A DNA stretch of 58,525 nucleotides, taken from Candidatus Nealsonbacteria bacterium (GTDB lineage Bacteria > Patescibacteriota > Minisyncoccia > Minisyncoccales > PWPS01). The translations under genes were made by a program, and so were the position numbers. The stretch covers positions 1-58,525 of the forward strand of contig PUMQ01000004.1 of NCBI GenBank assembly GCA_003551435.1. Direction: 5' to 3'. Shown here one piece after another: positions 1 through 58,525 of the stretch. The notes beneath the pieces are model-generated. The model made no database searches and was not told the origin of the DNA. It worked only from the letters and a program-made list of their open reading frames with translations. Numbering within the stretch: the first letter of the stretch is position 1; each line of letters opens with the position of its first letter.

Positions 1-279
1 AATGCTCGTTCAGCTCATGATGCACTTAAATTATCTCATGCGAATAAAGACAAATACAGAAGTGACTGGGACAAAATTAAGATAAGCATAATGAGAGAAA
101 TTTTGCGTGCAAAAGTGGATCAGCATCCTTATATCAAGAAAAAGCTCTTAGAATCGGGCGATAGAGAGCTTATAGAGGACTCCTGGCGTGATTCATTTTG
201 GGGTTGGGGACCCAATAAAGACGGGAAGAATCATCTAGGAAGACTCTGGATGGAGCTTCGAGAAGAGCTTCGCAGTTAA
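1..279 (+). CDS. NADAR (YbiA/DUF1768-like) domain protein, C-terminal part; 5' end outside window
   Basis: Frame +1 is open from nt 1 to the TAA at 277-279. The C-terminus LIEDSWRDSFWGWGPNKDGKNHLGRLWMELR resembles the D..WG.G..G.N.LG..LM..R signature of NADAR proteins. A hairpin plus T-run follows. Confidence 0.5.
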   Translation, partial: NARSAHDALKLSHANKDKYRSDWDKIKISIMREILRAKVDQHPYIKKKLLESGDRELIEDSWRDSFWGWGPNKDGKNHLGRLWMELREELRS

Positions 280-308
280 TATACAAAGCATATAAAATAT
301 ATATTTAA

Positions 309-340
309 GGGCGGGACCAACTTGGTGTCCGCTTTTTTTA
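309..340 (+). terminator. Intrinsic terminator after the NADAR gene
   Basis: Imperfect hairpin GGGCGGGACC-AACTT-GGTGTCCGC followed by TTTTTTT (333-339). Confidence 0.6.
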
Positions 341-386
341 TTTTTCTGAAAAGGATGGTTTCTCGGGTTTTTATTTTTATGGTAAA

Positions 387-1376
387 ATGATAACTATGAA
401 AGGAAAAAAGGAAATTATTATATACCAAACCAAAGAAGGGAAGATCGAGTTTAGGGGTGATCTTGAAAAAGAAACTGTTTGGGGATCTTTAAACCAAATA
501 GCAGATTTATTTGATGTAAAAAAACCTGCCATATCTAAACATCTCAAGAATATATATAAAGATAGAGAGCTTGATAAAAAGTCAACTGTTTCCATTTTGG
601 AAACAGTTCAGAGAGAAGGAAACAGAAGAGTTGTTCGTAAAATAGAGTATTATAATCTTGACGCAATTATATCAGTCGGCTACAGAATCAATTCTAAAAA
701 AGCTACGCAATTTCGTATTTGGGCAACAAAAACTCTAAAACAACACCTGCTTAAGGGATACACGATTAACAAAAGGCAGATTAATAAGAATTACTGGAAG
801 TTTATGGAAGCAATGTCGAATGTGAAGGCTGCTCTTCCTGACAAGCAAAAAGTTGGAAACAAAGAGGTTTTAGAACTTGTTAATGCTTTTGCCAGCACAT
901 GGTTTTCATTAAATGCGTATGACAGGGAAAAATTTCCCAAAAAGAAGCGTTCTAGGAGAAAAGTGGAAATTACCGCGGAAGAACTGAAAGATGTCCTTCA
1001 AAGCTTTAAGAAAGAATTGAAAAAGAAAAAACAGGCAACAGAATTTTTTGGACAAGAAAGAAATAAAGAAGCAATTAAAGGAACGGTGGGGAGTGTTTTT
1101 CAGTCGTTTGGAGGAAAAGATGTTTATCCAAGTATAGAGGAAAAGTCTGCTCATCTTCTCTATTTCATTATCAAAAATCATCCTTTTGTCGATGGCAATA
1201 AAAGAAGCGCTGCTTTTTCGTTTGTTTGGTTTTTAAGAAGGGCGGGTATTTTGCGAGCAGCCTTCACCCCTGAAGCGTTAACGGCGCTAACTATCTTAAT
1301 AGCAGAAAGTAATCCAAAAGATAAAGACAAGATGATTAAATTGGTATTATTGTTATTAGGAAAGGAAAATAATTAA
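387..1376 (+). CDS. RhuM-like N-terminal domain fused to a Doc (death-on-curing, Fic-fold) C-terminal domain
   Basis: The N-terminus (IIIYQTKEGKIEFRG..WGSLNQIADLF..YYNLDAIISVGYRINSKKATQFRIWATKTLKQHLLKGY) is RhuM-family-like. The C-terminus carries HPFVDGNKRSAAF, the Doc-type H-x-F-x-D-G-N-K-R motif. A TGgTAAAAT extended -10 (380-388) overlaps ATG 387, so ATG 396 may be the true start and the mRNA may be leaderless. Confidence 0.7.
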   Translation: MITMKGKKEIIIYQTKEGKIEFRGDLEKETVWGSLNQIADLFDVKKPAISKHLKNIYKDRELDKKSTVSILETVQREGNRRVVRKIEYYNLDAIISVGYRINSKKATQFRIWATKTLKQHLLKGYTINKRQINKNYWKFMEAMSNVKAALPDKQKVGNKEVLELVNAFASTWFSLNAYDREKFPKKKRSRRKVEITAEELKDVLQSFKKELKKKKQATEFFGQERNKEAIKGTVGSVFQSFGGKDVYPSIEEKSAHLLYFIIKNHPFVDGNKRSAAFSFVWFLRRAGILRAAFTPEALTALTILIAESNPKDKDKMIKLVLLLLGKENN

Positions 1377-1499
1377 ACTTCAAAACAGGTTTGAACCCCG
1401 ATATACAATACGGGGCAGGCGCCGACCATTTCCCGGAGCCCTTCGATGATACTCAGGACAGGCCACTTTCTAATTTTTTTCTATTAATATCCCGGTTTT

Positions 1500-1526
1500 C
1501 CGGAGGTCGGACCTCCGGGATTTTTT
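1500..1526. repeat. Palindromic repeat copy (CCGGAGGTCGGACCTCCGG) plus T-run; likely also a terminator
   Basis: Perfect 9+1+9 palindrome at 1500-1518 followed by GATTTTTT. It shares the GGTCGGACC core with the repeats at 14964, 16568, 31439, 38550 and 52778. Confidence 0.7.
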
Positions 1527-1591
1527 AATACCGAGGCACTTATTATTCTATAGCTTATGACGACAGGATGATTTCTTGGGTTTTTGTTTTG

Positions 1592-1600
1592 TGCTATAAT
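1592..1600 (+). promoter_or_regulatory. Extended -10 promoter (TGcTATAAT) for the 1640-2499 genes
   Basis: TGCTATAAT lies 40 nt upstream of ATG 1640. No clear -35 element. Confidence 0.4.
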
Positions 1601-1639
1601 CTAGTTGTCGGCTGTTAATAATCCAATAAAAACAACATC

Positions 1640-1879
1640 ATGGAAAAGAAAAAAGAAGAAAAAATGAAGAACGAAATAAAAGATGAGATTATTAATAAAA
1701 TAAAAAAAGAAATTAAAAAAGATGATGACTCTCCCGGAGGGCTTTTTATTCCCGCCGGAGTTTTGGGAGGAATAGGATTCGGTTTTCTTTTTGGCAATCT
1801 TGTTGCGGGACTTTTTATCGGCTTGGGAGTTGGCTTTACTCTTTTTGCCGTTTACGAGATTTCCAGGAGAAGTAAATAA
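1640..1879 (+). CDS. Small membrane protein (Lys/Glu-rich N-terminus, Gly-rich C-terminal transmembrane segments)
   Basis: 79-aa ORF with a charged N-terminal half, then GGLFIPAGVLGGIGFGFLFGNLVAGLFIGLGVGFTLFAVY. The next gene starts 6 nt after its stop. Confidence 0.5.
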   Translation: MEKKKEEKMKNEIKDEIINKIKKEIKKDDDSPGGLFIPAGVLGGIGFGFLFGNLVAGLFIGLGVGFTLFAVYEISRRSK

Positions 1880-1884
1880 AAAAC

Positions 1885-2499
1885 ATGAACAGTAATAATA
1901 AAAAAACTTTAGACGAAGAAGTAAAAGAATTAAAAAAAATCCCCGGAGGAGTCAAGGGAGAGAAATTTTTTGTTTTCATTTCCTACGTTCGTAACAAAGA
2001 AGGAGAAGAGGGAGTAGAGAAACTTCTCAAAAAGATGAGAGATTTTGGGTGTCCGATCGACCTCAAGGAAATGAGCCACTTTAAGATGTATCCGGAGTAT
2101 TATAGGGTAGTACTTATGGTTGTTACAAAAGAACTGTTCGGCTGGACGGAAAAAGATGTTTTTGAAATGGGGTACTACTCGCCACGGTACTCTTTTCTCA
2201 CTAAACTTCTTATGAGGCACTTTATTTCCATAAGAAAAGTTTTTGAAATGACGCCGGTTTTCTGGAGCAAACACCATGACTTCGGATCGGTTGAACCGAT
2301 ATCTCTGGATGAAAAAAAAGGATACGCAGTAATACGACTTAGTGATTATAAATTCCACCCGCTTATGTGTGGTCATTTTGCAGGGTACTTTAAAGGTGTT
2401 GCAGAGCTTTGTTTAAAAAACAAAAAAGTTGATGTTGAGGAAATAAAATGCATGCACAAGGGGGATGATTTCCACGAGTATCGTATAATGTGGCCCTAG
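1885..2499 (+). CDS. V4R-like small-molecule-binding domain protein, divergent paralog 1 of 4
   Basis: 204 aa. The C-terminus HPLMCGHFAGYFKGVAELCLKNKKVDVEEIKCMHKGDDFHEYRIMW fits the V4R pattern pvC.f.aG...G....G..v.v.E..C...Gd..(C/H).(F/Y).i. Same length and layout as 2917, 10795 and 11437. Confidence 0.55.
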   Translation: MNSNNKKTLDEEVKELKKIPGGVKGEKFFVFISYVRNKEGEEGVEKLLKKMRDFGCPIDLKEMSHFKMYPEYYRVVLMVVTKELFGWTEKDVFEMGYYSPRYSFLTKLLMRHFISIRKVFEMTPVFWSKHHDFGSVEPISLDEKKGYAVIRLSDYKFHPLMCGHFAGYFKGVAELCLKNKKVDVEEIKCMHKGDDFHEYRIMWP

Positions 2500-2554
2500 C
2501 TGATTTTTTTAAATGACTAAATTTGTTTTACTATAAATTTTCCGAGTAGATAGT

Positions 2555-2827
2555 ATGGATACTTTGGACATTCTAACAGTTCTCTCCTATATCGGTCTTA
2601 ATGTTGACATTATTTTTCAGATAAGAAGAATTTATAGCACCAAATCATCAAGAGACCTTTCTCTTCTCGGTTTGAGCGTCCGTTATACGGCTATTTTAAT
2701 AATTTTGTACAAATTTATAAGCATCAGCGATATGGCTTTGATTATCGGACAGGTGCTTATTGTTCTAACTTTCACTTTATACTTTTTTCTCGCCTTTTTT
2801 TATTTCATAAAAAGAAAGTCTAACTAG
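2555..2827 (+). CDS. PQ-loop / SemiSWEET-like 3-TM membrane protein
   Basis: 90 aa with three hydrophobic segments. IFQIRRIYSTKSSRDLSLLGL resembles the PQ-loop motif, with F in place of P. Confidence 0.5.
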   Translation: MDTLDILTVLSYIGLNVDIIFQIRRIYSTKSSRDLSLLGLSVRYTAILIILYKFISISDMALIIGQVLIVLTFTLYFFLAFFYFIKRKSN

Positions 2828-2916
2828 ACCAAAATAAATTAAGTCCTTTTTTTTAGTGAAAGAAAGCTAAAGAAGGATTGAATAGGTAAAAAATTTTCTA
2901 TCTAATTTTCTAAATT

Positions 2917-3528
2917 ATGGTTACGCTGACGGAAAAAGACAAAAAATATATTGAAAACACGGAAGGGACGGTACTTGCACGAGCAGCCATTGATCACTTA
3001 ACGGTACTGGAAAGGAAACATGGAAAAAAGGTGAAAGGAGATATTAAGAGAGAGATGGAAAATGTCGGATACAGCCTCGATACCTTCAAAATAAAGCCGG
3101 CAGAGAGAATTCCGACCTCTCACTATATGGCTTTTTTTGTCGTTGAAAAGCAGTTGTTTAACTTGGATGATGAGGGCATCCGGGAAATGGGAAGGGAAAC
3201 GGCAAAGATGTCTTTTTTACTTAGATTTGCGAGTAGCTTGCTGATTTCCATTGAAACACTTTGCAAAAACTCAAACGTAGCCTGGAACAAATACTACCGC
3301 GGGGGAGGAGGAGAGCTTTATATAACGGAACTTAAGAAAGAAGAAAAAATACTAAGAGGGGAGCTGAGAAATTTTTTGGGACATCCTATCCACTGCCGTT
3401 ACATGGAGGGATATTTCGGGCAGGTTGTTTCCCTGGTTGCCGGTGGAGAGGCAAAGTGCCGTGAAGAAAAATGCCCTTTTTCGGAAGAAGAAAGTAATGT
3501 TCACCGTTTTATGGCCACATGGAAGTAG
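2917..3528 (+). CDS. V4R-like domain protein, paralog 2 of 4
   Basis: 203 aa, alignable end to end with 10795 and 11437 (MVTLTEKDKKYI.., FNLDDEGIREMG, NVAWNKYY, HPIHCRYMEGYFGQ, CREEKCPF..VHRF..W). Confidence 0.6.
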   Translation: MVTLTEKDKKYIENTEGTVLARAAIDHLTVLERKHGKKVKGDIKREMENVGYSLDTFKIKPAERIPTSHYMAFFVVEKQLFNLDDEGIREMGRETAKMSFLLRFASSLLISIETLCKNSNVAWNKYYRGGGGELYITELKKEEKILRGELRNFLGHPIHCRYMEGYFGQVVSLVAGGEAKCREEKCPFSEEESNVHRFMATWK

Positions 3529-3585
3529 CCGGAATTTATACTTTCTCCCAAGAAAAAAGGAAACAGATTGCCAAAAAACAGTAAG

Positions 3586-3613
3586 GAAAGAAGATACTTC
3601 TTTCACTTTTTTT
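3586..3613 (+). terminator. Intrinsic terminator after V4R paralog 2
   Basis: GAAAGAAG-ATA-CTTCTTTC hairpin followed by ACTTTTTTT. Confidence 0.65.
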
Positions 3614-3635
3614 ATTCTGAAATTTGCAAGGGTTT

Positions 3636-3667
3636 TGAAAAAGAAAACCCCCTTTTTAGAAAGGGGG
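3636..3667 (-). terminator. Intrinsic terminator of hup
   Basis: 8-bp hairpin CCCCCTTT/AAAGGGGG (3648-3667). On the - strand it is followed by TTTTCTTTTTC. Confidence 0.7.
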
Positions 3668-3686
3668 CAGAAAAGAAAAACAGTGT

Positions 3687-3959
3687 TTATTTCACCGCGT
3701 CTTTCAATGCTTTACCGGCTTTGAATTTGGGAACTTTCGCTGCTGCAATCTTGATTTTTTCTCCGGTTCTCGGATTTACTCCTTGCCTTGCTTTTCTTTT
3801 GGCGACAGAAAAAGTGCCGAAACCGGTAAGGGTTACGTCTTTTCCTTTTTTTAACGCTCCGCTAACTTCTTCCAGGACAGCGTTTAAACACTTTCCTGCT
3901 TGAGCTTTGGATATTTTGGCTTTTTTTGCCAATGCTTCTACAAGATCTTGTTTGCTCAT
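3687..3959 (-). CDS. hup: HU family DNA-binding protein
   Basis: 90 aa: [60 protein letters not shown], a typical HU/IHF sequence. Confidence 0.95.
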
Positions 3960-4123
3960 AAAATTTTTAATTTAAAAGATAATCGACCTTTGCTTCCCTG
4001 TACTACAATATCTTATACCCGCCATATAAGTCAAGAGGGCGTTTTATTTTTATCCGAACCAAAAACTTGCCACAAAAGAATATTTTCTGGTACAATGAAT
4101 CAGTAAAAATTAATAAAACTTCT

Positions 4124-4804
4124 ATGGAAAAAAAGATAATCGTTCTTCTTATTACCGCTGTTTTTGTAGCTGGAGCCGGATGGGCCTTGTTTGGCTCTCC
4201 TCCGGAAAGGACTCCCTCGGAAGAAGAAGAGGGAGTGGCTGAGAAAGAAGAAGATTTCCAAGAAATTAAAGAGATACTGCCGGACATTCTGGCTGAGGTG
4301 AAAAAGGTGCGCTCGCTGAGTTATAATTTTACGGAGACAGAAGAAGGGAAAGTGGTTTCCGGAAAAATTTACCAAAAGGAAGATAAGATAAGAATGGAGG
4401 TTGAAGAGGGCGGAGAACAGGTAGTTACCCTTCTTAACATAGATGAGAAGAGCGCCTATACCTACTTTCCTTCCGAAAACATTGCTTTGGAAATAGAGTT
4501 TGATGAGGCAAGTGACGCGCTGGACAGGTCCGTCAAAGAGCAGGCTTTAGCTGTTTTTGATCACGACTTGGAAGTTACGGGAAAAGAAGAGGTAGGAGGG
4601 AAAGAAACGGTGGTTATTGAATATACTGCCGAGAGAGAGAACGTAAAAATGTGGATTTGGAAAGAGTACGGGCTTCCGGTAAAAGTGGAAACCGGACTCA
4701 GAGAGAGAAAGATTGAAATAAGAGAGGTGGATTTTAATTACATTTCCGATGATATGTTCAATCTTCCTCCCGACGTTCAGCTCGTGGAATCACCCTTTAT
4801 CTAG
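4124..4804 (+). CDS. Membrane-anchored or secreted hypothetical protein
   Basis: ATG 4124 gives MEKKIIVLLITAVFVAGAGWALFG (signal or anchor), then an acidic soluble domain. The 4067 start in the ORF track adds an unlikely extension. Confidence 0.5.
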   Translation: MEKKIIVLLITAVFVAGAGWALFGSPPERTPSEEEEGVAEKEEDFQEIKEILPDILAEVKKVRSLSYNFTETEEGKVVSGKIYQKEDKIRMEVEEGGEQVVTLLNIDEKSAYTYFPSENIALEIEFDEASDALDRSVKEQALAVFDHDLEVTGKEEVGGKETVVIEYTAERENVKMWIWKEYGLPVKVETGLRERKIEIREVDFNYISDDMFNLPPDVQLVESPFI

Positions 4805-4869
4805 ATTTCAGGAAGCATGGCGGTTTGTTTTTATTTTTCAAGGTGATATACTGAAAAAACGTTTGTGAT

Positions 4870-5583
4870 ATGTATATCGGAACTTTATACAACGTTCTTG
4901 TGTGCTTTATTGCCGGATTAAGCGGGATTTTAGTTTTTTTTAAACTGCAAGCTTTAAGAGAAGAAGAAGAGCAGAGATACAGCAGGGGGCTTGATTATTT
5001 TCTTCTTTCTTTCGGGGTGCTTTGGATTTTAGTGGGAGTGCGAAACTTTTTTTTCTGGGCGGGATATGGCGCTCTGGACACTCTTATTTGGAAGTGGATA
5101 GTGGGCCCTTTGACTTATTTGCACCTCCTTCCCCTTTTTTATTTTTACGGGTGGTCTTTTTTTGATCGTCACAGAGCTTTGTATGTTCTTTTTGTGGGAA
5201 CTTTCACTGTAATAACTTTTTTTACGGTGGGAGTTTTTTTCGCCTACGGGTTTGAGCTTTCCGAAATGACCTACTGGGGAACCAAATATGACGCCAACCC
5301 CCTTACCCACAGTATCTTTACTTACGGAATTTTTATACCCGCCCTTTTTTGCGTATTTTTCGATGTCTTGCGAAGATTTAAGGCGTGGAAAGAAAAAAAG
5401 TTTTTTGCCAATAAAAGACTGTTCGCATTCAATATAGGGCTTTTAATTTACGCCCTGGTAGCCGTTTTTGACGGGCTGGCCATAGCAAGAGGAGAAACGC
5501 TTCTTCTTGTGAGAATAGGGATTATGGTGTCCGCTTTAATTATTTATTTTTTCGCTACAGGCACGGAGCTTGACGAAGAGTAA
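4870..5583 (+). CDS. Polytopic (about 7-TM) membrane protein, function unknown
   Basis: 237 aa with repeated hydrophobic segments and no motif I recognise. Confidence 0.5.
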   Translation: MYIGTLYNVLVCFIAGLSGILVFFKLQALREEEEQRYSRGLDYFLLSFGVLWILVGVRNFFFWAGYGALDTLIWKWIVGPLTYLHLLPLFYFYGWSFFDRHRALYVLFVGTFTVITFFTVGVFFAYGFELSEMTYWGTKYDANPLTHSIFTYGIFIPALFCVFFDVLRRFKAWKEKKFFANKRLFAFNIGLLIYALVAVFDGLAIARGETLLLVRIGIMVSALIIYFFATGTELDEE

Positions 5584-5599
5584 TCCTAATTTTCCAAAT

Positions 5600-6319
5600 A
5601 TGTCGTCATCGGAAAAAAAGAAAAAAGGAGGAATATTCAAGGGGACGAGGACTCTTTTTACAAAGCTGCTATTTGTTTCGGTGGTATTTACCGCTTTGCC
5701 GGTGTTTATTTCCGGGCTTTTGATTGTTTTTTCGTACGAGCACGCAATAGAAAGCTTTTTTCTCGCCCAGGAAGAGGAGTTTATTGCAGCCATAGGAAAG
5801 CCGTTTATCTCAATTTTACAAAACCTCAGATCCCAAGCATTTCTGACGGTGATTATGGTCATCGCCCTGTCTCTCTTCGGAGCCTCTTTGCTGGCCAGAC
5901 AGCTTATCCGTCCGATTAAAAAACTAACAAGAGGAGCAGAGAAAGTAAGAAGGGGAAGCTTTGACGTTCAGGTGGAAACCGACGGGGAAGATGAAATCGG
6001 ACAGCTGACAAAAACTTTTAACGAAATGGTAGACCAGCTCAAAAAGCAAACCTTTTTGAGAGAACAGAAAGAAACCTTGGAAGTGAGAGTGGCAGCAAGA
6101 ACAAAAGAGCTTGAAGAGCTTAACAAACAACTTGAATCACAGGTGAAAGAAAGGACAAGCGAGCTGGAAAAAAGAGTAAAAGAATACGAAAAGATGAACA
6201 AGCTGATGGTGGGAAGGGAACTTAAAATGATAGAGCTTAAAAAGGAACTTAAAAAAGCCAGGGAAGAGCTGGAAAGAATAAAAAAAGAAGGGGCGACGGA
6301 AACAGGTAGCCAGGATTAA
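5600..6319 (+). CDS. Membrane protein with a HAMP domain and a coiled-coil tail, no recognisable output domain
   Basis: Two TM segments, then the HAMP-like stretch LIRPIKKLTRGAEKVRRGSFDVQVETDGEDEIGQLTKTFNEMVDQL, then heptad-rich K/E sequence to the stop. ATG 5600 is preferred over TTG 5570. Confidence 0.6.
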   Translation: MSSSEKKKKGGIFKGTRTLFTKLLFVSVVFTALPVFISGLLIVFSYEHAIESFFLAQEEEFIAAIGKPFISILQNLRSQAFLTVIMVIALSLFGASLLARQLIRPIKKLTRGAEKVRRGSFDVQVETDGEDEIGQLTKTFNEMVDQLKKQTFLREQKETLEVRVAARTKELEELNKQLESQVKERTSELEKRVKEYEKMNKLMVGRELKMIELKKELKKAREELERIKKEGATETGSQD

Positions 6320-6337
6320 TTTCCATTTGCGTATATT

Positions 6338-7666
6338 ATGGAAGAACAAAATTACGACAAGCAGGGTAATCTCGAAAAAAAGACGAGCAAAAAAATTGTT
6401 TTGGGGATTGCTGTTGTAACGGTTTTTTCTGCTCTCTTGGTGATTTTTTTCTTCTCTGGAAAAAGAGACAATCCCACTCACCTTTCGGCGGAAACAGTTT
6501 CTTTCCAGGAAATAAAGCTTTCCTGGACGGGAGATGAAAACGCCCGCCAGTTTAATATCTATCGCGCGGAAGATCCTGGGGGTCCCTACGAAAGAGTCGG
6601 CTTTTCAGAAGAGCCGGAGTTTCTGGACAAAGGATTGCGCCCAAACACAGAGTACTTCTACAAGGTTACCCAGATTGTTGACTTTAGAGAAAGCTCTTTT
6701 AGCGGAAGAGCGGGGAGTGTAACTGACCCTGCCGCTCCGACGGGAGTAAGAGCGGAAGCGGTTGATTTTCAAAGAGAAATGCGCTTGCAAATTGATCTTA
6801 ACTGGGATTATGTGGTGGGAGCGGATAAGTACGTTGTTTACCGATCCGAGCACGAAGGAGGAGTTTACGAAAAAATAGCGGAAACATCGCTTGAAAACTA
6901 CTCGGATGCCGATATACAGCCGCACACCACTTACTACTACGCGATTACCCAGATTACGGATGAAAAGGAGAGCGTTTACAGCAAGGAGGTGAGTGCTACA
7001 ACCGGATCAGCGTGGCATTGCGGAGACGATTTAGAGTATGGAGGAAAGGTTTATTCCACAGTGGAAATAGGAGAACAGTGCTGGTTCCGGGAAAATATGG
7101 ATATTACGGAAGAAAAAATTGAGAGGAATTGTAAGATAGAAAGATACTGTTACGACAATGATCAGGTGATGTGTGATGTTTATGGGAGCCTGTACACTTT
7201 TTCCGGTATATCTTGCGGACAGAACGTTGAAGGAATGCGCGGAATATGTCCTTTGGGATGGCGGATTCCCACCGATGATGATTGGAAAAAACTGGAGACG
7301 GAAGTGGGGATAAGAGGCGGAGAGCTTGGAGCTTACGGGTTCCGGGGTACAGATGAGGGAAGCAAGCTGGCGGGAAGGCGTGAATTGTGGAAGCAGGGCC
7401 CTTTAACACAGAGTGGAGCTTTTGGAAGTTCCGGATTAGACCTTCTTCCCGGAGGCTACCAGCCGGCGTTTAACTTGAGACTGTTTTACAACTTGAAGGA
7501 AGGCGCTATTTTCTGGTCTTCTACTCGGGCAAACGAAGATGAAGAGTGCACCTATTGGGAAGCGGCTTACTCGGTTCGGGAACTGCACTACGACAGCGAA
7601 CAGTTAAAAAAACACTGTCACCTGGGAGTGGGAACGGCCTACCTTCGGTGTATGAGAGATTACTAG
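6338..7666 (+). CDS. Surface protein: N-terminal anchor, two FN3-like repeats, C-terminal FISUMP (Fibrobacter succinogenes major paralogous) domain
   Basis: Two repeated units (..Y.IYRAEDPGGPYERV..NTEYFYKVTQI / YVVYRSEHEGGVYEKI..HTTYYYAITQI). The C-terminus has CWFRENMD..YGSLYTF..CPLGWRIPTDDDWKKLE, typical of TIGR02145-type domains. Confidence 0.65.
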   Translation: MEEQNYDKQGNLEKKTSKKIVLGIAVVTVFSALLVIFFFSGKRDNPTHLSAETVSFQEIKLSWTGDENARQFNIYRAEDPGGPYERVGFSEEPEFLDKGLRPNTEYFYKVTQIVDFRESSFSGRAGSVTDPAAPTGVRAEAVDFQREMRLQIDLNWDYVVGADKYVVYRSEHEGGVYEKIAETSLENYSDADIQPHTTYYYAITQITDEKESVYSKEVSATTGSAWHCGDDLEYGGKVYSTVEIGEQCWFRENMDITEEKIERNCKIERYCYDNDQVMCDVYGSLYTFSGISCGQNVEGMRGICPLGWRIPTDDDWKKLETEVGIRGGELGAYGFRGTDEGSKLAGRRELWKQGPLTQSGAFGSSGLDLLPGGYQPAFNLRLFYNLKEGAIFWSSTRANEDEECTYWEAAYSVRELHYDSEQLKKHCHLGVGTAYLRCMRDY

Positions 7667-7742
7667 TTGCCGGATTGGCAAATTTTTAGTAAACTGGAAC
7701 AGTATTAAAAAATAACTAAATGCGTTTTCGCATTCCATTAAT

Positions 7743-8495
7743 ATGGACATCAAAAAAACACTTTTTGTAGTCGGTGCAGTTGTAGGAGTATCTCTTTTTG
7801 TCGTTCTTGTCTGTTATTTTCTTCTTTTCCAAGTAGGCTATACCGATCTTGTGGGGAAGACGATTATTATTTCCGAGGGCGATGATGATCTGCTGGTACT
7901 GGATGAAAAAGAAAACGTAGTATTCAGCTACTCTATCTCCGAGTGGAACAGGCAGGCCGGAGAAAAGTGGGATGAGTTTTTCACAGAGCCCATAGAGATT
8001 GACGAAATAACCATCGGCCCTAACGCTTTTACTCGGTTCACGGCCATATCTCCTTTTCCGGAAAGCACCAGAAGACTCGGTTTTGCCGTATCAACTTATG
8101 CCGCCCCGACTGACGTTTCGCTCTTTTGGGTAATAGATATTGTTACAAGAGAGTTGAGCTTGGTGGGAGAGGAAAACAAAGGAGTGGTGGGAAACATAAG
8201 CTGGTCTCCGAATAGAGTGCATTTTGCCTATTACCTTAATACGGAACGCGCTGCGGGAGAGTATCTTACCGTGGATAACGGGGTAACCTTTGAAAAAGAA
8301 TTCAATCTGTCGGGAGAAGATATTTTAGAAGCTATGGAAGAGGAAGAAGATGAAGCTTTCACGCCGGAATTCAGGAGTCTTAAGTGGAGCGAAGAGGGAG
8401 AAAAACTGATGTTTTCTACCGATACGCCCGAAGAAGACGTTTCGGCGGACTGGGTTATTAACGTGGATGGAACAGAGCTCACCAGAGAAAACTAA
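7743..8495 (+). CDS. Membrane-anchored hypothetical protein
   Basis: 250 aa with an N-terminal TM segment (LFVVGAVVGVSLFVVLVCYFLLF) and an acidic extracytoplasmic domain. Confidence 0.45.
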   Translation: MDIKKTLFVVGAVVGVSLFVVLVCYFLLFQVGYTDLVGKTIIISEGDDDLLVLDEKENVVFSYSISEWNRQAGEKWDEFFTEPIEIDEITIGPNAFTRFTAISPFPESTRRLGFAVSTYAAPTDVSLFWVIDIVTRELSLVGEENKGVVGNISWSPNRVHFAYYLNTERAAGEYLTVDNGVTFEKEFNLSGEDILEAMEEEEDEAFTPEFRSLKWSEEGEKLMFSTDTPEEDVSADWVINVDGTELTREN

Positions 8496-8499
8496 TTTT

Positions 8500-8904
8500 A
8501 TGAAGATAAACCTTCTTGCTTATTTTCTCTGTTTGGTTTTTTTGATTGTTGTGGACGGAATATGGCTCTCTTTTGTAATAAAGAGATTCGTTACAGACAA
8601 GATAGGGCACCTGATGGCCGAATCCGTGAAAATGGGGCCGGTGGTGGTTTTTTATCCTCTTTATGCGCTGGCTGTTACTGTTCTTGTTATTTTACCGGCC
8701 TTGGAAGGGGGATTTCCTTTGTGGAAGGTGTTTTTACTTGGAGGGCTTTTGGGACTTGCCGCCTACGGGGCTTATGATCTTACCAACCAGGCTACCTTAA
8801 AAGATTGGCCCTTATCGATGACTGTCGTTGATATGTGCTGGGGAGGAGTAATGACAGGTGCGGTAAGTACGGCAGTTGTTTATTTATTAAAATTTTTTAA
8901 CTGA
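8500..8904 (+). CDS. DUF2177-like small membrane protein
   Basis: ATG 8500 gives MKINLLAYFLCLVFLIVVDGIWLSFVIKRF.., four hydrophobic segments, about 134 aa. The family call is from memory of the DUF2177 N-terminal pattern. Confidence 0.45.
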   Translation: MKINLLAYFLCLVFLIVVDGIWLSFVIKRFVTDKIGHLMAESVKMGPVVVFYPLYALAVTVLVILPALEGGFPLWKVFLLGGLLGLAAYGAYDLTNQATLKDWPLSMTVVDMCWGGVMTGAVSTAVVYLLKFFN

Positions 8905-8912
8905 TTTATTGT

Positions 8913-9368
8913 ATGAGTAAAACCATTTTAGCTGTTTTAAGCGGACTTTTTATCATCGGAGGGTCGCTTTACCTTACTGCACCCCAAGAAGACTCCGAAA
9001 CGATGCGTGAAGAAGAGCTGGCGGTGGAAAGAAGTGAAAAGGAAGAGAAAGGAGAGATATTGGGAGAAGAAAAGGAAGAAGCAGAAGAGGTAAGCGATTA
9101 CGAAAAAGAAGATCTTATCGGCTGTTTGGCGGAAAGGGGAGTTGTTATTTACGGAAGCAAAACATGTCCCGCTTGTGCTCATCTTGCCGAAAGCTTCGGG
9201 GGCTATGAGGCGGTAGAAAAGATATATGTAGAGTGCACACAAGAGAGAGAACGGTGCAACAAAGAAAAGGTAACGGGATTTGTTCCCGAAATACAGATCA
9301 AAGAAAAGCTGTACGAGGGACAAAGAGACCCCGCCTCCCTTGCCCGAGAAACGGGGTGTGAATTTTAA
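8913..9368 (+). CDS. Membrane-anchored thioredoxin/glutaredoxin-like protein
   Basis: N-terminal anchor, acidic linker, then VVIYGSKTCPACAHL (a CxxC motif in thioredoxin-fold context). Confidence 0.6.
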   Translation: MSKTILAVLSGLFIIGGSLYLTAPQEDSETMREEELAVERSEKEEKGEILGEEKEEAEEVSDYEKEDLIGCLAERGVVIYGSKTCPACAHLAESFGGYEAVEKIYVECTQERERCNKEKVTGFVPEIQIKEKLYEGQRDPASLARETGCEF

Positions 9369-9399
9369 AATTATTGCTGAGGTAAAAAAAGAGTGCTAG

Positions 9400-10698
9400 C
9401 TAGCACTCTTTTTTTGTTTCTTTTTCCGGATACTCGGGCGTTCCTTCTTTCGGGTTTTCAGAAAAAACAGGCAGTAAATGCTCGTAAATCTTTCTTACTC
9501 TCGTATTGTAGATGAAAAAGATAAGGGATGATGTAAGAAGAATGGAGAAGAAAACAACCGCGTAGGTAACGTCTTGGATTATCTGTCCTCCCTCAAGCCC
9601 TTTCTGTAGAGGGATTAGTGCCAGCACAGCGGTGGCGAGCCCCCGGGGAACGGTAACGGAAATAATGGAAGCGTCAAATTTCGGCGTTGATTTAGGGATA
9701 CTAAAAAGGACTGCCGGAATACGGATGGCAAAAATAAAGAGCGTTAAGAGAAGTCCTAAGAAAAGAATGGGGATGTTGTCAAAGTTGAGAGATATTCCGA
9801 TAAAGAGGAAAAAGAAGATCTTTATAAGAAAAACCACCTCGCAGAAAAAGGAGAGCTCTTTATTGGATAGCTGTTGTGGGCGGAGCAAAGCATAAAGAAA
9901 CTTGTGGCGTTTTTCAAGGAAGGCGATAAAGACAGGCATATTTCCCAGAATGATGCCGAAAATGATAATGGAGACGAGCCCGCTAAATCCCATAAGCTCG
10001 GTTATTCCGTAAATGATGAAAACAAAGGCGGGGGTGGTAAAGGAAGAGTTCTTAATATTGTGCACTTTGTTTAAGAGCAAAGACCAAAAAAAGGCGGCCA
10101 AGGTTCCAATGAGGATGGCCATGATAAGCATTCTTCCGATGTCAAAAACAACCGAGTCAATGTGCAGAACTCCTATTTCCAGGGAAGTTATAAAAGCAAG
10201 GGTAAAAACAATACTGAGCATTCCGCTTAGTCCGGACTCCAAAAAAAGAGTAGCGCGCGAATCTTCCCTTATCTTCATTTTCTCTATTAAAGGAACAACA
10301 ATGGCGGCTGCGTTGTCTCCCAAAATAGCGCCGATAAGAAAGGCGGAAACGGTGCTAAAGCCGGCAAAGACGCTCAGCAGAATCCCGGTTCCCGCCATAG
10401 TTAAAAGAAAACTTGTTAAAGACAAGCTGACGGTTCCGAAGCTGGCTTTTTTTAAAGAGTCGATTCTCAATCTGGTGGCTCCCTCAAAAAGGATGATTAC
10501 CAAAACGAGCATTACCAGCACGTTTCCCGCTTCTCCCAAGAAATCGGGAGGGACGATATTTAAAAGAGGCCCTATTACTATTCCGATACACATCAAAAGC
10601 AAAACGTCGGGAATTCTCACAAAGCCGAATAGCCACGCAAAAAAATGAGCCAGAAAAACAAGAAGCCCGATAAATATAATGCTTAATCCTATTTCCAT
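9400..10698 (-). CDS. Cation:proton antiporter (Na+/H+ exchanger family)
   Basis: 432-aa polytopic protein with length and TM pattern typical of the CPA family (..GPLLNIV.., ..ESGLSG..). Confidence 0.7.
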   Translation of the reverse strand: MEIGLSIIFIGLLVFLAHFFAWLFGFVRIPDVLLLMCIGIVIGPLLNIVPPDFLGEAGNVLVMLVLVIILFEGATRLRIDSLKKASFGTVSLSLTSFLLTMAGTGILLSVFAGFSTVSAFLIGAILGDNAAAIVVPLIEKMKIREDSRATLFLESGLSGMLSIVFTLAFITSLEIGVLHIDSVVFDIGRMLIMAILIGTLAAFFWSLLLNKVHNIKNSSFTTPAFVFIIYGITELMGFSGLVSIIIFGIILGNMPVFIAFLEKRHKFLYALLRPQQLSNKELSFFCEVVFLIKIFFFLFIGISLNFDNIPILFLGLLLTLFIFAIRIPAVLFSIPKSTPKFDASIISVTVPRGLATAVLALIPLQKGLEGGQIIQDVTYAVVFFSILLTSSLIFFIYNTRVRKIYEHLLPVFSENPKEGTPEYPEKETKKEC

Positions 10699-10794
10699 AT
10701 TCCGATTTTAGCACAGAATTTTTAAAAAATCATCCAGTTGCTTTTTGCTTCTTAGCTTGTTAAAATAGATTAAAGCGAGTATAAAATAAGACAT

Positions 10795-11400
10795 ATGGTT
10801 ACGCTTACCAAAAAAGACAAAGAGTACATAGACAGCACCAAGGGAAAACTTGTAGCTCGCGGTATTTTTGATCATCTTCCCGTAATGGAAAGAATGTTTG
10901 GGAAAGGAGCGCCGGAAAAAGTGGAAAAAGAAATGAGGCGCTTGGGATATGGTATTAATTTTTCGGAAACAAAAATCTCAGATAAAATACCTACCTCTTC
11001 CTATATCGCTTTTCTGGTCACACAAAAGTACGTTTTTAATCTGGAGGAAAAAGATTTCAGAAAAATAGGCACAGAAACGGCAAAGCTATCTTTTCTCTTG
11101 AAATTCGTCAGTAAATTTTTGGTTTCTTTAGAGGCGATTTGTGAAAATTCAAACGTCGCCTGGAAAAAGTATTATTACGAGGGAGGAGAGCTTCATATAA
11201 CGGAGGTTAATAAGGAAGAGAAAAAAGTAACGGCGGAACTTAGAGATTTTGTCGGCCATCCGGTTCACTGCTGTTATCTGGAGGGATATTTTGCTCAGAT
11301 AATGTTTTTTGTTCTCGGAGGAAAAGTGACCTGCCGTGAAGAAGCGTGTCCCTTCAAAGATGGGGGAGATATTCACCGCTTTGTGATTACTTGGGAATAG
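10795..11400 (+). CDS. V4R-like domain protein, paralog 3 of 4
   Basis: 201 aa: HPVHCCYLEGYFAQIMFFVLGGKVTCREEACPFKDGGDIHRFVITWE. In tandem with paralog 4. Confidence 0.6.
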   Translation: MVTLTKKDKEYIDSTKGKLVARGIFDHLPVMERMFGKGAPEKVEKEMRRLGYGINFSETKISDKIPTSSYIAFLVTQKYVFNLEEKDFRKIGTETAKLSFLLKFVSKFLVSLEAICENSNVAWKKYYYEGGELHITEVNKEEKKVTAELRDFVGHPVHCCYLEGYFAQIMFFVLGGKVTCREEACPFKDGGDIHRFVITWE

Positions 11401-11436
11401 AATTACTAAAATTAAAAATATTTAACAATTCAAAGA

Positions 11437-12033
11437 ATGATTACTCTAGAAGAAAAGGACAAAGAGTATATCAATAACTCGAAAGGCACTTATGCCGCTC
11501 GCGGAGTTATTGACAACTTAAACGTTATAAGGCAGGAGTTTGGGAAAGAAGGCGAGGAAAAAATTAAAGAGGAGATGAAAAAGCTGGGGTATGACATATA
11601 TGGAATCAAGGGAGGAGAAAAAATAAATGTGGATCTTTTTCTTACTTTTTTGGTTGTGAAAAAACAACTTTTTAACTTGGATGACGAAGGCGTGCGTGAA
11701 ATGGCGGCAAAAGCGGCCAAGTTTTCTTTTTTTATCAGATTTGCAAGCAGGTTTTTAGCTTCGCTGGAAACGATTTGCAGAAATGCGGACGCCGCTTGGC
11801 ACAAGTATCATGACAGCGGAAACCTTTATATTACCGAGGTTGATAAAGAGAAAAAAAGAATAACAGGAGAAGTTCACGGGTTTTTAGGACACCCGGTATA
11901 CTGTCTTTTTCTTGAGGGATATTTTGCTCAGATAATCTTCTTTGTACTTGGCACAAAGGTGGTCTGTCGAGAGGAGGGGTGTCCCTTTAAAGACGGGGGA
12001 GATATTCACCGCTTTGTAATTACCTGGGAGTAA
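11437..12033 (+). CDS. V4R-like domain protein, paralog 4 of 4
   Basis: 198 aa: HPVYCLFLEGYFAQIIFFVLGTKVVCREEGCPFKDGGDIHRFVITWE. Two 23-nt blocks are identical to paralog 3 (11914-11936 = 11281-11303; 11995-12017 = 11362-11384). Confidence 0.6.
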   Translation: MITLEEKDKEYINNSKGTYAARGVIDNLNVIRQEFGKEGEEKIKEEMKKLGYDIYGIKGGEKINVDLFLTFLVVKKQLFNLDDEGVREMAAKAAKFSFFIRFASRFLASLETICRNADAAWHKYHDSGNLYITEVDKEKKRITGEVHGFLGHPVYCLFLEGYFAQIIFFVLGTKVVCREEGCPFKDGGDIHRFVITWE

Positions 12034-12034
12034 T

Positions 12035-12682
12035 ATGGCTTTTTTCTATTTTTTTCTTTTAGTTTTGTTTCTTATCATCATCTCTCCTTTGATTGCCGCT
12101 TTTTTCTTTCTTTACATGGTGAGATTGGGGTTTGATTTTTTGGATTTCTCACCTTCGGTGGCTTTTTTGATACTTTTTTTGATACTTATCGGCTCTTTTA
12201 TTAATATTCCGCTTACAAAAAAAAGACTTGTGAAGGTTTCCGAACCTTATTTTCTGGGAATGGGGAGCCGGCCGGTCTGGAGAGCGCAGGGGGTTTCCGT
12301 AAACGTCGGGGGAGCGCTAATCCCCCTTCTTATTGCCGGCTACTTTTTCCCTCAAGTGCCGCTACAAGCCCTCCTTGTTACCACTACAGTGGTTGCTTTT
12401 TTTTCTTTTTTGGGAGCCCGCTTTATAGAGAAAAGAGGAGTGGTTATCCCTATGATTTTACCTGTCCTTTTTTCCGCCTTTTTCGCTGTGATTCTCGCTC
12501 CCTCTTATGCCGCACAGGTTGCCTTTAGTGCCGGAGTCCTCGGAGTTTTGATAGGTGCCGACCTTTTTTACCTTCCTTTTGTTTTGAAAAAAAGCGGAGG
12601 AGTGGCGGTATTGGGAGGAGCGGGAGTTTTTGACGGCATATTCTTAGTAGGTCTTATTTCCGCTTTTCTTGCCGCTCTCTAA
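12035..12682 (+). CDS. Polytopic membrane protein (possibly DUF1614-like)
   Basis: 215 aa, starting 1 nt after the stop of paralog 4 and so probably co-transcribed. The INIPL and VNVGGALIPLLIA motifs recall DUF1614, but that recollection is weak. Confidence 0.4.
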   Translation: MAFFYFFLLVLFLIIISPLIAAFFFLYMVRLGFDFLDFSPSVAFLILFLILIGSFINIPLTKKRLVKVSEPYFLGMGSRPVWRAQGVSVNVGGALIPLLIAGYFFPQVPLQALLVTTTVVAFFSFLGARFIEKRGVVIPMILPVLFSAFFAVILAPSYAAQVAFSAGVLGVLIGADLFYLPFVLKKSGGVAVLGGAGVFDGIFLVGLISAFLAAL

Positions 12683-12787
12683 AATATTTGACAAAAAAGC
12701 CTAAATAGAGTAGTCTTTCTCACATAAAGTAGAGAAATGGGGTCGGGTTTCTTTTTAATTATTAAATAAAGCTTACTTAAACTTTAA

Positions 12788-12982
12788 ATGGAAGGCACAA
12801 TCAAAACCCTTACAGAGAGAGGATTCGGTTTCATTGAAAGAGAAGGAGAGGACGATCTTTTTTTCCACTCCAACGATCTTGTCGACGTGAACTTTGATGA
12901 TCTTAGCGTAGGGGACAAAGTGAGTTTCGAGGTTGCTACGTCCAACAAAGGACCGAAGGCGACTAACGTTTCTCGCGTCTAA
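12788..12982 (+). CDS. Cold-shock domain protein
   Basis: 64 aa: GTIKTLTERGFGFIEREGEDDLFFHSNDL. The RNP1-like GFGFI and RNP2-like FFH motifs are present. Confidence 0.9.
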   Translation: MEGTIKTLTERGFGFIEREGEDDLFFHSNDLVDVNFDDLSVGDKVSFEVATSNKGPKATNVSRV

Positions 12983-13034
12983 AAAAAGAAATCCTCTCTT
13001 TTTAGAGGGGGTTTCCCTTTTAGAGAGAAGAAAA

Positions 13035-13066
13035 GAGGGGGCGGATCCCCCCTTTTTCGTTTTTTC
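13035..13066 (+). terminator. Intrinsic terminator after the csp gene
   Basis: GGGGG-CGGATC-CCCCC hairpin followed by TTTTTCGTTTTTT. A weaker hairpin lies at 12993-13008. Confidence 0.6.
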
Positions 13067-13091
13067 GGTTTGCATTATAATAAAGCTGGTT

Positions 13092-14954
13092 ATGGCAAAA
13101 AAAATTATAGGGGAAATAAGCATTACTTCGCTTGGAAAGGGGTATTTAAAAAGCGAGGAACTAAAAGAAAGCGTGAGGATTGACGCTCCTTTTTTAAACA
13201 CTGCCCTTCACAACGATAAGGTGGAAGCGGTTCTTTTCCCAAGAAAGAAAAACGAAAAAAAGCAGTCCGGAGAAGTAGTTAAAGTATTAAAAAGGGCGAA
13301 AAACAGATTTGTGGGAACGGTAGAAAAAAAGAAAGGGCAGAAATTTGCTTTTGTTTCCCCGGACGATCCCAAAATGTACGTTGATATTTTTATTCCCGGA
13401 AACAAACTGCAAAACAAAACAAAGGTTCTTACAGAGATTGTCAGCTGGAAAGATCCTAAAAAAAACCCGGAAGGAAGGGTTTTGGAGGTGATCGGAAAGA
13501 AGGGAAAGATGGACACCGAAATGCACTCCATTGTGCTAGAAAAGGGATTGGCCGTAAAATTTCCCAAAAAAGTAAAAGAAGAGGCCAGGAAAGCAAAAAG
13601 AAAAACGTTTAGTGTCGGAAAAAGAAGGGATTTCCGAAAAGTGGCCACCTTTACCATTGATCCTGAAGACGCTAAAGACTTTGATGATGCCCTTTCTTTA
13701 AAAAAACTTAAAGAAGGGGTTTACGAGGTGGGAGTCCACATTGCCGACGTTTCTTATTACGTAGAAGAGGGAAGCGCTACCGACAAGGAAGCAAAAAAGC
13801 GGGGCTTTTCTATCTATCTTGTTGACCGCACCATTCCTATGCTTCCTGAAGATCTTTCCAATGATGCCTGCAGCCTAAGGCCAAATGAAGACAGAGCCGC
13901 CTTTTCCGTTGTTTTTAAGATGAAGAAAAACGGGGAAGTGCTGGACACATGGTTCGGAGAAACAGTCATTTGTTCCAAAAAAAGGTTTACTTACAAAGAG
14001 GCGCAAGACGTCCTGCAAAAGAAAAAAGGGAGGTTCTATGAAGAGCTCTTGTTTCTTAACTCTGTTTCGGAGAAACTGAAAAAAGAAAGAGAAAGAAAGG
14101 GAGCTCTCCGGTTTGATGACGATGAGCTTCTGTTCCAGCTTGATCACGATGGGGTGCCGATTGGTATTTTCCGCAAAGAACATCTCCCCACTCACGGACT
14201 AATAGAGGAGTTTATGATTTTGGCAAACAGGAGTGCTTCGGAAAAATTCAACACTCTCTATAGAATCCATGAGCCGCCGGACAAAGAGATGATTGATAAT
14301 CTTCTTTCTTTCCTTTCCGGCCTTGGTTATAAGATAAAGGTAAAAGGAAGAGAGATGAATTCTTCCGAAATAAATAACCTTATAGAAAAAGTCCGGGGGA
14401 AGGATGAGGAGTTTCTTGTAAAGAAGGCTGTTCTGCGGTCGATGTCCAAGGCGGCTTACTCAGTGAAAAACAAAAAACATTTCGGTTTAGCGGTCAAAGA
14501 ATATATGCACTTTACTTCTCCTATAAGAAGATACGCCGACCTTATGATGCACAGGATTGTAAAAAAGAAATTGAAAGGGAAGAAAGTTAATGCGCCAGAT
14601 TACGACAAGGTAGCCAAAGAAATATCTTTAAGAGAGCTTGATGTGCTTGAAGCGGAAAGAGATTCCATTGCTTATAAACAAGTGGAATATATGCTCCGCA
14701 AGAAAGGGGAATTGTTTGAAGCCATTATTTCCGGAGTGACCAATTCGGGAATTTTTGTCCAAGAACTTGAAACGAAGGCGGAAGGAATGATCTCTATCCG
14801 CGACATGGACGACGATTATTATATTTTAGACGAAGAAAATTACGCTCTTATCGGAACAAGAAAGAGAAAGAGATATGCTCTGGGAAACAAGATAAAGGTG
14901 AGGCTTGTTGGAGGAAGTCTGGAAATGAAACAACTGGACTTCACTCTTGCTTAA
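13092..14954 (+). CDS. rnr: Ribonuclease R (RNB family 3'-5' exoribonuclease with C-terminal S1 domain)
   Basis: RNB-domain motifs (TIDPEDAKDFDDALS, YLVDRTIPMLPE, HFGLA..YMHFTSPIRRYADLMMHR) and an S1-like C-terminus. ATG 13092 (MAKKIIGEI) is preferred because the track's 12933 start overlaps csp and its terminators. Confidence 0.9.
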   Translation: MAKKIIGEISITSLGKGYLKSEELKESVRIDAPFLNTALHNDKVEAVLFPRKKNEKKQSGEVVKVLKRAKNRFVGTVEKKKGQKFAFVSPDDPKMYVDIFIPGNKLQNKTKVLTEIVSWKDPKKNPEGRVLEVIGKKGKMDTEMHSIVLEKGLAVKFPKKVKEEARKAKRKTFSVGKRRDFRKVATFTIDPEDAKDFDDALSLKKLKEGVYEVGVHIADVSYYVEEGSATDKEAKKRGFSIYLVDRTIPMLPEDLSNDACSLRPNEDRAAFSVVFKMKKNGEVLDTWFGETVICSKKRFTYKEAQDVLQKKKGRFYEELLFLNSVSEKLKKERERKGALRFDDDELLFQLDHDGVPIGIFRKEHLPTHGLIEEFMILANRSASEKFNTLYRIHEPPDKEMIDNLLSFLSGLGYKIKVKGREMNSSEINNLIEKVRGKDEEFLVKKAVLRSMSKAAYSVKNKKHFGLAVKEYMHFTSPIRRYADLMMHRIVKKKLKGKKVNAPDYDKVAKEISLRELDVLEAERDSIAYKQVEYMLRKKGELFEAIISGVTNSGIFVQELETKAEGMISIRDMDDDYYILDEENYALIGTRKRKRYALGNKIKVRLVGGSLEMKQLDFTLA

Positions 14955-14963
14955 CTAAAATCC

Positions 14964-15030
14964 CGGAGGTCGGACCTCCGTAAACTTGCGAAGGTCGGAC
15001 CTTCGCAAACTTGCATAAGGTGGACCTCTG
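14964..15030. repeat. Cluster of three palindromic repeats (CGGAGGTCGGACCTCCG / TGCGAAGGTCGGACCTTCGCA / degenerate CATAAGGTGGACCTCTG) spaced by AAACTTG
   Basis: Read directly at 14964-14980, 14987-15007 and 15014-15030. The cluster starts 10 nt after the rnr stop. Confidence 0.85.
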
Positions 15031-15031
15031 T

Positions 15032-15060
15032 TTGACAAATGTCCAGTATTCTGATATAAT
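15032..15060 (+). promoter_or_regulatory. Consensus sigma-70-type promoter (TTGACA-N17-TATAAT)
   Basis: TTGACA at 15032-15037 and TATAAT at 15055-15060. A GGGAGG Shine-Dalgarno sequence and ATG 15114 lie downstream. Confidence 0.7.
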
Positions 15061-15113
15061 ATAGAAAGCTCTATTCATAGAGAGAAAAAAGATTTTACAG
15101 GGAGGAAAAAATA

Positions 15114-15296
15114 ATGAAAAGATTTATCTCTTTGCTCTTTTTGGTAATTTTGTTTATTTTGTCCCTCTGGCCCGCTCTCTGTATAGGAGAATGGTTGGCA
15201 AAAAGTCTATTCAATGCTTTCATTATTCAGGGCTTTCTGATCATGATAGTGTTCCGGCTTTTTGTCTTTATATTTAAGATTTTAAAATCCGCCTAA
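15114..15296 (+). CDS. Small (60-aa) two-TM membrane protein
   Basis: It has its own consensus promoter, a GGGAGG ribosome-binding site and a terminator, forming a self-contained unit. Confidence 0.55.
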   Translation: MKRFISLLFLVILFILSLWPALCIGEWLAKSLFNAFIIQGFLIMIVFRLFVFIFKILKSA

Positions 15297-15327
15297 GTGG
15301 GGCAAAAAAAAGCAGGATTGGGTAAAG

Positions 15328-15350
15328 GGCGTCTTCGGACGCCTTTTTTA
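15328..15350 (+). terminator. Intrinsic terminator
   Basis: GGCGTC-TTCG-GACGCC followed by TTTTTTAT. Confidence 0.75.
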
Positions 15351-15385
15351 TTTCCCTTTTTATTTTTTTGGGGCATAATGTGAGT

Positions 15386-16564
15386 ATGTTTAAGTTTGAG
15401 GTCAAAAAAGAATCAGGAAGAGCGCGTACCGGCATTTTACACACTCCCCACGGAGAGATAAAAACCCCCGGGTTTGTTCCGGTAGCTACCAAAGGAGCGC
15501 TAAAAGGAATGGGCTTTGAAAGAGCAAAAGAGCTTGGCGCGGATGTTTTTATGGTAAATACCTTTCACTTTTACTGCAAAAAAGAGTACGAGACGGTAAA
15601 AAAAATGGGAGGGCTTCATAAATTTTTGGACGTAAACTTTCCTTTAATGACAGATAGTGGAGGGTTTCAGGTATTTAGCTTGGGTTTTGGATATGAGCAC
15701 GGAGTGGGAAAGATTGCTCCTAATATTTCTGAAAAAGATAATAAAAAGAAGAAAAATTTGGTTAAAATAGAAGAAAATGGGGCTATTTTTTCGTCTCCTT
15801 TTGACGGAAGCAAAGTGGAAATTACTCCCGAAAGCTCAATTGATGCCCAAAAAAAGATGGGAGCGGATATTATTTTCGCCTTTGACGAGTGCACTTCTCC
15901 ACTGGCTTCTTATAAATATCAGAAGGAATCTCTTAAAAGAACTCATCAATGGGCGGAGCGTTCTCTGGAGGCGCTCGGGAAAACAAGAAAGCAAGTGATG
16001 ATGGGCATCGTCCAGGGAGGAAAATTTGAAGACTTGCGCAGGGAATCGGCCCGTTTTATCGCCTCTCTCCCTTTTTTCGGATTTGGAATAGGGGGATCTT
16101 TTGGAGAATCCTTTGGCGATTCAAAAAGCAGTATGTCTTCTGTTTTAGAGACGATATTCGAAGAACTTCCCAAAGAAAAGCCGCGGCACCTGCTAGGAAT
16201 CGGGGAGCCGGAAAACCTCATAGAAAGCGCTTTGAGAGGAGTAGATCTTTTTGATTGCGTGATTCCCACCCGTTTTGCCCGCCACGGAACGGCTCTCACA
16301 AGGAAGGGGAGAATTAATATAAAAGCGTCTTGCTACAGAGAAGATAAAAACCCGCTTGATAAGAGCTGCTCTTGCAACGTGTGCCGGAGATATAAAAAAA
16401 GCTACCTTCACCACTTGGTAAAAAACAAAGAAATTTACGGAATTATGCTTTTAACAGAGCACAATCTTCACTTTGTTTTGCATTTAATGGAGAAAATAAG
16501 AGAAGCAATTGAAAAAGGGGACTCCTCGGAATTAAAAAAAGAGTATCTCTCAAACCCTAGATAA
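15386..16564 (+). CDS. tgt: tRNA-guanine transglycosylase (queuine tRNA-ribosyltransferase family)
   Basis: MFKFEV..GRARTG.LHTPHGEIKTPGFVPVATKG, DSGGFQV, GIVQGG, LLGIGEP, and the zinc motif CSCNVCRRY..YLHH. The start could be ATG 15386 or GTG 15380. Confidence 0.9.
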   Translation: MFKFEVKKESGRARTGILHTPHGEIKTPGFVPVATKGALKGMGFERAKELGADVFMVNTFHFYCKKEYETVKKMGGLHKFLDVNFPLMTDSGGFQVFSLGFGYEHGVGKIAPNISEKDNKKKKNLVKIEENGAIFSSPFDGSKVEITPESSIDAQKKMGADIIFAFDECTSPLASYKYQKESLKRTHQWAERSLEALGKTRKQVMMGIVQGGKFEDLRRESARFIASLPFFGFGIGGSFGESFGDSKSSMSSVLETIFEELPKEKPRHLLGIGEPENLIESALRGVDLFDCVIPTRFARHGTALTRKGRINIKASCYREDKNPLDKSCSCNVCRRYKKSYLHHLVKNKEIYGIMLLTEHNLHFVLHLMEKIREAIEKGDSSELKKEYLSNPR

Positions 16565-16567
16565 TTT

Positions 16568-16612
16568 CCAAAGGTCGGACCTCTGCAACTCTGCGAAGGT
16601 CGGACCTTTGCA
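16568..16612. repeat. Two palindromic repeat copies between the convergent tgt and topA genes
   Basis: CCAAAGGTCGGACCTCTG (16568-16585) and TGCGAAGGTCGGACCTTTGCA (16592-16612) fill the 52-nt gap between the two stop codons. Confidence 0.85.
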
Positions 16613-16616
16613 ATTA

Positions 16617-18698
16617 TTATTCTTCTTTTGAGTTTTCTGTGGGTTTTTTGCTTGAAGTGAAAGTGCAGTCGGGATAGCGGTTGCAAGCGTAGAAAATGTT
16701 ACCTTTTTTTGACCTTCTTTTTACCACATCTCCCTCTTTGCACTCCGGGCACTTGATGTCCAAATCATCTTCAATGGATTTTATATTCTTACACTCCGGG
16801 TAGTTACTGCATCCGTAAAACTTTCCGAACTTGCTCTGCTTGAGCTGCATCTTCTTGCCGCACTTATCGCAAACCACATCATCTTCATTTTCTTCTTTAT
16901 CTCCGTTTAACGGTTTTGTGTTTTTACAGTCGGGGAAGTTTTTACAGGCGATAAATTTCCCGTATTTTCCGAGCTTTATCGCCATTTCCCCGCCACATTT
17001 TTCACATTTTTCCTCTGTTTTTTCTTCTTGCATAATATCTTCTTTTTTAATTTCTAATTCTTTTTCTTTTATTTTTTTATCAAAATCATCGTAAAAATCT
17101 TTTATTATATTCCGCCACTCTTTTTCTCCTTGTGCAATTCCGTCCAAATCTTCTTCCATTTTAGCGGTAAATTTGAGATCTACAATAGAAGGAAAGTGTT
17201 TTAAAAGAAGATTGCTCACGATTCTTCCTATTTCGGTTGGCTTAAGGCTTCTTTTTTCTATTTTTTCGATATAGTTTCTTTGGTAGAGGGTGGAGAGAAT
17301 GGGCGCGTAAGTGGAAGGCCTTCCTATTCCGTGCTTTTCCATTTCTTTTATAAGGGTCGCTTCTGTAAACCTTGCCGGGGGCTTAGTAAAGTGTTGGTTT
17401 GCTTCAATTTTTTTTGCGGTCAGTTTTTCTTCTTTTTCTATTAAAGGAAGTTCGTTTTCTTCAAACTTTACCGGGTACACCTTGGTAAAGCCGTCAAAAC
17501 GCATCACTGATCCGGAAGAAGAGAGAGTATAGCTGTTTTCTTTTTTTGCTTCCACTTCTATATTCGTAGAGTAAAACACGGCGTCGCTCATCAGGCAGGC
17601 CGTAAAACGTCTCCATATTAAATCATAGAGCTTTGCCTCTTCTTTTTTCAGATTACCGGCTTTTTGTGGGGAAGTTTCAAGAGAAGTCGGCCTTACAGCT
17701 TCGTGCGCTTCTTGTGTTTTTCCTTTTGCCGCAAATGTTCTTTCTTTATGGTATTTTTCTCCGAAGTTTTCCTTGATGTATTTCTCTCCCGCCTTTTTTG
17801 CTTCAAGAGAAAGATGGAGAGAGTCGGTGCGGTGGTAAGTAATTAATCCTTTTTCGTACAAGGATTGGGCTATACCCATTGTAAAACGAGACGGAAAACG
17901 CAACCTTTTAAAGGCTTCTTGCTGCAGTGTGCTGGTTGTAAAAGGGGGGAGCGGACGGCGTTTTTTTTCTTTTTGCTCTATTGACTTTACGGCAAAAGAT
18001 GCTTTTTCCAACTCTTCTTTTATTCCTTCCGCCTCTTCTTTTTCTTTTATCTCAAGTTTGCTGATCTTTTTCCCGTTTTTTTCTTTAAGGACAGCCGTGA
18101 ATTCTCCGTTTGCACAAGAAAGAAGAGCGGAAACACTCCAGTACTCATCCGCCCTAAAGGCTTCTATTTCTTTTTCCCTTTCGGTAACTATCCGCAAAGC
18201 GGCCGACTGTACTCTTCCGGCAGAGAGTCCCCTTACCACCTTTTTCCAGAGAAGAGGAGAAAGTTTGTACCCCACCAGCCTGTCTAAAACCCTCCGTGCT
18301 TGCTGGGCGTTTACCAGATTGACATCAATAGATCCGGGATTTTTTACCGCCTCTTCCACCGCTTTTTTAGTGATTTCGTTAAAAACCACTCTCTTGTAGT
18401 TTTCCAATCCCAGCGCTTGGACAAGGTGGTAAGAAATGGCCTCTCCCTCTCTGTCAGGGTCGGTGGCAAGATATACCTCGTCCGCTTTTTTTACAGCTTC
18501 TTTTAAGGGCTTTATATTCTTTCTGGATTTCAGGGGAATAACATATTGGGGCTCAAAATTGTTTTCCACGTCGATTCCCAGCTTACTTTTGGGAAGATCG
18601 CGAATATGCCCGCCGGAGGCGAGCACTTTGTAATTATTTCCCAAGAACTTTTCTAGAGTTTTTGTTTTTGTCGGGCTTTCCACCAGTACTAATTTCAT
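16617..18698 (-). CDS. topA: DNA topoisomerase I
   Basis: TOPRIM start MKLVLVESPTKTKTLEKFLG, DPDREGEAI, the active-site region ITYHRTDS, and C-terminal CxxC zinc-ribbon repeats. ATG 18698 is preferred over 18719. Confidence 0.95.
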   Translation of the reverse strand: MKLVLVESPTKTKTLEKFLGNNYKVLASGGHIRDLPKSKLGIDVENNFEPQYVIPLKSRKNIKPLKEAVKKADEVYLATDPDREGEAISYHLVQALGLENYKRVVFNEITKKAVEEAVKNPGSIDVNLVNAQQARRVLDRLVGYKLSPLLWKKVVRGLSAGRVQSAALRIVTEREKEIEAFRADEYWSVSALLSCANGEFTAVLKEKNGKKISKLEIKEKEEAEGIKEELEKASFAVKSIEQKEKKRRPLPPFTTSTLQQEAFKRLRFPSRFTMGIAQSLYEKGLITYHRTDSLHLSLEAKKAGEKYIKENFGEKYHKERTFAAKGKTQEAHEAVRPTSLETSPQKAGNLKKEEAKLYDLIWRRFTACLMSDAVFYSTNIEVEAKKENSYTLSSSGSVMRFDGFTKVYPVKFEENELPLIEKEEKLTAKKIEANQHFTKPPARFTEATLIKEMEKHGIGRPSTYAPILSTLYQRNYIEKIEKRSLKPTEIGRIVSNLLLKHFPSIVDLKFTAKMEEDLDGIAQGEKEWRNIIKDFYDDFDKKIKEKELEIKKEDIMQEEKTEEKCEKCGGEMAIKLGKYGKFIACKNFPDCKNTKPLNGDKEENEDDVVCDKCGKKMQLKQSKFGKFYGCSNYPECKNIKSIEDDLDIKCPECKEGDVVKRRSKKGNIFYACNRYPDCTFTSSKKPTENSKEE

Positions 18699-18773
18699 GT
18701 CAGAGGAAGAATAACACAAAAAAAGAAAAGGAGAAAGGGGCCTAACCGCCTACACCGATACCGGGTGTCGGGG

Positions 18774-18801
18774 TTGACAAAGTAGGAAAATGTAATATAA
18801 T
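18774..18801 (+). promoter_or_regulatory. Consensus promoter (TTGACA-N16-TATAAT) facing away from topA
   Basis: TTGACA at 18774-18779 and TATAAT at 18796-18801 on the + strand. The region up to the 3' end of pth contains no + strand ORF. Confidence 0.65.
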
Positions 18802-18807
18802 ATAAGT

Positions 18808-19033
18808 GTTCTTTAAAATCCCTTCGGGTTATCTGCGAGTGGCTTATTGTTTTTCTGCACGTATCTTTTGATCTTGCAGTTACAAAATCCCTCCTTTTTT
18901 TATTGGGAAGGAAGAGCGATTTATTCAATCTTCCTTTCCTTAAGCCGGTGTCCGTAACGGATACTTTCCGTCTTTCGGCCTGTAATCAGGTTTGAAGGCC
19001 GGAGCTCGCAGGTAGCCCAAAGGGATTTTTATT
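18808..19033 (+). ncRNA. Candidate structured ncRNA (~225 nt), family unassigned
   Basis: It has its own promoter. A 22-bp closing helix forms between 18815-18822/19022-19029 (8 bp) and 18826-18839/19005-19018 (14 bp). That helix includes two G.U pairs that would be C.A mismatches on the - strand. Internal helices: 18841-46/18941-46, 18855-59/18875-79, 18906-14/18930-39, 18948-64 and 18977-92. The 3' end is a U-run (19026-19035). Confidence 0.55.
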
Positions 19034-19690
19034 TTACTCGGGCTGGTTTTTTTCTTCCTCCAGATTAATTGTTTTTGCCGATATCTCCGAAAGAACAGCA
19101 TTTTTCAACTCTTCGGCCGCTTTCTCTTCAACTTTTTTTGTACTTGCCGGCAAACTTTTTAAAACAAAGTCTATCGCTTTTTCGTTTTTTCCTTTCTTTT
19201 CCGCTCTCTTACGGATTCCCACCCGCAATCGGACGAACTTTTTCGTTCTCAGCGATTTTATAACCGAAGCTACTCCCTTGTGCCCGGCGCTTCCCCGGGA
19301 AAAAGAAAAACGCAAAGTACCCAAAAAAAGATCACTGTCGTCGTGAACCAAAATCAATCTCTCAGGAGGAAGGCAAAACCTTTCCAGCGCCTTTCTTATC
19401 GCTTCCCCGGAAAGATTCATAAAAGTTAAAGGAAGAAGAAGGGCTACTCTTTTTCCTTCTATCTCTCCCTTTGAAACAAAAGATCTCAGGGTGTTGTCTT
19501 TAGAAAAGTCGGGAAGGGAAGATATCTCTCTTAGGCGCGAAACGATACGAAAACCGGCGTTGTGAGCCGTTTTTTTATAATCTTCTCCCGGGTTTCCAAG
19601 ACCGACAACAAGGTAATCAACGTTAGGCTCCTTCTTTTCTTCTCTTTTCTTAAATAAATTTCTAAACATGGAAAACAACTTGAAATTCAT
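19034..19690 (-). CDS. pth: Peptidyl-tRNA hydrolase
   Basis: YLVVGLGNPGEDYKKTAHNAGF, VHDD.DL..G..R, GSAGHKG. The start is ATG 19690 or 19669; the track's 19783 start overlaps lepB. Confidence 0.85.
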   Translation of the reverse strand: MNFKLFSMFRNLFKKREEKKEPNVDYLVVGLGNPGEDYKKTAHNAGFRIVSRLREISSLPDFSKDNTLRSFVSKGEIEGKRVALLLPLTFMNLSGEAIRKALERFCLPPERLILVHDDSDLFLGTLRFSFSRGSAGHKGVASVIKSLRTKKFVRLRVGIRKRAEKKGKNEKAIDFVLKSLPASTKKVEEKAAEELKNAVLSEISAKTINLEEEKNQPE

Positions 19691-19791
19691 TATACCTTTT
19701 TTAAAAGTAAATCGCAAAAAAGAGGACCGGACTTTTACAGGGTTTTGTAGGGATTTGATTCTTTTGTTAAAATTTGCTAACATTGCGGCGT

Positions 19792-20331
19792 ATGAGAACG
19801 ATGCTCAGCCATTTTTGGGAAGTAATGAAGGTGGTTGTTATTGCTCTGCTTATCGTAATACCGATAAGGATTTTTTTGTTCCAGCCGTTTATTGTCCGCG
19901 GGTCTTCCATGGAACCCAGCTTTCATGAATCCGATTACCTCATCGTGGACCAGCTGTCTTACCGTTTTCGGGATCCGGAAAGAGGGGAAGTGGTTGTTTT
20001 TCAGTATCCGCACGATCCTTTCAAAAGGCACATTAAGAGAATTATCGGTCTTCCCGGAGAAGAGCTTGTTGTTCAAGAAGAGAAGATCCTTATTACAATT
20101 GACGGAGAGGAAACAGTTTTAAGCGAAGACTATCTTCCAAGACCGATTCCGATGGGACGGGAAGAGGTTTCTCTCGGAGAAGGAGAATATTTTGTAATGG
20201 GAGATAACAGGGGCGCTTCTTTTGATTCGCGAAACTGGGGTCCTCTTCCGGAAGAAAATATTGTAGGAAAAGTGCTTATCCGAATTTCTCCTTTTAGCGC
20301 TTTTGCGTTTGTGGAAGCGCCGGATTACTGA
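19792..20331 (+). CDS. lepB: Signal peptidase I
   Basis: GSSMEPSF (catalytic Ser box), KRIIGLPGE (Lys box), GDNRGASFDSRNWG. ATG 19792 is preferred over TTG 19774. Confidence 0.9.
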   Translation: MRTMLSHFWEVMKVVVIALLIVIPIRIFLFQPFIVRGSSMEPSFHESDYLIVDQLSYRFRDPERGEVVVFQYPHDPFKRHIKRIIGLPGEELVVQEEKILITIDGEETVLSEDYLPRPIPMGREEVSLGEGEYFVMGDNRGASFDSRNWGPLPEENIVGKVLIRISPFSAFAFVEAPDY

Positions 20332-20453
20332 CAACCAATGACAAATGACAAATGACAAATGACAAATGACAAATGACCAATGACAAATGACCGTTGATAA
20401 GGAAGTCATAAGTCATAAGTTATAAGTCATGGGTCATAGGTCATAAGCCATAA
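20329..20453. repeat. Composite heptanucleotide-repeat element: 9 x (A/C)AATGAC, 13-nt spacer, 7 x GTCATAR
   Basis: The left array (20329-20391) begins with the lepB TGA stop codon itself. The right array (20405-20453) ends 6 nt before the hisS ATG. The arrays are inverted relative to each other, matching at 5 of 7 positions per unit. Confidence 0.9.
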
Positions 20454-20459
20454 ACATTT

Positions 20460-21734
20460 ATGCCAAAGAAACTTCAAAGTCCCAGCGGAATGCACGACAT
20501 TTTCGGGAGCCAGTACGATTACTTCCAAAAAGTAAGAGAGGTTGTTTTTAAAAATGCTGAAATTTACGGATTTCAAGGCATTGAAACACCGGTTATCGAA
20601 GATACGGAAATATTTACCCGCGGAACGGGAAAATTTACCGATATTGTGGAAAAAGAGATGTACACTTTTAAAACCAAGGGAGGGGATAGAGTTTCTTTAA
20701 GGCCGGAGGGAACTCCTCCTATTATGCGTGCTTTCATCCAGCACGGGCTTTACACCAAGCCCCAGCCGGTGAAGTTTTTTTACTTTGCTCCCTACTTCCG
20801 CTACGAAAGGCCGCAGGCGGGCAGGTATCGTCAGTTTTGGCAGTTTGGATTTGAGACAATCGGGAGAGGAGGGCCGGTAGTCGATACCCAGGTGATTGTA
20901 TTGGTTTACAACATACTAAAGGAGCTGGGAATAAAAAACGTGGTAACCGAGATAAACAGCATGGGAGACGAGAAGTGCCGGGAAGAGTATAAAAAAGCCC
21001 TTAAGAAACATTTAAAAAAGCAGAGTTCCCGTCTTTGTACTGACTGTAAAAGAAGAGTGGAAAAGAATCCTCTTCGGGCGCTGGACTGTAAGAAGTGTCT
21101 GGAAGTTAAGGCGGAAGCCCCACAGATTTTAGACCACATCTGCAAGAAGTGCTGCGAAGACTTCAGGAGAGTTTTGGAATTTTTAGAGGAAGTAGAAATC
21201 CCTTACGACTTAAACCCTTTTCTTGTCAGAGGATTAGACTACTATACGGGAGTGGTTTATGAGTTTTTTGCCCGTTCTAAAAAAAGCGGTGAAGAGGAGT
21301 TTCTCGCTCTCGGAGGAGGGGGAAGGTATGACGGGTTGAGTGCCGCCCTTGGTGGAGAAGAAAGACCGGCTACGGGAGCGGCTATGGGAGTGGAGAGAAT
21401 AGTTCTTCTGATGAAGAAAAACGGAGAGGTTTATGAGAAAGAAAAACCTCGGGTTTTTATCGCTCAGCTGGGAGATCTGGCAAAAAAGAAGTCGCTCAAG
21501 CTCTTTGAAGAGCTAAAGAAGGCCAATATTCCGGTTGCGGAAGCCTTCGGGCAGGATTCTTTGAAAAACCAAATGAGTAGAGCAGCCAAACTGGAAGCGG
21601 ATATAGCTATTATTATCGGCAAGGAGGAGGCGGCCGAAGACAAAGTTATTTTACGCGATATGGATTCCGGAGGGCAGGAGAAAGTAAAAACAAGCGAAAT
21701 AATAAAAGAAGTGAAGAAAAAACTCAAAGAATAA
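20460..21734 (+). CDS. hisS: Histidyl-tRNA synthetase
   Basis: Class II motifs: G..D.., FRYERPQAGRYRQFWQ.G, GGGGRYDGL, and a C-terminal anticodon-binding domain. Confidence 0.95.
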   Translation: MPKKLQSPSGMHDIFGSQYDYFQKVREVVFKNAEIYGFQGIETPVIEDTEIFTRGTGKFTDIVEKEMYTFKTKGGDRVSLRPEGTPPIMRAFIQHGLYTKPQPVKFFYFAPYFRYERPQAGRYRQFWQFGFETIGRGGPVVDTQVIVLVYNILKELGIKNVVTEINSMGDEKCREEYKKALKKHLKKQSSRLCTDCKRRVEKNPLRALDCKKCLEVKAEAPQILDHICKKCCEDFRRVLEFLEEVEIPYDLNPFLVRGLDYYTGVVYEFFARSKKSGEEEFLALGGGGRYDGLSAALGGEERPATGAAMGVERIVLLMKKNGEVYEKEKPRVFIAQLGDLAKKKSLKLFEELKKANIPVAEAFGQDSLKNQMSRAAKLEADIAIIIGKEEAAEDKVILRDMDSGGQEKVKTSEIIKEVKKKLKE

Positions 21735-21737
21735 AAA

Positions 21738-21780
21738 GTGACAAATGACAACTATAATGATCGTAGATTATAGGTCATAA
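21738..21780. repeat. Miniature version of the heptamer element (GTGACAA ATGACAA ... GTCATAA) with an embedded TATAAT
   Basis: Two left units (21738-21751), TATAAT at 21753-21758, and one right unit (21774-21780), between hisS and the HIT gene. Confidence 0.6.
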
Positions 21781-21791
21781 ACCAATTCATC

Positions 21792-22109
21792 ATGGACTGT
21801 TTATTCTGTAAAATAATAAAAAAGGAGATTCCTTCAAAAACGGTTCTTGAAAATGAGAGCGTGATTGTTTTTGAAGATATTAATCCCAAGATGCCGGTTC
21901 ACTTGCTTGTCGTTCCTAAAAAACACATTGCCTCGGTAAATGAAATAAAAGAGGAAGACAAGGAACTTATCGGAGAGCTTTTTCTTACCGCCAAACAGGC
22001 GGCGGAAAAGGTTGGAGTAAAAGACAAAGGATACAAGTTGTCCGTTCATGTTGGAGAAGGAGGAGGGCAGGAAATATTCCACCTCCACATTCACCTTCTT
22101 GGAGGATAA
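21792..22109 (+). CDS. HIT (histidine triad) family protein
   Basis: CLFCKI.., and the histidine triad HLHIHLLGG at the C-terminus. Confidence 0.9.
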   Translation: MDCLFCKIIKKEIPSKTVLENESVIVFEDINPKMPVHLLVVPKKHIASVNEIKEEDKELIGELFLTAKQAAEKVGVKDKGYKLSVHVGEGGGQEIFHLHIHLLGG

Positions 22110-22127
22110 AAATAACAAGTAATCATT

Positions 22128-22346
22128 ATGCCTTTAGAAGTAACAAGAAAAGAAAAAGAAAACAACAGCAGCCTGGTGTACCGTTTTACCCGCTCGGTAA
22201 TCCAGAGCGGAATTATCAGAGAAGCGCGTTCCCGCCGGTTTTTCCAGCGGCCAATGAGTAAAACGGCAAAAAAGCGCGCCGCTTTAAGGAAAATAAGAGC
22301 CAAGGAAGAGTACGAGAAAAAGCTTAAAGCGGGACAGATAAAATAA
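22128..22346 (+). CDS. rpsU: 30S ribosomal protein S21
   Basis: 72 aa, basic: VYRFTRSVIQSGIIREARSRRFFQRP..KKRAALRK resembles S21 (..RRFKR...K.G...E.RRR..YEKP). Confidence 0.75.
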   Translation: MPLEVTRKEKENNSSLVYRFTRSVIQSGIIREARSRRFFQRPMSKTAKKRAALRKIRAKEEYEKKLKAGQIK

Positions 22347-22757
22347 ATGGCGCCGGAGGTAAATAATTTAACCCGTTTTTCCGTCAATGAAAGATTGATT
22401 AGCAAAGCGGCTGAAATTGTTTTAAAAAAAGAGGGGGCGGAAGGTGAAGTCTCGGTGGCATTGGTAGGAGAAAAGAGAATAAGAGAAGCAAATAGAATTT
22501 ACCGCAAAAAAGACAAGGTAACGGACGTTCTTTCTTTTTTTTACAGCGAGAAAGGGTTTTTGGGAGAAGTGGTTCTTTGTCCTTTGAAGATTAAGAAAAA
22601 CTCCAAAAAGGGCGGTTTTACAAAAGAGATTTGTCGTGTTACTATACACGGAGTGCTTCATCTTCTGGGATACGAAGATACTACAAAAAAAAGTAAAGAG
22701 GAAATGGAAGAGAAAACAAACCGTTATTTGAAAATAATTTATAAAGAGGTAAAATAG
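22347..22757 (+). CDS. ybeY: rRNA maturation endoribonuclease YbeY
   Basis: TDVLSF, and the HGVLHLLGYED metal-binding motif near the C-terminus. Starts directly at the rpsU stop. Confidence 0.85.
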   Translation: MAPEVNNLTRFSVNERLISKAAEIVLKKEGAEGEVSVALVGEKRIREANRIYRKKDKVTDVLSFFYSEKGFLGEVVLCPLKIKKNSKKGGFTKEICRVTIHGVLHLLGYEDTTKKSKEEMEEKTNRYLKIIYKEVK

Positions 22758-22761
22758 GACA

Positions 22762-23973
22762 ATGAGCAAAGCCCCCACCATTGCAGCCGTTGACGTCGGA
22801 ACAGGCGTTGTAAAAGCCATTATCGTTCAGAAAGAACCCGAGGAAGGGGGTTTCAAAGTGCTCGGAAAAGCGGAAAACATCTCTTCCGGAGTGCGCAAGG
22901 GGGTGGTCAACGACCCGGACAAGACGGGAAAGGTTATCCAAGCGACTATGGCGGAGGCAAAAAGGGAAGCGGGAAGGGAGATAGACGAAGTTTATGCTAA
23001 TATAAACGGGATGCACATCTTTTGTCTCTCTTCTAAGGGCCTTATCTCCGTCTCACGGGCCGATCAAGAGATAGCCCAAGACGACATAGACAGGGTAATC
23101 GAGGCGGCAAAGACTTTTTCTTTGCCTGTAAACAAGGAAATTCTCCAAATTTTTCCCCGAGAGTTTATTATAGACAGAGAGAAAGGGATTAAGAATCCCT
23201 TGGGCCTTTACGGAGTAAGGTTGGAAACGGAGATTATTGCCGTAGGAGGATTTGTTTCTTACTCTAAAAATCTCGGGCAAGCTGTTTTAAATGCCGATCT
23301 TCAGGCAAGTGACCTTATTTTAGACCCTATAGCCACCTCCCGGGCAGTACTTACTTCCCAGGAAAAGGAGCTTGGAGCGGTTGTTGTTGATCTTGGAGCG
23401 GGAACAGCCGGAATTTCCGTTTACGAAGAAGGAGATCTTTTGCACACATCCGTTTTGCCGGTAGGAACCAACAATATTCGCAATGACATAGCTATCGGAC
23501 TTAGGGTGGATATAGAAACAGCGGAGTTTATAAAAAACAAATTCGGGGCTTCCATTCTGGGCCCTAAGAGCACCAAAAAAGAAAAACTCAAGCTTTCCTC
23601 GGGAGAGGAGATCTCTTTCCAAAAAAATGAAATAAGGAAGATAGCCGAACCGCGCTTGGAGGAGATTTTTGACGAAGTGGAAAAAGAGCTAAAGAAGATT
23701 TCCCGCAACAGACTGCTTCCCGGAGGAGCTATTTTAACCGGCGGAGGAGCGAAAATTCCTCATATAGTTGATTTTGTAAAAAAGAGACTCGGGCTTCCTT
23801 GCCGGATAGGAGTTCCTCGCAGATTTTCTCCCTTGGAAGACGATCCTTCTCTTTCTACTCTTTGCGGACTTGTTCTCTGCGGAATGGATTTGGAGGAAGA
23901 AGAAGGAGGAAGAATCAACTTTAAAGGGGCGTTTTCGAAAATAAAAAAGATATTTCAGGTATTTATTCCCTAG
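22762..23973 (+). CDS. ftsA: Cell division protein FtsA
   Basis: Actin-fold motifs (AAVDVGTGVVKA, VVDLGAGTAGISV, GGGAKIP) and a C-terminal amphipathic helix (FSKIKKIFQVFIP). Confidence 0.9.
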   Translation: MSKAPTIAAVDVGTGVVKAIIVQKEPEEGGFKVLGKAENISSGVRKGVVNDPDKTGKVIQATMAEAKREAGREIDEVYANINGMHIFCLSSKGLISVSRADQEIAQDDIDRVIEAAKTFSLPVNKEILQIFPREFIIDREKGIKNPLGLYGVRLETEIIAVGGFVSYSKNLGQAVLNADLQASDLILDPIATSRAVLTSQEKELGAVVVDLGAGTAGISVYEEGDLLHTSVLPVGTNNIRNDIAIGLRVDIETAEFIKNKFGASILGPKSTKKEKLKLSSGEEISFQKNEIRKIAEPRLEEIFDEVEKELKKISRNRLLPGGAILTGGGAKIPHIVDFVKKRLGLPCRIGVPRRFSPLEDDPSLSTLCGLVLCGMDLEEEEGGRINFKGAFSKIKKIFQVFIP

Positions 23974-23976
23974 TTT

Positions 23977-24906
23977 ATGAGAAGTTTGCCGAAAATAAAA
24001 GTGGTTGGCGTAGGCGGAGCCGGAGGAAACGCCGTTTCCCGAATGGCTGATTGCGGAATAAAAGGAGTGGAGCTTATGGCGATAAATACCGATTTCCACG
24101 ACCTTGAGAGCTGCAAAGCGGATAGTAAAATCCGTATCGGCAAAAAATTAACGGGAGGCCTTGGAACGGGAATGAATCCCGAGCTGGGAAGAAGGGCGGC
24201 TGAAGAAAACAGGGAGGAAATAAGCAAAGCGCTTCAAGGTTCGGACATGATTTTCCTTACCGCCGGAATGGGCGGAGGAACCGGGACGGGAGCACTTCCG
24301 ATAATTGCCGAAATCGCTAAAGAAAGCGGGGCGTTGACTATCGCAGTGGTTACTACGCCTTTTTCTTTTGAAGGAAAAGAGAGAGGCAGAGTGGCCAAGA
24401 GAAGAATGAAGGCGCTTCAAGAAAGAGTGGATACCCTAATCCCCATTTCCAACGACCGCCTTTTATCCTCTCTGGAACCGGGAATCACTCTTTCACAAGC
24501 TTTCTGGACTTGTGACGAAATACTCCGTCAGGCGGTGCAAGGAATTTCGGATCTTGTTACTCTTCCGGGAATTATTAATATTGACTTTGCCGACGTGAAA
24601 GCGATTATGAAAAACTCAGGCTCGGCTCTTTTCGGGAAAGGGGTAGCCAAAGGTAAGCGCCGAGCGGAAGAAGCCGCTATTCGCGCTCTCAACCTTCCTC
24701 TTGTCAACCTTTCTTGTGAAAACGCAAAAGGAGTTTTATTTAACGTGAACGGCGGAAAAGATCTCAGCTTATCGGAAATAAACGAAATAGCGGAAGTGAT
24801 TAAAAAGCGGGTTTCCTCTGGGGCGAGCATTATTTTCGGGGCGGTGGAAGACAAAAATCTGGAAGAAGGGGAAATTAAAGTTACCGTGATTGCAACCGGA
24901 TTTTAA
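23977..24906 (+). CDS. ftsZ: Cell division GTPase FtsZ (core only, no C-terminal linker or tail)
   Basis: [12 protein letters not shown], the GGGTGTG tubulin signature, NTD, and the end of the core at VTVIATGF followed directly by the stop codon and a terminator. Confidence 0.95.
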
Positions 24907-24922
24907 TCCGGTTTTCTTTTTT
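24894..24922 (+). terminator. Intrinsic terminator overlapping the ftsZ stop codon
   Basis: AACCGGA-TTTTAA-TCCGGTT followed by TTCTTTTTT. Confidence 0.75.
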
Positions 24923-24943
24923 AAGAGAATTTTTATGCAGGAT

Positions 24944-24972
24944 TTGACCCCTGCTTTTCATTGGAGTAGAAT
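24944..24972 (+). promoter_or_regulatory. Promoter for nrdDG (TTGACC-N17-TAGAAT)
   Basis: TTGACC at 24944-24949 and TAGAAT at 24967-24972, 43 nt upstream of ATG 25015. Confidence 0.6.
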
Positions 24973-25014
24973 GGGGGAGATTACTTAAAAAGATATTAAA
25001 AATGAAAGAGCAAT

Positions 25015-28000
25015 ATGGAAAACAAAGTTAGCAAGGTGATAAAAAGAGACGGAACGGTCGTTGATTTTGAAAAGGAAAAAATAGCCAATGCTGTCTTCAA
25101 GGCAATTACTTCCACAGGGCAAGGAGACGGGAAAAAATCAAAGGAAATTTCAGACAGAGTGGTGAAGCTCCTTAACAGGCGGTTTAAAAAAGAAGAGATT
25201 CCCCAGGTAGAGCAGATCCAGGATATCGTGGAAGAGGTTCTTATTTTGGAAGGATTGGTAGAGACTGCCCGGAGCTATATTCTTTACCGCGAGCAGAGAA
25301 GAAAGATAAGAGAGGCGGTAGTGGCCGTTGATGAATCAACGGAAATGGTGGACAAGTATATAAAAGAGATGGACTGGCAGGTTAAGGAAAACGCCAACAT
25401 GACCTACTCTCTGCAAGGGCTTAACCAGTACGCTATAAAAGAAGCGGCCAAAAAATACTGGCTAAATAGAATCTACCCGAAAGAGGTAAGAGAAGCCGGA
25501 GCAGAAGAGGACTTTCACATCCATAACTTGGAAACACTTGCTCCTTATTGCGCGGGGTGGGATCTTAACGATCTTCTTTTGCGGGGATTTGGCGGGGTGC
25601 CCTCGAAAATCGAGTCCAAACCGCCAAAGCACTTCAGAAGCGCCCTCGGGCAGCTGGTAAACTTTCTTTTTACTCTCCAAGGAGAAACGGCGGGAGCGAA
25701 CGCGGTAAGCAATTTTGACACTCTTCTTGCTCCTTTTATAAAATACGATAACTTGAACTACTCTCAGGTAAGGCAGGCGATGCAGGAGTTTTTGTTTAAC
25801 TGCATGGTGCCCACCCGCGTAGGCTTCCAGTGTCTTTCCGAAGATACTGAAATCTTAACCAGGAACGGGTGGAAGAAGTACGACGAAGTAAACAAGGGAG
25901 ATGTTATAAAAACCTTTAATACGGAAAAAGCGGTCGTGGAGGAAAAGAAGGTCAAGAAGGTGTTTAAAAGGGAGTATTCCGGTAAGATGTACAACGTCTT
26001 AAACAAAATCCAAGACCAACTCGTCTCTCCGGAACACAGAATGGTAAGGAAAAAATTCAATAGCGAAAATTACTGCTTGGAAAAAGTGGAAGATTTTATG
26101 AAACTGAAATCTCCGCAAATTGTTCCCATTTCTGCCGATAACAACAATAGAGAAATAAATTTAAAGGATGAAGAAATAAAGCTTATTGCCTGGATTGTTT
26201 CCGAGGGGACGATGGAAATTAAAAACAACTGGAGAAGAATAACAATCTACCAATCACGGATAAAAAATAAGGAAAAATACAACGAAATTATTTCTCTTTT
26301 GAAAAAGCTGAAGATAAACCACTCTCTCCAGGAGGGAGTAAAATCGTTGGGGCAAACCGTAACACAGATCAGATTTAATGCGGAAAACTCAAGAAAAATA
26401 TTAAAATGGTTTGATAGTAACGACAACGTAAAAGTTATTCCCAAGAAGTTTTTAGAGATGAGCCAGAGGCAAAGTAAGCTGTTTCTGGAAACTTATATTA
26501 AAGGGGACGGCCACGAGAACTGTAAAATAACGGTATCTAGCAAAAGAGCGCTTGGGGACCTGCAGAGAATTATCTTTAACTCGGGATATGGATTTACTAC
26601 CGCGGAAAGAATGTCTTCCGGGGTGGGCAACAAGATGCTTTACATAATAAGGGTGATTAGGCGCCGGGAAACGGGCATTAGCAAAGTAAAAAAGGTTAAT
26701 TACAAGGGGATTATCTGGTCTGTTAACACCGATAACGAAACAGTTATCGCCAAAAGAAAAGGAAAGGTTTTTATAACCGGCAACACTCCCTTTCTCAATG
26801 TTTCGCTGGATATTAACGTTCCCCACTTCTTAAAAGACCAGCCGGTTGTTATCGGAGGAAAGCCACAGGAAGAAACTTACGGCGAATTTCAGGAAGAGAT
26901 GAACATTTTCAACAAAGCTTTTTACGAATGCCTAATGGAGGGAGATTCCAAAAACAGGCCTTTTACCTTTCCCATTCCCACTATTTCTGTTACCAAAGAC
27001 TTTGACTGGAACAATCCTTCTCTTGAAAAAATGTGGGAAGCGACGGCTAAATACGGAATCAACTACTTTTCCAACTTTGTCCAGTCGGATATGAACCCCG
27101 AGGATTTCCGTTCAATGTGTCTTCACGCCGAAGAGGATATTTTTGTAAAAAAGGGAAGAGAGATTAGAAAAATAACCGTTGATGAGCTTTTTGAAGCCTA
27201 TAAGGGAAAAGAAATAGACAAAGAGTGGTTTGGAGTGAAAGAACCGATTGAAACAATCTCCCTGAACCCCGATACGGGCAAGTTAGAGTGGGCGGAGGTC
27301 GGTAAGTTTTTGAAAGTTAGCGAAGATGAGATGGTTTCCATAGAAGCTATGGACGGAAAAACGATGAATGTTAGTAAAAACCATCTTGTTGCGGTGTTTA
27401 CGGAAGAAGGGATTAAGACAAAGAAAGCGGAAGATATCAGTGAAGAGGACTTTCTTTTGGTTCTCAAAGACGGATCGGGCATTCTCAACACCGACAAGAA
27501 AGAAATAGACGAAAAGATGGCTTGGTTTATAGGCCTTTTCATCGCCGATGGTAATTATTTGTATGATAGCAGATATGAAGAAGAGGTTCTAAGAGGAGTG
27601 CAAATCACGTTTAACAGAAAAGAAAAGGCTTTGATAGAAAAGACCAAAGAGGTGGTGAAAAAACTTCTCGGGTATGAAATGAAATTTATTTTAGACAAGA
27701 GGTACGAAAACTCGCTTAGAGGATATATTTATCACAGTGAATTCGCGAAAAAACTGAAAGAAGAAATGGGTGTTTCCAAGTATGGCAAGCTGCCGAATTG
27801 GATCTGGTCCGCCGACAGTGAAACAGTGGAGGTTTTTCTTGAAGGATTTTTTGACGGTGACGGATATGAGGGAGGCAAGGAGATTCATATTAACGATTTT
27901 CAATTATCCAAGGAGCTTAATCTTCTTTTTCAGTTGGTCGGAATAAGTGTTACCTACAGAAGAAGAGAGAAATCCCAGATTATAAGAATCCAGCATGTTC

Positions 28001-29286
28001 TCGGACGGGGAAGTAACGGCAAAAAAGTGGTTAAAGATAAGCTTCACAACCTAATACCTCAATTTTTACTTGAAGAGAAAGGTTTTAAGAACGAAGAAGG
28101 AAAAAATGTCTATCAGTCATTTGGGTGTCGGCAAGTGTCTTTATCTTCTGTGGATAGATGGGACCTTGGCAACGACAAGATAGAGAAATTGAAGAAGTCG
28201 GATTTTGCCGTAGTAGAAGTAAGAAGTGTGAAAAAAGAAAAATTGGAATCGGGACAATTCTTTTATGATGTTGAGCTCAAGAAAAATCACTATTTTGTTC
28301 ATTCGGACGGAAACATTACCCATAACTGCTGTCGCCTCAGGTTGTCAAACAAAGAACTTATGAAAAGAGGAGGAGGGCTTTTCGGCTCGCATCCTCTTAC
28401 AGGCAGCCTGGGAGTAGTGACTATCAATCTTCCTCGTATCGGGTACTTGTCCAAAACAAATAAAGATTTTTACGAGAGACTGGGAAGACTGATGGATCTT
28501 GCCAGAGATTCGCTGGAAGTAAAGAGAAAAGCATTGGAAAACTTCATGGAAAAAGGGCTTTATCCTTACTCCAAATACTACCTTTCTCCGGTTAAAAAGC
28601 TGAGAGGGAGTTATTTCGGAAATCACTTTTCCACTATCGGCCTTATAGGAATGAACGAAGCGCTTTTAAACTTTCTCGGAGAGGATATCTCTTCTAAAAG
28701 AGGAAGAAAGTTTTCTCTGGAGGTTTTGGATTTTATGCGCGACAGATTGGTTGAGTATCAGGAAAAAACAGGCCACCTTTATAATCTTGAAGCCACTCCT
28801 GGAGAGGGAACCGCTTACCGTCAGGCGAGAATAGACAAAGAAAAATATCCCGACATTATCACCGCCGGCACGGAAAAAATTCCCTACTACACAAATTCCA
28901 CCCACCTCCCGGTTGGCTTTACGGACGACATATTTGAAGCATTAGAGCTTCAGGACGAGTTGCAGTGCAAATATACCGGAGGCACGGTAGCCCACCTTTT
29001 CTTGGGAGAAAGAATATCGGACCCCGAAGTGGCAAAAAACATTATTCGCAAAGTGTTTGAGAAGTTTCATCTTCCCTACGTTACTCTTACTCCCACTTTC
29101 TCTATTTGTCCCCACCACGGGTACTTAAGCGGACAGTACTTTGAGTGCCCTAAGTGTACTATAAAACAGCCTTGCGAAGTTTATTCGCGGATAGTAGGGT
29201 ATCTACGTCCCGTAAAGCAGTGGCACGAAGGAAAACAGCAAGAGTTCAAAGAAAGAAAAGAGTACGCCATACCCAAGACCAAATGA
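25015..29286 (+). CDS. nrdD: Anaerobic (class III) ribonucleoside-triphosphate reductase containing two inteins
   Basis: N-terminal ATP-cone (VIKRDGTVVDFEKEKI). NrdD core motifs flank the insertions (..RVGFQ|TPFLNV.., ..FRSM|CCRLRL..). The C-terminus has a Cys zinc site (CPHHG..CPKC) and the glycyl-radical motif YSRIVGYLRP. The extein totals 702 aa of the 1423 aa. Confidence 0.9.
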   Translation: MENKVSKVIKRDGTVVDFEKEKIANAVFKAITSTGQGDGKKSKEISDRVVKLLNRRFKKEEIPQVEQIQDIVEEVLILEGLVETARSYILYREQRRKIREAVVAVDESTEMVDKYIKEMDWQVKENANMTYSLQGLNQYAIKEAAKKYWLNRIYPKEVREAGAEEDFHIHNLETLAPYCAGWDLNDLLLRGFGGVPSKIESKPPKHFRSALGQLVNFLFTLQGETAGANAVSNFDTLLAPFIKYDNLNYSQVRQAMQEFLFNCMVPTRVGFQCLSEDTEILTRNGWKKYDEVNKGDVIKTFNTEKAVVEEKKVKKVFKREYSGKMYNVLNKIQDQLVSPEHRMVRKKFNSENYCLEKVEDFMKLKSPQIVPISADNNNREINLKDEEIKLIAWIVSEGTMEIKNNWRRITIYQSRIKNKEKYNEIISLLKKLKINHSLQEGVKSLGQTVTQIRFNAENSRKILKWFDSNDNVKVIPKKFLEMSQRQSKLFLETYIKGDGHENCKITVSSKRALGDLQRIIFNSGYGFTTAERMSSGVGNKMLYIIRVIRRRETGISKVKKVNYKGIIWSVNTDNETVIAKRKGKVFITGNTPFLNVSLDINVPHFLKDQPVVIGGKPQEETYGEFQEEMNIFNKAFYECLMEGDSKNRPFTFPIPTISVTKDFDWNNPSLEKMWEATAKYGINYFSNFVQSDMNPEDFRSMCLHAEEDIFVKKGREIRKITVDELFEAYKGKEIDKEWFGVKEPIETISLNPDTGKLEWAEVGKFLKVSEDEMVSIEAMDGKTMNVSKNHLVAVFTEEGIKTKKAEDISEEDFLLVLKDGSGILNTDKKEIDEKMAWFIGLFIADGNYLYDSRYEEEVLRGVQITFNRKEKALIEKTKEVVKKLLGYEMKFILDKRYENSLRGYIYHSEFAKKLKEEMGVSKYGKLPNWIWSADSETVEVFLEGFFDGDGYEGGKEIHINDFQLSKELNLLFQLVGISVTYRRREKSQIIRIQHVLGRGSNGKKVVKDKLHNLIPQFLLEEKGFKNEEGKNVYQSFGCRQVSLSSVDRWDLGNDKIEKLKKSDFAVVEVRSVKKEKLESGQFFYDVELKKNHYFVHSDGNITHNCCRLRLSNKELMKRGGGLFGSHPLTGSLGVVTINLPRIGYLSKTNKDFYERLGRLMDLARDSLEVKRKALENFMEKGLYPYSKYYLSPVKKLRGSYFGNHFSTIGLIGMNEALLNFLGEDISSKRGRKFSLEVLDFMRDRLVEYQEKTGHLYNLEATPGEGTAYRQARIDKEKYPDIITAGTEKIPYYTNSTHLPVGFTDDIFEALELQDELQCKYTGGTVAHLFLGERISDPEVAKNIIRKVFEKFHLPYVTLTPTFSICPHHGYLSGQYFECPKCTIKQPCEVYSRIVGYLRPVKQWHEGKQQEFKERKEYAIPKTK
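25831..26784 (+). mobile_element. Intein 1 with LAGLIDADG homing-endonuclease domain (residues 273-590, 318 aa)
   Basis: Starts CLSEDTEIL (Cys1). Block B is VSPEH. LAGLIDADG-like motifs are LIAWIVSEG and FLETYIKGDGH. Ends ..VFITGN followed by +1 Thr; the penultimate residue is Gly rather than His. Confidence 0.8.
27118..28326 (+). mobile_element. Intein 2 with LAGLIDADG homing-endonuclease domain (residues 702-1104, 403 aa)
   Basis: Starts CLHAEEDIFV (Cys1). Block B is VSKNH. LAGLIDADG motifs are WFIGLFIADGN and FLEGFFDGDGY. Ends ..GNITHN followed by +1 Cys of the conserved CCRL motif. Confidence 0.85.
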
Positions 29287-29981
29287 AAATAGGAGGCCTT
29301 CAAAAAACTACTCTTATAGACTATCCCGGAAAAGTGGCTACTACCGTTTTTTTATCCGGGTGTAATTTCCGTTGCGGGTACTGCTACAACCCGGAGCTTG
29401 TTTTGCCCGAAAAAGCAAAAAAACATCCGGAAATCTCCCAAGAAGACTTTTTCCGGTTTCTTGACTCCAGGAAAAACCTTCTTGACGGAGTTTGCGTTAC
29501 CGGAGGGGAACCGACTGTCAACCCGGAGCTTTCTTGGTTTTTAGGGGAAATAAAGAAAAGAGGGTTTTTGGTAAAGCTTGACACCAACGGCTCTCATCCG
29601 GAAACACTTGAAAACCTTTTTAAGAAAGGGCTTGTTGATTATGTGGCTATGGACATCAAGGCCCCTTTGGAAAAATACGAGGAGGTTACGGGAAGCAAGA
29701 TAGACAAGGAAAAAATTAAAAAAAGCATAGAGATTATTAAAAATTCAGAAATAGAGTACGAGTTTCGTACCACTCTCATTCCCGGGGTACACGGAAAAGA
29801 GGAAGTAAGTAAAATGGGGGAGCTTATAAAAGGAGCAAAAAGGTATTTTCTGCAAAACTTTATGCCGGAAAAAACGATAAACAACGGCTTTCTTGAAAAA
29901 AAACCTTTTGTCGTTAAGGATTTGGAAAACTTCCGTAAAGAAGCTTCTTTTTTCGTGGAAAATTGCAGTATAAGAGAGTAA
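29283..29981 (+). CDS. nrdG: Anaerobic ribonucleotide reductase activating protein (radical SAM)
   Basis: MKIGGLQKTTLIDYPGK..LSGCNFRCGYCYNPEL (CxxxCxxC). The ATG overlaps the nrdD stop as ATGA. The track's 29154 start lies inside nrdD. Confidence 0.85.
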   Translation: MKIGGLQKTTLIDYPGKVATTVFLSGCNFRCGYCYNPELVLPEKAKKHPEISQEDFFRFLDSRKNLLDGVCVTGGEPTVNPELSWFLGEIKKRGFLVKLDTNGSHPETLENLFKKGLVDYVAMDIKAPLEKYEEVTGSKIDKEKIKKSIEIIKNSEIEYEFRTTLIPGVHGKEEVSKMGELIKGAKRYFLQNFMPEKTINNGFLEKKPFVVKDLENFRKEASFFVENCSIRE

Positions 29982-30010
29982 TACGCTTCTAAGAAGCCGT
30001 TTCTTTTGCT

Positions 30011-31435
30011 ATGACTTTTTCCAAAGCGGTCTTCTTTTTTTCTTTGTCTTTTATTCTCGGGGTGTTTTTTGCTCCGGTGAGCCTTTTTTTCGGCCTTCTG
30101 TCCGTTTTTTCTTTTTACTGCCTCTCTCGCAGGCTCGTGGTTGCCGTTTTTTGCATGGTTTTCTTTCTTTTTGGCGCTTTTTCTTTCCACTCTTTTCTTT
30201 ACAACATCCCTTCTTCTGTAGAAAGCCCGGTTTACGGGGTGGTAAAAGAAGAACCGGTTCTAAGAGACAATTCCACGAGAGTTGTTTTTGAACATGAAGA
30301 AGGAAGAGCGCTTTTATATACCGAGTACTACGCGGATTACCGGTACGGGGACGTGCTTAAAACAAAAGGAGACTTTGTTAAGCCCGAGCCGGAAGAGTAT
30401 GCCAACTACCTTAAAAAAGAGGGGATATACCATCTCTCTTTTTTTCCGGAAATAGAAAAAAAGGGAAGTAAGGGAAGCGCTTTTTATAGAGCGCTCTTTT
30501 CTTTAAAAGAGATGGGAAGAAGAAACCTTCAAAGATCTATTCCTCCTCCCCAGCTTTTCCTTTCAGAGGCGATGGTTTTGGGAGAAAGAGATTCTTTTAC
30601 GCAGGACTTTAGCGAAAAGCTGAGCATTACTGGAACCCGCCATATTACCGCTATTTCCGGAATGCACATTGTTATCATTTCCGCTATGCTTTTTTATCTT
30701 TTTCTTTTTTTCAACTTGAAAAAAAGATGGGCGGCTCTTTTTTCTCTCTTTTTCATTTTCCTTTTTATTTTTTTTGTAGGTGTTCCCGCTTCGGCATTGA
30801 GAGCCGGAATAATGGGAGGAGCTCTTCTTTTGTCAAATGTTTTTTACAGGAAAACGGATACTTTTCGCCTTCTTTCCATGGCCGCGGCAGTAATGCTTGT
30901 TTTTAACCCTCTCCTTTTGCACTACGACTTGGGTTTCCAACTCTCATTTTTGGCGGTTTTGGGAATTATTTTTTTGCACCGCCCCGCAAAAAATCTTCTT
31001 TGCGGAATTAGATTCCCGGAGACCCGGCTTCCGGAACAGCGCCGTTTTGTAGAAATGATAAATAGATTTTTTGGGAAAAACGAAAGGATTGCGGACCTTG
31101 TTGCTGTAACTCTCGGAGCGCAGATTTTTGTTTTTCCCCTTATTTTGTACAATTTCGGGCACGTTTCTCTGGTTTCCGTGCCGGCAAATGTCCTTATTGT
31201 CCCCCTCCTCCCTTTTATTATGGTCTTCGGATTTTTAACCGCTCTTACGGGGTTTGTATTGTTTTCTTTTCCTTTGTATCTTTTCCTTTCTTTTGTTCTT
31301 TTTGTGGTTGATATTTTCTATGTTTTTCCTTTTTCGGCGGTTTTTATAGAAAACGTTCCTTTTTCTTTTATTTTCCTTTTTTACGCTCTGCTCTTCTACA
31401 AAATCTACGCGCTACAATCCCGGAACCCACAATAA
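30011..31435 (+). CDS. comEC: ComEC/Rec2 family competence channel protein (no C-terminal metallo-beta-lactamase domain)
   Basis: N-terminal OB/DUF4131-like region, then the polytopic domain with ITGTRHITAISGMHIVII (ComEC signature G..H..AISG.H). Confidence 0.8.
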   Translation: MTFSKAVFFFSLSFILGVFFAPVSLFFGLLSVFSFYCLSRRLVVAVFCMVFFLFGAFSFHSFLYNIPSSVESPVYGVVKEEPVLRDNSTRVVFEHEEGRALLYTEYYADYRYGDVLKTKGDFVKPEPEEYANYLKKEGIYHLSFFPEIEKKGSKGSAFYRALFSLKEMGRRNLQRSIPPPQLFLSEAMVLGERDSFTQDFSEKLSITGTRHITAISGMHIVIISAMLFYLFLFFNLKKRWAALFSLFFIFLFIFFVGVPASALRAGIMGGALLLSNVFYRKTDTFRLLSMAAAVMLVFNPLLLHYDLGFQLSFLAVLGIIFLHRPAKNLLCGIRFPETRLPEQRRFVEMINRFFGKNERIADLVAVTLGAQIFVFPLILYNFGHVSLVSVPANVLIVPLLPFIMVFGFLTALTGFVLFSFPLYLFLSFVLFVVDIFYVFPFSAVFIENVPFSFIFLFYALLFYKIYALQSRNPQ

Positions 31436-31438
31436 ATT

Positions 31439-31513
31439 TGCGAAGGTCGGACCTTCGCAAGTTCTCTGCAAGTTTGCAAAGGTCTGCAAATTTGCGAAGG
31501 TCGGACCTTCGCA
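31439..31513. repeat. Palindromic repeat cluster: two perfect TGCGAAGGTCGGACCTTCGCA copies flanking a truncated copy
   Basis: Perfect copies at 31439-31459 and 31493-31513. The truncated copy TTGCAAAGGTCTGCAA is at 31474-31489. GATTTT follows. The cluster starts 4 nt after the comEC stop. Confidence 0.9.
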
Positions 31514-31591
31514 GATTTTGTTGTATTTGTTTTTTTAAAGGAAAGTGATACTATGAAAGGTAAGAGAGTATTTTTAATCTTTTAAAACACT

Positions 31592-33253
31592 ATGGATAAA
31601 AAGGAGAAAGTTCTCAAAGAAATTAAAAGCAAGGCCAAAAAAAGGAAGTATATTATTATCGGCGTTGCGGTTTTGATAATCGCCGTAATCGTTTTTGCCA
31701 GCAATGACGGGGAAGAGCAAGAGCATGTAGTGGCTGAGAGAGGCAATCTAACACAAGAGCTTTTTGAGACCGGCTCTACGGAAAAAGGAGAAGAGGTAAC
31801 GTTGAGTTTTAAAGAAGGAGGGAAGATAGAAAGCGTATTTGTAAAAGAAGGAGAGGAGGTAAAAGGGGGAGATGCCGTTGCAGCCCTTGATAAGGGAGAT
31901 CTCAGAATTTCATTAAGAGAAGCGGAGGCGGCCCTTTCTTCTGCCAGGGCGTCTTTTGAAAGATTTCTTTCGGGTGCCACAAGAGAAGAAATAGAGGTGG
32001 CTCGGGCGGCGGTACAATCGGCGGAAGCGGGTTTAAATTCCGCAAAAGACAACCTAAGTGAGCAGGAGAAAATAGCAGAAGAAACCCTAAAAGATGTCCA
32101 TCAAGGAACAGCCACTACCCTGGGAACAGTCTCTCTCTTGGGAGAAACTTACTCTAGTGTTAACGAAATAAAAATGGGGGTGGCAAGGATAGCAAGACAG
32201 TACTTTACGGGCATAGTTGTTTCGGAAACCACTTCCGGGAGAAGAAGCAGGGATGTTATAAGAAGAAGTTCCGAGGAAATAGAAAAATACAAGGACATGG
32301 CAACCAAAGAAGAAGTTGATTTCAAAGAGAAAGAAGATGCTTTGAGAAAAACCGAAAAAGAGCTCAGGGTAATCATAGGAGAGTTGGACAACCTGGTAGA
32401 TGTGGTGGAATCCGACTTTTATAAAGACACGGTTGCCGAAGCGGACAAGAGTTTAATCCGCACCTACAGAAGAACGGCAAACAGCGCTTTGAACGACGTT
32501 TCTTCTCTTTTAAGAAGAATATCTTCGGTAAACGTTGAAATAAGCGCAAAACTGACCTCCGCCAGGGGGCAGGTGGATTCGGCGAGAACCGCTTTAAATC
32601 AGGCAGAGAGAGAGCTTTCGCGTATCAAGGCGGATCCCGAATCGGCGGACGTTCGTGCCAAAGAGGCGGCAGTTGACCAAGCACGGGCACGAGTAGAGGC
32701 TTTGCAAAAGAGAATTACGGACGCTACCTTAAGAACTCCGGTTGCCGGAACGGTTTCCGATGTTTTAATGAGAGGAGGAGAAGTTGCGGGAGCAGGAAGT
32801 CCGGTGGCGGTTATCATACCCGAAGAAGAAATGCAGATCACACTTGATATTTACGAAGGGGATATTGCCAATGTTCAGGTGGGAGACAGGGCGATGGCTT
32901 CTTTTGTCGCTTTCCCCGACAGGGAGTTCCCCGGACAAGTTGTTTTTGTAAATCCCGCCGGCAGGGTAATAGACGGCGTTGTTTATTACAACGTAAAAGT
33001 AATGCTTGATGAGTACCCGGAAGGGGTTTTGCCCCAAATGACGGTTGACGTAACCATCAGAACGGGAGAGAAAGAAGACGTTATCATTCTTCCCGAGAGA
33101 GCCATTTACCGTAGAGAAGGAAAGCGCTTTGTCCGCGTTTTGGAAAATGGAGAGCATGTTGAAAGAGAGGTGGAAGTGGGTTTAAGAGGAGAAAGAAGGA
33201 TGGTAGAGATTATTTCGGGGATAAGAGAAGGGGAAAAAGTTCTGGTAGAATAA
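31592..33253 (+). CDS. HlyD/MacA-like periplasmic adaptor (membrane fusion) protein
   Basis: N-terminal TM segment, lipoyl-like VKEGEEVKGGDAVAALD, a long coiled coil, and a beta-barrel C-terminus. ABC and FtsX genes follow. Confidence 0.8.
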   Translation: MDKKEKVLKEIKSKAKKRKYIIIGVAVLIIAVIVFASNDGEEQEHVVAERGNLTQELFETGSTEKGEEVTLSFKEGGKIESVFVKEGEEVKGGDAVAALDKGDLRISLREAEAALSSARASFERFLSGATREEIEVARAAVQSAEAGLNSAKDNLSEQEKIAEETLKDVHQGTATTLGTVSLLGETYSSVNEIKMGVARIARQYFTGIVVSETTSGRRSRDVIRRSSEEIEKYKDMATKEEVDFKEKEDALRKTEKELRVIIGELDNLVDVVESDFYKDTVAEADKSLIRTYRRTANSALNDVSSLLRRISSVNVEISAKLTSARGQVDSARTALNQAERELSRIKADPESADVRAKEAAVDQARARVEALQKRITDATLRTPVAGTVSDVLMRGGEVAGAGSPVAVIIPEEEMQITLDIYEGDIANVQVGDRAMASFVAFPDREFPGQVVFVNPAGRVIDGVVYYNVKVMLDEYPEGVLPQMTVDVTIRTGEKEDVIILPERAIYRREGKRFVRVLENGEHVEREVEVGLRGERRMVEIISGIREGEKVLVE

Positions 33254-33274
33254 ACAATTAATTTGCTTTGCTTT

Positions 33275-33946
33275 ATGGAAAACATCATAGAACTTCGCGA
33301 TGTCTGGAAAATTTACGATCTGGGGAAGATAAGAATAGAGGTTTTAAGAGGAATAAACCTTGAAATAAAAAAGAAAGACTTTGCTCTTATCTTGGGCCCC
33401 AGCGGATCGGGGAAATCCACTCTTCTTAACATGGTAAGCTGTCTTGACGTTCCCACCGAGGGAAAGATTTTACTGGACGGGAAGGATGTTTCCAGGCTTA
33501 GTGAAGACGATTTGGCCGGAGTTCGCGGGAAAAAGATAGGTTTTGTATTCCAGCAGTTCAATCTTCTGCCTCATCTTACGGCCTTGGAAAATGTGACTCT
33601 TCCCACTGTTTTTCAAGGAGTGACCGGGGAAGAGAGAGAAAAGAGAGGAAAAGATCTTTTAGTTTCGGTGGGGCTTGGAGAGAGAATGAATCACCGGCCG
33701 GCGGAGCTTTCCGGGGGAGAAAAACAAAGAGTGGCTATTGCCAGAAGCCTTGTAAACGAGCCGGAAATAATCGTTGCTGACGAGCCGACCGGAAACATTG
33801 ACTCTAAAACGGGAGAGGTGATTATGAATATACTGAAAGATTTGAACCAAAAAGGAAGAACCGTTATTGTGGTTACCCACGATGCGGAGCTTCGGGAGTT
33901 TTCCAATAGAGTGGTAAAAATAAAAGACGGAGTAATAGATGAGTAG
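33275..33946 (+). CDS. ABC transporter ATP-binding protein (MacB/LolD-like)
   Basis: Walker A GPSGSGKST, signature LSGGEKQRVAIARSL, Walker B IIVADEPTGNID. ATG 33275. Confidence 0.9.
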   Translation: MENIIELRDVWKIYDLGKIRIEVLRGINLEIKKKDFALILGPSGSGKSTLLNMVSCLDVPTEGKILLDGKDVSRLSEDDLAGVRGKKIGFVFQQFNLLPHLTALENVTLPTVFQGVTGEEREKRGKDLLVSVGLGERMNHRPAELSGGEKQRVAIARSLVNEPEIIVADEPTGNIDSKTGEVIMNILKDLNQKGRTVIVVTHDAELREFSNRVVKIKDGVIDE

Positions 33947-35147
33947 CGAGTATTTCAAAATAGCTCTGCGTAATATGAGATCTCGCTCTTTACGGAGCTC
34001 TCTTTCTATTTTGGGAATAGTAATAGGCGTTTTTCTTGTTGTTTCTTTAATTTCTGTTGCTAGGGGAGTAGCAGATGAGGTGGATGACCTGATGAGTATG
34101 GTGGGTGCGGACTTGATTATTGTTCTTCCCGTACAGGACTTCGGAGTGACCGGAATGTTTACTTGGGGAGGATTCAGAGAGCACGAGCTGGATGCCATAA
34201 GAAGAGCGGAAGGGCTTGACAAGGCGCTGGAGATGACCATGCGATCTTACAGGGTCCGCCATTATACGGATGAAGAGATTGCTATTCTTTGGGGAATAGA
34301 TTATGTGGAAGGAATTCCTTACCTTGAAGAGATGATGGGGCTTGAAATTGCTCAAGGCCGCCTTCCCCGCCCAGGAATGAGCGAGTTGGCGGTGGGGAGC
34401 TTGGTTCCGCGGGAGTTTTTCCCCGATATGCGGGCAGGAGACGAAGTGACCATAGGCGGGAGAAGATTTACCGTTGCGGGAGTTTTGCGCTCTTTAGGGC
34501 ACAGAGAAAACGACCTCTCCATTATGATGGATATAGATGAGTACAGGAGCGTCACCGGAGATAGAGATACGCAAGTTGTTTTCGGGGGAGTTAAAGAGGG
34601 CTACGACCCAAAGACGGTCGGAGAGAATATAGAAAGGGAGCTCGGAGAAGCCGGAAGAAGAGCAAGAGGAGAGGAAGAGCCGGTTTTCAGCGTTATTACC
34701 GCCGAAACTTATGCGGAAGTGGCCGGAGGTATCATGTTTCTTCTCCAATTTGCCACCTTGGCTTTTGCCGGCATAGCCGTTGTAGTTGGAGCTATCGGAA
34801 TAATGAACAGCATGTTTACTGCTGTAAGAGAGAGAACCAAAGAAATAGGAGTTTTAAAAGCGGTGGGAGCAAGAAAAAGAGATATTATTTCCGTGTTTCT
34901 TATAGAATCCGGGATAATAGGTTTTGTTGGTGGAGTTATAGGGCTTGTTTTGGGGATAGGCGCCGCCAAGGCGGCAGAATATATTATAACGGAAGCACAG
35001 CCCATGCTTTATGTGGAAGCGCACATCTCTTTTACTTTAATATTTTTGTCTTTGTTTTTCTCTTTTCTTGTAGGGGCTGTAGCCGGATATCTTCCTGCAA
35101 GGCAAGCAGCCATGAAAAACCCGGTTGATGCGCTAAGTTACGAGTAA
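33939..35147 (+). CDS. ABC transporter permease, FtsX/MacB type (copy 1)
   Basis: 402 aa: N-terminal TM, periplasmic domain, and a C-terminal FtsX 3-TM domain (KEIGVLKAVGARKRDI). Overlaps the preceding stop codon. Confidence 0.85.
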   Translation: MSSEYFKIALRNMRSRSLRSSLSILGIVIGVFLVVSLISVARGVADEVDDLMSMVGADLIIVLPVQDFGVTGMFTWGGFREHELDAIRRAEGLDKALEMTMRSYRVRHYTDEEIAILWGIDYVEGIPYLEEMMGLEIAQGRLPRPGMSELAVGSLVPREFFPDMRAGDEVTIGGRRFTVAGVLRSLGHRENDLSIMMDIDEYRSVTGDRDTQVVFGGVKEGYDPKTVGENIERELGEAGRRARGEEEPVFSVITAETYAEVAGGIMFLLQFATLAFAGIAVVVGAIGIMNSMFTAVRERTKEIGVLKAVGARKRDIISVFLIESGIIGFVGGVIGLVLGIGAAKAAEYIITEAQPMLYVEAHISFTLIFLSLFFSFLVGAVAGYLPARQAAMKNPVDALSYE

Positions 35148-35151
35148 ATTT

Positions 35152-36366
35152 ATGAACAGCGAGTATTTCAAAATTGCCTTTAAAAACCTGAGAGCCCGTT
35201 CTTTGCGGAGCTGGCTTACCATTTTGGGCATCGTCATCGGAATCTTTCTTGTCATATCTCTCCTTTCTTTGAGTGAAGGGCTTAAAAATTCCATTATGAG
35301 CGAGCTCCAAACCATGGGAGGGGATATGATTATAGTCATTCCAGGAGATGTCACGGACATGATGACAGCTATGATGGGAGGAGTGGAGCTCAAAGATAGG
35401 GAGATTGATGCCATAAAAAGGGCACGGGGAGTGGATGTCGTTTTAGAGATGCCCTTTGCCGGGGCGATGGTAAGGCATTACCAGCAGGCGGAGATGGCAC
35501 TGATTTACGGAGTTGATTTTAACGAAGGACTTACCGTGCTCCACGAAGACATGGGCTGGGATGCTGCAAAGGGAAGGCTTGCTTTGCCCGGAAGAAGAGA
35601 GGTAATGGTGGGAAATCTTGTTCCCAGAGATATTTTTCCCGACCTGGTGGCGGGAGACACTCTCACCATTGAAGGGAGAGAGTTTATCGTTTCGGGAGTT
35701 TTGCGCTCTTTAGGAAACAGGGAAGACGATTTGGCTATCGCTATGGATTTGCAGGATTACAGAGACGTTACCGGGAGAAGAGAAGGAACGCCGATGGCTT
35801 TGGTAAAGATGCACGACGGATATGACATCAACGTTGTCATGGAAAACATAGAAAGAGAGCTTGAAGACGCTATGATAAGGAGAAGAGGCGAAGACGCTCC
35901 CTCTTTTTCGGTTCTGTCTAGCGAAAATGTTATTGAGATGGTAGAAAGCATTATGGGCATTTTGCAGATAGCGGTTGTCGCTTTTGCCAGCATTGCCATT
36001 GTTGTTGGAGGCATAGGTATTATGAACACTATGTACACCTCGGTAAGAGAAAGAACCAAGGAAATAGGGCTCCTGAAGGCAGTGGGGGCTAGGGGCCGGC
36101 ACATTATTTCCATTTTCCTTTTTGAAGCGGGAATAATCGGCCTTGTGGGAGGAGTTGGAGGAGTTATTTTGGGAATTTTACTGGCTCTTTCCGTGGAAAA
36201 TGTTTTAGCCGGGACGAATGCCATGTTTCATTTGCAGGCCCATATTTCTTTGTGGCTGGTGCTTTTCGGACTTTCTTTTTCTTTTGTTGTGGGCTGTATT
36301 TCCGGTCTTTTACCCGCTCGCCAGGCGGCCAAATTAGAGCCGGTGGAAGCTTTAAGGTATGAGTAA
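35152..36366 (+). CDS. ABC transporter permease, FtsX/MacB type (copy 2, paralog of copy 1)
   Basis: 404 aa, colinear with 33939-35147 (MNSEYFKIAFKNLRARSLRS.., KEIGLLKAVGARGRHI). Confidence 0.85.
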   Translation: MNSEYFKIAFKNLRARSLRSWLTILGIVIGIFLVISLLSLSEGLKNSIMSELQTMGGDMIIVIPGDVTDMMTAMMGGVELKDREIDAIKRARGVDVVLEMPFAGAMVRHYQQAEMALIYGVDFNEGLTVLHEDMGWDAAKGRLALPGRREVMVGNLVPRDIFPDLVAGDTLTIEGREFIVSGVLRSLGNREDDLAIAMDLQDYRDVTGRREGTPMALVKMHDGYDINVVMENIERELEDAMIRRRGEDAPSFSVLSSENVIEMVESIMGILQIAVVAFASIAIVVGGIGIMNTMYTSVRERTKEIGLLKAVGARGRHIISIFLFEAGIIGLVGGVGGVILGILLALSVENVLAGTNAMFHLQAHISLWLVLFGLSFSFVVGCISGLLPARQAAKLEPVEALRYE

Positions 36367-36748
36367 TATGAGCTATTTTAAAAAAATTATAAGGGCCTTT
36401 TATAACGCTTTTCGGGGCATAAAAGAGGCTTTTATAGAACAGAGCTTTCGCATTCTTTTTGTAATTGCCCTTTTTGTTGTTTTTTGCCTCTTTTACTTTC
36501 CTTTTGAACCGCTGGAAAGGGCGATTCTTATTCTGGTAGTCGCTCTTGTCTTATCCCTGGAGCTTATAAACTCCCAGATTGAGAGAATTTTGGACATTTT
36601 AAGGCCGGATTACAGCGAAGAGGTGAGGAAAATGAAAGATATTTCCGCCGGAGCAGTGCTTGTTGCCAGCATCGGAGCTATTTTTTTGGCGGTTATTATC
36701 ATTCTTCCCTACATTCTTCTCCTTCTTGAAAGATTTTCTTTTTTTTGA
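36359..36748 (+). CDS. dgkA: Diacylglycerol/undecaprenol kinase (DgkA family)
   Basis: Three TM segments, with LELINSQIERILD and KDISAGAVLVA (prokaryotic DAGK motifs). Overlaps the preceding stop codon. Confidence 0.7.
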   Translation: MSNMSYFKKIIRAFYNAFRGIKEAFIEQSFRILFVIALFVVFCLFYFPFEPLERAILILVVALVLSLELINSQIERILDILRPDYSEEVRKMKDISAGAVLVASIGAIFLAVIIILPYILLLLERFSFF

Positions 36749-36760
36749 CAATATAAGGTT

Positions 36761-37120
36761 ATGAGATTAATTAAAATCATTAAAAAACCTGTATCTCTTA
36801 AAGAAGTACGAGAGATTGCCAAAGAAACCCACGGAGATATGGTCAAGGGAGCGGCTGACGTTGAGAGGAATATTATTGCTCTTGGCGGAGAGTGGCACAT
36901 AGACGCCAATAACGAACTTCTTGCAGACGGCTCCCAACAGAACAACATATGGGGATTTAATATTTACCCTTATGAAAAGAAAGATTTCGCGCTTGAATAT
37001 ATCTCGCTTATCAACATAAGGCCGTCTCAGGGAAGCCGTGAAATGGAAATCAAAGACGAAAAGATACGAGAACAGATTAAAAGTATTATAAAGCAGCTAA
37101 TTCCGGAACTTTATGACTGA
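36761..37120 (+). CDS. Hypothetical soluble protein
   Basis: 119-aa ORF in the operon. I recognise no motif. Confidence 0.45.
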   Translation: MRLIKIIKKPVSLKEVREIAKETHGDMVKGAADVERNIIALGGEWHIDANNELLADGSQQNNIWGFNIYPYEKKDFALEYISLINIRPSQGSREMEIKDEKIREQIKSIIKQLIPELYD

Positions 37121-37385
37121 AAAGGACAGCCGTTTTTACTTTGCAAACTTTGCGGCGGATATATTGCGTTGTGCTGTCGCTTCGGCAGGCGGAAACAGAA
37201 AGCGATACCGGTCGTCTCTTATTCGCCTCCGCTCGTCTTTAAAATATTTGCGCAAAGCGGGGCGGCCCGAAGCGTATGAAGAGGCGCTTCTTCTGATGCT
37301 TGCCTTGAAATGTGCCAAAGAAGATAATAATATTTCAAAATTCAAAGAGGATGTTAACAGATTAATTTCTTCTACAAGCTTATGA
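37113..37385 (+). CDS. Hypothetical helical protein
   Basis: 90-aa ORF whose start overlaps the upstream stop and whose stop overlaps the htrA ATG, a pattern of translational coupling. Confidence 0.4.
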   Translation: MTEKDSRFYFANFAADILRCAVASAGGNRKRYRSSLIRLRSSLKYLRKAGRPEAYEEALLLMLALKCAKEDNNISKFKEDVNRLISSTSL

Positions 37386-38536
37386 AAAAAGGAATTTTAG
37401 CCGGGTTTGCCACTTTTCTTATTCTACTTGCCGTTCTTTTTGCGGGAATGGTTATTGGAGGAAACTTTTTTGACTTTGGAAGAGTTGAAGAGAAAGAGGA
37501 AGAAGAAAAGAAAGAGTACGAACCCGTCCTTGACCACGAAAGGGCGGTAATAGAAGTAGTCGAGAAAAATATTCCCGCGGTAGTTAGTATTGTCGCCACC
37601 AGGTATGTAGAGGATATCAGAGTTCCTTTCAGAGAGCTTTTTCTTCTTCCCGAAGACTATGAAGAAAGAGAAAGGCTGGAGACGGAACACGGAACCGGCT
37701 TTATAATCTCTCAAGACGGACTTATTTTAACCAACCGCCATGTGGTAGGCGACGAGGGTGCGGAATACACGGTGTTTTTGTCTACCGGAGAAATGGTTGA
37801 AGCGGAAGTTTTAGTCCGCGATCCGGTACAAGACTTGGCAGTTTTAAAAATAGAAAAAGAAGATCTTCCGACGGTAGCTATCGGAGACTCGGACACTGTC
37901 CGGCCCGGACAAACGGCCATTGCCATCGGCAATGCCCTGGGAGAGTTTGATGACACCGTTTCTGTGGGAGTTATTTCCGGAACGGGGCGCCGGGTGGTAG
38001 CGAGAGGAAGAGTGGGGACGGAGGTGCTTCACGACGTTATCCAGACTGATGCGGCCATTAATCTCGGGAACTCCGGAGGGCCGCTTCTTAATCTGGAAGG
38101 AGAAGTTATCGGAATAAACACCGCTACTGCCATGCATGCCGAAGGAATCGGATTTGCCATTCCTGTAAACAGGGCTAAAAGAGCTGTTGAGGCGGCAAGA
38201 GAAGGGAAGGAAATAGCCTATCCTTTTTTGGGAGTCCGCTACGTAATGGTAGATAGCGAAGTTAAGCGAGAAAGAAACCTTCCTGTTGATTACGGAGCGC
38301 TGATTATTTCCGGAGGGCCCGGAGAAGAAGCCGTTTACTACGGATCGGCTGCGGATTCGGCGGGATTGAGAGAAGGGGATATCCTTCTTGAATTTGACGA
38401 AGAAAAACTAACCAAAGAAAATCATTTAGCGACGGTTATCACGCGCTACTATCCGGGAGATGAAGTGGATCTTAAAGTTTTGCGCGGTGACAAAGAAAAA
38501 GAAATGCGCATAACTCTCGGAGAAATGCCCGACTAG
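37382..38536 (+). CDS. htrA: HtrA/DegP-family serine protease with PDZ domain
   Basis: N-terminal anchor. Catalytic triad contexts are TNRHVV, DLAVLK and GNSGGPLLN. A PDZ-like domain forms the C-terminus. Confidence 0.9.
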   Translation: MKKGILAGFATFLILLAVLFAGMVIGGNFFDFGRVEEKEEEEKKEYEPVLDHERAVIEVVEKNIPAVVSIVATRYVEDIRVPFRELFLLPEDYEERERLETEHGTGFIISQDGLILTNRHVVGDEGAEYTVFLSTGEMVEAEVLVRDPVQDLAVLKIEKEDLPTVAIGDSDTVRPGQTAIAIGNALGEFDDTVSVGVISGTGRRVVARGRVGTEVLHDVIQTDAAINLGNSGGPLLNLEGEVIGINTATAMHAEGIGFAIPVNRAKRAVEAAREGKEIAYPFLGVRYVMVDSEVKRERNLPVDYGALIISGGPGEEAVYYGSAADSAGLREGDILLEFDEEKLTKENHLATVITRYYPGDEVDLKVLRGDKEKEMRITLGEMPD

Positions 38537-38540
38537 CTTC

Positions 38541-38602
38541 CCGCAAAGTTGCGAAGGTCGGACCTCCGCACCTCCGCAAAGTTGCGAAGGTCGGACCTTT
38601 GC
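38541..38602. repeat. Tandem duplication of CCGCAAAGTTGCGAAGGTCGGACCT (two palindromic repeat copies)
   Basis: Palindromes at 38550-38570 and 38583-38602, each preceded by CCGCAAAGT. The duplication starts 5 nt after the htrA stop. Confidence 0.9.
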
Positions 38603-38640
38603 TCCTTTGTTATTTTTTTGTGGTGTTTTTTAGGATTTAC

Positions 38641-38669
38641 TTGACAAAAAAATAAAACAAAGGTAGAAT
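38641..38669 (+). promoter_or_regulatory. Near-consensus promoter (TTGACA-N17-TAGAAT)
   Basis: TTGACA at 38641-38646 and TAGAAT at 38664-38669. Confidence 0.65.
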
Positions 38670-38675
38670 GAAAAT

Positions 38676-38956
38676 GTGGGGTCCTTTTTCTTTCCGACTA
38701 GACCCTTAGTCCTCTTCCAAAGAGGGCCCCCGCCAAAGTTCTTTAAGATTCCTCCGCCGGGTACTTGGATCCCTTAGAGTACTGCAACACCGAGAGAAGG
38801 ACGCTTCTATTTGATTGAAGAGACGATTTACCCCGGCGGGGGAGAAAAAAAGCAACGCAACGTTGCTTACATATAAAAAGGGGGCTTCCCTGGTTTTTTT
38901 GGCACCTCGCTGCCAACACAACACTCCTTTCCCTGGGCTAAGCTCCCTCTTTTTTT
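38676..38956 (+). ncRNA. Candidate GC-rich structured RNA (~280 nt): independent ncRNA or regulatory leader of clpB; family unassigned
   Basis: It lies between a promoter and a terminator. Helices: 38678-84/38724-30 (one G.U), enclosing hairpins 38696-38711 and 38711-38725. A 13-bp helix pairs 38751-63 with 38829-42 (one bulge, one G.U). A perfect hairpin sits at 38851-67, and a helix at 38900-04/38911-15. The terminal helix 38880-87/38940-47 (one G.U) is followed by TCTTTTTTT. A second hairpin at 38957-73 follows. Confidence 0.5.
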
Positions 38957-38976
38957 CGGCCATTTTTTGGCCGTTC

Positions 38977-39004
38977 TTGATTTTTAAGTAAAAAATGATA
39001 TCAT
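38977..39004 (+). promoter_or_regulatory. Possible clpB-proximal promoter (TTGATT-N16-TGaTATCAT)
   Basis: TTGATT at 38977-82, an extended -10 TG at 38996-97, and TATCAT at 38999-39004, 44 nt upstream of ATG 39048. Confidence 0.45.
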
Positions 39005-39047
39005 GACAGTCCGAGAGAGTTAATTGTCACTAATATTATTTACCACC

Positions 39048-41771
39048 ATGCCAACAGTACCGGGTTCAAATTTCACCCACAAAGCTCAGCAGGCAATTAT
39101 TAATTCCCAGAAAATTGCCTATCAGAAGGGGAATCGCCAAATAGATCCGCTTCATCTTTTGCTTGCTTTGCTTTTGCAAGAAGAAAGTATTGTTTTAAAT
39201 GTATTAAAAAGAACGGGAGTGGATGTGGAGATGCTAAAAAAGAGAATTAGCCGTTCTATTAGAGCTATTCCCAATGATTCGGCCGCGCAAGAAGGAGCAA
39301 CCGGCCAGTTTTACCTTTCCCAAGAAGTGGCTCGGATACTAAAAACAGCCGGAGACGAAGCGGACAAGATGCAAGACAAGTTCATCTCCGTAGAACACCT
39401 CTTCCTCTCCCTTCTTTTAACCGAAACAAGAACGAGAGATATTCTGCAAACGGCTACTTTCCTTCCTCCCGGAAAAGGGGGTCCCGATCCGATGGAGGCG
39501 GAAAAATTAAGTTATGACTTGGTAAAGGCGAAACTCCGCGATATTCGGGGAAATCAGCAGATTACAGACCCTCACCCAGAATCAAAAATGCAGGTTTTGG
39601 AAAAATACACTACCAATCTTACCGAGATGGCAAGACAGGGAAAGATAGACCCGGTAGTGGGAAGGAAGAAAGAAATGAGGAGGTTGATGCAGGTTCTTTC
39701 AAGGAGGACAAAGAACAACCCCGTCCTTGTAGGAGAAGCGGGGACAGGAAAAACGGCTATTGTGGAAGGATTAGCCCAAAGAATAGCCAAGAAAGACGTC
39801 CCCGAGAGCCTGAAAAACAAGGAAGTGATAGCTCTTGATATAGGGTCTCTTGTGGCCGGCACAAGATACAGAGGGGAGTTTGAAAACAGGGTTAAAGCGC
39901 TCCTTAAAGAGGTAAAAAACAAGAAAGACAGATACATCCTCTTTATAGACGAACTGCATACCATTATCGGCGCCGGGGCGGCGGAAGGGTCTGTTGACGC
40001 TTCCAATCTTTTAAAGCCGGATCTTGCCCGCGGTGAGCTCCGGGCTATCGGAGCAACCACCATGAAAGAGTATCAGAGATATATAGAAAGAGACCCCGCT
40101 CTTGAAAGAAGGTTCCAGCCGATTACCGTTTCAGAGCCTACCGAAGAAGAGGCAATTCAGATATTAAGGGGGATAAAAGAAAAGTACGAGATGCATCACG
40201 GGGTGAAAATAGAAGAGTCGGCTCTCAAGGCGGCGGTAGAGCTGTCCGCGCGCTATATTACCGACAGATATCTTCCGGACAAGGCGGTAGACCTTATGGA
40301 CGAGGCGATGAGCTCTCTCAGGTTGGAGGTGGAATCCCAGCCGGTGAAGCTGGAAGACCTTAAAAAAGAGATTCAAGATCTGGAAATTGAGATGGAATCT
40401 CTGAAAAACAGCAACTCGGAAGGAACCGAGAAAAGAAAAAGAGTTATCTCCCGCCAGCTTGCCGACCTTAAAGAGAAAGCAGGCGAGCTTGAAGCAAGGT
40501 GGAGCGCGGAGAGGGAAACTATCGCCCACATAAAAAAACTAAAAAGCGAGATAGATAATCTAAAGTACGAGGCGGAAAGAGCGGGCCAGGAGGCGGATTT
40601 GCAAAAAGTGGCGGAGATTAAGTACGGAAAGATTCCCGAACTTACCAAAGAGCTCAATTCGGAAGAAAAAAAGCTTAAAAATCTACAAAAGAAAAAGGCG
40701 GTTCTCAAAGAATCGGTTACAAGAGAAGACGTGGCCGGGGTTGTTTCCCGCTGGACGGGCATTCCGGTAATGAGCATGCTTGAAGAAGAAGCGAAAAAGC
40801 TCCAAAAGATGGAAAAGATAGTATCTCGCCGGGTAGTCGGCCAAAACGAGGCGATTGCCGCCGTTTCCAATGCTATTCGCCGGGCCCGCGCCGGAGTTTC
40901 GGACGAGAACAAGCCCTTGGGTTCTTTTCTCTTCCTTGGCCCTACCGGAGTGGGGAAAACGGAAACCGCCCGAGCACTGGCAGAATTTCTTTTTAGCAGT
41001 GAAAGCGCCCTTATCCGCCTTGATATGTCCGAGTACATGGAGATGCACTCTGTTTCCAAAATGATAGGGGCTCCTCCCGGATACGTGGGACATGAAGATT
41101 CAGGGCAGCTCAGCGAGGCGGTGCGTAAAAGGCCCTACAGCGTAATTCTTGTTGATGAGGTGGAAAAAGCCCACCCTGACGTGTTTAATATACTCCTGCA
41201 GGTATTAGAAGACGGGCAGCTTACGGACGCCAAAGGAAGGAAAGTTTCCTTTAAAAATACGATAATTGTTATGACTTCCAATGTGGGGTCAGAGCACATT
41301 ACCGAGATGGAAGCGATAGGGTTTGATGCCAAAGAAGAAGAAAGCGCTAAAGAAAACTTAAAAGAAAAAGTTACCGAGGCGCTTAAAAAGACGTTCCGTC
41401 CCGAGTTTATCAACCGGATTGACGACATTATCATCTTTAACCACTTAACAGAGGAGAATATTAATAAGATTGCCGATCTTGAGCTGGAAAAAGTGGAAAA
41501 AAGGATGAAAGAGAACCATGACATCACGGTAACCTTCCAAAAACAAGTAAGAGATATGCTTGCCAAGGAGGGTTTTGACAAAAGCATGGGTGCTCGCCCA
41601 ATGAAAAGGCTGATCCAGAAGAAAATTCTCAATCCGCTTGCCTTGGAGATAATATCCAAAGATACCGAGCCGGGAGAGAGGATTACGGTTAAAATGAAAG
41701 GAGACGATGTGGCTTTTGAAGTAACGGGAAAAAGAACAAATAAAAAAAGAGAACAGATATCCGTAAGATAA
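39048..41771 (+). CDS. clpB: ClpB chaperone (AAA+ disaggregase)
   Basis: Clp N-domain repeats. NBD1 has GEAGTGKTA and NBD2 has GPTGVGKTE. A long coiled-coil middle domain is typical of ClpB. ATG 39048 is preferred over TTG 39024. Confidence 0.9.
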   Translation: MPTVPGSNFTHKAQQAIINSQKIAYQKGNRQIDPLHLLLALLLQEESIVLNVLKRTGVDVEMLKKRISRSIRAIPNDSAAQEGATGQFYLSQEVARILKTAGDEADKMQDKFISVEHLFLSLLLTETRTRDILQTATFLPPGKGGPDPMEAEKLSYDLVKAKLRDIRGNQQITDPHPESKMQVLEKYTTNLTEMARQGKIDPVVGRKKEMRRLMQVLSRRTKNNPVLVGEAGTGKTAIVEGLAQRIAKKDVPESLKNKEVIALDIGSLVAGTRYRGEFENRVKALLKEVKNKKDRYILFIDELHTIIGAGAAEGSVDASNLLKPDLARGELRAIGATTMKEYQRYIERDPALERRFQPITVSEPTEEEAIQILRGIKEKYEMHHGVKIEESALKAAVELSARYITDRYLPDKAVDLMDEAMSSLRLEVESQPVKLEDLKKEIQDLEIEMESLKNSNSEGTEKRKRVISRQLADLKEKAGELEARWSAERETIAHIKKLKSEIDNLKYEAERAGQEADLQKVAEIKYGKIPELTKELNSEEKKLKNLQKKKAVLKESVTREDVAGVVSRWTGIPVMSMLEEEAKKLQKMEKIVSRRVVGQNEAIAAVSNAIRRARAGVSDENKPLGSFLFLGPTGVGKTETARALAEFLFSSESALIRLDMSEYMEMHSVSKMIGAPPGYVGHEDSGQLSEAVRKRPYSVILVDEVEKAHPDVFNILLQVLEDGQLTDAKGRKVSFKNTIIVMTSNVGSEHITEMEAIGFDAKEEESAKENLKEKVTEALKKTFRPEFINRIDDIIIFNHLTEENINKIADLELEKVEKRMKENHDITVTFQKQVRDMLAKEGFDKSMGARPMKRLIQKKILNPLALEIISKDTEPGERITVKMKGDDVAFEVTGKRTNKKREQISVR

Positions 41772-41778
41772 TGTACAT

Positions 41779-41889
41779 ATGAACAGCCTTACCGGTATTT
41801 TCATTATAGTCGCCATTGTCTTCCTCTTTTATGTTTACGTGAGTTTTATGCACTACATTTCCATTACCGGCGTTTTTCCGGGAGCATAA
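41779..41889 (+). CDS. Possible 36-aa hydrophobic miniprotein
   Basis: MNSLTGIFIIVAIVFLFYVYVSFMHYISITGVFPGA, 8 nt after the clpB stop and upstream of a bidirectional terminator. No clear Shine-Dalgarno sequence. Confidence 0.25.
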   Translation: MNSLTGIFIIVAIVFLFYVYVSFMHYISITGVFPGA

Positions 41890-41934
41890 AATTATCTATT
41901 CTTTCCAAGAGAAGTGGATGTATAGTAAAAAAAA

Positions 41935-41961
41935 GCCGCCCTGCTTTGTGAGGGCGGTTTT
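41935..41961. terminator. Bidirectional intrinsic terminator
   Basis: GCCGCCCT-GCTTTGTG-AGGGCGGT, flanked by AAAAAAA upstream and TTTT downstream. Confidence 0.75.
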
Positions 41962-41986
41962 AGCTTGGAGAACAAAGGTTATATTA

Positions 41987-42376
41987 CTACCAGAAATTTC
42001 TCGGGGGTCTTCCTAGCAAGGTGAGTGCGGCAATCAGTGTTACCGTTGCCAGACTCATTCCCGGCCTTGGGTAGCCCTCGAGAATTTTTCCGTTTTCTTC
42101 TCCCCAGTCAAACTGGGGGAAGGCTCTTTGGACTATGAGAAAAGCCGGCTTGTGCCGAGGGTAATTATTTTTCGGCATCCTCAGCCCAAGCTCTTCAAGG
42201 ATCTCCCGGGACTTTTTACTGGTTATTCTAAAAGTTTCTCTTGCCACAATTTCTTCTACCTTCTCCCGGGTCACCTCTATCTCCTTCATCTGCTTGTTTA
42301 CATAACACACGACTCTCAACTTTCTATTATTATTTTCGTCAGATTCGGAAATAACTCCTTCACTTGCCTCTATCAT
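41987..42376 (-). CDS. Hypothetical protein with a C-terminal hydrophobic tail
   Basis: ATG 42376 is preceded by AGGAGG at a 6-nt spacing. 129 aa, ending MSLATVTLIAALTLLGRPPRNFW. It has its own promoter. I recognise no family. Confidence 0.55.
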   Translation of the reverse strand: MIEASEGVISESDENNNRKLRVVCYVNKQMKEIEVTREKVEEIVARETFRITSKKSREILEELGLRMPKNNYPRHKPAFLIVQRAFPQFDWGEENGKILEGYPRPGMSLATVTLIAALTLLGRPPRNFW

Positions 42377-42473
42377 TTTTGTCCTCCTTTTCTTAAGGTA
42401 AATCAAGCTGATTTAAAAGTGCTTCCCTCCTTTCTTTATTATTTTCGCCCGATCTCCCTTAATTTATTCCGCT

Positions 42474-42501
42474 ATTATATTAATCTTTTAAAACTTGTCA
42501 A
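42474..42501 (-). promoter_or_regulatory. Consensus promoter (TTGACA-N16-TATAAT), near-duplicate of the one at 43318-43345
   Basis: The - strand reads TTGACAAGTTTTAAAAGATTAATATAATAGCGGAATA, against TTGACAAGTTTTCAAATATTAATATAATGGCGGAATA at the second site. Confidence 0.7.
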
Positions 42502-42523
42502 ATCCGGGATCTTGAGCTGGCAA

Positions 42524-42547
42524 GAAAAAGCCCTCTTTTTAGAGGGC
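42524..42547 (-). terminator. Intrinsic terminator of the 42580-43038 gene
   Basis: GCCCTCT-TTTT-AGAGGGC hairpin, with a T-run on the - strand (CTTTTTCTT). Confidence 0.75.
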
Positions 42548-42579
42548 CCTTTGAAGGAATTTGATTATGGAAAGAGCGA

Positions 42580-43038
42580 TTATAACTTGGAGAAGTAGAA
42601 GTTGTCTTTTTTCTTCATCTGTCCGAGCTGCGGGTGAACAGTGTTTGAGATAGCATTTTCTTCTCGTCCGGCCTCGTCTTTTTTCAGGACGTCTTTAAAC
42701 AATCTTGTGACGGCCTTAACACGCGCCCTCACATCTTCCCCTGCTTCTCCGTGAGAAACCCACTGATCTTCTCCCTTCTCACTCAATAGCATCACTATGA
42801 CTTTCCCGTTGTTGCTTGACTCGTCAGACTGAACGAGCCGCATGCTTGAGATTTCGGGAGAGAAAAGCTCCATTAAACCTTTTTTAAAGGCCTCGTGGAG
42901 TGCCTCTACGGCGGAGTTTGCTTCGGCTGTGGTTTTTATTTCCTTGCCGTCTTTTTTGATTTTCACAATCACTTGTTGAAAAACGTCCTCATTTTCGTTG
43001 ATATCTGCTATAACGCGAACCTGCTTTACAGAAAACAT
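42580..43038 (-). CDS. Hypothetical protein, possibly resembling the LeuA allosteric (LeuA_dimer) regulatory domain
   Basis: 152 aa with an AGGAGG ribosome-binding site. The pattern V.V...........V.V.....G.E..T.A.....VEAL..A.... then ..G.V.V.L...G...W...G...D...A..KA resembles isopropylmalate synthase regulatory domains. This is a by-eye judgement only. Confidence 0.5.
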   Translation of the reverse strand: MFSVKQVRVIADINENEDVFQQVIVKIKKDGKEIKTTAEANSAVEALHEAFKKGLMELFSPEISSMRLVQSDESSNNGKVIVMLLSEKGEDQWVSHGEAGEDVRARVKAVTRLFKDVLKKDEAGREENAISNTVHPQLGQMKKKDNFYFSKL

Positions 43039-43311
43039 AAATATTCCTCCTTTTTTTTGGAAACAAGTCAGGCCCCTTGTTTTCCTTTTTAGAAAGATCT
43101 TTTCGGCCTGAGGGAGACTAAGAAAGAACCTCTCTCAAGCAAAAAAGAAAACCTCCCGTTTTTTCGGGAGGTTTTGATGAAGTCTATTTATTTATTATGT
43201 TTGTATGCGGCTAAAAAGAAAACCTCCCGAACCTTTCGTAAGGAGAATGATAATAAAGAAGATAATGTTTTGCAGGGAAGTTTTCATAAAATTCCGAAAC
43301 AGTTTTTATAT
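43039..43311 (-). promoter_or_regulatory. ~270-nt leader with mutually exclusive terminator and antiterminator pairings and a 30-codon Ile/Phe/Leu-rich leader ORF
   Basis: On the - strand CGGGAGGTTTT occurs twice (43229-43219 and 43158-43148), around AAAACCTCCCG (43175-43165). The central segment plus the downstream copy form an 11-bp terminator followed by CTTTTTT. The central segment plus the upstream copy form the alternative hairpin. The leader ORF (43287-43195) encodes MKTSLQNIIFFIIILLTKGSGGFLFSRIQT and covers the upstream copy. Confidence 0.5.
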
Positions 43312-43317
43312 TCCGCC

Positions 43318-43345
43318 ATTATATTAATATTTGAAAACTTGTCAA
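43318..43345 (-). promoter_or_regulatory. Consensus promoter (TTGACA-N16-TATAAT) for the leader and the 42580-43038 gene
   Basis: -35 at 43345-43340 and -10 at 43323-43318 on the - strand. Confidence 0.7.
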
Positions 43346-43356
43346 GAGCGAGGCGT

Positions 43357-43385
43357 TTGACAAAAATTATTAAATAGATTATATT
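43357..43385 (+). promoter_or_regulatory. Divergent promoter (TTGACA-N17-TATATT) for the small-gene operon at 43433-44047
   Basis: TTGACA at 43357-62 and TATATT at 43380-85. Its -35 lies 11 nt from the -35 of the opposing promoter. Confidence 0.65.
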
Positions 43386-43432
43386 CCGCTAACTTTTCAT
43401 TGTTTTTATTCTTTTAAAGGAGGGATTTCGCA

Positions 43433-43681
43433 GTGAAAAGATGTAAAGAGTGTGAAAGGAGGGAAGCGACTCGAGGGCTAAATAATATCAACAACATTGG
43501 AAACCTTGAGTTTTGTCCGAACCCCGAGTGTAGAGTTGCCCACATCGTGGGCATGGGGCCTCCTGAAGAGATGATTCACTCTCTTCCAAAACACGAAGAG
43601 GAAAAGAAGATAAAAAACGCTACCGAAAAAGGGTGTTGGGACAAGATTCTGGAAGCACCGTCTTCCCGGAAAACAAAGTAA
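43433..43681 (+). CDS. Small zinc-ribbon-like protein (82 aa)
   Basis: GTG start 7 nt after AGGAGGG. Cysteine pattern CKEC..(21)..CPNPEC. Confidence 0.5.
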   Translation: MKRCKECERREATRGLNNINNIGNLEFCPNPECRVAHIVGMGPPEEMIHSLPKHEEEKKIKNATEKGCWDKILEAPSSRKTK

Positions 43682-43714
43682 TTCTTGAAAAAGAAAGAGG
43701 TGAGAGAAGGGAAT

Positions 43715-43855
43715 ATGGCAAAAAAAAAGAAAGGAGAGATCGAAGAAGGAAGAAAACTGAAAAAAGGGCAAAAAATTCCCAAAGGAAACGGGGAAGCCCT
43801 CTACCGAGAGCTCGGGGCGGCAAAGAAGAAAAACCGAGCTTGCTCTTTAAAGTAG
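43715..43855 (+). CDS. Lys-rich miniprotein (46 aa)
   Basis: MAKKKKGEIEEGRKLKKGQKIPKGNGEALYRELGAAKKKNRACSLK, with a GAAGGG ribosome-binding site. Not in the supplied ORF track because it is under 60 aa. Confidence 0.35.
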   Translation: MAKKKKGEIEEGRKLKKGQKIPKGNGEALYRELGAAKKKNRACSLK

Positions 43856-43885
43856 TGGTAAAATAAAAAGAAAGAAGGAAAGCAG

Positions 43886-44047
43886 GTGCTCAAGAAAGGT
43901 AGACAAGCATTGAGGGAAGAGGACTTAGCTGGGAAAAACGTAATTGTTCTTTGCTGTATGTGCAATAAGAAATCGGTAGCAAAGGTGGAAAAAGGAATGA
44001 CTGCCACCTGTCTGCACTGTAAAGAGCAGGGCAATCTCGCCGGTTAA
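43886..44047 (+). CDS. Small zinc-ribbon-like protein (53 aa)
   Basis: GTG start after an AAGGAAAG ribosome-binding site. Cysteine pattern CCMC..(18)..CLHC. A bidirectional terminator follows. Confidence 0.4.
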   Translation: MLKKGRQALREEDLAGKNVIVLCCMCNKKSVAKVEKGMTATCLHCKEQGNLAG

Positions 44048-44062
44048 GGCCGCTAGTGCCAA

Positions 44063-44088
44063 AAGGCCCCGTAAGAAAAAGGGGCCTT
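44063..44088. terminator. Bidirectional intrinsic terminator
   Basis: AAGGCCCC-(10 nt)-GGGGCCTT, between the convergent 43886-44047 ORF and the CapA-like gene. Confidence 0.7.
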
Positions 44089-44090
44089 TA

Positions 44091-45074
44091 TTAATTCCCG
44101 ACGGTTTCTTCTCTCACAACCCTTGGTTGATAGTATTCATTAAGCTCGTAGTGTATTTTTCTTGCTTTAGTAATTTCTTTTTCTTCAATCTCTATTTCAA
44201 GCAGAAAGCCGCGCATTGTTTCTTTTGAAAAGTACTGGTCAAAAATAAAGTTTCCCAAAGAGTAGGCGATATACTTTCCTTCGTATTTTTCCACCGGCTG
44301 GGTAACATGGGGGTGGTGGCCGATGACAATGTCTGCTCCGTAATCAATCGCTTTTCTGCTTAAAAACTTCTGGTTTTCATTGGGCTCTTTTTGGTACTCG
44401 TCTCCGTAATGAAAAGTGACAACCAGAAAATCAACCTCTTTTTTTGCCTCTTCTATGTCTCTTTTCATATTCTCTTCTGAAAGGTCGGTTACTCCGGACA
44501 GGTTTTTATCGGCAAGAGCGGACGGAAAGAGAAATTCGGTGTATCCCAAAAAACCCACTTTCATCTCTTCTCCCAAGGAAAAAACAGCAGGGGAGTGGGC
44601 CTCTTGTTTATTAAACCCTCCGCCGGTATAGGCGATTCCTTTCTGATTGAGTATTTCCATTGTGTGTTCAAAGGCCTCCCTTGTGTAGTCAAAAGCGTGA
44701 TTGTTAGCAAGAGAAACAATATCAAATCCGGCAAAAGATAGCCCTTCCGCTGCTTCGGGCTCTGCCCTGAAAGAGTAGAGACTTCCCATATCTCTCCCTC
44801 TGTCCGAGATCATGCTCTCTAGGTTGCCAAAAAGAATGTCCGCGGCATGCAGGGTTTCTACAATATGCAGGAAAGGAAAAGAGTAATCTCCTTCTCCGTG
44901 CTTTTCTACCATATGCTTAACGCCCCTATCTAGCATAACGTCTCCCGCAAAGAGAATGGTGTATTTTTCCGGTTCTTTTTCTTTAGCTATCTCTCTAATC
45001 TCTTCCCCAAAAAGAGGGAAAAGAAGAAGGAGAATCACCAGAAGAGCTCCTAAAAAAAGAAAGTATTTTTTCAT
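44091..45074 (-). CDS. CapA-family (PGA_cap) metallophosphatase-like protein
   Basis: N-terminal anchor, then ILFAGDVMLDRGV, GNLE, SLANNHAFDY, IVIGHHPHV. Confidence 0.8.
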   Translation of the reverse strand: MKKYFLFLGALLVILLLLFPLFGEEIREIAKEKEPEKYTILFAGDVMLDRGVKHMVEKHGEGDYSFPFLHIVETLHAADILFGNLESMISDRGRDMGSLYSFRAEPEAAEGLSFAGFDIVSLANNHAFDYTREAFEHTMEILNQKGIAYTGGGFNKQEAHSPAVFSLGEEMKVGFLGYTEFLFPSALADKNLSGVTDLSEENMKRDIEEAKKEVDFLVVTFHYGDEYQKEPNENQKFLSRKAIDYGADIVIGHHPHVTQPVEKYEGKYIAYSLGNFIFDQYFSKETMRGFLLEIEIEEKEITKARKIHYELNEYYQPRVVREETVGN

Positions 45075-45209
45075 ACTGTTTCCATTTTATTTTAAAAAAA
45101 GTGAAAAGTCCACTGTTGATTTTTTTTTCTTTTCCTGTTATAGTACGGGAGCATTGGAGGGGATTTGCTCTTTTCTTTGGTCGAGCATTAATAATCCAAC
45201 GGAAAAATC

Positions 45210-45755
45210 ATGAGTGAAGACTACATTAACCTGGAGAATAAGCCTGAAAAAAAGAAAGATACCGTTTTCTCTATCTTGGTTATCATTCTGGTACTTATTC
45301 TCGTCTTCGGTTTTGTCGCTTTAAGAGAGTATAGCGCAAAAGAGATTCTTTCTACCGCTTCCGAAAGGATAATAGAGCAGGTAGAAGAAAGGTTCCCTCC
45401 TGCAGAAGAAGAGCCCGAAGAAGAGGTGGAAGAAGAAGAGGTGGAAGTGGCTGTACAGAGAGATTATTACACTCAAGAAGCGCAACGTGGAGAGGGATTA
45501 ACCCATCTTGCCAGGCGCGCTTTGACAGATTACATGCAAGAAGAAGAGATCCACCTTACAAGCGAAGAAAGAGTCTATATAGAAGATTACGTGCAAAAGC
45601 GCCTTCCTACACAGAGAGCGGACAGATGGCTTGATTTGGGAGAAGAAGTGGAAATCTCCCGGAATCTTATAGAAGAAGCGGTAAGCCAAGCAGAAATGCT
45701 TACCCCCGCCCAGATAAATAATCTGAGCCAGTACGCCGCCCTGGCCGCTTTTTAA
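45210..45755 (+). CDS. Membrane-anchored acidic hypothetical protein
   Basis: 181 aa with a TM segment at residues ~19-40 and a Glu-rich linker. Confidence 0.45.
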   Translation: MSEDYINLENKPEKKKDTVFSILVIILVLILVFGFVALREYSAKEILSTASERIIEQVEERFPPAEEEPEEEVEEEEVEVAVQRDYYTQEAQRGEGLTHLARRALTDYMQEEEIHLTSEERVYIEDYVQKRLPTQRADRWLDLGEEVEISRNLIEEAVSQAEMLTPAQINNLSQYAALAAF

Positions 45756-45804
45756 GCCTATTTCGCTTTACCGGCCTAAGTCTTTTGCCTTTTGCTGCTT
45801 TAGC

Positions 45805-46419
45805 ATGGACAAGCCTTACTTTATAGAGCTTACGAACAAACTTTACCGTCTCACCTTCTTTTTCCCCGCCAAAGAACCTCTTCGGCAGAAAATAAGAGAG
45901 GTTGGCGACGAAATACTCGCCAATCTGGTCCTTATCTTAGAAGGGGAGTTAAAGGAGAGAAAAGAGGCGGCTTTCGGGGTGGAAAGGAATATTGAGATAC
46001 TGGACGCTCTTTTAGAGCTTAGCAAAGCGCAAAACTGGGTAGAAAGGGAAGAAACGGAGAAATTAAAAAGAATGTATTTGGAAATAAAAAAGGAAGTGGA
46101 GGAATTTAACGATATTTTAAGAAGAAAAACCGCCTTTTATGAGGAAAAAGCGGCTTTGATAGAGAGTGAAAAGGAAGAAAAGAGCGTTGAGCCGAAAAGA
46201 GAGGCTCTTCCCGGGAAGAAAAAAGAAGCCAGCTTAAACGAGAGGCAGAGGAAAATAATTGAAGCTTTAAGGAAAAAAGAAAAAATGCAGGTGCAAGACT
46301 TCCAGAGAGTGCTTCCCAAGATTACCAAAAGAACTTTAAGGAGAGATCTGAGTGCTTTGGTAGACAAAAAAGCGGTGAAAAGATTCGGAAAAGGAAACGT
46401 CACTTACTACACCGTCTGA
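45805..46419 (+). CDS. Hypothetical protein with a C-terminal DeoR-like winged-helix DNA-binding domain
   Basis: The C-terminal LNERQRKIIEALRKKEKMQVQDFQRVLPKITKRTLRRDLSALVDKKAVKRFGKGNVTYY has the DeoR-type HTH pattern. The N-terminus is a helical bundle. Confidence 0.55.
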   Translation: MDKPYFIELTNKLYRLTFFFPAKEPLRQKIREVGDEILANLVLILEGELKERKEAAFGVERNIEILDALLELSKAQNWVEREETEKLKRMYLEIKKEVEEFNDILRRKTAFYEEKAALIESEKEEKSVEPKREALPGKKKEASLNERQRKIIEALRKKEKMQVQDFQRVLPKITKRTLRRDLSALVDKKAVKRFGKGNVTYYTV

Positions 46420-46424
46420 CATTT

Positions 46425-46443
46425 CCAAAGGTCGGGCTTTTGG
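46425..46443. repeat. Degenerate copy of the palindromic repeat (CCAAAGGTCGGGCTTTTGG)
   Basis: Lies 6 nt after the stop of 45805-46419 and shares the AAGGTCGG core. Confidence 0.55.
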
Positions 46444-46465
46444 ATAACTTTAGGAGAGATATCAG

Positions 46466-46542
46466 ATAGGACATAAATTAAGAACAATAGGACAACAATA
46501 GGACAAAGAAAAGGGATTGTTTTTGTCCTATCTCTGTCCTAT
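46466..46542. promoter_or_regulatory. Operator-like array: 3 direct ATAGGACA boxes followed by 2 inverted TGTCCTAT boxes
   Basis: Direct boxes at 46466-73, 46487-94 and 46498-505. Inverted boxes at 46524-31 and 46535-42. Neighbouring boxes are spaced 11 bp apart. The array lies between the wHTH gene and the ECF sigma gene. Confidence 0.55.
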
Positions 46543-46686
46543 TTAAAGACTTGGGCTTTCTTTTACCGCCCGCTTTATTAGAGCATTATAAAGGCAGGGA
46601 TAAAAAAGACTTCTGTTTTTAAAAGCTTCCGGACAAATAGGGAAAATTTTCCGGGAGGACAAACAGGCCAAAGCCGGTAGAAACAA

Positions 46687-47250
46687 ATGTTTAAACGGAG
46701 GGAAAAAAAGATAAAAAAAGAGTTTGAAAAGATTTACGACACCCACATAGAACAGGTGTTCCGTTTTGTTTATCTTAAAGTGGGCTCTAAAGACGATGCG
46801 GAAGATATTACTTCCCGGGTCTTTCTCCAGACGTGGAAGTCGGTGACAAAGGAAAGTCCGGATAAAAAAAGCGCTCCTCTTGAAAATCCTCGCGCTTTTC
46901 TCTACCAGGTGGCGAGAAATCAGGTTATTGATTACTATCGGAAAAACCGCCCCAAAAGAGAAGAAATAGAGGAAAAATCGGCCAAACCGAGGCGCGTTCC
47001 CTTAGAAGAGGCGACAGTTGTCGATAAATCACTGCGTGCCGATGAAAAAGCCCTTCTAGAGTCGGAGATAGAAAGCATAAAAGATGCTCTCGGGAAGCTA
47101 AATGAGGACTACCAGAACGTCATAATCTGGTATTATTTAGATGAGCTGAGCATACCGGAGATAGCGGATCTCTTAGAAAAGCCGGAGGCGTCCGTAAGAG
47201 TTTTAATACACCGTGCCGTGGCCTCCCTTAAAAAACAGCTTAAAAAATAG
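46687..47250 (+). CDS. ECF-type (sigma-70 family group 4) RNA polymerase sigma factor
   Basis: Region 2 is VFRFVYLKVGSKDDAEDITSRVFLQTW..ARNQVIDYYR. Region 4 is LSIPEIADLLEKPEASVRVLIHRAVASLKKQL. Confidence 0.85.
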   Translation: MFKRREKKIKKEFEKIYDTHIEQVFRFVYLKVGSKDDAEDITSRVFLQTWKSVTKESPDKKSAPLENPRAFLYQVARNQVIDYYRKNRPKREEIEEKSAKPRRVPLEEATVVDKSLRADEKALLESEIESIKDALGKLNEDYQNVIIWYYLDELSIPEIADLLEKPEASVRVLIHRAVASLKKQLKK

Positions 47251-47258
47251 AGATATTT

Positions 47259-47311
47259 TTGAAATTTGAAACTTGAAATCGTTTTAAAATTTGAAATTTA
47301 AAATTTAAAAT
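47259..47311. repeat. AT-rich heptanucleotide tandem repeats (TTGAAAT/TTAAAAT, 3 + 4 units)
   Basis: TTGAAAT TTGAAAC TTGAAAT at 47259-79, then TTAAAAT TTGAAAT TTAAAAT TTAAAAT at 47284-311. Confidence 0.8.
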
Positions 47312-47322
47312 TGCCCCGAGGT

Positions 47323-47347
47323 GTAACATTTCGGCCGTTTTTACGTC
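47323..47347 (+). promoter_or_regulatory. ECF-type promoter candidate (GTAAC-N16-CGTC)
   Basis: GTAAC at 47323-27 and CGTC at 47344-47. The AAC-N16-CGT spacing is typical of ECF promoters. It lies 34 nt upstream of ATG 47381. Confidence 0.5.
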
Positions 47348-47380
47348 TCCTAGAAAAGAGAGGCGTTTTATCCGAAATTT

Positions 47381-47950
47381 ATGGAAAAAGAAATCCTCCA
47401 GAAAATCTACAACCTCCGCAAGGTAAAGCCTGACAGTGATTGGGTGGAAAAAACTAAAGAAAGCATCCTTAAAGAAGATGCCGTTTTTGATGGCAGCAGG
47501 TTCTCTTTTTCCGATTACTTTGCTATTCCCGCTTTCCGAAACGGACTTACAGTAGCCGGAGCTTGTGCTTTCCTGCTCGCCTTTGTTATTCTAGCCTTTC
47601 CCCTTCTTCCTTCAAACTACGAGAGCAACTTTGCCTATATCCCCGCGCCGGTAGGAGTGGTAGAAGAAAGAGATAAGGTGAGAGAGGTTTCCGAAGAGGA
47701 CGAAGTGGCGGCCAAGAGAGCGCGACTTGAAGACCCCGTAAGAAGCGAGTATGATCTTTTGATGAGCGTTTACCGCGAGCTTCAGTCGGAGGTTCTGGGA
47801 ACAAGGTTTAATACGGAAGATCCCAAAGAGATGGCTGAAAGGGCGCTTGAAGAGATGAAAGAGATGGGAGTGGACACAAAGCAGGCGGAAGATGCGTTTG
47901 AAGAAGAAGATTACTTTGAAGTTCTTGACATTTATCTTGAACAAGAATAA
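47381..47950 (+). CDS. Single-pass membrane protein, positional candidate anti-sigma factor
   Basis: 189 aa with a central TM segment (LTVAGACAFLLAFVILAFPLL). It sits directly downstream of the ECF sigma gene. No zinc-binding anti-sigma motif is visible. Confidence 0.4.
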   Translation: MEKEILQKIYNLRKVKPDSDWVEKTKESILKEDAVFDGSRFSFSDYFAIPAFRNGLTVAGACAFLLAFVILAFPLLPSNYESNFAYIPAPVGVVEERDKVREVSEEDEVAAKRARLEDPVRSEYDLLMSVYRELQSEVLGTRFNTEDPKEMAERALEEMKEMGVDTKQAEDAFEEEDYFEVLDIYLEQE

Positions 47951-48011
47951 AATCACGGAATATTTAAATGTTTAACAATTCGGAAGTTAGAAGAAGCCAG
48001 TCGTTTTCCAT

Positions 48012-48070
48012 TGTCCTCACACCACACAGGTGGCGTGGGGACTCCCATGCCAGTTTTTGGTGTGAGGACA
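48012..48070 (+). other. Long two-tier hairpin (13-bp perfect stem plus 8-bp apical stem)
   Basis: TGTCCTCACACCA (48012-24) pairs with TGGTGTGAGGACA (48058-70). The apical stem GGCGTGGG-GACT-CCCATGCC (48032-51) has one G.U pair valid only on the + strand. A GAAGGTCGG half-repeat follows at 48072-80. Confidence 0.6.
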
Positions 48071-48198
48071 GGAAGGTCGGCAACGACAGTATTACAAAGA
48101 AGGTTTCCTTAGAAAGCGAGTTTGTTTTCTAAAGGAAGCAGTTGTTGAATTAATAACCTGCAGGACGCGTAATAAAAACGCGCCTGCCAAAAGAAAAA

Positions 48199-50298
48199 AT
48201 GGAAAAACTTACAAAGAAGATTGTTGTCGGTTTGACGGCTCTCGCTCTTTGTTTTTCACTCGCTGTCGTAACGACTGCCGAGAATGACGTGGACTCGGAG
48301 ATTGATGAGATGTGGACCATGCTCAGAGATCTTGCCACGGCGCTTGGCGTTGATATAGACGACGAAGAAGTGGATGACGAAGAGGAAGTAGATGAGCCCA
48401 CAGAAACCGTCGCTATTGCAGGCATTCCGGAGAACTTTACCTTTACCCAAAACCTTGGAGTAGGTTCCAGGGGAACGGATGTAAAGTATCTTCAGATTGT
48501 CCTTAACGCCGATCCTGACACAAGATTGGCGGAAACGGGAGCCGGCTCCCCGGGTAATGAAACCGAATATTTCGGTCCCATTACGCAAGCGGCCGTAAAT
48601 AAGTTCCAAAGCAAGCACGCCGCCGAGGTCTTGACGCCTCTTAACCTTACCGCTCCTACCGGCTTTGTGGGAACGCAAACCAGAGCAAAGCTTAACAGCA
48701 TGCTTGAAGTTGGTGTTGTTGACCCGACAGAGCCCACGGACGAGGTAATGGATATGCTAAAAGACATTATGGCCAGGCTGCAAGCTCTCGAAAAGAAGCT
48801 TGATCCTACAGTCGGAGAAGAAGGAGAACTTAAGGTAACAACGAGAGGTGACATCCGCAACGTTGAAGTTTATGCGGAAGAAACCGAAGATGTTGCCATG
48901 TTCCGTCTTGAAGCTGAAGATTCCGAAGTAACTGTCCAGAGAATTGATGTTTACTTCAATAATCCGACAGACGGTGATCTTACTCATACCACTACCGCTA
49001 CCAACTTCAGAAGCTGGGTTGACCACATGGCAATCAAAGTTGACGGAGAAGTTGTTGCGGAGAGGAATATTACGAGAACCACTGTTGACAGGACCGATGA
49101 AAGAGTTCGCTTCAGTGGGCTTAACATTGTCGTTCCCGAAGATGGACACACCGACTTTGTTGTTGAAGTTACCGCTTCTGATGAAGACAATGATCACTCG
49201 CCTACAGCTACGCAACTTTCTCTCGGATTCCCCGCAGGTAGTGATGCGATTCGCTGGGTTGACACTGCCGGAACCACCGTTTCTACCGACGGTGCTGAAA
49301 GGTGGTTTTACCTGATGGGAGAACCCGACGGAGAACTGGAGATTAGAAGAACTGCCGGCTCTCCTCCGGAAGGAGCAGCTATGGTAAGCACAACCGGTGA
49401 CACCGAAGTTGACCTCTTAGAGTTCAGCATGAAAGCCAAAGATGCTACCGTTGAACTTGAAGAGCTTAAGGTGGAAATTACCGAATCAAGTGCCAGCTTC
49501 ATTAAAACCTACATTCAAGATGTATTCCTTACCGATGGAGACGAAGAGTTCTATGCTACTCTTGAAAAAGATGGTAGCAATTACTATGCCTACTTTGACC
49601 TTGAAGAGTACGAAATAAAGAAAGATGATACAGAGATATTCACCGTTTATGTTGATGTTCTTGAGATTGACATTGAGCATCAAGGAGCCGTTGTAAAGGC
49701 AGTAATTGAAGAAAATCAAGAAGTCGGTTACGACCTTCTTGACCAAGCGGTAAGAACCGACAGGACAATCAGAGGATTTGACCAGCACCTTTATGCTGTT
49801 GCTCCTCTACTTACCTTGGTTGATGGCGATGCTAGCTGGATAGGTGAAGCAGGAACCACTAGCGGTAACGTTGCCATTGAATTCAAGGTAGAAGCTGTCG
49901 GTGGAAGAGTTTACATTCCGGTAGGTGACGATGACAATGTTGTTACCCTTTCAGACGCAGACTTCACAACAGGCACAACTCCGGCAATCAAAAACCTGTT
50001 TGCCCTCAGAGGGTTTGACAAGGCCACTACCCAGGAGATAGAACAAATTACCGGAGGAACGAAGGATACAACCCCGGATTATGAAGATACCACCGCTTAC
50101 GGAGCAACTGACGCCTACGTGATTGAAGAAGGAAGTTCTGCTACCTTTGAACTGTTTGCAGGAGGAACAAACCTCTCGGCAGGAAGAAGGGGTATTGTAA
50201 ACTGGCTCACATGGTTCTTTGAAGACGAAGATGCAAAGTTGCTACCGATGGTGTGGCACGGAGACTTTGTCGATCATTTGAGAACCGACCGTCTGTAA
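48199..50298 (+). CDS. Large secreted protein with an N-terminal peptidoglycan-binding (PG_binding_1-like) domain
   Basis: Signal peptide, acidic linker, then [35 protein letters not shown]. The remaining ~550 aa are Thr/Asp/Glu/Val-rich and beta-type. Confidence 0.6.
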
Positions 50299-50342
50299 AG
50301 GCAGACTGAGCTAAACTTCTGAGGTTCCGCCTCGGAAAACCA

Positions 50343-50370
50343 AAAACCCCCGCAAACCAGCGGGGGTTTT
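50343..50370. terminator. Bidirectional intrinsic terminator
   Basis: AAAACCCCCG-(8 nt)-CGGGGGTTTT, a 10-bp stem between convergent genes. Confidence 0.8.
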
Positions 50371-50394
50371 GGTTTCTATGAGAGTAAATAAATT

Positions 50395-52662
50395 TTATTC
50401 CGGAAGAGATCTGATGAACGCTTCTACAACGGGTGCCGCTTCCGGCTGAAAATCAAGCGCTTTTAAGGCGTATTCTCTTGCTCTTTGGTAATCTCCCGTT
50501 TCTTTATAGGCGGCGGCGATGGAAGAGTAGTGCTGTGCTTCCTCGGGCTGCTCTTCTATCATTATCAGATAAAGAGGAATGAGCGCTTTGTAGTTTTCCG
50601 TGTAAATATGGTGATTTATAATAAGCTGGAGTTCAAGAGCGATGTCTACTTCCCTTTTTCTTGCTTCTTCAAGCGCTTCTTTGGCGTTTTCTTTTCCGAG
50701 TATGGAAAGAGACACTCCTTTGGCAAAAAAGCACTCTCCTTCTTCTCCCAAGCTAAGGCACTCCTCGGCGCTTTCAAGTGATTTTTGTAAGTTGTCTTTT
50801 CTTAAATAGAGAAGCGCCAGCCGTCCTTTGGTGGTATATCTGTTGGGGCTTATCTCCTCTGCCCTTAAGAGTGCTTCTATTGCCGTTTCAAGCGTTTCTT
50901 CTCTGTCTTTGGTATAGGGAATGAGGTTTAGTGCCGCTCCGGCAAGGTTGCTCCATCCTCTAGTAAAGGTGGGCCTTTCTTCGGTTACTTTTTTGAACAT
51001 TTCAAAGATTTCCTTCCTGTTTTCTTCTTCTTCAACGCAATTCTCCAAGATAAGGCCCTTTCTAAAGAAGATATGGGAATTTATGGGGGTTTCTATCTCT
51101 GTGGCTTTTTCCGCCAAGCTTACTGCCGCTTGGCACTCTCCTATTTCCGAGTACTTTTCTGCCACGGTAATGTCTCTGTTTGCAGAAAGCATGGAGAAAT
51201 TGAGGTTTGCAAAGTAAAGATAAAAAGGAATGGAAATGATAAGAAAAACATATCCGTATTTAGAGAAGCGCTCTCTTTTTCCCAGCTCTTCTTTCATATC
51301 CGCCTCCTTTTCCTTAATACAGAGGTGAAAGATGTATCCCATGGCTACTGCAAAAACAAGGTAAATGGCAAAATCGTCAACGGTAAAGAAGTTGGCGACA
51401 AAAAATGTAATCAGCGTCGCTTTCATTGCATGACTCCCTATATCCTCCCTCTCTCTTTCTTCTTTCTCTTTTTCCGCATACTCTTTTGATTTTTTCATCA
51501 GAGCGAGAAAAAGAGAGATAAATACCAGGAAAAGGGCTCCCATTGCCGGAAATCCTCCCCAGACACCTATTTCCAAAGGAAGATTGTGCGCTTTGTCCCA
51601 CCAACCTTCTTTTTGAATGTAAGGTGCGTCCGGATGGTAGTGCCGGTCAAAAGCGTAAGCAAAGTTCTCCGGCCCGTACCCGGTAATCGGTTTTTCTTTG
51701 ATTGCTTCCCAGGAAATAATAAATCCTCCAATACGCGGATCTTCAAGTGCCCTTTGTACGTCCATTCTCCGGGTTAACTGATAGAGAAAAGGAGTATTTT
51801 CAACAAACTGCGGAAGAGGGGCCGTATTTACGAAATAAACGAGGAATCCGGCTAGTAACACACAACCCAAAAGCCCTGCCTTGAGAAACTTGAAAACTTT
51901 TTCTTTCCTCGGGAAAAAAAGAGCAAAGAAAAGAGCTCCGGCAAGAAGCCCCAAAACAGCCGCGCGGGTAAAAGTGAGAAGAACTCCGAAGAAAATGAAA
52001 AGGAGGGCTACAGAGTAAATGGTTTTCCACCTTTTTTCAGTTTCTTTTAAGAGAAATCCTAAAAGAGGGAAGAAGAGAAGAGCAAGGTAAACACCAAGAA
52101 TTGTAGGGTTGCCGAAAGTGGCAAAAGGCCGGCGGGCCGCTTGGACCACCCACTGCTCAAACCATCCCTGCCACTGGAGAAGGGCAAAAAATACTGCCAC
52201 CACTCCGGTAAAAAAGAGAGTGTTCCATACAAGTTTCCAGTTTTTTTTGTCCAAAAGAAAGTAAAGAAAGTAGCCGAAAACAAACAGAAGGAAGAAATTT
52301 AAAAGCCCTCCTCCCCGAGAAGGGCTTCCGAAAATGCTGAAATTGGAATCTACGGAGAATATCAGTGAAAAAACAAGAGCAAAAAGGAGAATGAGAGGGG
52401 CAAAAAAGAAAAGCCCTTTCTCTGCCCTTATTTTACCGATAATTCTTCTGAAAATAATGGCGTTTTTGCTAAAAAAAGCGCCGTAAAGGAAAAAAAGCAA
52501 AAGCACTCCAAAAACAATGCGGAAAAGGATTGCTTTTCCGAAAGCGGGAGGGGAGAATAAAGGAGGGTGGCTCAAGAGAGCGCCGGCAAGGAGAATAAGA
52601 ATAATTCCCGCTTTATAAACAGAAGGCAGCTCGCCTACGGCATTTATTATTTTTTTCCCCAT
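50395..52662 (-). CDS. O-antigen ligase/polymerase-like (Wzy_C) membrane protein fused to C-terminal TPR repeats
   Basis: Polytopic N-terminal ~480 aa with WDKAHNLPLEIGVWGG (Wzy_C-like H-N motif), then ~270 aa of TPR-like repeats. ATG 52662 (MGKKIIN). Confidence 0.7.
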   Translation of the reverse strand: MGKKIINAVGELPSVYKAGIILILLAGALLSHPPLFSPPAFGKAILFRIVFGVLLLFFLYGAFFSKNAIIFRRIIGKIRAEKGLFFFAPLILLFALVFSLIFSVDSNFSIFGSPSRGGGLLNFFLLFVFGYFLYFLLDKKNWKLVWNTLFFTGVVAVFFALLQWQGWFEQWVVQAARRPFATFGNPTILGVYLALLFFPLLGFLLKETEKRWKTIYSVALLFIFFGVLLTFTRAAVLGLLAGALFFALFFPRKEKVFKFLKAGLLGCVLLAGFLVYFVNTAPLPQFVENTPFLYQLTRRMDVQRALEDPRIGGFIISWEAIKEKPITGYGPENFAYAFDRHYHPDAPYIQKEGWWDKAHNLPLEIGVWGGFPAMGALFLVFISLFLALMKKSKEYAEKEKEEREREDIGSHAMKATLITFFVANFFTVDDFAIYLVFAVAMGYIFHLCIKEKEADMKEELGKRERFSKYGYVFLIISIPFYLYFANLNFSMLSANRDITVAEKYSEIGECQAAVSLAEKATEIETPINSHIFFRKGLILENCVEEEENRKEIFEMFKKVTEERPTFTRGWSNLAGAALNLIPYTKDREETLETAIEALLRAEEISPNRYTTKGRLALLYLRKDNLQKSLESAEECLSLGEEGECFFAKGVSLSILGKENAKEALEEARKREVDIALELQLIINHHIYTENYKALIPLYLIMIEEQPEEAQHYSSIAAAYKETGDYQRAREYALKALDFQPEAAPVVEAFIRSLPE

Positions 52663-52777
52663 ATTTTTTCTTTTAGGGCGTTGCAAAACCTCGGTTAAGC
52701 AACGGTAAAACAACAACTGTTTTAAAATCTGCGGGGATTATAACCCGTCTTCCTTTTTTTATCAAATCCCAAAGACT

Positions 52778-52798
52778 TGCAAAGGTCCGACCTTCGCA
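52778..52798. repeat. Palindromic repeat copy in inverted orientation (TGCAAAGGTCCGACCTTCGCA)
   Basis: The central asymmetric base is reversed (GGTCCGACC versus GGTCGGACC elsewhere). Confidence 0.8.
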
Positions 52799-52832
52799 AA
52801 ATGTGCGGTATTTTGTCTTTTGTCTTTTTTCG

Positions 52833-52841
52833 TGGTAAAAT
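52833..52841 (+). promoter_or_regulatory. Extended -10 promoter (TGgTAAAAT)
   Basis: The same 9-mer occurs at 380-388 and 56910-56918. It lies 33 nt upstream of ATG 52874. Confidence 0.4.
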
Positions 52842-52873
52842 TGCCGAGATTTTAAAATTAAATTTAAATTAAA

Positions 52874-53707
52874 ATGGCAGAAAAAATTAAAGCGGGGATT
52901 GCCGGCACGGGAATGGTCGGCGGAGCTCTGGAGAAGTACCTTGAAAAAAGAGGGGGCGTTGAAATTTTTGTTTACGACAAAGGGCAAAAAAGAGGCTCCA
53001 TGGAGGAGGTAAACAAAGCGGATACTGTTTTTATTTGCGTTCCAACCCCATACCAAGAAGAAGCAGGGGGATTTGATTTAAGTTATGTGGAAGAAACGTG
53101 CCAGAACCTGAAAGGTGAAAAAACGGTAGTTATCAAATCTACCGTTTTGCCGGGAACCACGGAAATTTTGCAAAAAAAATATCCCGCCCACAGGTTTCTG
53201 TTTAATCCCGAGTTTCTGGTGGAAGCCAAAGCTCAAGAGACAATGGAAAAGCCCGACAGGCAGATTATGGGATATACCGAAAAAAGCCTAGAGGAAGCGG
53301 AAAAAGTAATGGAAATTCTCCCGGACGCTCCTTATAAAAAGACAATGCCCGCTACCGAGGCGGAAATGGTTAAGTATTTCGGAAACAATTTTCTTTCCGT
53401 AAAGGTAATTTTTGGAAATTTAATGTACGATATCTGCCAAAACTTGGGCATTGATTACGATATGGTCAGAGAAGCGGCTTCCAAAGACCCGCGAGTAGGC
53501 CCGAGTCACCTTGAAATTTTCCACGGAGGGTATAAAGGATATGGCGGGAAATGCCTTCCGAAAGACACCAAAGCGCTTATCCAGCTTGCCAAAACCGTGG
53601 GGGCGGACGCTGGTCTTTTGGAAAAAGTGGAAGAAATAAATAACCGCCTTATGAAAGAACAGGGGATAGATGATCCGGAAAAATACTCGGAAAGAAACCC
53701 CTATTAA
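52874..53707 (+). CDS. UDP-glucose/GDP-mannose dehydrogenase-family protein lacking the C-terminal UDP-binding domain
   Basis: Rossmann fold IAGTGMVGGAL, VPTP, STVLPGTT, NPEFLVEAKA, and the catalytic-Cys motif GGKCLPKD. Only ~45 aa follow the Cys, and the stop abuts a heptamer repeat element. Confidence 0.7.
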   Translation: MAEKIKAGIAGTGMVGGALEKYLEKRGGVEIFVYDKGQKRGSMEEVNKADTVFICVPTPYQEEAGGFDLSYVEETCQNLKGEKTVVIKSTVLPGTTEILQKKYPAHRFLFNPEFLVEAKAQETMEKPDRQIMGYTEKSLEEAEKVMEILPDAPYKKTMPATEAEMVKYFGNNFLSVKVIFGNLMYDICQNLGIDYDMVREAASKDPRVGPSHLEIFHGGYKGYGGKCLPKDTKALIQLAKTVGADAGLLEKVEEINNRLMKEQGIDDPEKYSERNPY

Positions 53708-53841
53708 CTGACAAATAACCAATGACAAATGACAAATGACAATTTTATCTAACAATCAAATGTCAAGTGTTAAATGTTAAATGTTGTTAGTAGTCATAAG
53801 TCATGGGTCATAAGTCATAGGTCATAGGTCATAAGCCATAT
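53706..53841. repeat. Composite heptanucleotide-repeat element: 5 x (A/C)AATGAC-type units, 52-nt spacer containing GTTAAAT x2, 7 x GTCATAR
   Basis: The left array (53706-53740) overlaps the TAA stop. The middle has GTTAAAT GTTAAAT GTTGTTA (53769-89). The right array (53793-53841) runs into the ATG at 53840. The right arrays here and at 20405-20453 both have 7 units ending GTCATAA GCCATA. Confidence 0.9.
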
Positions 53842-55630
53842 GTCAGATATTCTTAAAAAACTACTGGAGATTCTTCCTTCCAAAGACAAGGCGAAGCTGG
53901 GAATTCTTGCCGTTATGATGCTTGTGGGAGGGTTTCTGGAGGTTTTCAGTATCGGGATTATTGCCGGATTTGTGGCTGTGGTTGCCGATCCGGGCATTCT
54001 TTTTGATATAGAGCCCCTAAAGAGAGTGCTTAACTTTCTTGGTATTGAAACTTCAAGAGACATTCTTTTTTACGGAGCGATTTTTCTGATTATCGTTTTT
54101 TTGCTTAAAAACGCCTATATCGTTTTTTATAAATACGTTAAAGCGCGTTTCATCTATCACCGCTACAAATCAATTTCAAGGAAGCTCTTCGGAATTTATA
54201 TGAACGTTCCTTACTCTTTCCATTTAAGAAGAAACAGCGCCGATCTTACCCGGAATGTGGTCACCGAAGCAAAAGCGCTGGCTACCAATGTTATGCTTCC
54301 TGTTTTGGAAATTGCCACCGAAACGGTGATGATTTTGGGGGTAATTACTCTTCTTTTTGTGGTTGAGCCTACGGTTACTTTGGTAACTATTTTTCTTTTG
54401 GGGGGAGTGAGCGCTCTTTTCTTAAAAGTGGTGAGAGGACGGACCAAAAAGCACGGAGAAAGGGCGCTTGAAGAGAGGGCGAGGATAATAAAAACGGTAA
54501 ACGAGGGAGTGGGAGGATTTAAAGACGCTACCGTAATGAACAGACAGAACTGGTTTACAAAGAGATTTGAAAAAAGCGTGGATGCTCTCTCTAGAGCGGA
54601 GATATTCAGGCAGGCGGTCAAGGCAACGGTACGCCCGGTAATAGAAACTATCGCCGTTTTGGGGGTTCTTCTTATCGCCCTTCTTCTTTTGAACAAAGGG
54701 TACTCTATCGGAGCTTTGGCTTCCGTTCTTGCTTTGTTTGTTCTCTCTATTCAACGCCTTCTTCCCGCTATAAACAGCATTGTCGGCAACTACAACAGTT
54801 TGCGCTACCACGCTTATGCCCTACAGCCGATATACGAGGATATGACCGCTCTTAAAGAGTATGAAGAAAAAAAGAGAGAGTTTGTTAAAGATAAAATGCC
54901 CCTAAAAGAGAGCATAGAAGTTAGGAAAGTTACCTTTGTTTACCCGGAAACAAAAGAGGAAGTGCTAAAAGACGTCTCTCTTTCTGTTAAAAAGGGTTCT
55001 GCTATCGGGCTTGTGGGAGCTACCGGTTCAGGGAAAACGACCCTTGTTGACCTGATTTTAGGGCTTTTAGAGCCTACCAAGGGAGAGGTTTTAGTTGACG
55101 GGAAGGATATAAAAGAAAGTGTTAACGAGTGGCAGGAAAATATCGGCTATATCCCCCAGTTTATCTATCTTTCCGACGACAGTATTCGCAACAACATTGC
55201 TTTTGGCATTGATGAAGAAAAAATAGACGAAAAAAGAATAAAAGAGGCGGTAAAAGCGGCCCGGCTTGACGAGTTTGTGAAGAGTTTGCCCGAAGGGCTT
55301 AGCACTTTCATAGGAGAAAGGGGAATTCGCTTGAGTGGAGGCCAAAGACAGAGAATAGGAATTGCCCGAGCTCTTTACAACGATCCGGAAGTGCTTGTTA
55401 TGGACGAAGCGACCTCCTCTTTGGACAATGTAACAGAAAAGTTCGTCATAGAGGCGATAGAACGGCTCAAAAAAGAGCGTACCCTTATTATCATCGCCCA
55501 CCGGCTTACCACCGTTAAGAACTGTGATACCCTTTATCTTATAAAAAAAGGTAAAATAGCCGCTCAAGGGAGCTACGAAAAGCTTTTAGAAAACAAAGAC
55601 TTCAAAGAAATGACCGACTCGGGGAAATAG
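53840..55630 (+). CDS. ABC exporter, fused permease and ATPase (MsbA-like)
   Basis: Six-TM N-terminal domain, Walker A GATGSGKTT, signature LSGGQRQRIGIARAL, Walker B VLVMDEATSSLD. Confidence 0.9.
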   Translation: MSDILKKLLEILPSKDKAKLGILAVMMLVGGFLEVFSIGIIAGFVAVVADPGILFDIEPLKRVLNFLGIETSRDILFYGAIFLIIVFLLKNAYIVFYKYVKARFIYHRYKSISRKLFGIYMNVPYSFHLRRNSADLTRNVVTEAKALATNVMLPVLEIATETVMILGVITLLFVVEPTVTLVTIFLLGGVSALFLKVVRGRTKKHGERALEERARIIKTVNEGVGGFKDATVMNRQNWFTKRFEKSVDALSRAEIFRQAVKATVRPVIETIAVLGVLLIALLLLNKGYSIGALASVLALFVLSIQRLLPAINSIVGNYNSLRYHAYALQPIYEDMTALKEYEEKKREFVKDKMPLKESIEVRKVTFVYPETKEEVLKDVSLSVKKGSAIGLVGATGSGKTTLVDLILGLLEPTKGEVLVDGKDIKESVNEWQENIGYIPQFIYLSDDSIRNNIAFGIDEEKIDEKRIKEAVKAARLDEFVKSLPEGLSTFIGERGIRLSGGQRQRIGIARALYNDPEVLVMDEATSSLDNVTEKFVIEAIERLKKERTLIIIAHRLTTVKNCDTLYLIKKGKIAAQGSYEKLLENKDFKEMTDSGK

Positions 55631-55646
55631 TTTTTAAAAATCAATT

Positions 55647-55955
55647 ATGGAAGTTGTATTCTACGGGAAATCTGTACAAAAATTTATAAAATCACTAAAT
55701 AAATCAACTGTTGCAAAAACTATCCGTACAGTGGAACTCTTAGAGTGCTTCGGGAATAAACTTGGCATGCCATATAGCAAAAAGATAGACGAAAATCTTT
55801 TTGAGCTGAGAATAAGAGGGTCTCAAGAAGTAAGGATTATCTTTACTTTTAGTAAAAATAAAGCAATTCTTCTTCACGGATTTATCAAGAAAGAGCAAAA
55901 AATACCTAAACGTCATCTTAGAATAGCATGGGAAAGGAAAAGGGGGCTTGACTAA
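55647..55955 (+). CDS. higB: Gp49/HigB-type (RelE superfamily) toxin
   Basis: 102 aa: ..FIKSL.....AKTIRTVELLE..G..L.MPYSKKIDENLFELRIRG.QEVRIIFTF..NKAILLHGFIKK.QKIPK, typical of phage Gp49-like toxins. Confidence 0.75.
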   Translation: MEVVFYGKSVQKFIKSLNKSTVAKTIRTVELLECFGNKLGMPYSKKIDENLFELRIRGSQEVRIIFTFSKNKAILLHGFIKKEQKIPKRHLRIAWERKRGLD

Positions 55956-55984
55956 TATAACGTATATGATATACTTCCTTTACT

Positions 55985-56263
55985 ATGAAAAAAAATAGTT
56001 TCAAAAATTTTAAAAAAGAGGTTTTGAAGGATAAAGAGACCAAGCGTTATTATGACGAACTTGGTTTTGAATTTGAATTGATCCGGCTCTTAATAGAGAA
56101 AAGAAACAAAAAAGGCCTAACTCAAAAAGAATTGGCTGAAAAGAGCGGTACCAAGCAATCGGCTATTGCTCGTCTTGAGTCCGGAAAATACAATCCATCA
56201 CTTTCTTTTTTAAACAAAATTGCTAAAGCTTTGGACATAAAAATTAGAGTTGATGCAACATAG
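55985..56263 (+). CDS. higA: XRE-family HTH antitoxin (HigA-like)
   Basis: KGLTQKELAEKSGTKQSAIARLESGKYNPSLSFLNKIAKAL, a Cro/C1-type HTH, located downstream of the toxin as in HigBA loci. Confidence 0.8.
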   Translation: MKKNSFKNFKKEVLKDKETKRYYDELGFEFELIRLLIEKRNKKGLTQKELAEKSGTKQSAIARLESGKYNPSLSFLNKIAKALDIKIRVDAT

Positions 56264-56302
56264 AGCCTATTGCTTAACTCTGGGTTTTGCAACAGGCTAA
56301 AA

Positions 56303-56328
56303 AAGGTTGACAGCAAACCTTTTTTTTG
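56303..56328 (+). terminator. Intrinsic terminator after higA
   Basis: AAGGTT-GACAGCA-AACCTT followed by TTTTTTT. Confidence 0.7.
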
Positions 56329-56421
56329 TTAGGTTGCCTCCCTAGAGCCGTTATCCACTAACGTCTCTTTATAAAGAGTGGATGGTCGATGACGGTAAAT
56401 TAAAATAAGTTTCATTAAAAC

Positions 56422-56793
56422 ATGAATATCCTAAAATTAACCGCCTATATCACCGTTCTTGCTCTTGTATTCGCTGTGGTGGGAGTTTCTTCTGTTTCCG
56501 GACAGGGGCTTTCAATGATAGAAATAGACGATGAAGTGTTTCCGGTAGACAACGAGCAGTTGGAGGAAGAGTGGGATGAGCCGGCAGATGAGCCGGTGGA
56601 CGAAGATCCTCTCCCGGCACCCGACAGAGTACCGGTAGAGGTTGATGAAGATCCCGAGCTTATATTTGACGAAGAGCCGGTAGAGGTTGACGAATTTGAG
56701 GAAGAGATGGACGGGGGAATGACCGTCCTTGTCGTTGTCGCCATTGTTATTATCGCAGGAGTTATCTTCTACGTTATGCGCTCTAAGAAGTAA
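56422..56793 (+). CDS. Secreted or anchored acidic Asp/Glu/Pro-rich protein with a C-terminal TM anchor
   Basis: Signal-like N-terminus, a highly acidic middle (EEEWDEPADEPVDEDPLPAPD..), and a C-terminal VLVVVAIVIIAGVIFYVM followed by RSKK. Confidence 0.5.
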   Translation: MNILKLTAYITVLALVFAVVGVSSVSGQGLSMIEIDDEVFPVDNEQLEEEWDEPADEPVDEDPLPAPDRVPVEVDEDPELIFDEEPVEVDEFEEEMDGGMTVLVVVAIVIIAGVIFYVMRSKK

Positions 56794-56820
56794 AAGAGAA
56801 TGGCATAGAAAAATAACAGT

Positions 56821-56845
56821 CCCCGCTATTTTTTAGCGGGGTTTT
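56821..56845 (+). terminator. Intrinsic terminator
   Basis: CCCCGCT-ATTTTTT-AGCGGGG followed by TTTT. Confidence 0.75.
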
Positions 56846-57029
56846 GTTAACTTTGATAAAATAAGTAAAGATTTCCAAAAAGAGCGGTTTTTCTTTTCCT
56901 CTTTCTGTGGTAAAATCCCCAAACACTGCCTATAAATCACCGGCCGTCTTGCAAAAAAAGAGTGAGAAGCCAAAAAAATTAAAAACTACGCGGAAAGTGA
57001 ATGGCTAATGAGAAGCAAAAGGAAGACTC

Positions 57030-57066
57030 TTGACTTTTATTTCCTTTAGTATACAATTATTGTATA
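57030..57066 (+). promoter_or_regulatory. Promoter (TTGACT-N16-TACAAT) overlapped by a 17-bp perfect palindrome TATACAAT-T-ATTGTATA (putative AbiEi operator)
   Basis: TTGACT at 57030-35 and TACAAT at 57052-57. The palindrome spans 57050-57066, 16 nt upstream of ATG 57082. Confidence 0.6.
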
Positions 57067-57081
57067 TCAAAAGAAACGCTT

Positions 57082-57735
57082 ATGAACAAAAAACATAATA
57101 ATATCTCCAGAGCAAAGGAAGTAAAGGAGCTTGTCAAAAGCATGCCCTATTTCACAATACAGAGCCTGTCTTCTTTAAATATAAAAGAGTATTATCTGAA
57201 AATAATACTTTCTAGACTAAAGAAAAAAGGAGAGATTGTTTCTTTAAAAAGAGGAGTATATGTTTCTCGCGGATATTTGGAGGAGATGAAAAATAAAAAT
57301 GTTTGGAATGGCTATATGGAGTTTTTGTGCGGTGTCTTGTATTCTCCTTCCTATTTAAGTCTGGAGTACGTTTTAAATGAAAACAATATTTTAAGTGAAA
57401 GCTCTTTTGGTTTTTCAATGATAAGCGTCAAAAAGACCAATAAGATTAAAAACGAACTGGGAGATTTTTATTATTATAATATAAAAGAAGATTTGTTTTG
57501 CGGGTTTAAAACGGAAGAAAAAAGCGGTTTTTTCGTCTATAAAGCTACCGTCGGAAAGGCCTTGTTTGACTTCCTATACCTGAGGAAAAATACTATTTTT
57601 AGCAAAGATTTTCTGGATTCACTGAGAATAAACAAAGGGCAGATAGGGGAAGATGACTTTAAAGAGTTTAAAAAATACGCAGAAAAGGAGGGGAGCGAAA
57701 AAATGAAAAAAATAACCAAATTTTATGCGGGCTAA
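57082..57735 (+). CDS. abiEi: AbiEi-family (type IV TA) antitoxin / transcriptional regulator
   Basis: The N-terminal wHTH-like region ..YYLKIILSRLKKKGEIVSLKRGVYVS is typical of AbiEi_4-type antitoxins. The gene overlaps the downstream AbiEii gene by 11 nt. Confidence 0.65.
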   Translation: MNKKHNNISRAKEVKELVKSMPYFTIQSLSSLNIKEYYLKIILSRLKKKGEIVSLKRGVYVSRGYLEEMKNKNVWNGYMEFLCGVLYSPSYLSLEYVLNENNILSESSFGFSMISVKKTNKIKNELGDFYYYNIKEDLFCGFKTEEKSGFFVYKATVGKALFDFLYLRKNTIFSKDFLDSLRINKGQIGEDDFKEFKKYAEKEGSEKMKKITKFYAG

Positions 57736-58525
57736 GGCGATATTGGAAAAAATTGTAGAAGAAAACAGGGATAAGCCGGATTTCTATGTCCGGAATCTTT
57801 TAAGGGAATATCTCCAAATTTTAATCTTGCACCATATCTATTCTTGTGAAAAATACAGAGAGCTGTTTTTTTACGGTGGGACTTGTTTGGCACACTGCCA
57901 TAATTTGCCTCGTCTTTCGGAAGATTTGGATTTTGTGGATACAAAAAGAGAAGTGGATATATATGCTTTAGCGGAAGATGCAAGGCTTTTTTTGGAAAAA
58001 GAAGCGGGGCTTGCTCCCGAGACCAAGATTCAAAAGTTTCGTGTTTATTTTAAGTTTCCCGTGTTAAAAAGCTTAGGTCTTGCAAAAAGTAAGGCGGAAT
58101 CGGACCACCTTTTTGTAAGGATAGAAGTGTTTTCCGATTTTGATTTTTGTAGCGGATTTAAAGAAGAATTTAAGCCTATATTCAAATTCAATTATCCGAT
58201 ACTTGTAAAAACTTTCGATCTTCCGACTTTGATGTCCACCAAAATAAGGGCCGTCCTTTATAGAAAATGGGAAAAGACAAGTAAAACGGGAGAAACATTG
58301 GTGAGAGCGAAAGGAAGAGATTTCTTTGATTTAATTTGGTTCTTACAGAAGAACGTGGAACCCAATTTTCACTGCATTGAAAAGGTAAAAAACAAAAGGG
58401 AGCTGAAGGAGGAGCTTTTGAAAAGAATAGAAAGCGTAGATGAGAGAAGCGTGTCTCTTGACTTGAAAAATTTTGTGGCCGATAGTAATTTCGCGGATAA
58501 TTTAGGGAAAAACGTTAAAGAAATA
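57725..58525 (+). CDS. abiEii: AbiEii/AbiGii-family nucleotidyltransferase toxin (3' end outside window)
   Basis: Open frame from ATG 57725 to the end of the window; it is absent from the supplied ORF track. FFYGGTCLAHCHNLPRLSEDLDFVD matches the GG(T/S)AL...R.S.D(I/L)DF nucleotidyltransferase motif. Confidence 0.75.
   Translation, partial: MRAKAILEKIVEENRDKPDFYVRNLLREYLQILILHHIYSCEKYRELFFYGGTCLAHCHNLPRLSEDLDFVDTKREVDIYALAEDARLFLEKEAGLAPETKIQKFRVYFKFPVLKSLGLAKSKAESDHLFVRIEVFSDFDFCSGFKEEFKPIFKFNYPILVKTFDLPTLMSTKIRAVLYRKWEKTSKTGETLVRAKGRDFFDLIWFLQKNVEPNFHCIEKVKNKRELKEELLKRIESVDERSVSLDLKNFVADSNFADNLGKNVKEI

Follow-up and report, generated by a model that had tools for sequence, protein, structure and literature searches.

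A stop-to-start heptamer-array element in a Candidatus Nealsonbacteria genome belongs to a dispersed family of paired inverted repeats

How does the gap between two genes of a tightly packed genome come to be filled, from stop codon to start codon, with arrays of seven-nucleotide repeats? Within the 58,525-nt stretch of a Candidatus Nealsonbacteria genome analyzed here (contig PUMQ01000004.1, hereafter the window), a 131-base hairpin-forming heptamer insert fills the gap between the TAA (53705-53707) of a dehydrogenase-like gene and the ATG (53840) of an ABC exporter gene. The element (53708-53839; this and all features below are on the forward strand) is composed of five (A)ATGACA-type units, a spacer with five GTYAAAT units, and seven GTCATAR units. 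The left arm (53708-53742), defined by sequence reading and Tandem Repeats Finder, contains the five heptamers CTGACAA, ATAACCA, and three times ATGACAA, the first two being degenerate. It is followed by the inner spacer TTTTATCTAACA (53743-53754), located within a non-array core common to five composite copies, by the inner array (53755-53792; ATCAAAT GTCAAGT GTTAAAT GTTAAAT GTTGTTA GTA), and by the right arm (53793-53841; GTCATAA GTCATGG GTCATAA GTCATAG GTCATAG GTCATAA GCCATAT), whose last unit provides the first two bases of the ATG at 53840-53842. Tandem Repeats Finder reported period-7 arrays at 53709-53742 (4.9 copies), 53758-53785 (4.0 copies), and 53792-53845 (7.7 copies). The intact ATGACAA units place ATG and TGA in all three frames, the degenerate outer units contribute one more TGA and one TAA, and TAA/TAG is present in all three frames of the right arm. 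The first-pass annotation had described five AAATGAC-type units overlapping the stop codon, a spacer with GTTAAAT heptamers, and seven GTCATAR units reaching into the exporter ATG. Reading of the sequence confirmed the right arm in full and the number of left units; the stop codon directly precedes the first unit without overlap, and the spacer unit is GTYAAAT, which a sister TTGAC/GTCAA family uses in its right arm and which is nested here within the element.

The upstream gene (52874-53707, from the ORF list) codes for a short UDP-glucose/GDP-mannose dehydrogenase-like protein of 277 aa with the Pfam domains PF03721 and PF00984, without the C-terminal domain. Truncation of this protein by the element was ruled out, its relatives likewise measuring 276-277 aa. 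The downstream gene (53840-55630) codes for a PglK-like ABC exporter of 596 aa (Pfam ABC_membrane, ABC_tran), and its start at ATG 53840 was confirmed by an invariant M1 and an N-terminus aligning with 10 homologs of 593-601 aa. Internal downstream start codons were ruled out by N-terminal alignments for the exporter as well as for hisS, located behind a second copy of the element; both downstream starts are true N-termini. From the lack of a Shine-Dalgarno sequence it had been concluded that the element must supply or tolerate translation initiation. Tolerance suffices, and the lack is nothing special: only 68 of the 603 ORFs of this genome (~11%) show a Shine-Dalgarno-like core, a TANNNT peak lies 12 bases before the ATG, and many genes appear leaderless. 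No dedicated signal for translation is required, and because the absence of Shine-Dalgarno sequences is the genome-wide norm, the element is not required to supply initiation itself.

A genome-wide census of the ATGAC-type family yielded ~19 loci in this 0.6-Mb, tightly packed genome of a Paceibacteria-like CPR (Candidate Phyla Radiation) bacterium (designated G000), laid out as stop, left array, loop, right array, and start. Allowing up to two mismatches, TGACAAATGACAAA gave 12 matches versus 0.66 expected and GTCATAAGTCATAA 10 versus 0.22, the observed count being reached by 0 of 100 shuffles in both cases. The commonest exact units were ATGACAA (27), ATGACCA (12), GTCATAA (39), and GTCATAG (30). 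A sister copy of a short-loop subtype (20332-20453) lies between lepB (TGA 20329-20331) and hisS (ATG 20460), composed of a left array (20332-20391), the loop CGTTGATAAGGAA (20392-20404), and a right array (20405-20453), with period-7 arrays detected at 20337-20391 (7.9 copies) and 20403-20453 (7.3 copies) by Tandem Repeats Finder. A miniature copy (21735-21791; GTGACAA ATGACAA ... GGTCATA) connects hisS with the next, unannotated ORF (ATG 21793). The right arrays of the exporter and hisS copies both hold seven units and end in ...GGTCATAG GTCATAA GCCATA, as had been recognized at first inspection. Furthermore, non-repeat loops such as CCGGTAATAAAGAA are common to many copies, the five composite copies, including 53708-53839, align end to end via their ~50-nt non-array core with 71% column identity, and rare variants, e.g., GTCATAAGCCATA, occur at the same place in different copies. 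As judged by sequence comparison, the two window copies are members of a single dispersed family and share a common origin, because loops and non-array core are shared between loci. The two findings that would have overturned the first-pass annotation, a lack of further copies and downstream start codons well beyond the arrays, are both excluded. The element had initially been taken for a second full copy of the one at 20329-20453; the family assignment holds, whereas the element is no simple copy, being of a composite subtype that has a further array nested inside.

Copies of the family vary considerably in size and follow the direction of the flanking genes. Arrays reach 19 units elsewhere in the genome, the two arms are often very unequal (e.g., ~5 versus 19 and 4 versus 14 units), and the outer units decay gradually. 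The right arm is the more expanded one, located just upstream of start codons in forward orientation. With respect to the flanking genes, 17 copies are oriented in sense and two in antisense direction (binomial p ~4e-4 by our own arithmetic). Most of the 59 period-7 arrays of the genome (49) lie within gene junctions. Arrays occupy 28 of the 463 gaps between co-directional genes, 5 of the 66 between convergent genes, and 1 of the 62 between divergent genes, and are depleted in the last class. The genes beside the copies showed no common functional theme. Since some copies adjoin tRNA genes, following them or lying between them, the element is not tied to translation.

Extension of the comparison to relatives revealed empty sites for both window copies. 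At the dehydrogenase-ABC junction, relatives carry TAA-AAA-ATG or TAA-TTTAAA-ATG (3-6 nt), and the lepB-hisS spacer measures 8-15 nt in four same-genus genomes. The exact stop-to-start span reported at the outset is real, the start being confirmed by homologs, and would mostly follow from an insertion that hit a 3-6 nt spacer. For junctions that carry an array in G000, the median spacer measures 69 nt there, versus 11 nt in the array-free relative G013. The ATGAC-array was matched 65 times in G000 and 0 times across 60 relatives, while TTGAC-type arrays were matched 219 times in G011 and 98 times in G006 and were absent from most members of the genus, and some relatives contain other TGAC-core or TTTTCAA heptamer arrays. 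In terms of period-7 array totals, the 59 of G000 compare with 69 in G006 and two in the same-genus G013. Each genome has its own dominant unit, uniform over many loci; at the same time, several unit families coexist inside one genome, even inside one junction. From one family to the next, the cores of the left and right arms change together (TTGAC/GTCAA, ATGAC/GTCAT, TTTTCAA/TTGAAAA, AATTTCC/GGAAATT). The same paired layout was found in other low-GC, CPR-like metagenome contigs at S3-L16, DnaK-DnaJ, and aaRS junctions, the S3-L16 junction of G000 itself being empty, and identical GTCATAR arrays occur in cyanobacteria, Bacteroidota, Gammaproteobacteria, and Patescibacteria. Two near-identical populations (L147 and L155) differ by exactly one 7-nt unit of the right arm; a paired indel in both arms was ruled out by the alignment, in which the surplus unit is confined to the right arm.

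The choice of junctions was examined in two ways, and both outcomes count against the reading favored below. Occupancy did not rise with ancestral spacer length (12% for spacers of 0-5 nt, 14% for those of 21-60 nt), which is not what insertion at random bases would produce. A junction that carries an array in G000 tends to carry one in G006 as well, built from other units (OR 5.3, p = 0.004); among non-overlapping junctions the association amounted to OR 2.4-3.5 (p = 0.05-0.16), and the co-occupancy is largely explained by which junctions do not overlap. Positional independence of the two genomes (OR 0.9) was an outcome of a strict detector that missed degenerate arrays and was rejected by the corrected tests.

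Based on these data we favor, with a confidence slightly above even, a REP/STRR-like hairpin repeat that is copy-pasted, expanded by slippage, co-transcribed with its neighbors, and tolerated mainly in one orientation. The element at 53708-53839 is a member of a non-coding, lineage-specific repeat family whose copies are built from two mutually inverted TGAC-core arrays, the left one of (A)ATGACM and the right one of GTCATAR units, with a short unique core between them. It would have been inserted into the former 3-6 nt stop-start spacer within an operon, and whole copies may have spread to further gene junctions by copy-paste or templating, the arms then lengthening or shortening by single 7-nt units via replication slippage. 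Presumably transcribed within a polycistronic mRNA, the element could fold into a weak periodic hairpin and would survive only where it leaves expression unbroken, i.e., at gene 3' ends and in inter-cistronic gaps, with divergent promoter gaps avoided. Nearly all copies are oriented such that the transcript is A-rich, sets stops in all frames just past the upstream ORF, and keeps the downstream ATG. For the cell, the consequences are probably neutral or mild. We infer a selection against the antisense orientation from the strand bias, although the antisense strand does not resemble a canonical terminator in a consensus scan, which counts against it. The 17:2 bias together with the purine-rich linkers of the arms could also indicate a function on the RNA level and not just tolerance.

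Hairpins predicted for the two window copies reach -35.6 and -33.7 kcal/mol (z = -4.6 and -3.8), and most family copies have z < -3. The predicted fold is a weak periodic hairpin of 5-bp AUGAC/GUCAU helices with A.A internal loops between them; the arms are A-rich on the sense strand (32-49% A), and purine-rich linkers in both arms make it differ from a true DNA palindrome. A comparison with Rfam identified no RNA family, the best match reaching 24.4 bits versus a gathering threshold of 90, on the opposite strand, and one searched site was without any match. In the 53708 copy, the outermost predicted helix joins CUGACA (53708-53713, directly after UAA) with UGUCAG (53842-53847, overlapping the AUG), and a pairing probability of 0.48 is predicted between the start region and the 25 nt directly behind the stop, compared with 0.53, 0.34, and 0.34 in three other copies.

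This geometry suggests a functional intercistronic RNA, acting either in translational coupling or as an RNase III-type processing or stability site, which we regard as possible, albeit rather unlikely. In the coupling version, covered by the same estimate, the stop codon would sit at the 5' foot of the hairpin and the start codon at its 3' foot, so that a terminating ribosome melts the outer helix and thereby exposes or receives the AUG. Besides the pairing in four copies (0.34-0.53), the strong sense-strand bias, copies within essential operons such as S3-L16 on other contigs, and an occupancy set per junction instead of per base speak for such a role. Yet the stop-start juxtaposition at the hairpin base was ruled out as a general rule, being present in only four of 13 copies and missing in nine, the arms often differ greatly in unit number, copies next to tRNA genes lie outside of any translation, and two copies are antisense. 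The co-variation of left and right cores, as expected for a selected RNA stem, would equally be expected of any inverted-repeat DNA element, and the same-genus G013 is essentially array-free, with close relatives having 3-15 nt at the same junctions.

The first-pass annotation had further argued for a mobile or templated element. Common origin is backed by the ~19 loci, the shared loops, and the core of the five composite copies. Concerning mobility, comparisons of filled with empty sites showed no target-site duplication, no sharp element ends or defined terminal inverted repeats were found, and the search for a related autonomous element with a transposase gave none. The Y1 (RAYT) transposase (PF01797) is absent from G000 and from the array-rich G011, and the Y1 genes of G006 are flanked by GC-rich hairpins of their own, not by heptamer arrays, which ruled out a RAYT-driven REP. 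Phage or plasmid carriage of arrays gave no BLAST match, a search in which the low-complexity filter may hide arrays. Since neither mobilizing enzyme nor target-site duplication nor sharp ends were found, it is the distribution of the copies that suggests mobility. A GIY-YIG gene of G000 (C12:421-699, coding for 92 aa) sits inside a hairpin with the ends (G)TCATT...AATGAC, matching the heptamer core, and its distribution follows the arrays only partly. We consider it unlikely that the arrays are the product of an active system targeting gene junctions in a fixed orientation, an estimate comprising two forms, alone or in combination: the machinery of the GTCATT...AATGAC hairpin elements, one of them with the GIY-YIG nuclease gene, might build or use the arrays, or a hairpin reaching from stop to start might keep both codons close and preserve termination-reinitiation coupling in Shine-Dalgarno-poor operons.

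Decidedly unlikely in our assessment are multivalent RNA or DNA binding sites for a putative factor that reads the TGAC-core heptad and with which the unit would co-evolve, forming a post-transcriptional or nucleoid-level network as proposed for the TAACTGA repeats of Beggiatoaceae. One dominant unit per genome, uniform over many loci, would suit such a factor, as would identical GTCATAR arrays in many phyla and the expanded right arm just upstream of starts, resembling the TAACTGA repeats in their Shine-Dalgarno-poor genome (PMC4679880). But no candidate factor was found, different unit families share genomes and even junctions, the same-genus G013 has essentially no period-7 arrays, and the neighbor genes lack a functional theme. 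In addition, single units are unenriched outside arrays (25-126 occurrences, a range also covered by other 7-mers of equal composition), by which a DNA uptake signal of the DUS/USS type was also ruled out.

A transcription signal, with the left arm as -35-like and the right arm as -10-like element of a short-leader or leaderless hisS or ABC mRNA, or else a terminator, is very improbable. ATGACA equals TTGACA at five of six positions, sister families have perfect TTGACA units, and the many leaderless-looking genes would be compatible with such promoters; however, consensus scans of both window copies for -35 and -10 hexamers spaced by 16-18 nt returned sigma-70 promoter counts at shuffle expectation, with a weak 9-of-12 match (ATGACA-16-AACAAT) as the sole promoter-like hit, and no terminator-like site on either strand. 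In the right arm, the hexamer CATAAG does not have the conserved T at its end, the sense strand of both window copies is without a U-tract after the hairpin, and arrays are depleted in just those divergent gaps where promoters reside. Independent local slippage at each site, or an assembly artefact, is hardly credible: although bacterial heptanucleotide repeats are slippage-prone and over-represented (PMC4679880, PMC4692102) and a one-unit polymorphism was observed, non-repeat loops and cores common to several loci and rare variants at the same place contradict independent slippage, and a separate assembly (Logan contigs) of the sole public run with this DNA is identical over 53300-54300, making an error peculiar to a single assembly unlikely, with the reservation that this run may be the window's own source sample.

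How does the favored hairpin repeat relate to known systems? REPs are ~35-nt GC-rich imperfect palindromes with a conserved 5' GTAG, mobilized by the RAYT gene they flank, and their sites are transcribed gaps inside or behind operons, divergent promoter gaps being avoided. The family shares with REP/BIME the species-specific, dispersed, and hairpin-forming nature as well as the gap placement (transcription of the gaps being assumed here), but it consists of A-rich tandem heptamers in place of a ~35-nt GC-rich palindrome, in a genome without Y1 transposase. Similar to MITEs (Correia, BOX, Nezha), the copies are short, non-coding, and multi-copy, with inverted arms, presence/absence between close relatives, and nested insertions; unlike MITEs, their arms are variable-number tandem arrays, and no terminal-inverted-repeat ends, target-site duplication, or autonomous partner were found. 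With at least three head-to-tail 7-nt copies, intergenic, at many loci and far above chance, the arrays are heptanucleotide LSSR/STRR repeats. The STRR2 unit TTGGTCA is the complement of the TGACCAA variant of this element.

Among the long simple repeats of many bacteria, heptanucleotide repeats are those most strongly over-represented, with origin and role unexplained (PMC4679880, PMC4692102). Like the heptanucleotide long simple sequence repeats (Mrazek et al. 2007) and cyanobacterial STRR, the arrays described here are head-to-tail, intergenic at many loci, patchy across lineages, and slippage-prone (PMC4679880, PMC4692102); unlike those, described as direct arrays, they form inverted pairs around a conserved core, stop-to-start and co-oriented 17:2. 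The direct TAACTGA repeats of marine Beggiatoaceae come closest in position, being a stop-carrying heptamer in forward orientation directly upstream of starts in a genome where Shine-Dalgarno sequences are rare (MacGregor 2015, PMC4679880). Their downstream genes, including ribosomal protein genes, have no functional theme, their function is unexplained, and 169 sets are direct and one inverted, with 2-6 copies per set (PMC4679880). All of these positional traits and the lack of a neighbor theme recur here, whereas the present arrays are regularly paired in inverted order, with the left arm adjoining the upstream stop codon. The GGGAATC heptamers of Xanthomonas are intergenic, sometimes as inverted pairs able to form stem-loops (Rehm 2015, PMC4692102), and often found at the same junctions in related species with differing length and sequence (PMC4692102). 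The present arrays resemble them in intergenic position, inverted pairs, and junctions shared with different units, and differ in being A-rich with a TGAC core instead of G-rich and quadruplex-forming. The literature searched contained no description of heptanucleotide arrays in CPR bacteria, and the paired inverted stop-to-start layout is an undescribed variant of the known, unexplained bacterial heptamer repeats.

A packed 0.6-Mb genome with inverted arrays exactly between stop and start, even in essential operons, provides a clean study system. The strong strand bias and close relatives ranging from essentially no arrays to hundreds of array matches add to this, and the contrast between relatives makes the mode of spread, the reason for period 7, and the effect on neighbor expression testable. 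For annotation, a warning is in order, as upstream ORFs often end inside the left array in these genomes. The right array of a copy on one metagenomic contig codes for the leader peptide of a prepilin.

As read from the sequence, the TAA stop codon of the upstream gene (53705-53707) is followed by a left arm of five units (CTGACAA ATAACCA ATGACAA ATGACAA ATGACAA; 53708-53742), the spacer TTTTATCTAACA (53743-53754), an inner array of five GTYAAAT-type units (53755-53792), and a right arm of seven units (GTCATAA GTCATGG GTCATAA GTCATAG GTCATAG GTCATAA GCCATAT; 53793-53841), with the ABC exporter starting at the ATG at 53840. Every array was recovered by Tandem Repeats Finder, two-unit patterns were matched 12 and 10 times compared with 0.66 and 0.22 expected, no shuffle being as high, and positions 53300-54300 are identical in an independent assembly of the sole public run containing this DNA. 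All of these agree that the heptamer-array architecture reported at 53706-53841 by the first-pass annotation is real. The window corresponds to contig C8 of the genome (599,488 bp, 21 contigs, GC ~41%), which was compared with 60 relatives having genomes of 0.3-1.0 Mb; the closest named homologs of the ABC exporter are found in Candidatus Pacebacteria/Paceibacterota MAGs. Homologs and genome sizes together place the organism in the CPR (Patescibacteria).

A genome-wide census revealed ~19 loci with ATGAC/GTCAT heptamers, showing that further copies do exist. Nearly all follow a common plan in gene direction, comprising a stop codon or tRNA 3' end, (A)ATGACM units, a short unique loop (in the ATGAC family often CCG-GTAATAAAGAA or CCG-TTGATAAGGAA), GTCATAR units, and 0-13 nt before the ATG. 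The commonest exact units are ATGACAA (27), ATGACCA (12), GTCATAA (39), and GTCATAG (30). Five copies, including 53708-53839, have a longer core (TGACAATTTAATTAATRGTCAAATGTCAARTGTTAAATGT...) in common, with 71% column identity in an end-to-end alignment, which identifies the latter copy as a composite subtype. The GTYAAAT units nested inside it correspond to those forming the right arm in a sister TTGAC/GTCAA family, of which this genome has about five separate loci, e.g., mraZ-rsmH on contig C7. The element had been described as a second full copy of the one at 20329-20453 (lepB-hisS junction); both indeed belong to the same dispersed family, but one is not a plain duplicate of the other. A miniature copy (GTGACAA ATGACAA ... 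GGTCATA; 21735-21791), placed after the hisS stop codon and before the ORF that begins with the ATG at 21793, may represent a seed or decayed state of the element. A third, intergenic array of about eight TTTGAAA/TTTAAAA units is located at 47258-47312, and similar AT-rich period-7 arrays are present on contigs C5 and C12.

Judged by homology, the genes on both sides of the element are real and complete. The upstream gene encodes a 277-aa UDP-sugar dehydrogenase-like protein without C-terminal domain; since its counterparts in relatives also comprise 276-277 aa, truncation by the element is ruled out. The downstream gene encodes a 596-aa PglK-like ABC exporter, whose N-terminus MSDILKK aligns with those of ten homologs, M1 being invariant. 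At the sister copy, lepB encodes an S26 signal peptidase, the identity of hisS was confirmed, and its start MPKK is kept in 12 same-genus genomes. In these alignments, the conserved N-termini speak against internal start codons in either downstream gene. Just 3' of the exporter, a 102-aa ORF (55647-55955) resembles RelE/HigB-type toxins by eye; it shares 65% identity with a sequence of relative G006 and had no counterpart in the portion of relative G013 examined. Between the dehydrogenase-like gene and its divergently oriented upstream neighbour, a short (TTTTGTC)x2.6 array (52811-52828) adjoins a predicted promoter-like site, TTGTCT-17-TAAAAT.

Empty sites were found at both junctions. Two relatives read CCTTAT-TAA-AAA-ATG and TAA-TTTAAA-ATG between the dehydrogenase-like and ABC exporter genes, compared with CCCTAT-TAA-[131 nt]-ATG in the window, and the lepB-hisS junction comprises 8-15 nt in four same-genus genomes. 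Period-7 matches amounted to 59 in the studied genome, 69 in G006, and two, both low-complexity, in the whole of G013; junctions occupied in the studied genome have a median spacer of 69 nt there versus 11 nt in G013. The span from exactly stop codon to start codon is thus true here, but largely a consequence of insertion into very short spacers. Neither the target-site duplications expected of a mobile element nor sharp element ends emerged from copy comparisons, filled versus empty sites included. BLAST gave no match indicating phage or plasmid carriage, a search in which low-complexity filtering may hide arrays.

ATGAC arrays gave 65 matches in the studied genome and none in the 60 relatives, 13 of which belong to the same genus. 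Other heptamer families are as patchy: TTGACNN arrays gave 219 matches in G011, 98 in G006, and 16 in G012, most others having none, and TTTTCAA arrays are present in G012, G006, G018, G004, and G011. Four further genomes of the genus have inverted arrays at lepB-hisS, built of different units (AATTTCC/GGAAATT, TTTTCAA/TTGAAAA, and TTTGACA with GTTTTGM). Fifteen metagenomic contigs, 14 of which are low-GC, show the paired ATGAC...GTCAT layout. This layout occurs at S3-L16 in two organisms, at DnaK-DnaJ, and 3' of a class-II aminoacyl-tRNA synthetase; in the studied genome, DnaK-DnaJ is occupied as well and S3-L16 has a plain 34-nt spacer. Single GTCATAR arrays are found across many phyla. In metagenomic contig Ga0082335_1000069 (locus L151:330-470), the right arm continues into coding sequence, the units GTCATAT GTCATCA GTCAAAA GTCAAAA GTCGGGG encoding the prepilin leader MSSVKSQKS before GFTLIEL. 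Another relative's dehydrogenase-like/ABC exporter junction (L220:1398-1549) holds a 152-nt spacer with a non-heptamer hairpin (GAACTCCGCTTTTTAAAGTGGAGTT...).

When only tRNAs and those neighbouring ORFs that have homologs serve as reference, 17 copies are oriented sense and two antisense (binomial p ~4e-4); of the antisense pair, C13:3173 lies upstream of dnaK and C16:8690 is degenerate. The sense count includes the present copy (C8:53709) and one on C21, scored divergent and convergent in the underlying count; the former was re-scored based on the Pfam-type identity and conserved length of its upstream gene, the latter on a short S18-like ORF read from sequence. Period-7 arrays occupy 28/463 co-directional, 5/66 convergent, and 1/62 divergent gaps; two copies adjoin tRNA genes, one in the gap separating tRNA-Phe from tRNA-Gly and the other 3' of tRNA-Lys. 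Occupancy is independent of how long the spacer was ancestrally, with 12% of junctions filled for spacers of 0-5 nt, 14% each for 6-20 nt and 21-60 nt, 9% for those exceeding 60 nt, and 5% where the junction is overlapping. Positional overlap with G006 appeared absent using a strict detector (OR 0.9), which is misleading; a more sensitive measure found period-7 signal in G006 at 6/7 ATGAC junctions versus 22/137 others. Three-way co-occupancy (OR 5.3, p = 0.004) decreased among non-overlapping junctions (OR 2.4-3.5, p = 0.05-0.16), so that most shared placement is explained by which junctions accept inserts. Arms are often unequal (e.g., ~5 vs 19 and 4 vs 14 units), and in a pair of near-identical populations from metagenomes the right arm differs by exactly one 7-nt unit, as would result from replication slippage. 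The likeliest reading, held with moderate confidence, is a hairpin repeat spread by copy-paste and expanded by slippage, which would be co-transcribed with its neighbours and tolerated mostly in a single orientation.

For the sense transcript, the predicted fold is a series of 5-bp AUGAC/GUCAU helices with A.A internal loops in between; the two window copies reach -35.6 kcal/mol (z = -4.6) and -33.7 kcal/mol (z = -3.8), and most copies have z below -3. The antisense strand is predicted to fold better (-47 and -37 kcal/mol). Purine linkers occur on the sense strand of both arms, which rules out a true palindrome at the DNA level, and this strand is A-rich in every copy. As read from sequence, all three frames contain TGA and ATG in the intact left units and TAA/TAG in the right arm; in about half of the copies the upstream ORF terminates within the first units. 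At 53708-53839, a predicted outer helix pairs CUGACA (just 3' of UAA) with UGUCAG (overlapping AUG), an arrangement that would suit translational coupling; such stop-start juxtaposition is predicted in only 4/13 copies, and we regard a coupling or processing role as rather unlikely. The downstream gene indeed lacks a Shine-Dalgarno sequence, as pointed out before, but this is the norm here, SD-like cores preceding only 68/603 ORFs (~11%). Together with a genome-wide TANNNT peak 12-15 bases before ATG, this rarity suggests that many mRNAs lack a leader or have only a very short one. That the dispersed arrays form a binding-site network is improbable; single heptamer units outside arrays showed no enrichment.

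As a class, heptanucleotide repeats are already known from bacteria, in which they are over-represented and still unexplained (PMC4679880, PMC4692102). We file the element in this descriptive class as a new paired, inverted, stop-to-start form, of which a limited literature search found no description in CPR bacteria. The closest described case, the TAACTGA repeats of Beggiatoaceae, likewise consists of heptamers that contain stop codons and lie, forward-oriented, immediately 5' of start codons in an SD-poor genome, but is almost always direct rather than inverted. REP/BIME sequences are alike in placement and hairpin form, but by the tests applied the element does not belong to them. Consensus scans detected no promoter or terminator, no Rfam family matched, and neither the studied genome nor array-rich G011 contains a Y1/RAYT gene. 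RAYT-like Y1 transposase genes of G006 (C25:48916-49584 and C22:602-1324) are flanked on both sides by their own GC-rich palindromic hairpins (CCCATGTCCAACCCGGGGTTGGACATGGGG and TCCCCGAGGT..ACCTCGGGA), the classic layout of a REP-RAYT system, here in a CPR genome.

Outside the window, a hairpin at C12:385-740, with ends (G)TCATTCTGAGCG... and ...CAGAATGAC, also written (G)TCATTCTGAGCGAGGCGAAGAATC ... GATTCTTCAGTCGCTTCGCTCCTTCAGAATGAC, encloses a 92-aa ORF (C12:421-699) whose N-terminus was judged by eye to be of GIY-YIG type. Strong homologs occur in the studied genome, G006, G011, G001, and G025, and were not found in array-bearing G012, G004, and G018. A link between these hairpins and the heptamer arrays is only suggestive. 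Three types of ORF-less hairpins starting GTCATTC gave ~96 half-site matches in G006, two in the studied genome, and none in G013; their termini have the GTCAT/ATGAC core in common with the heptamers of the studied genome, and at many junctions of G006 they often directly adjoin TTGACNN arrays.
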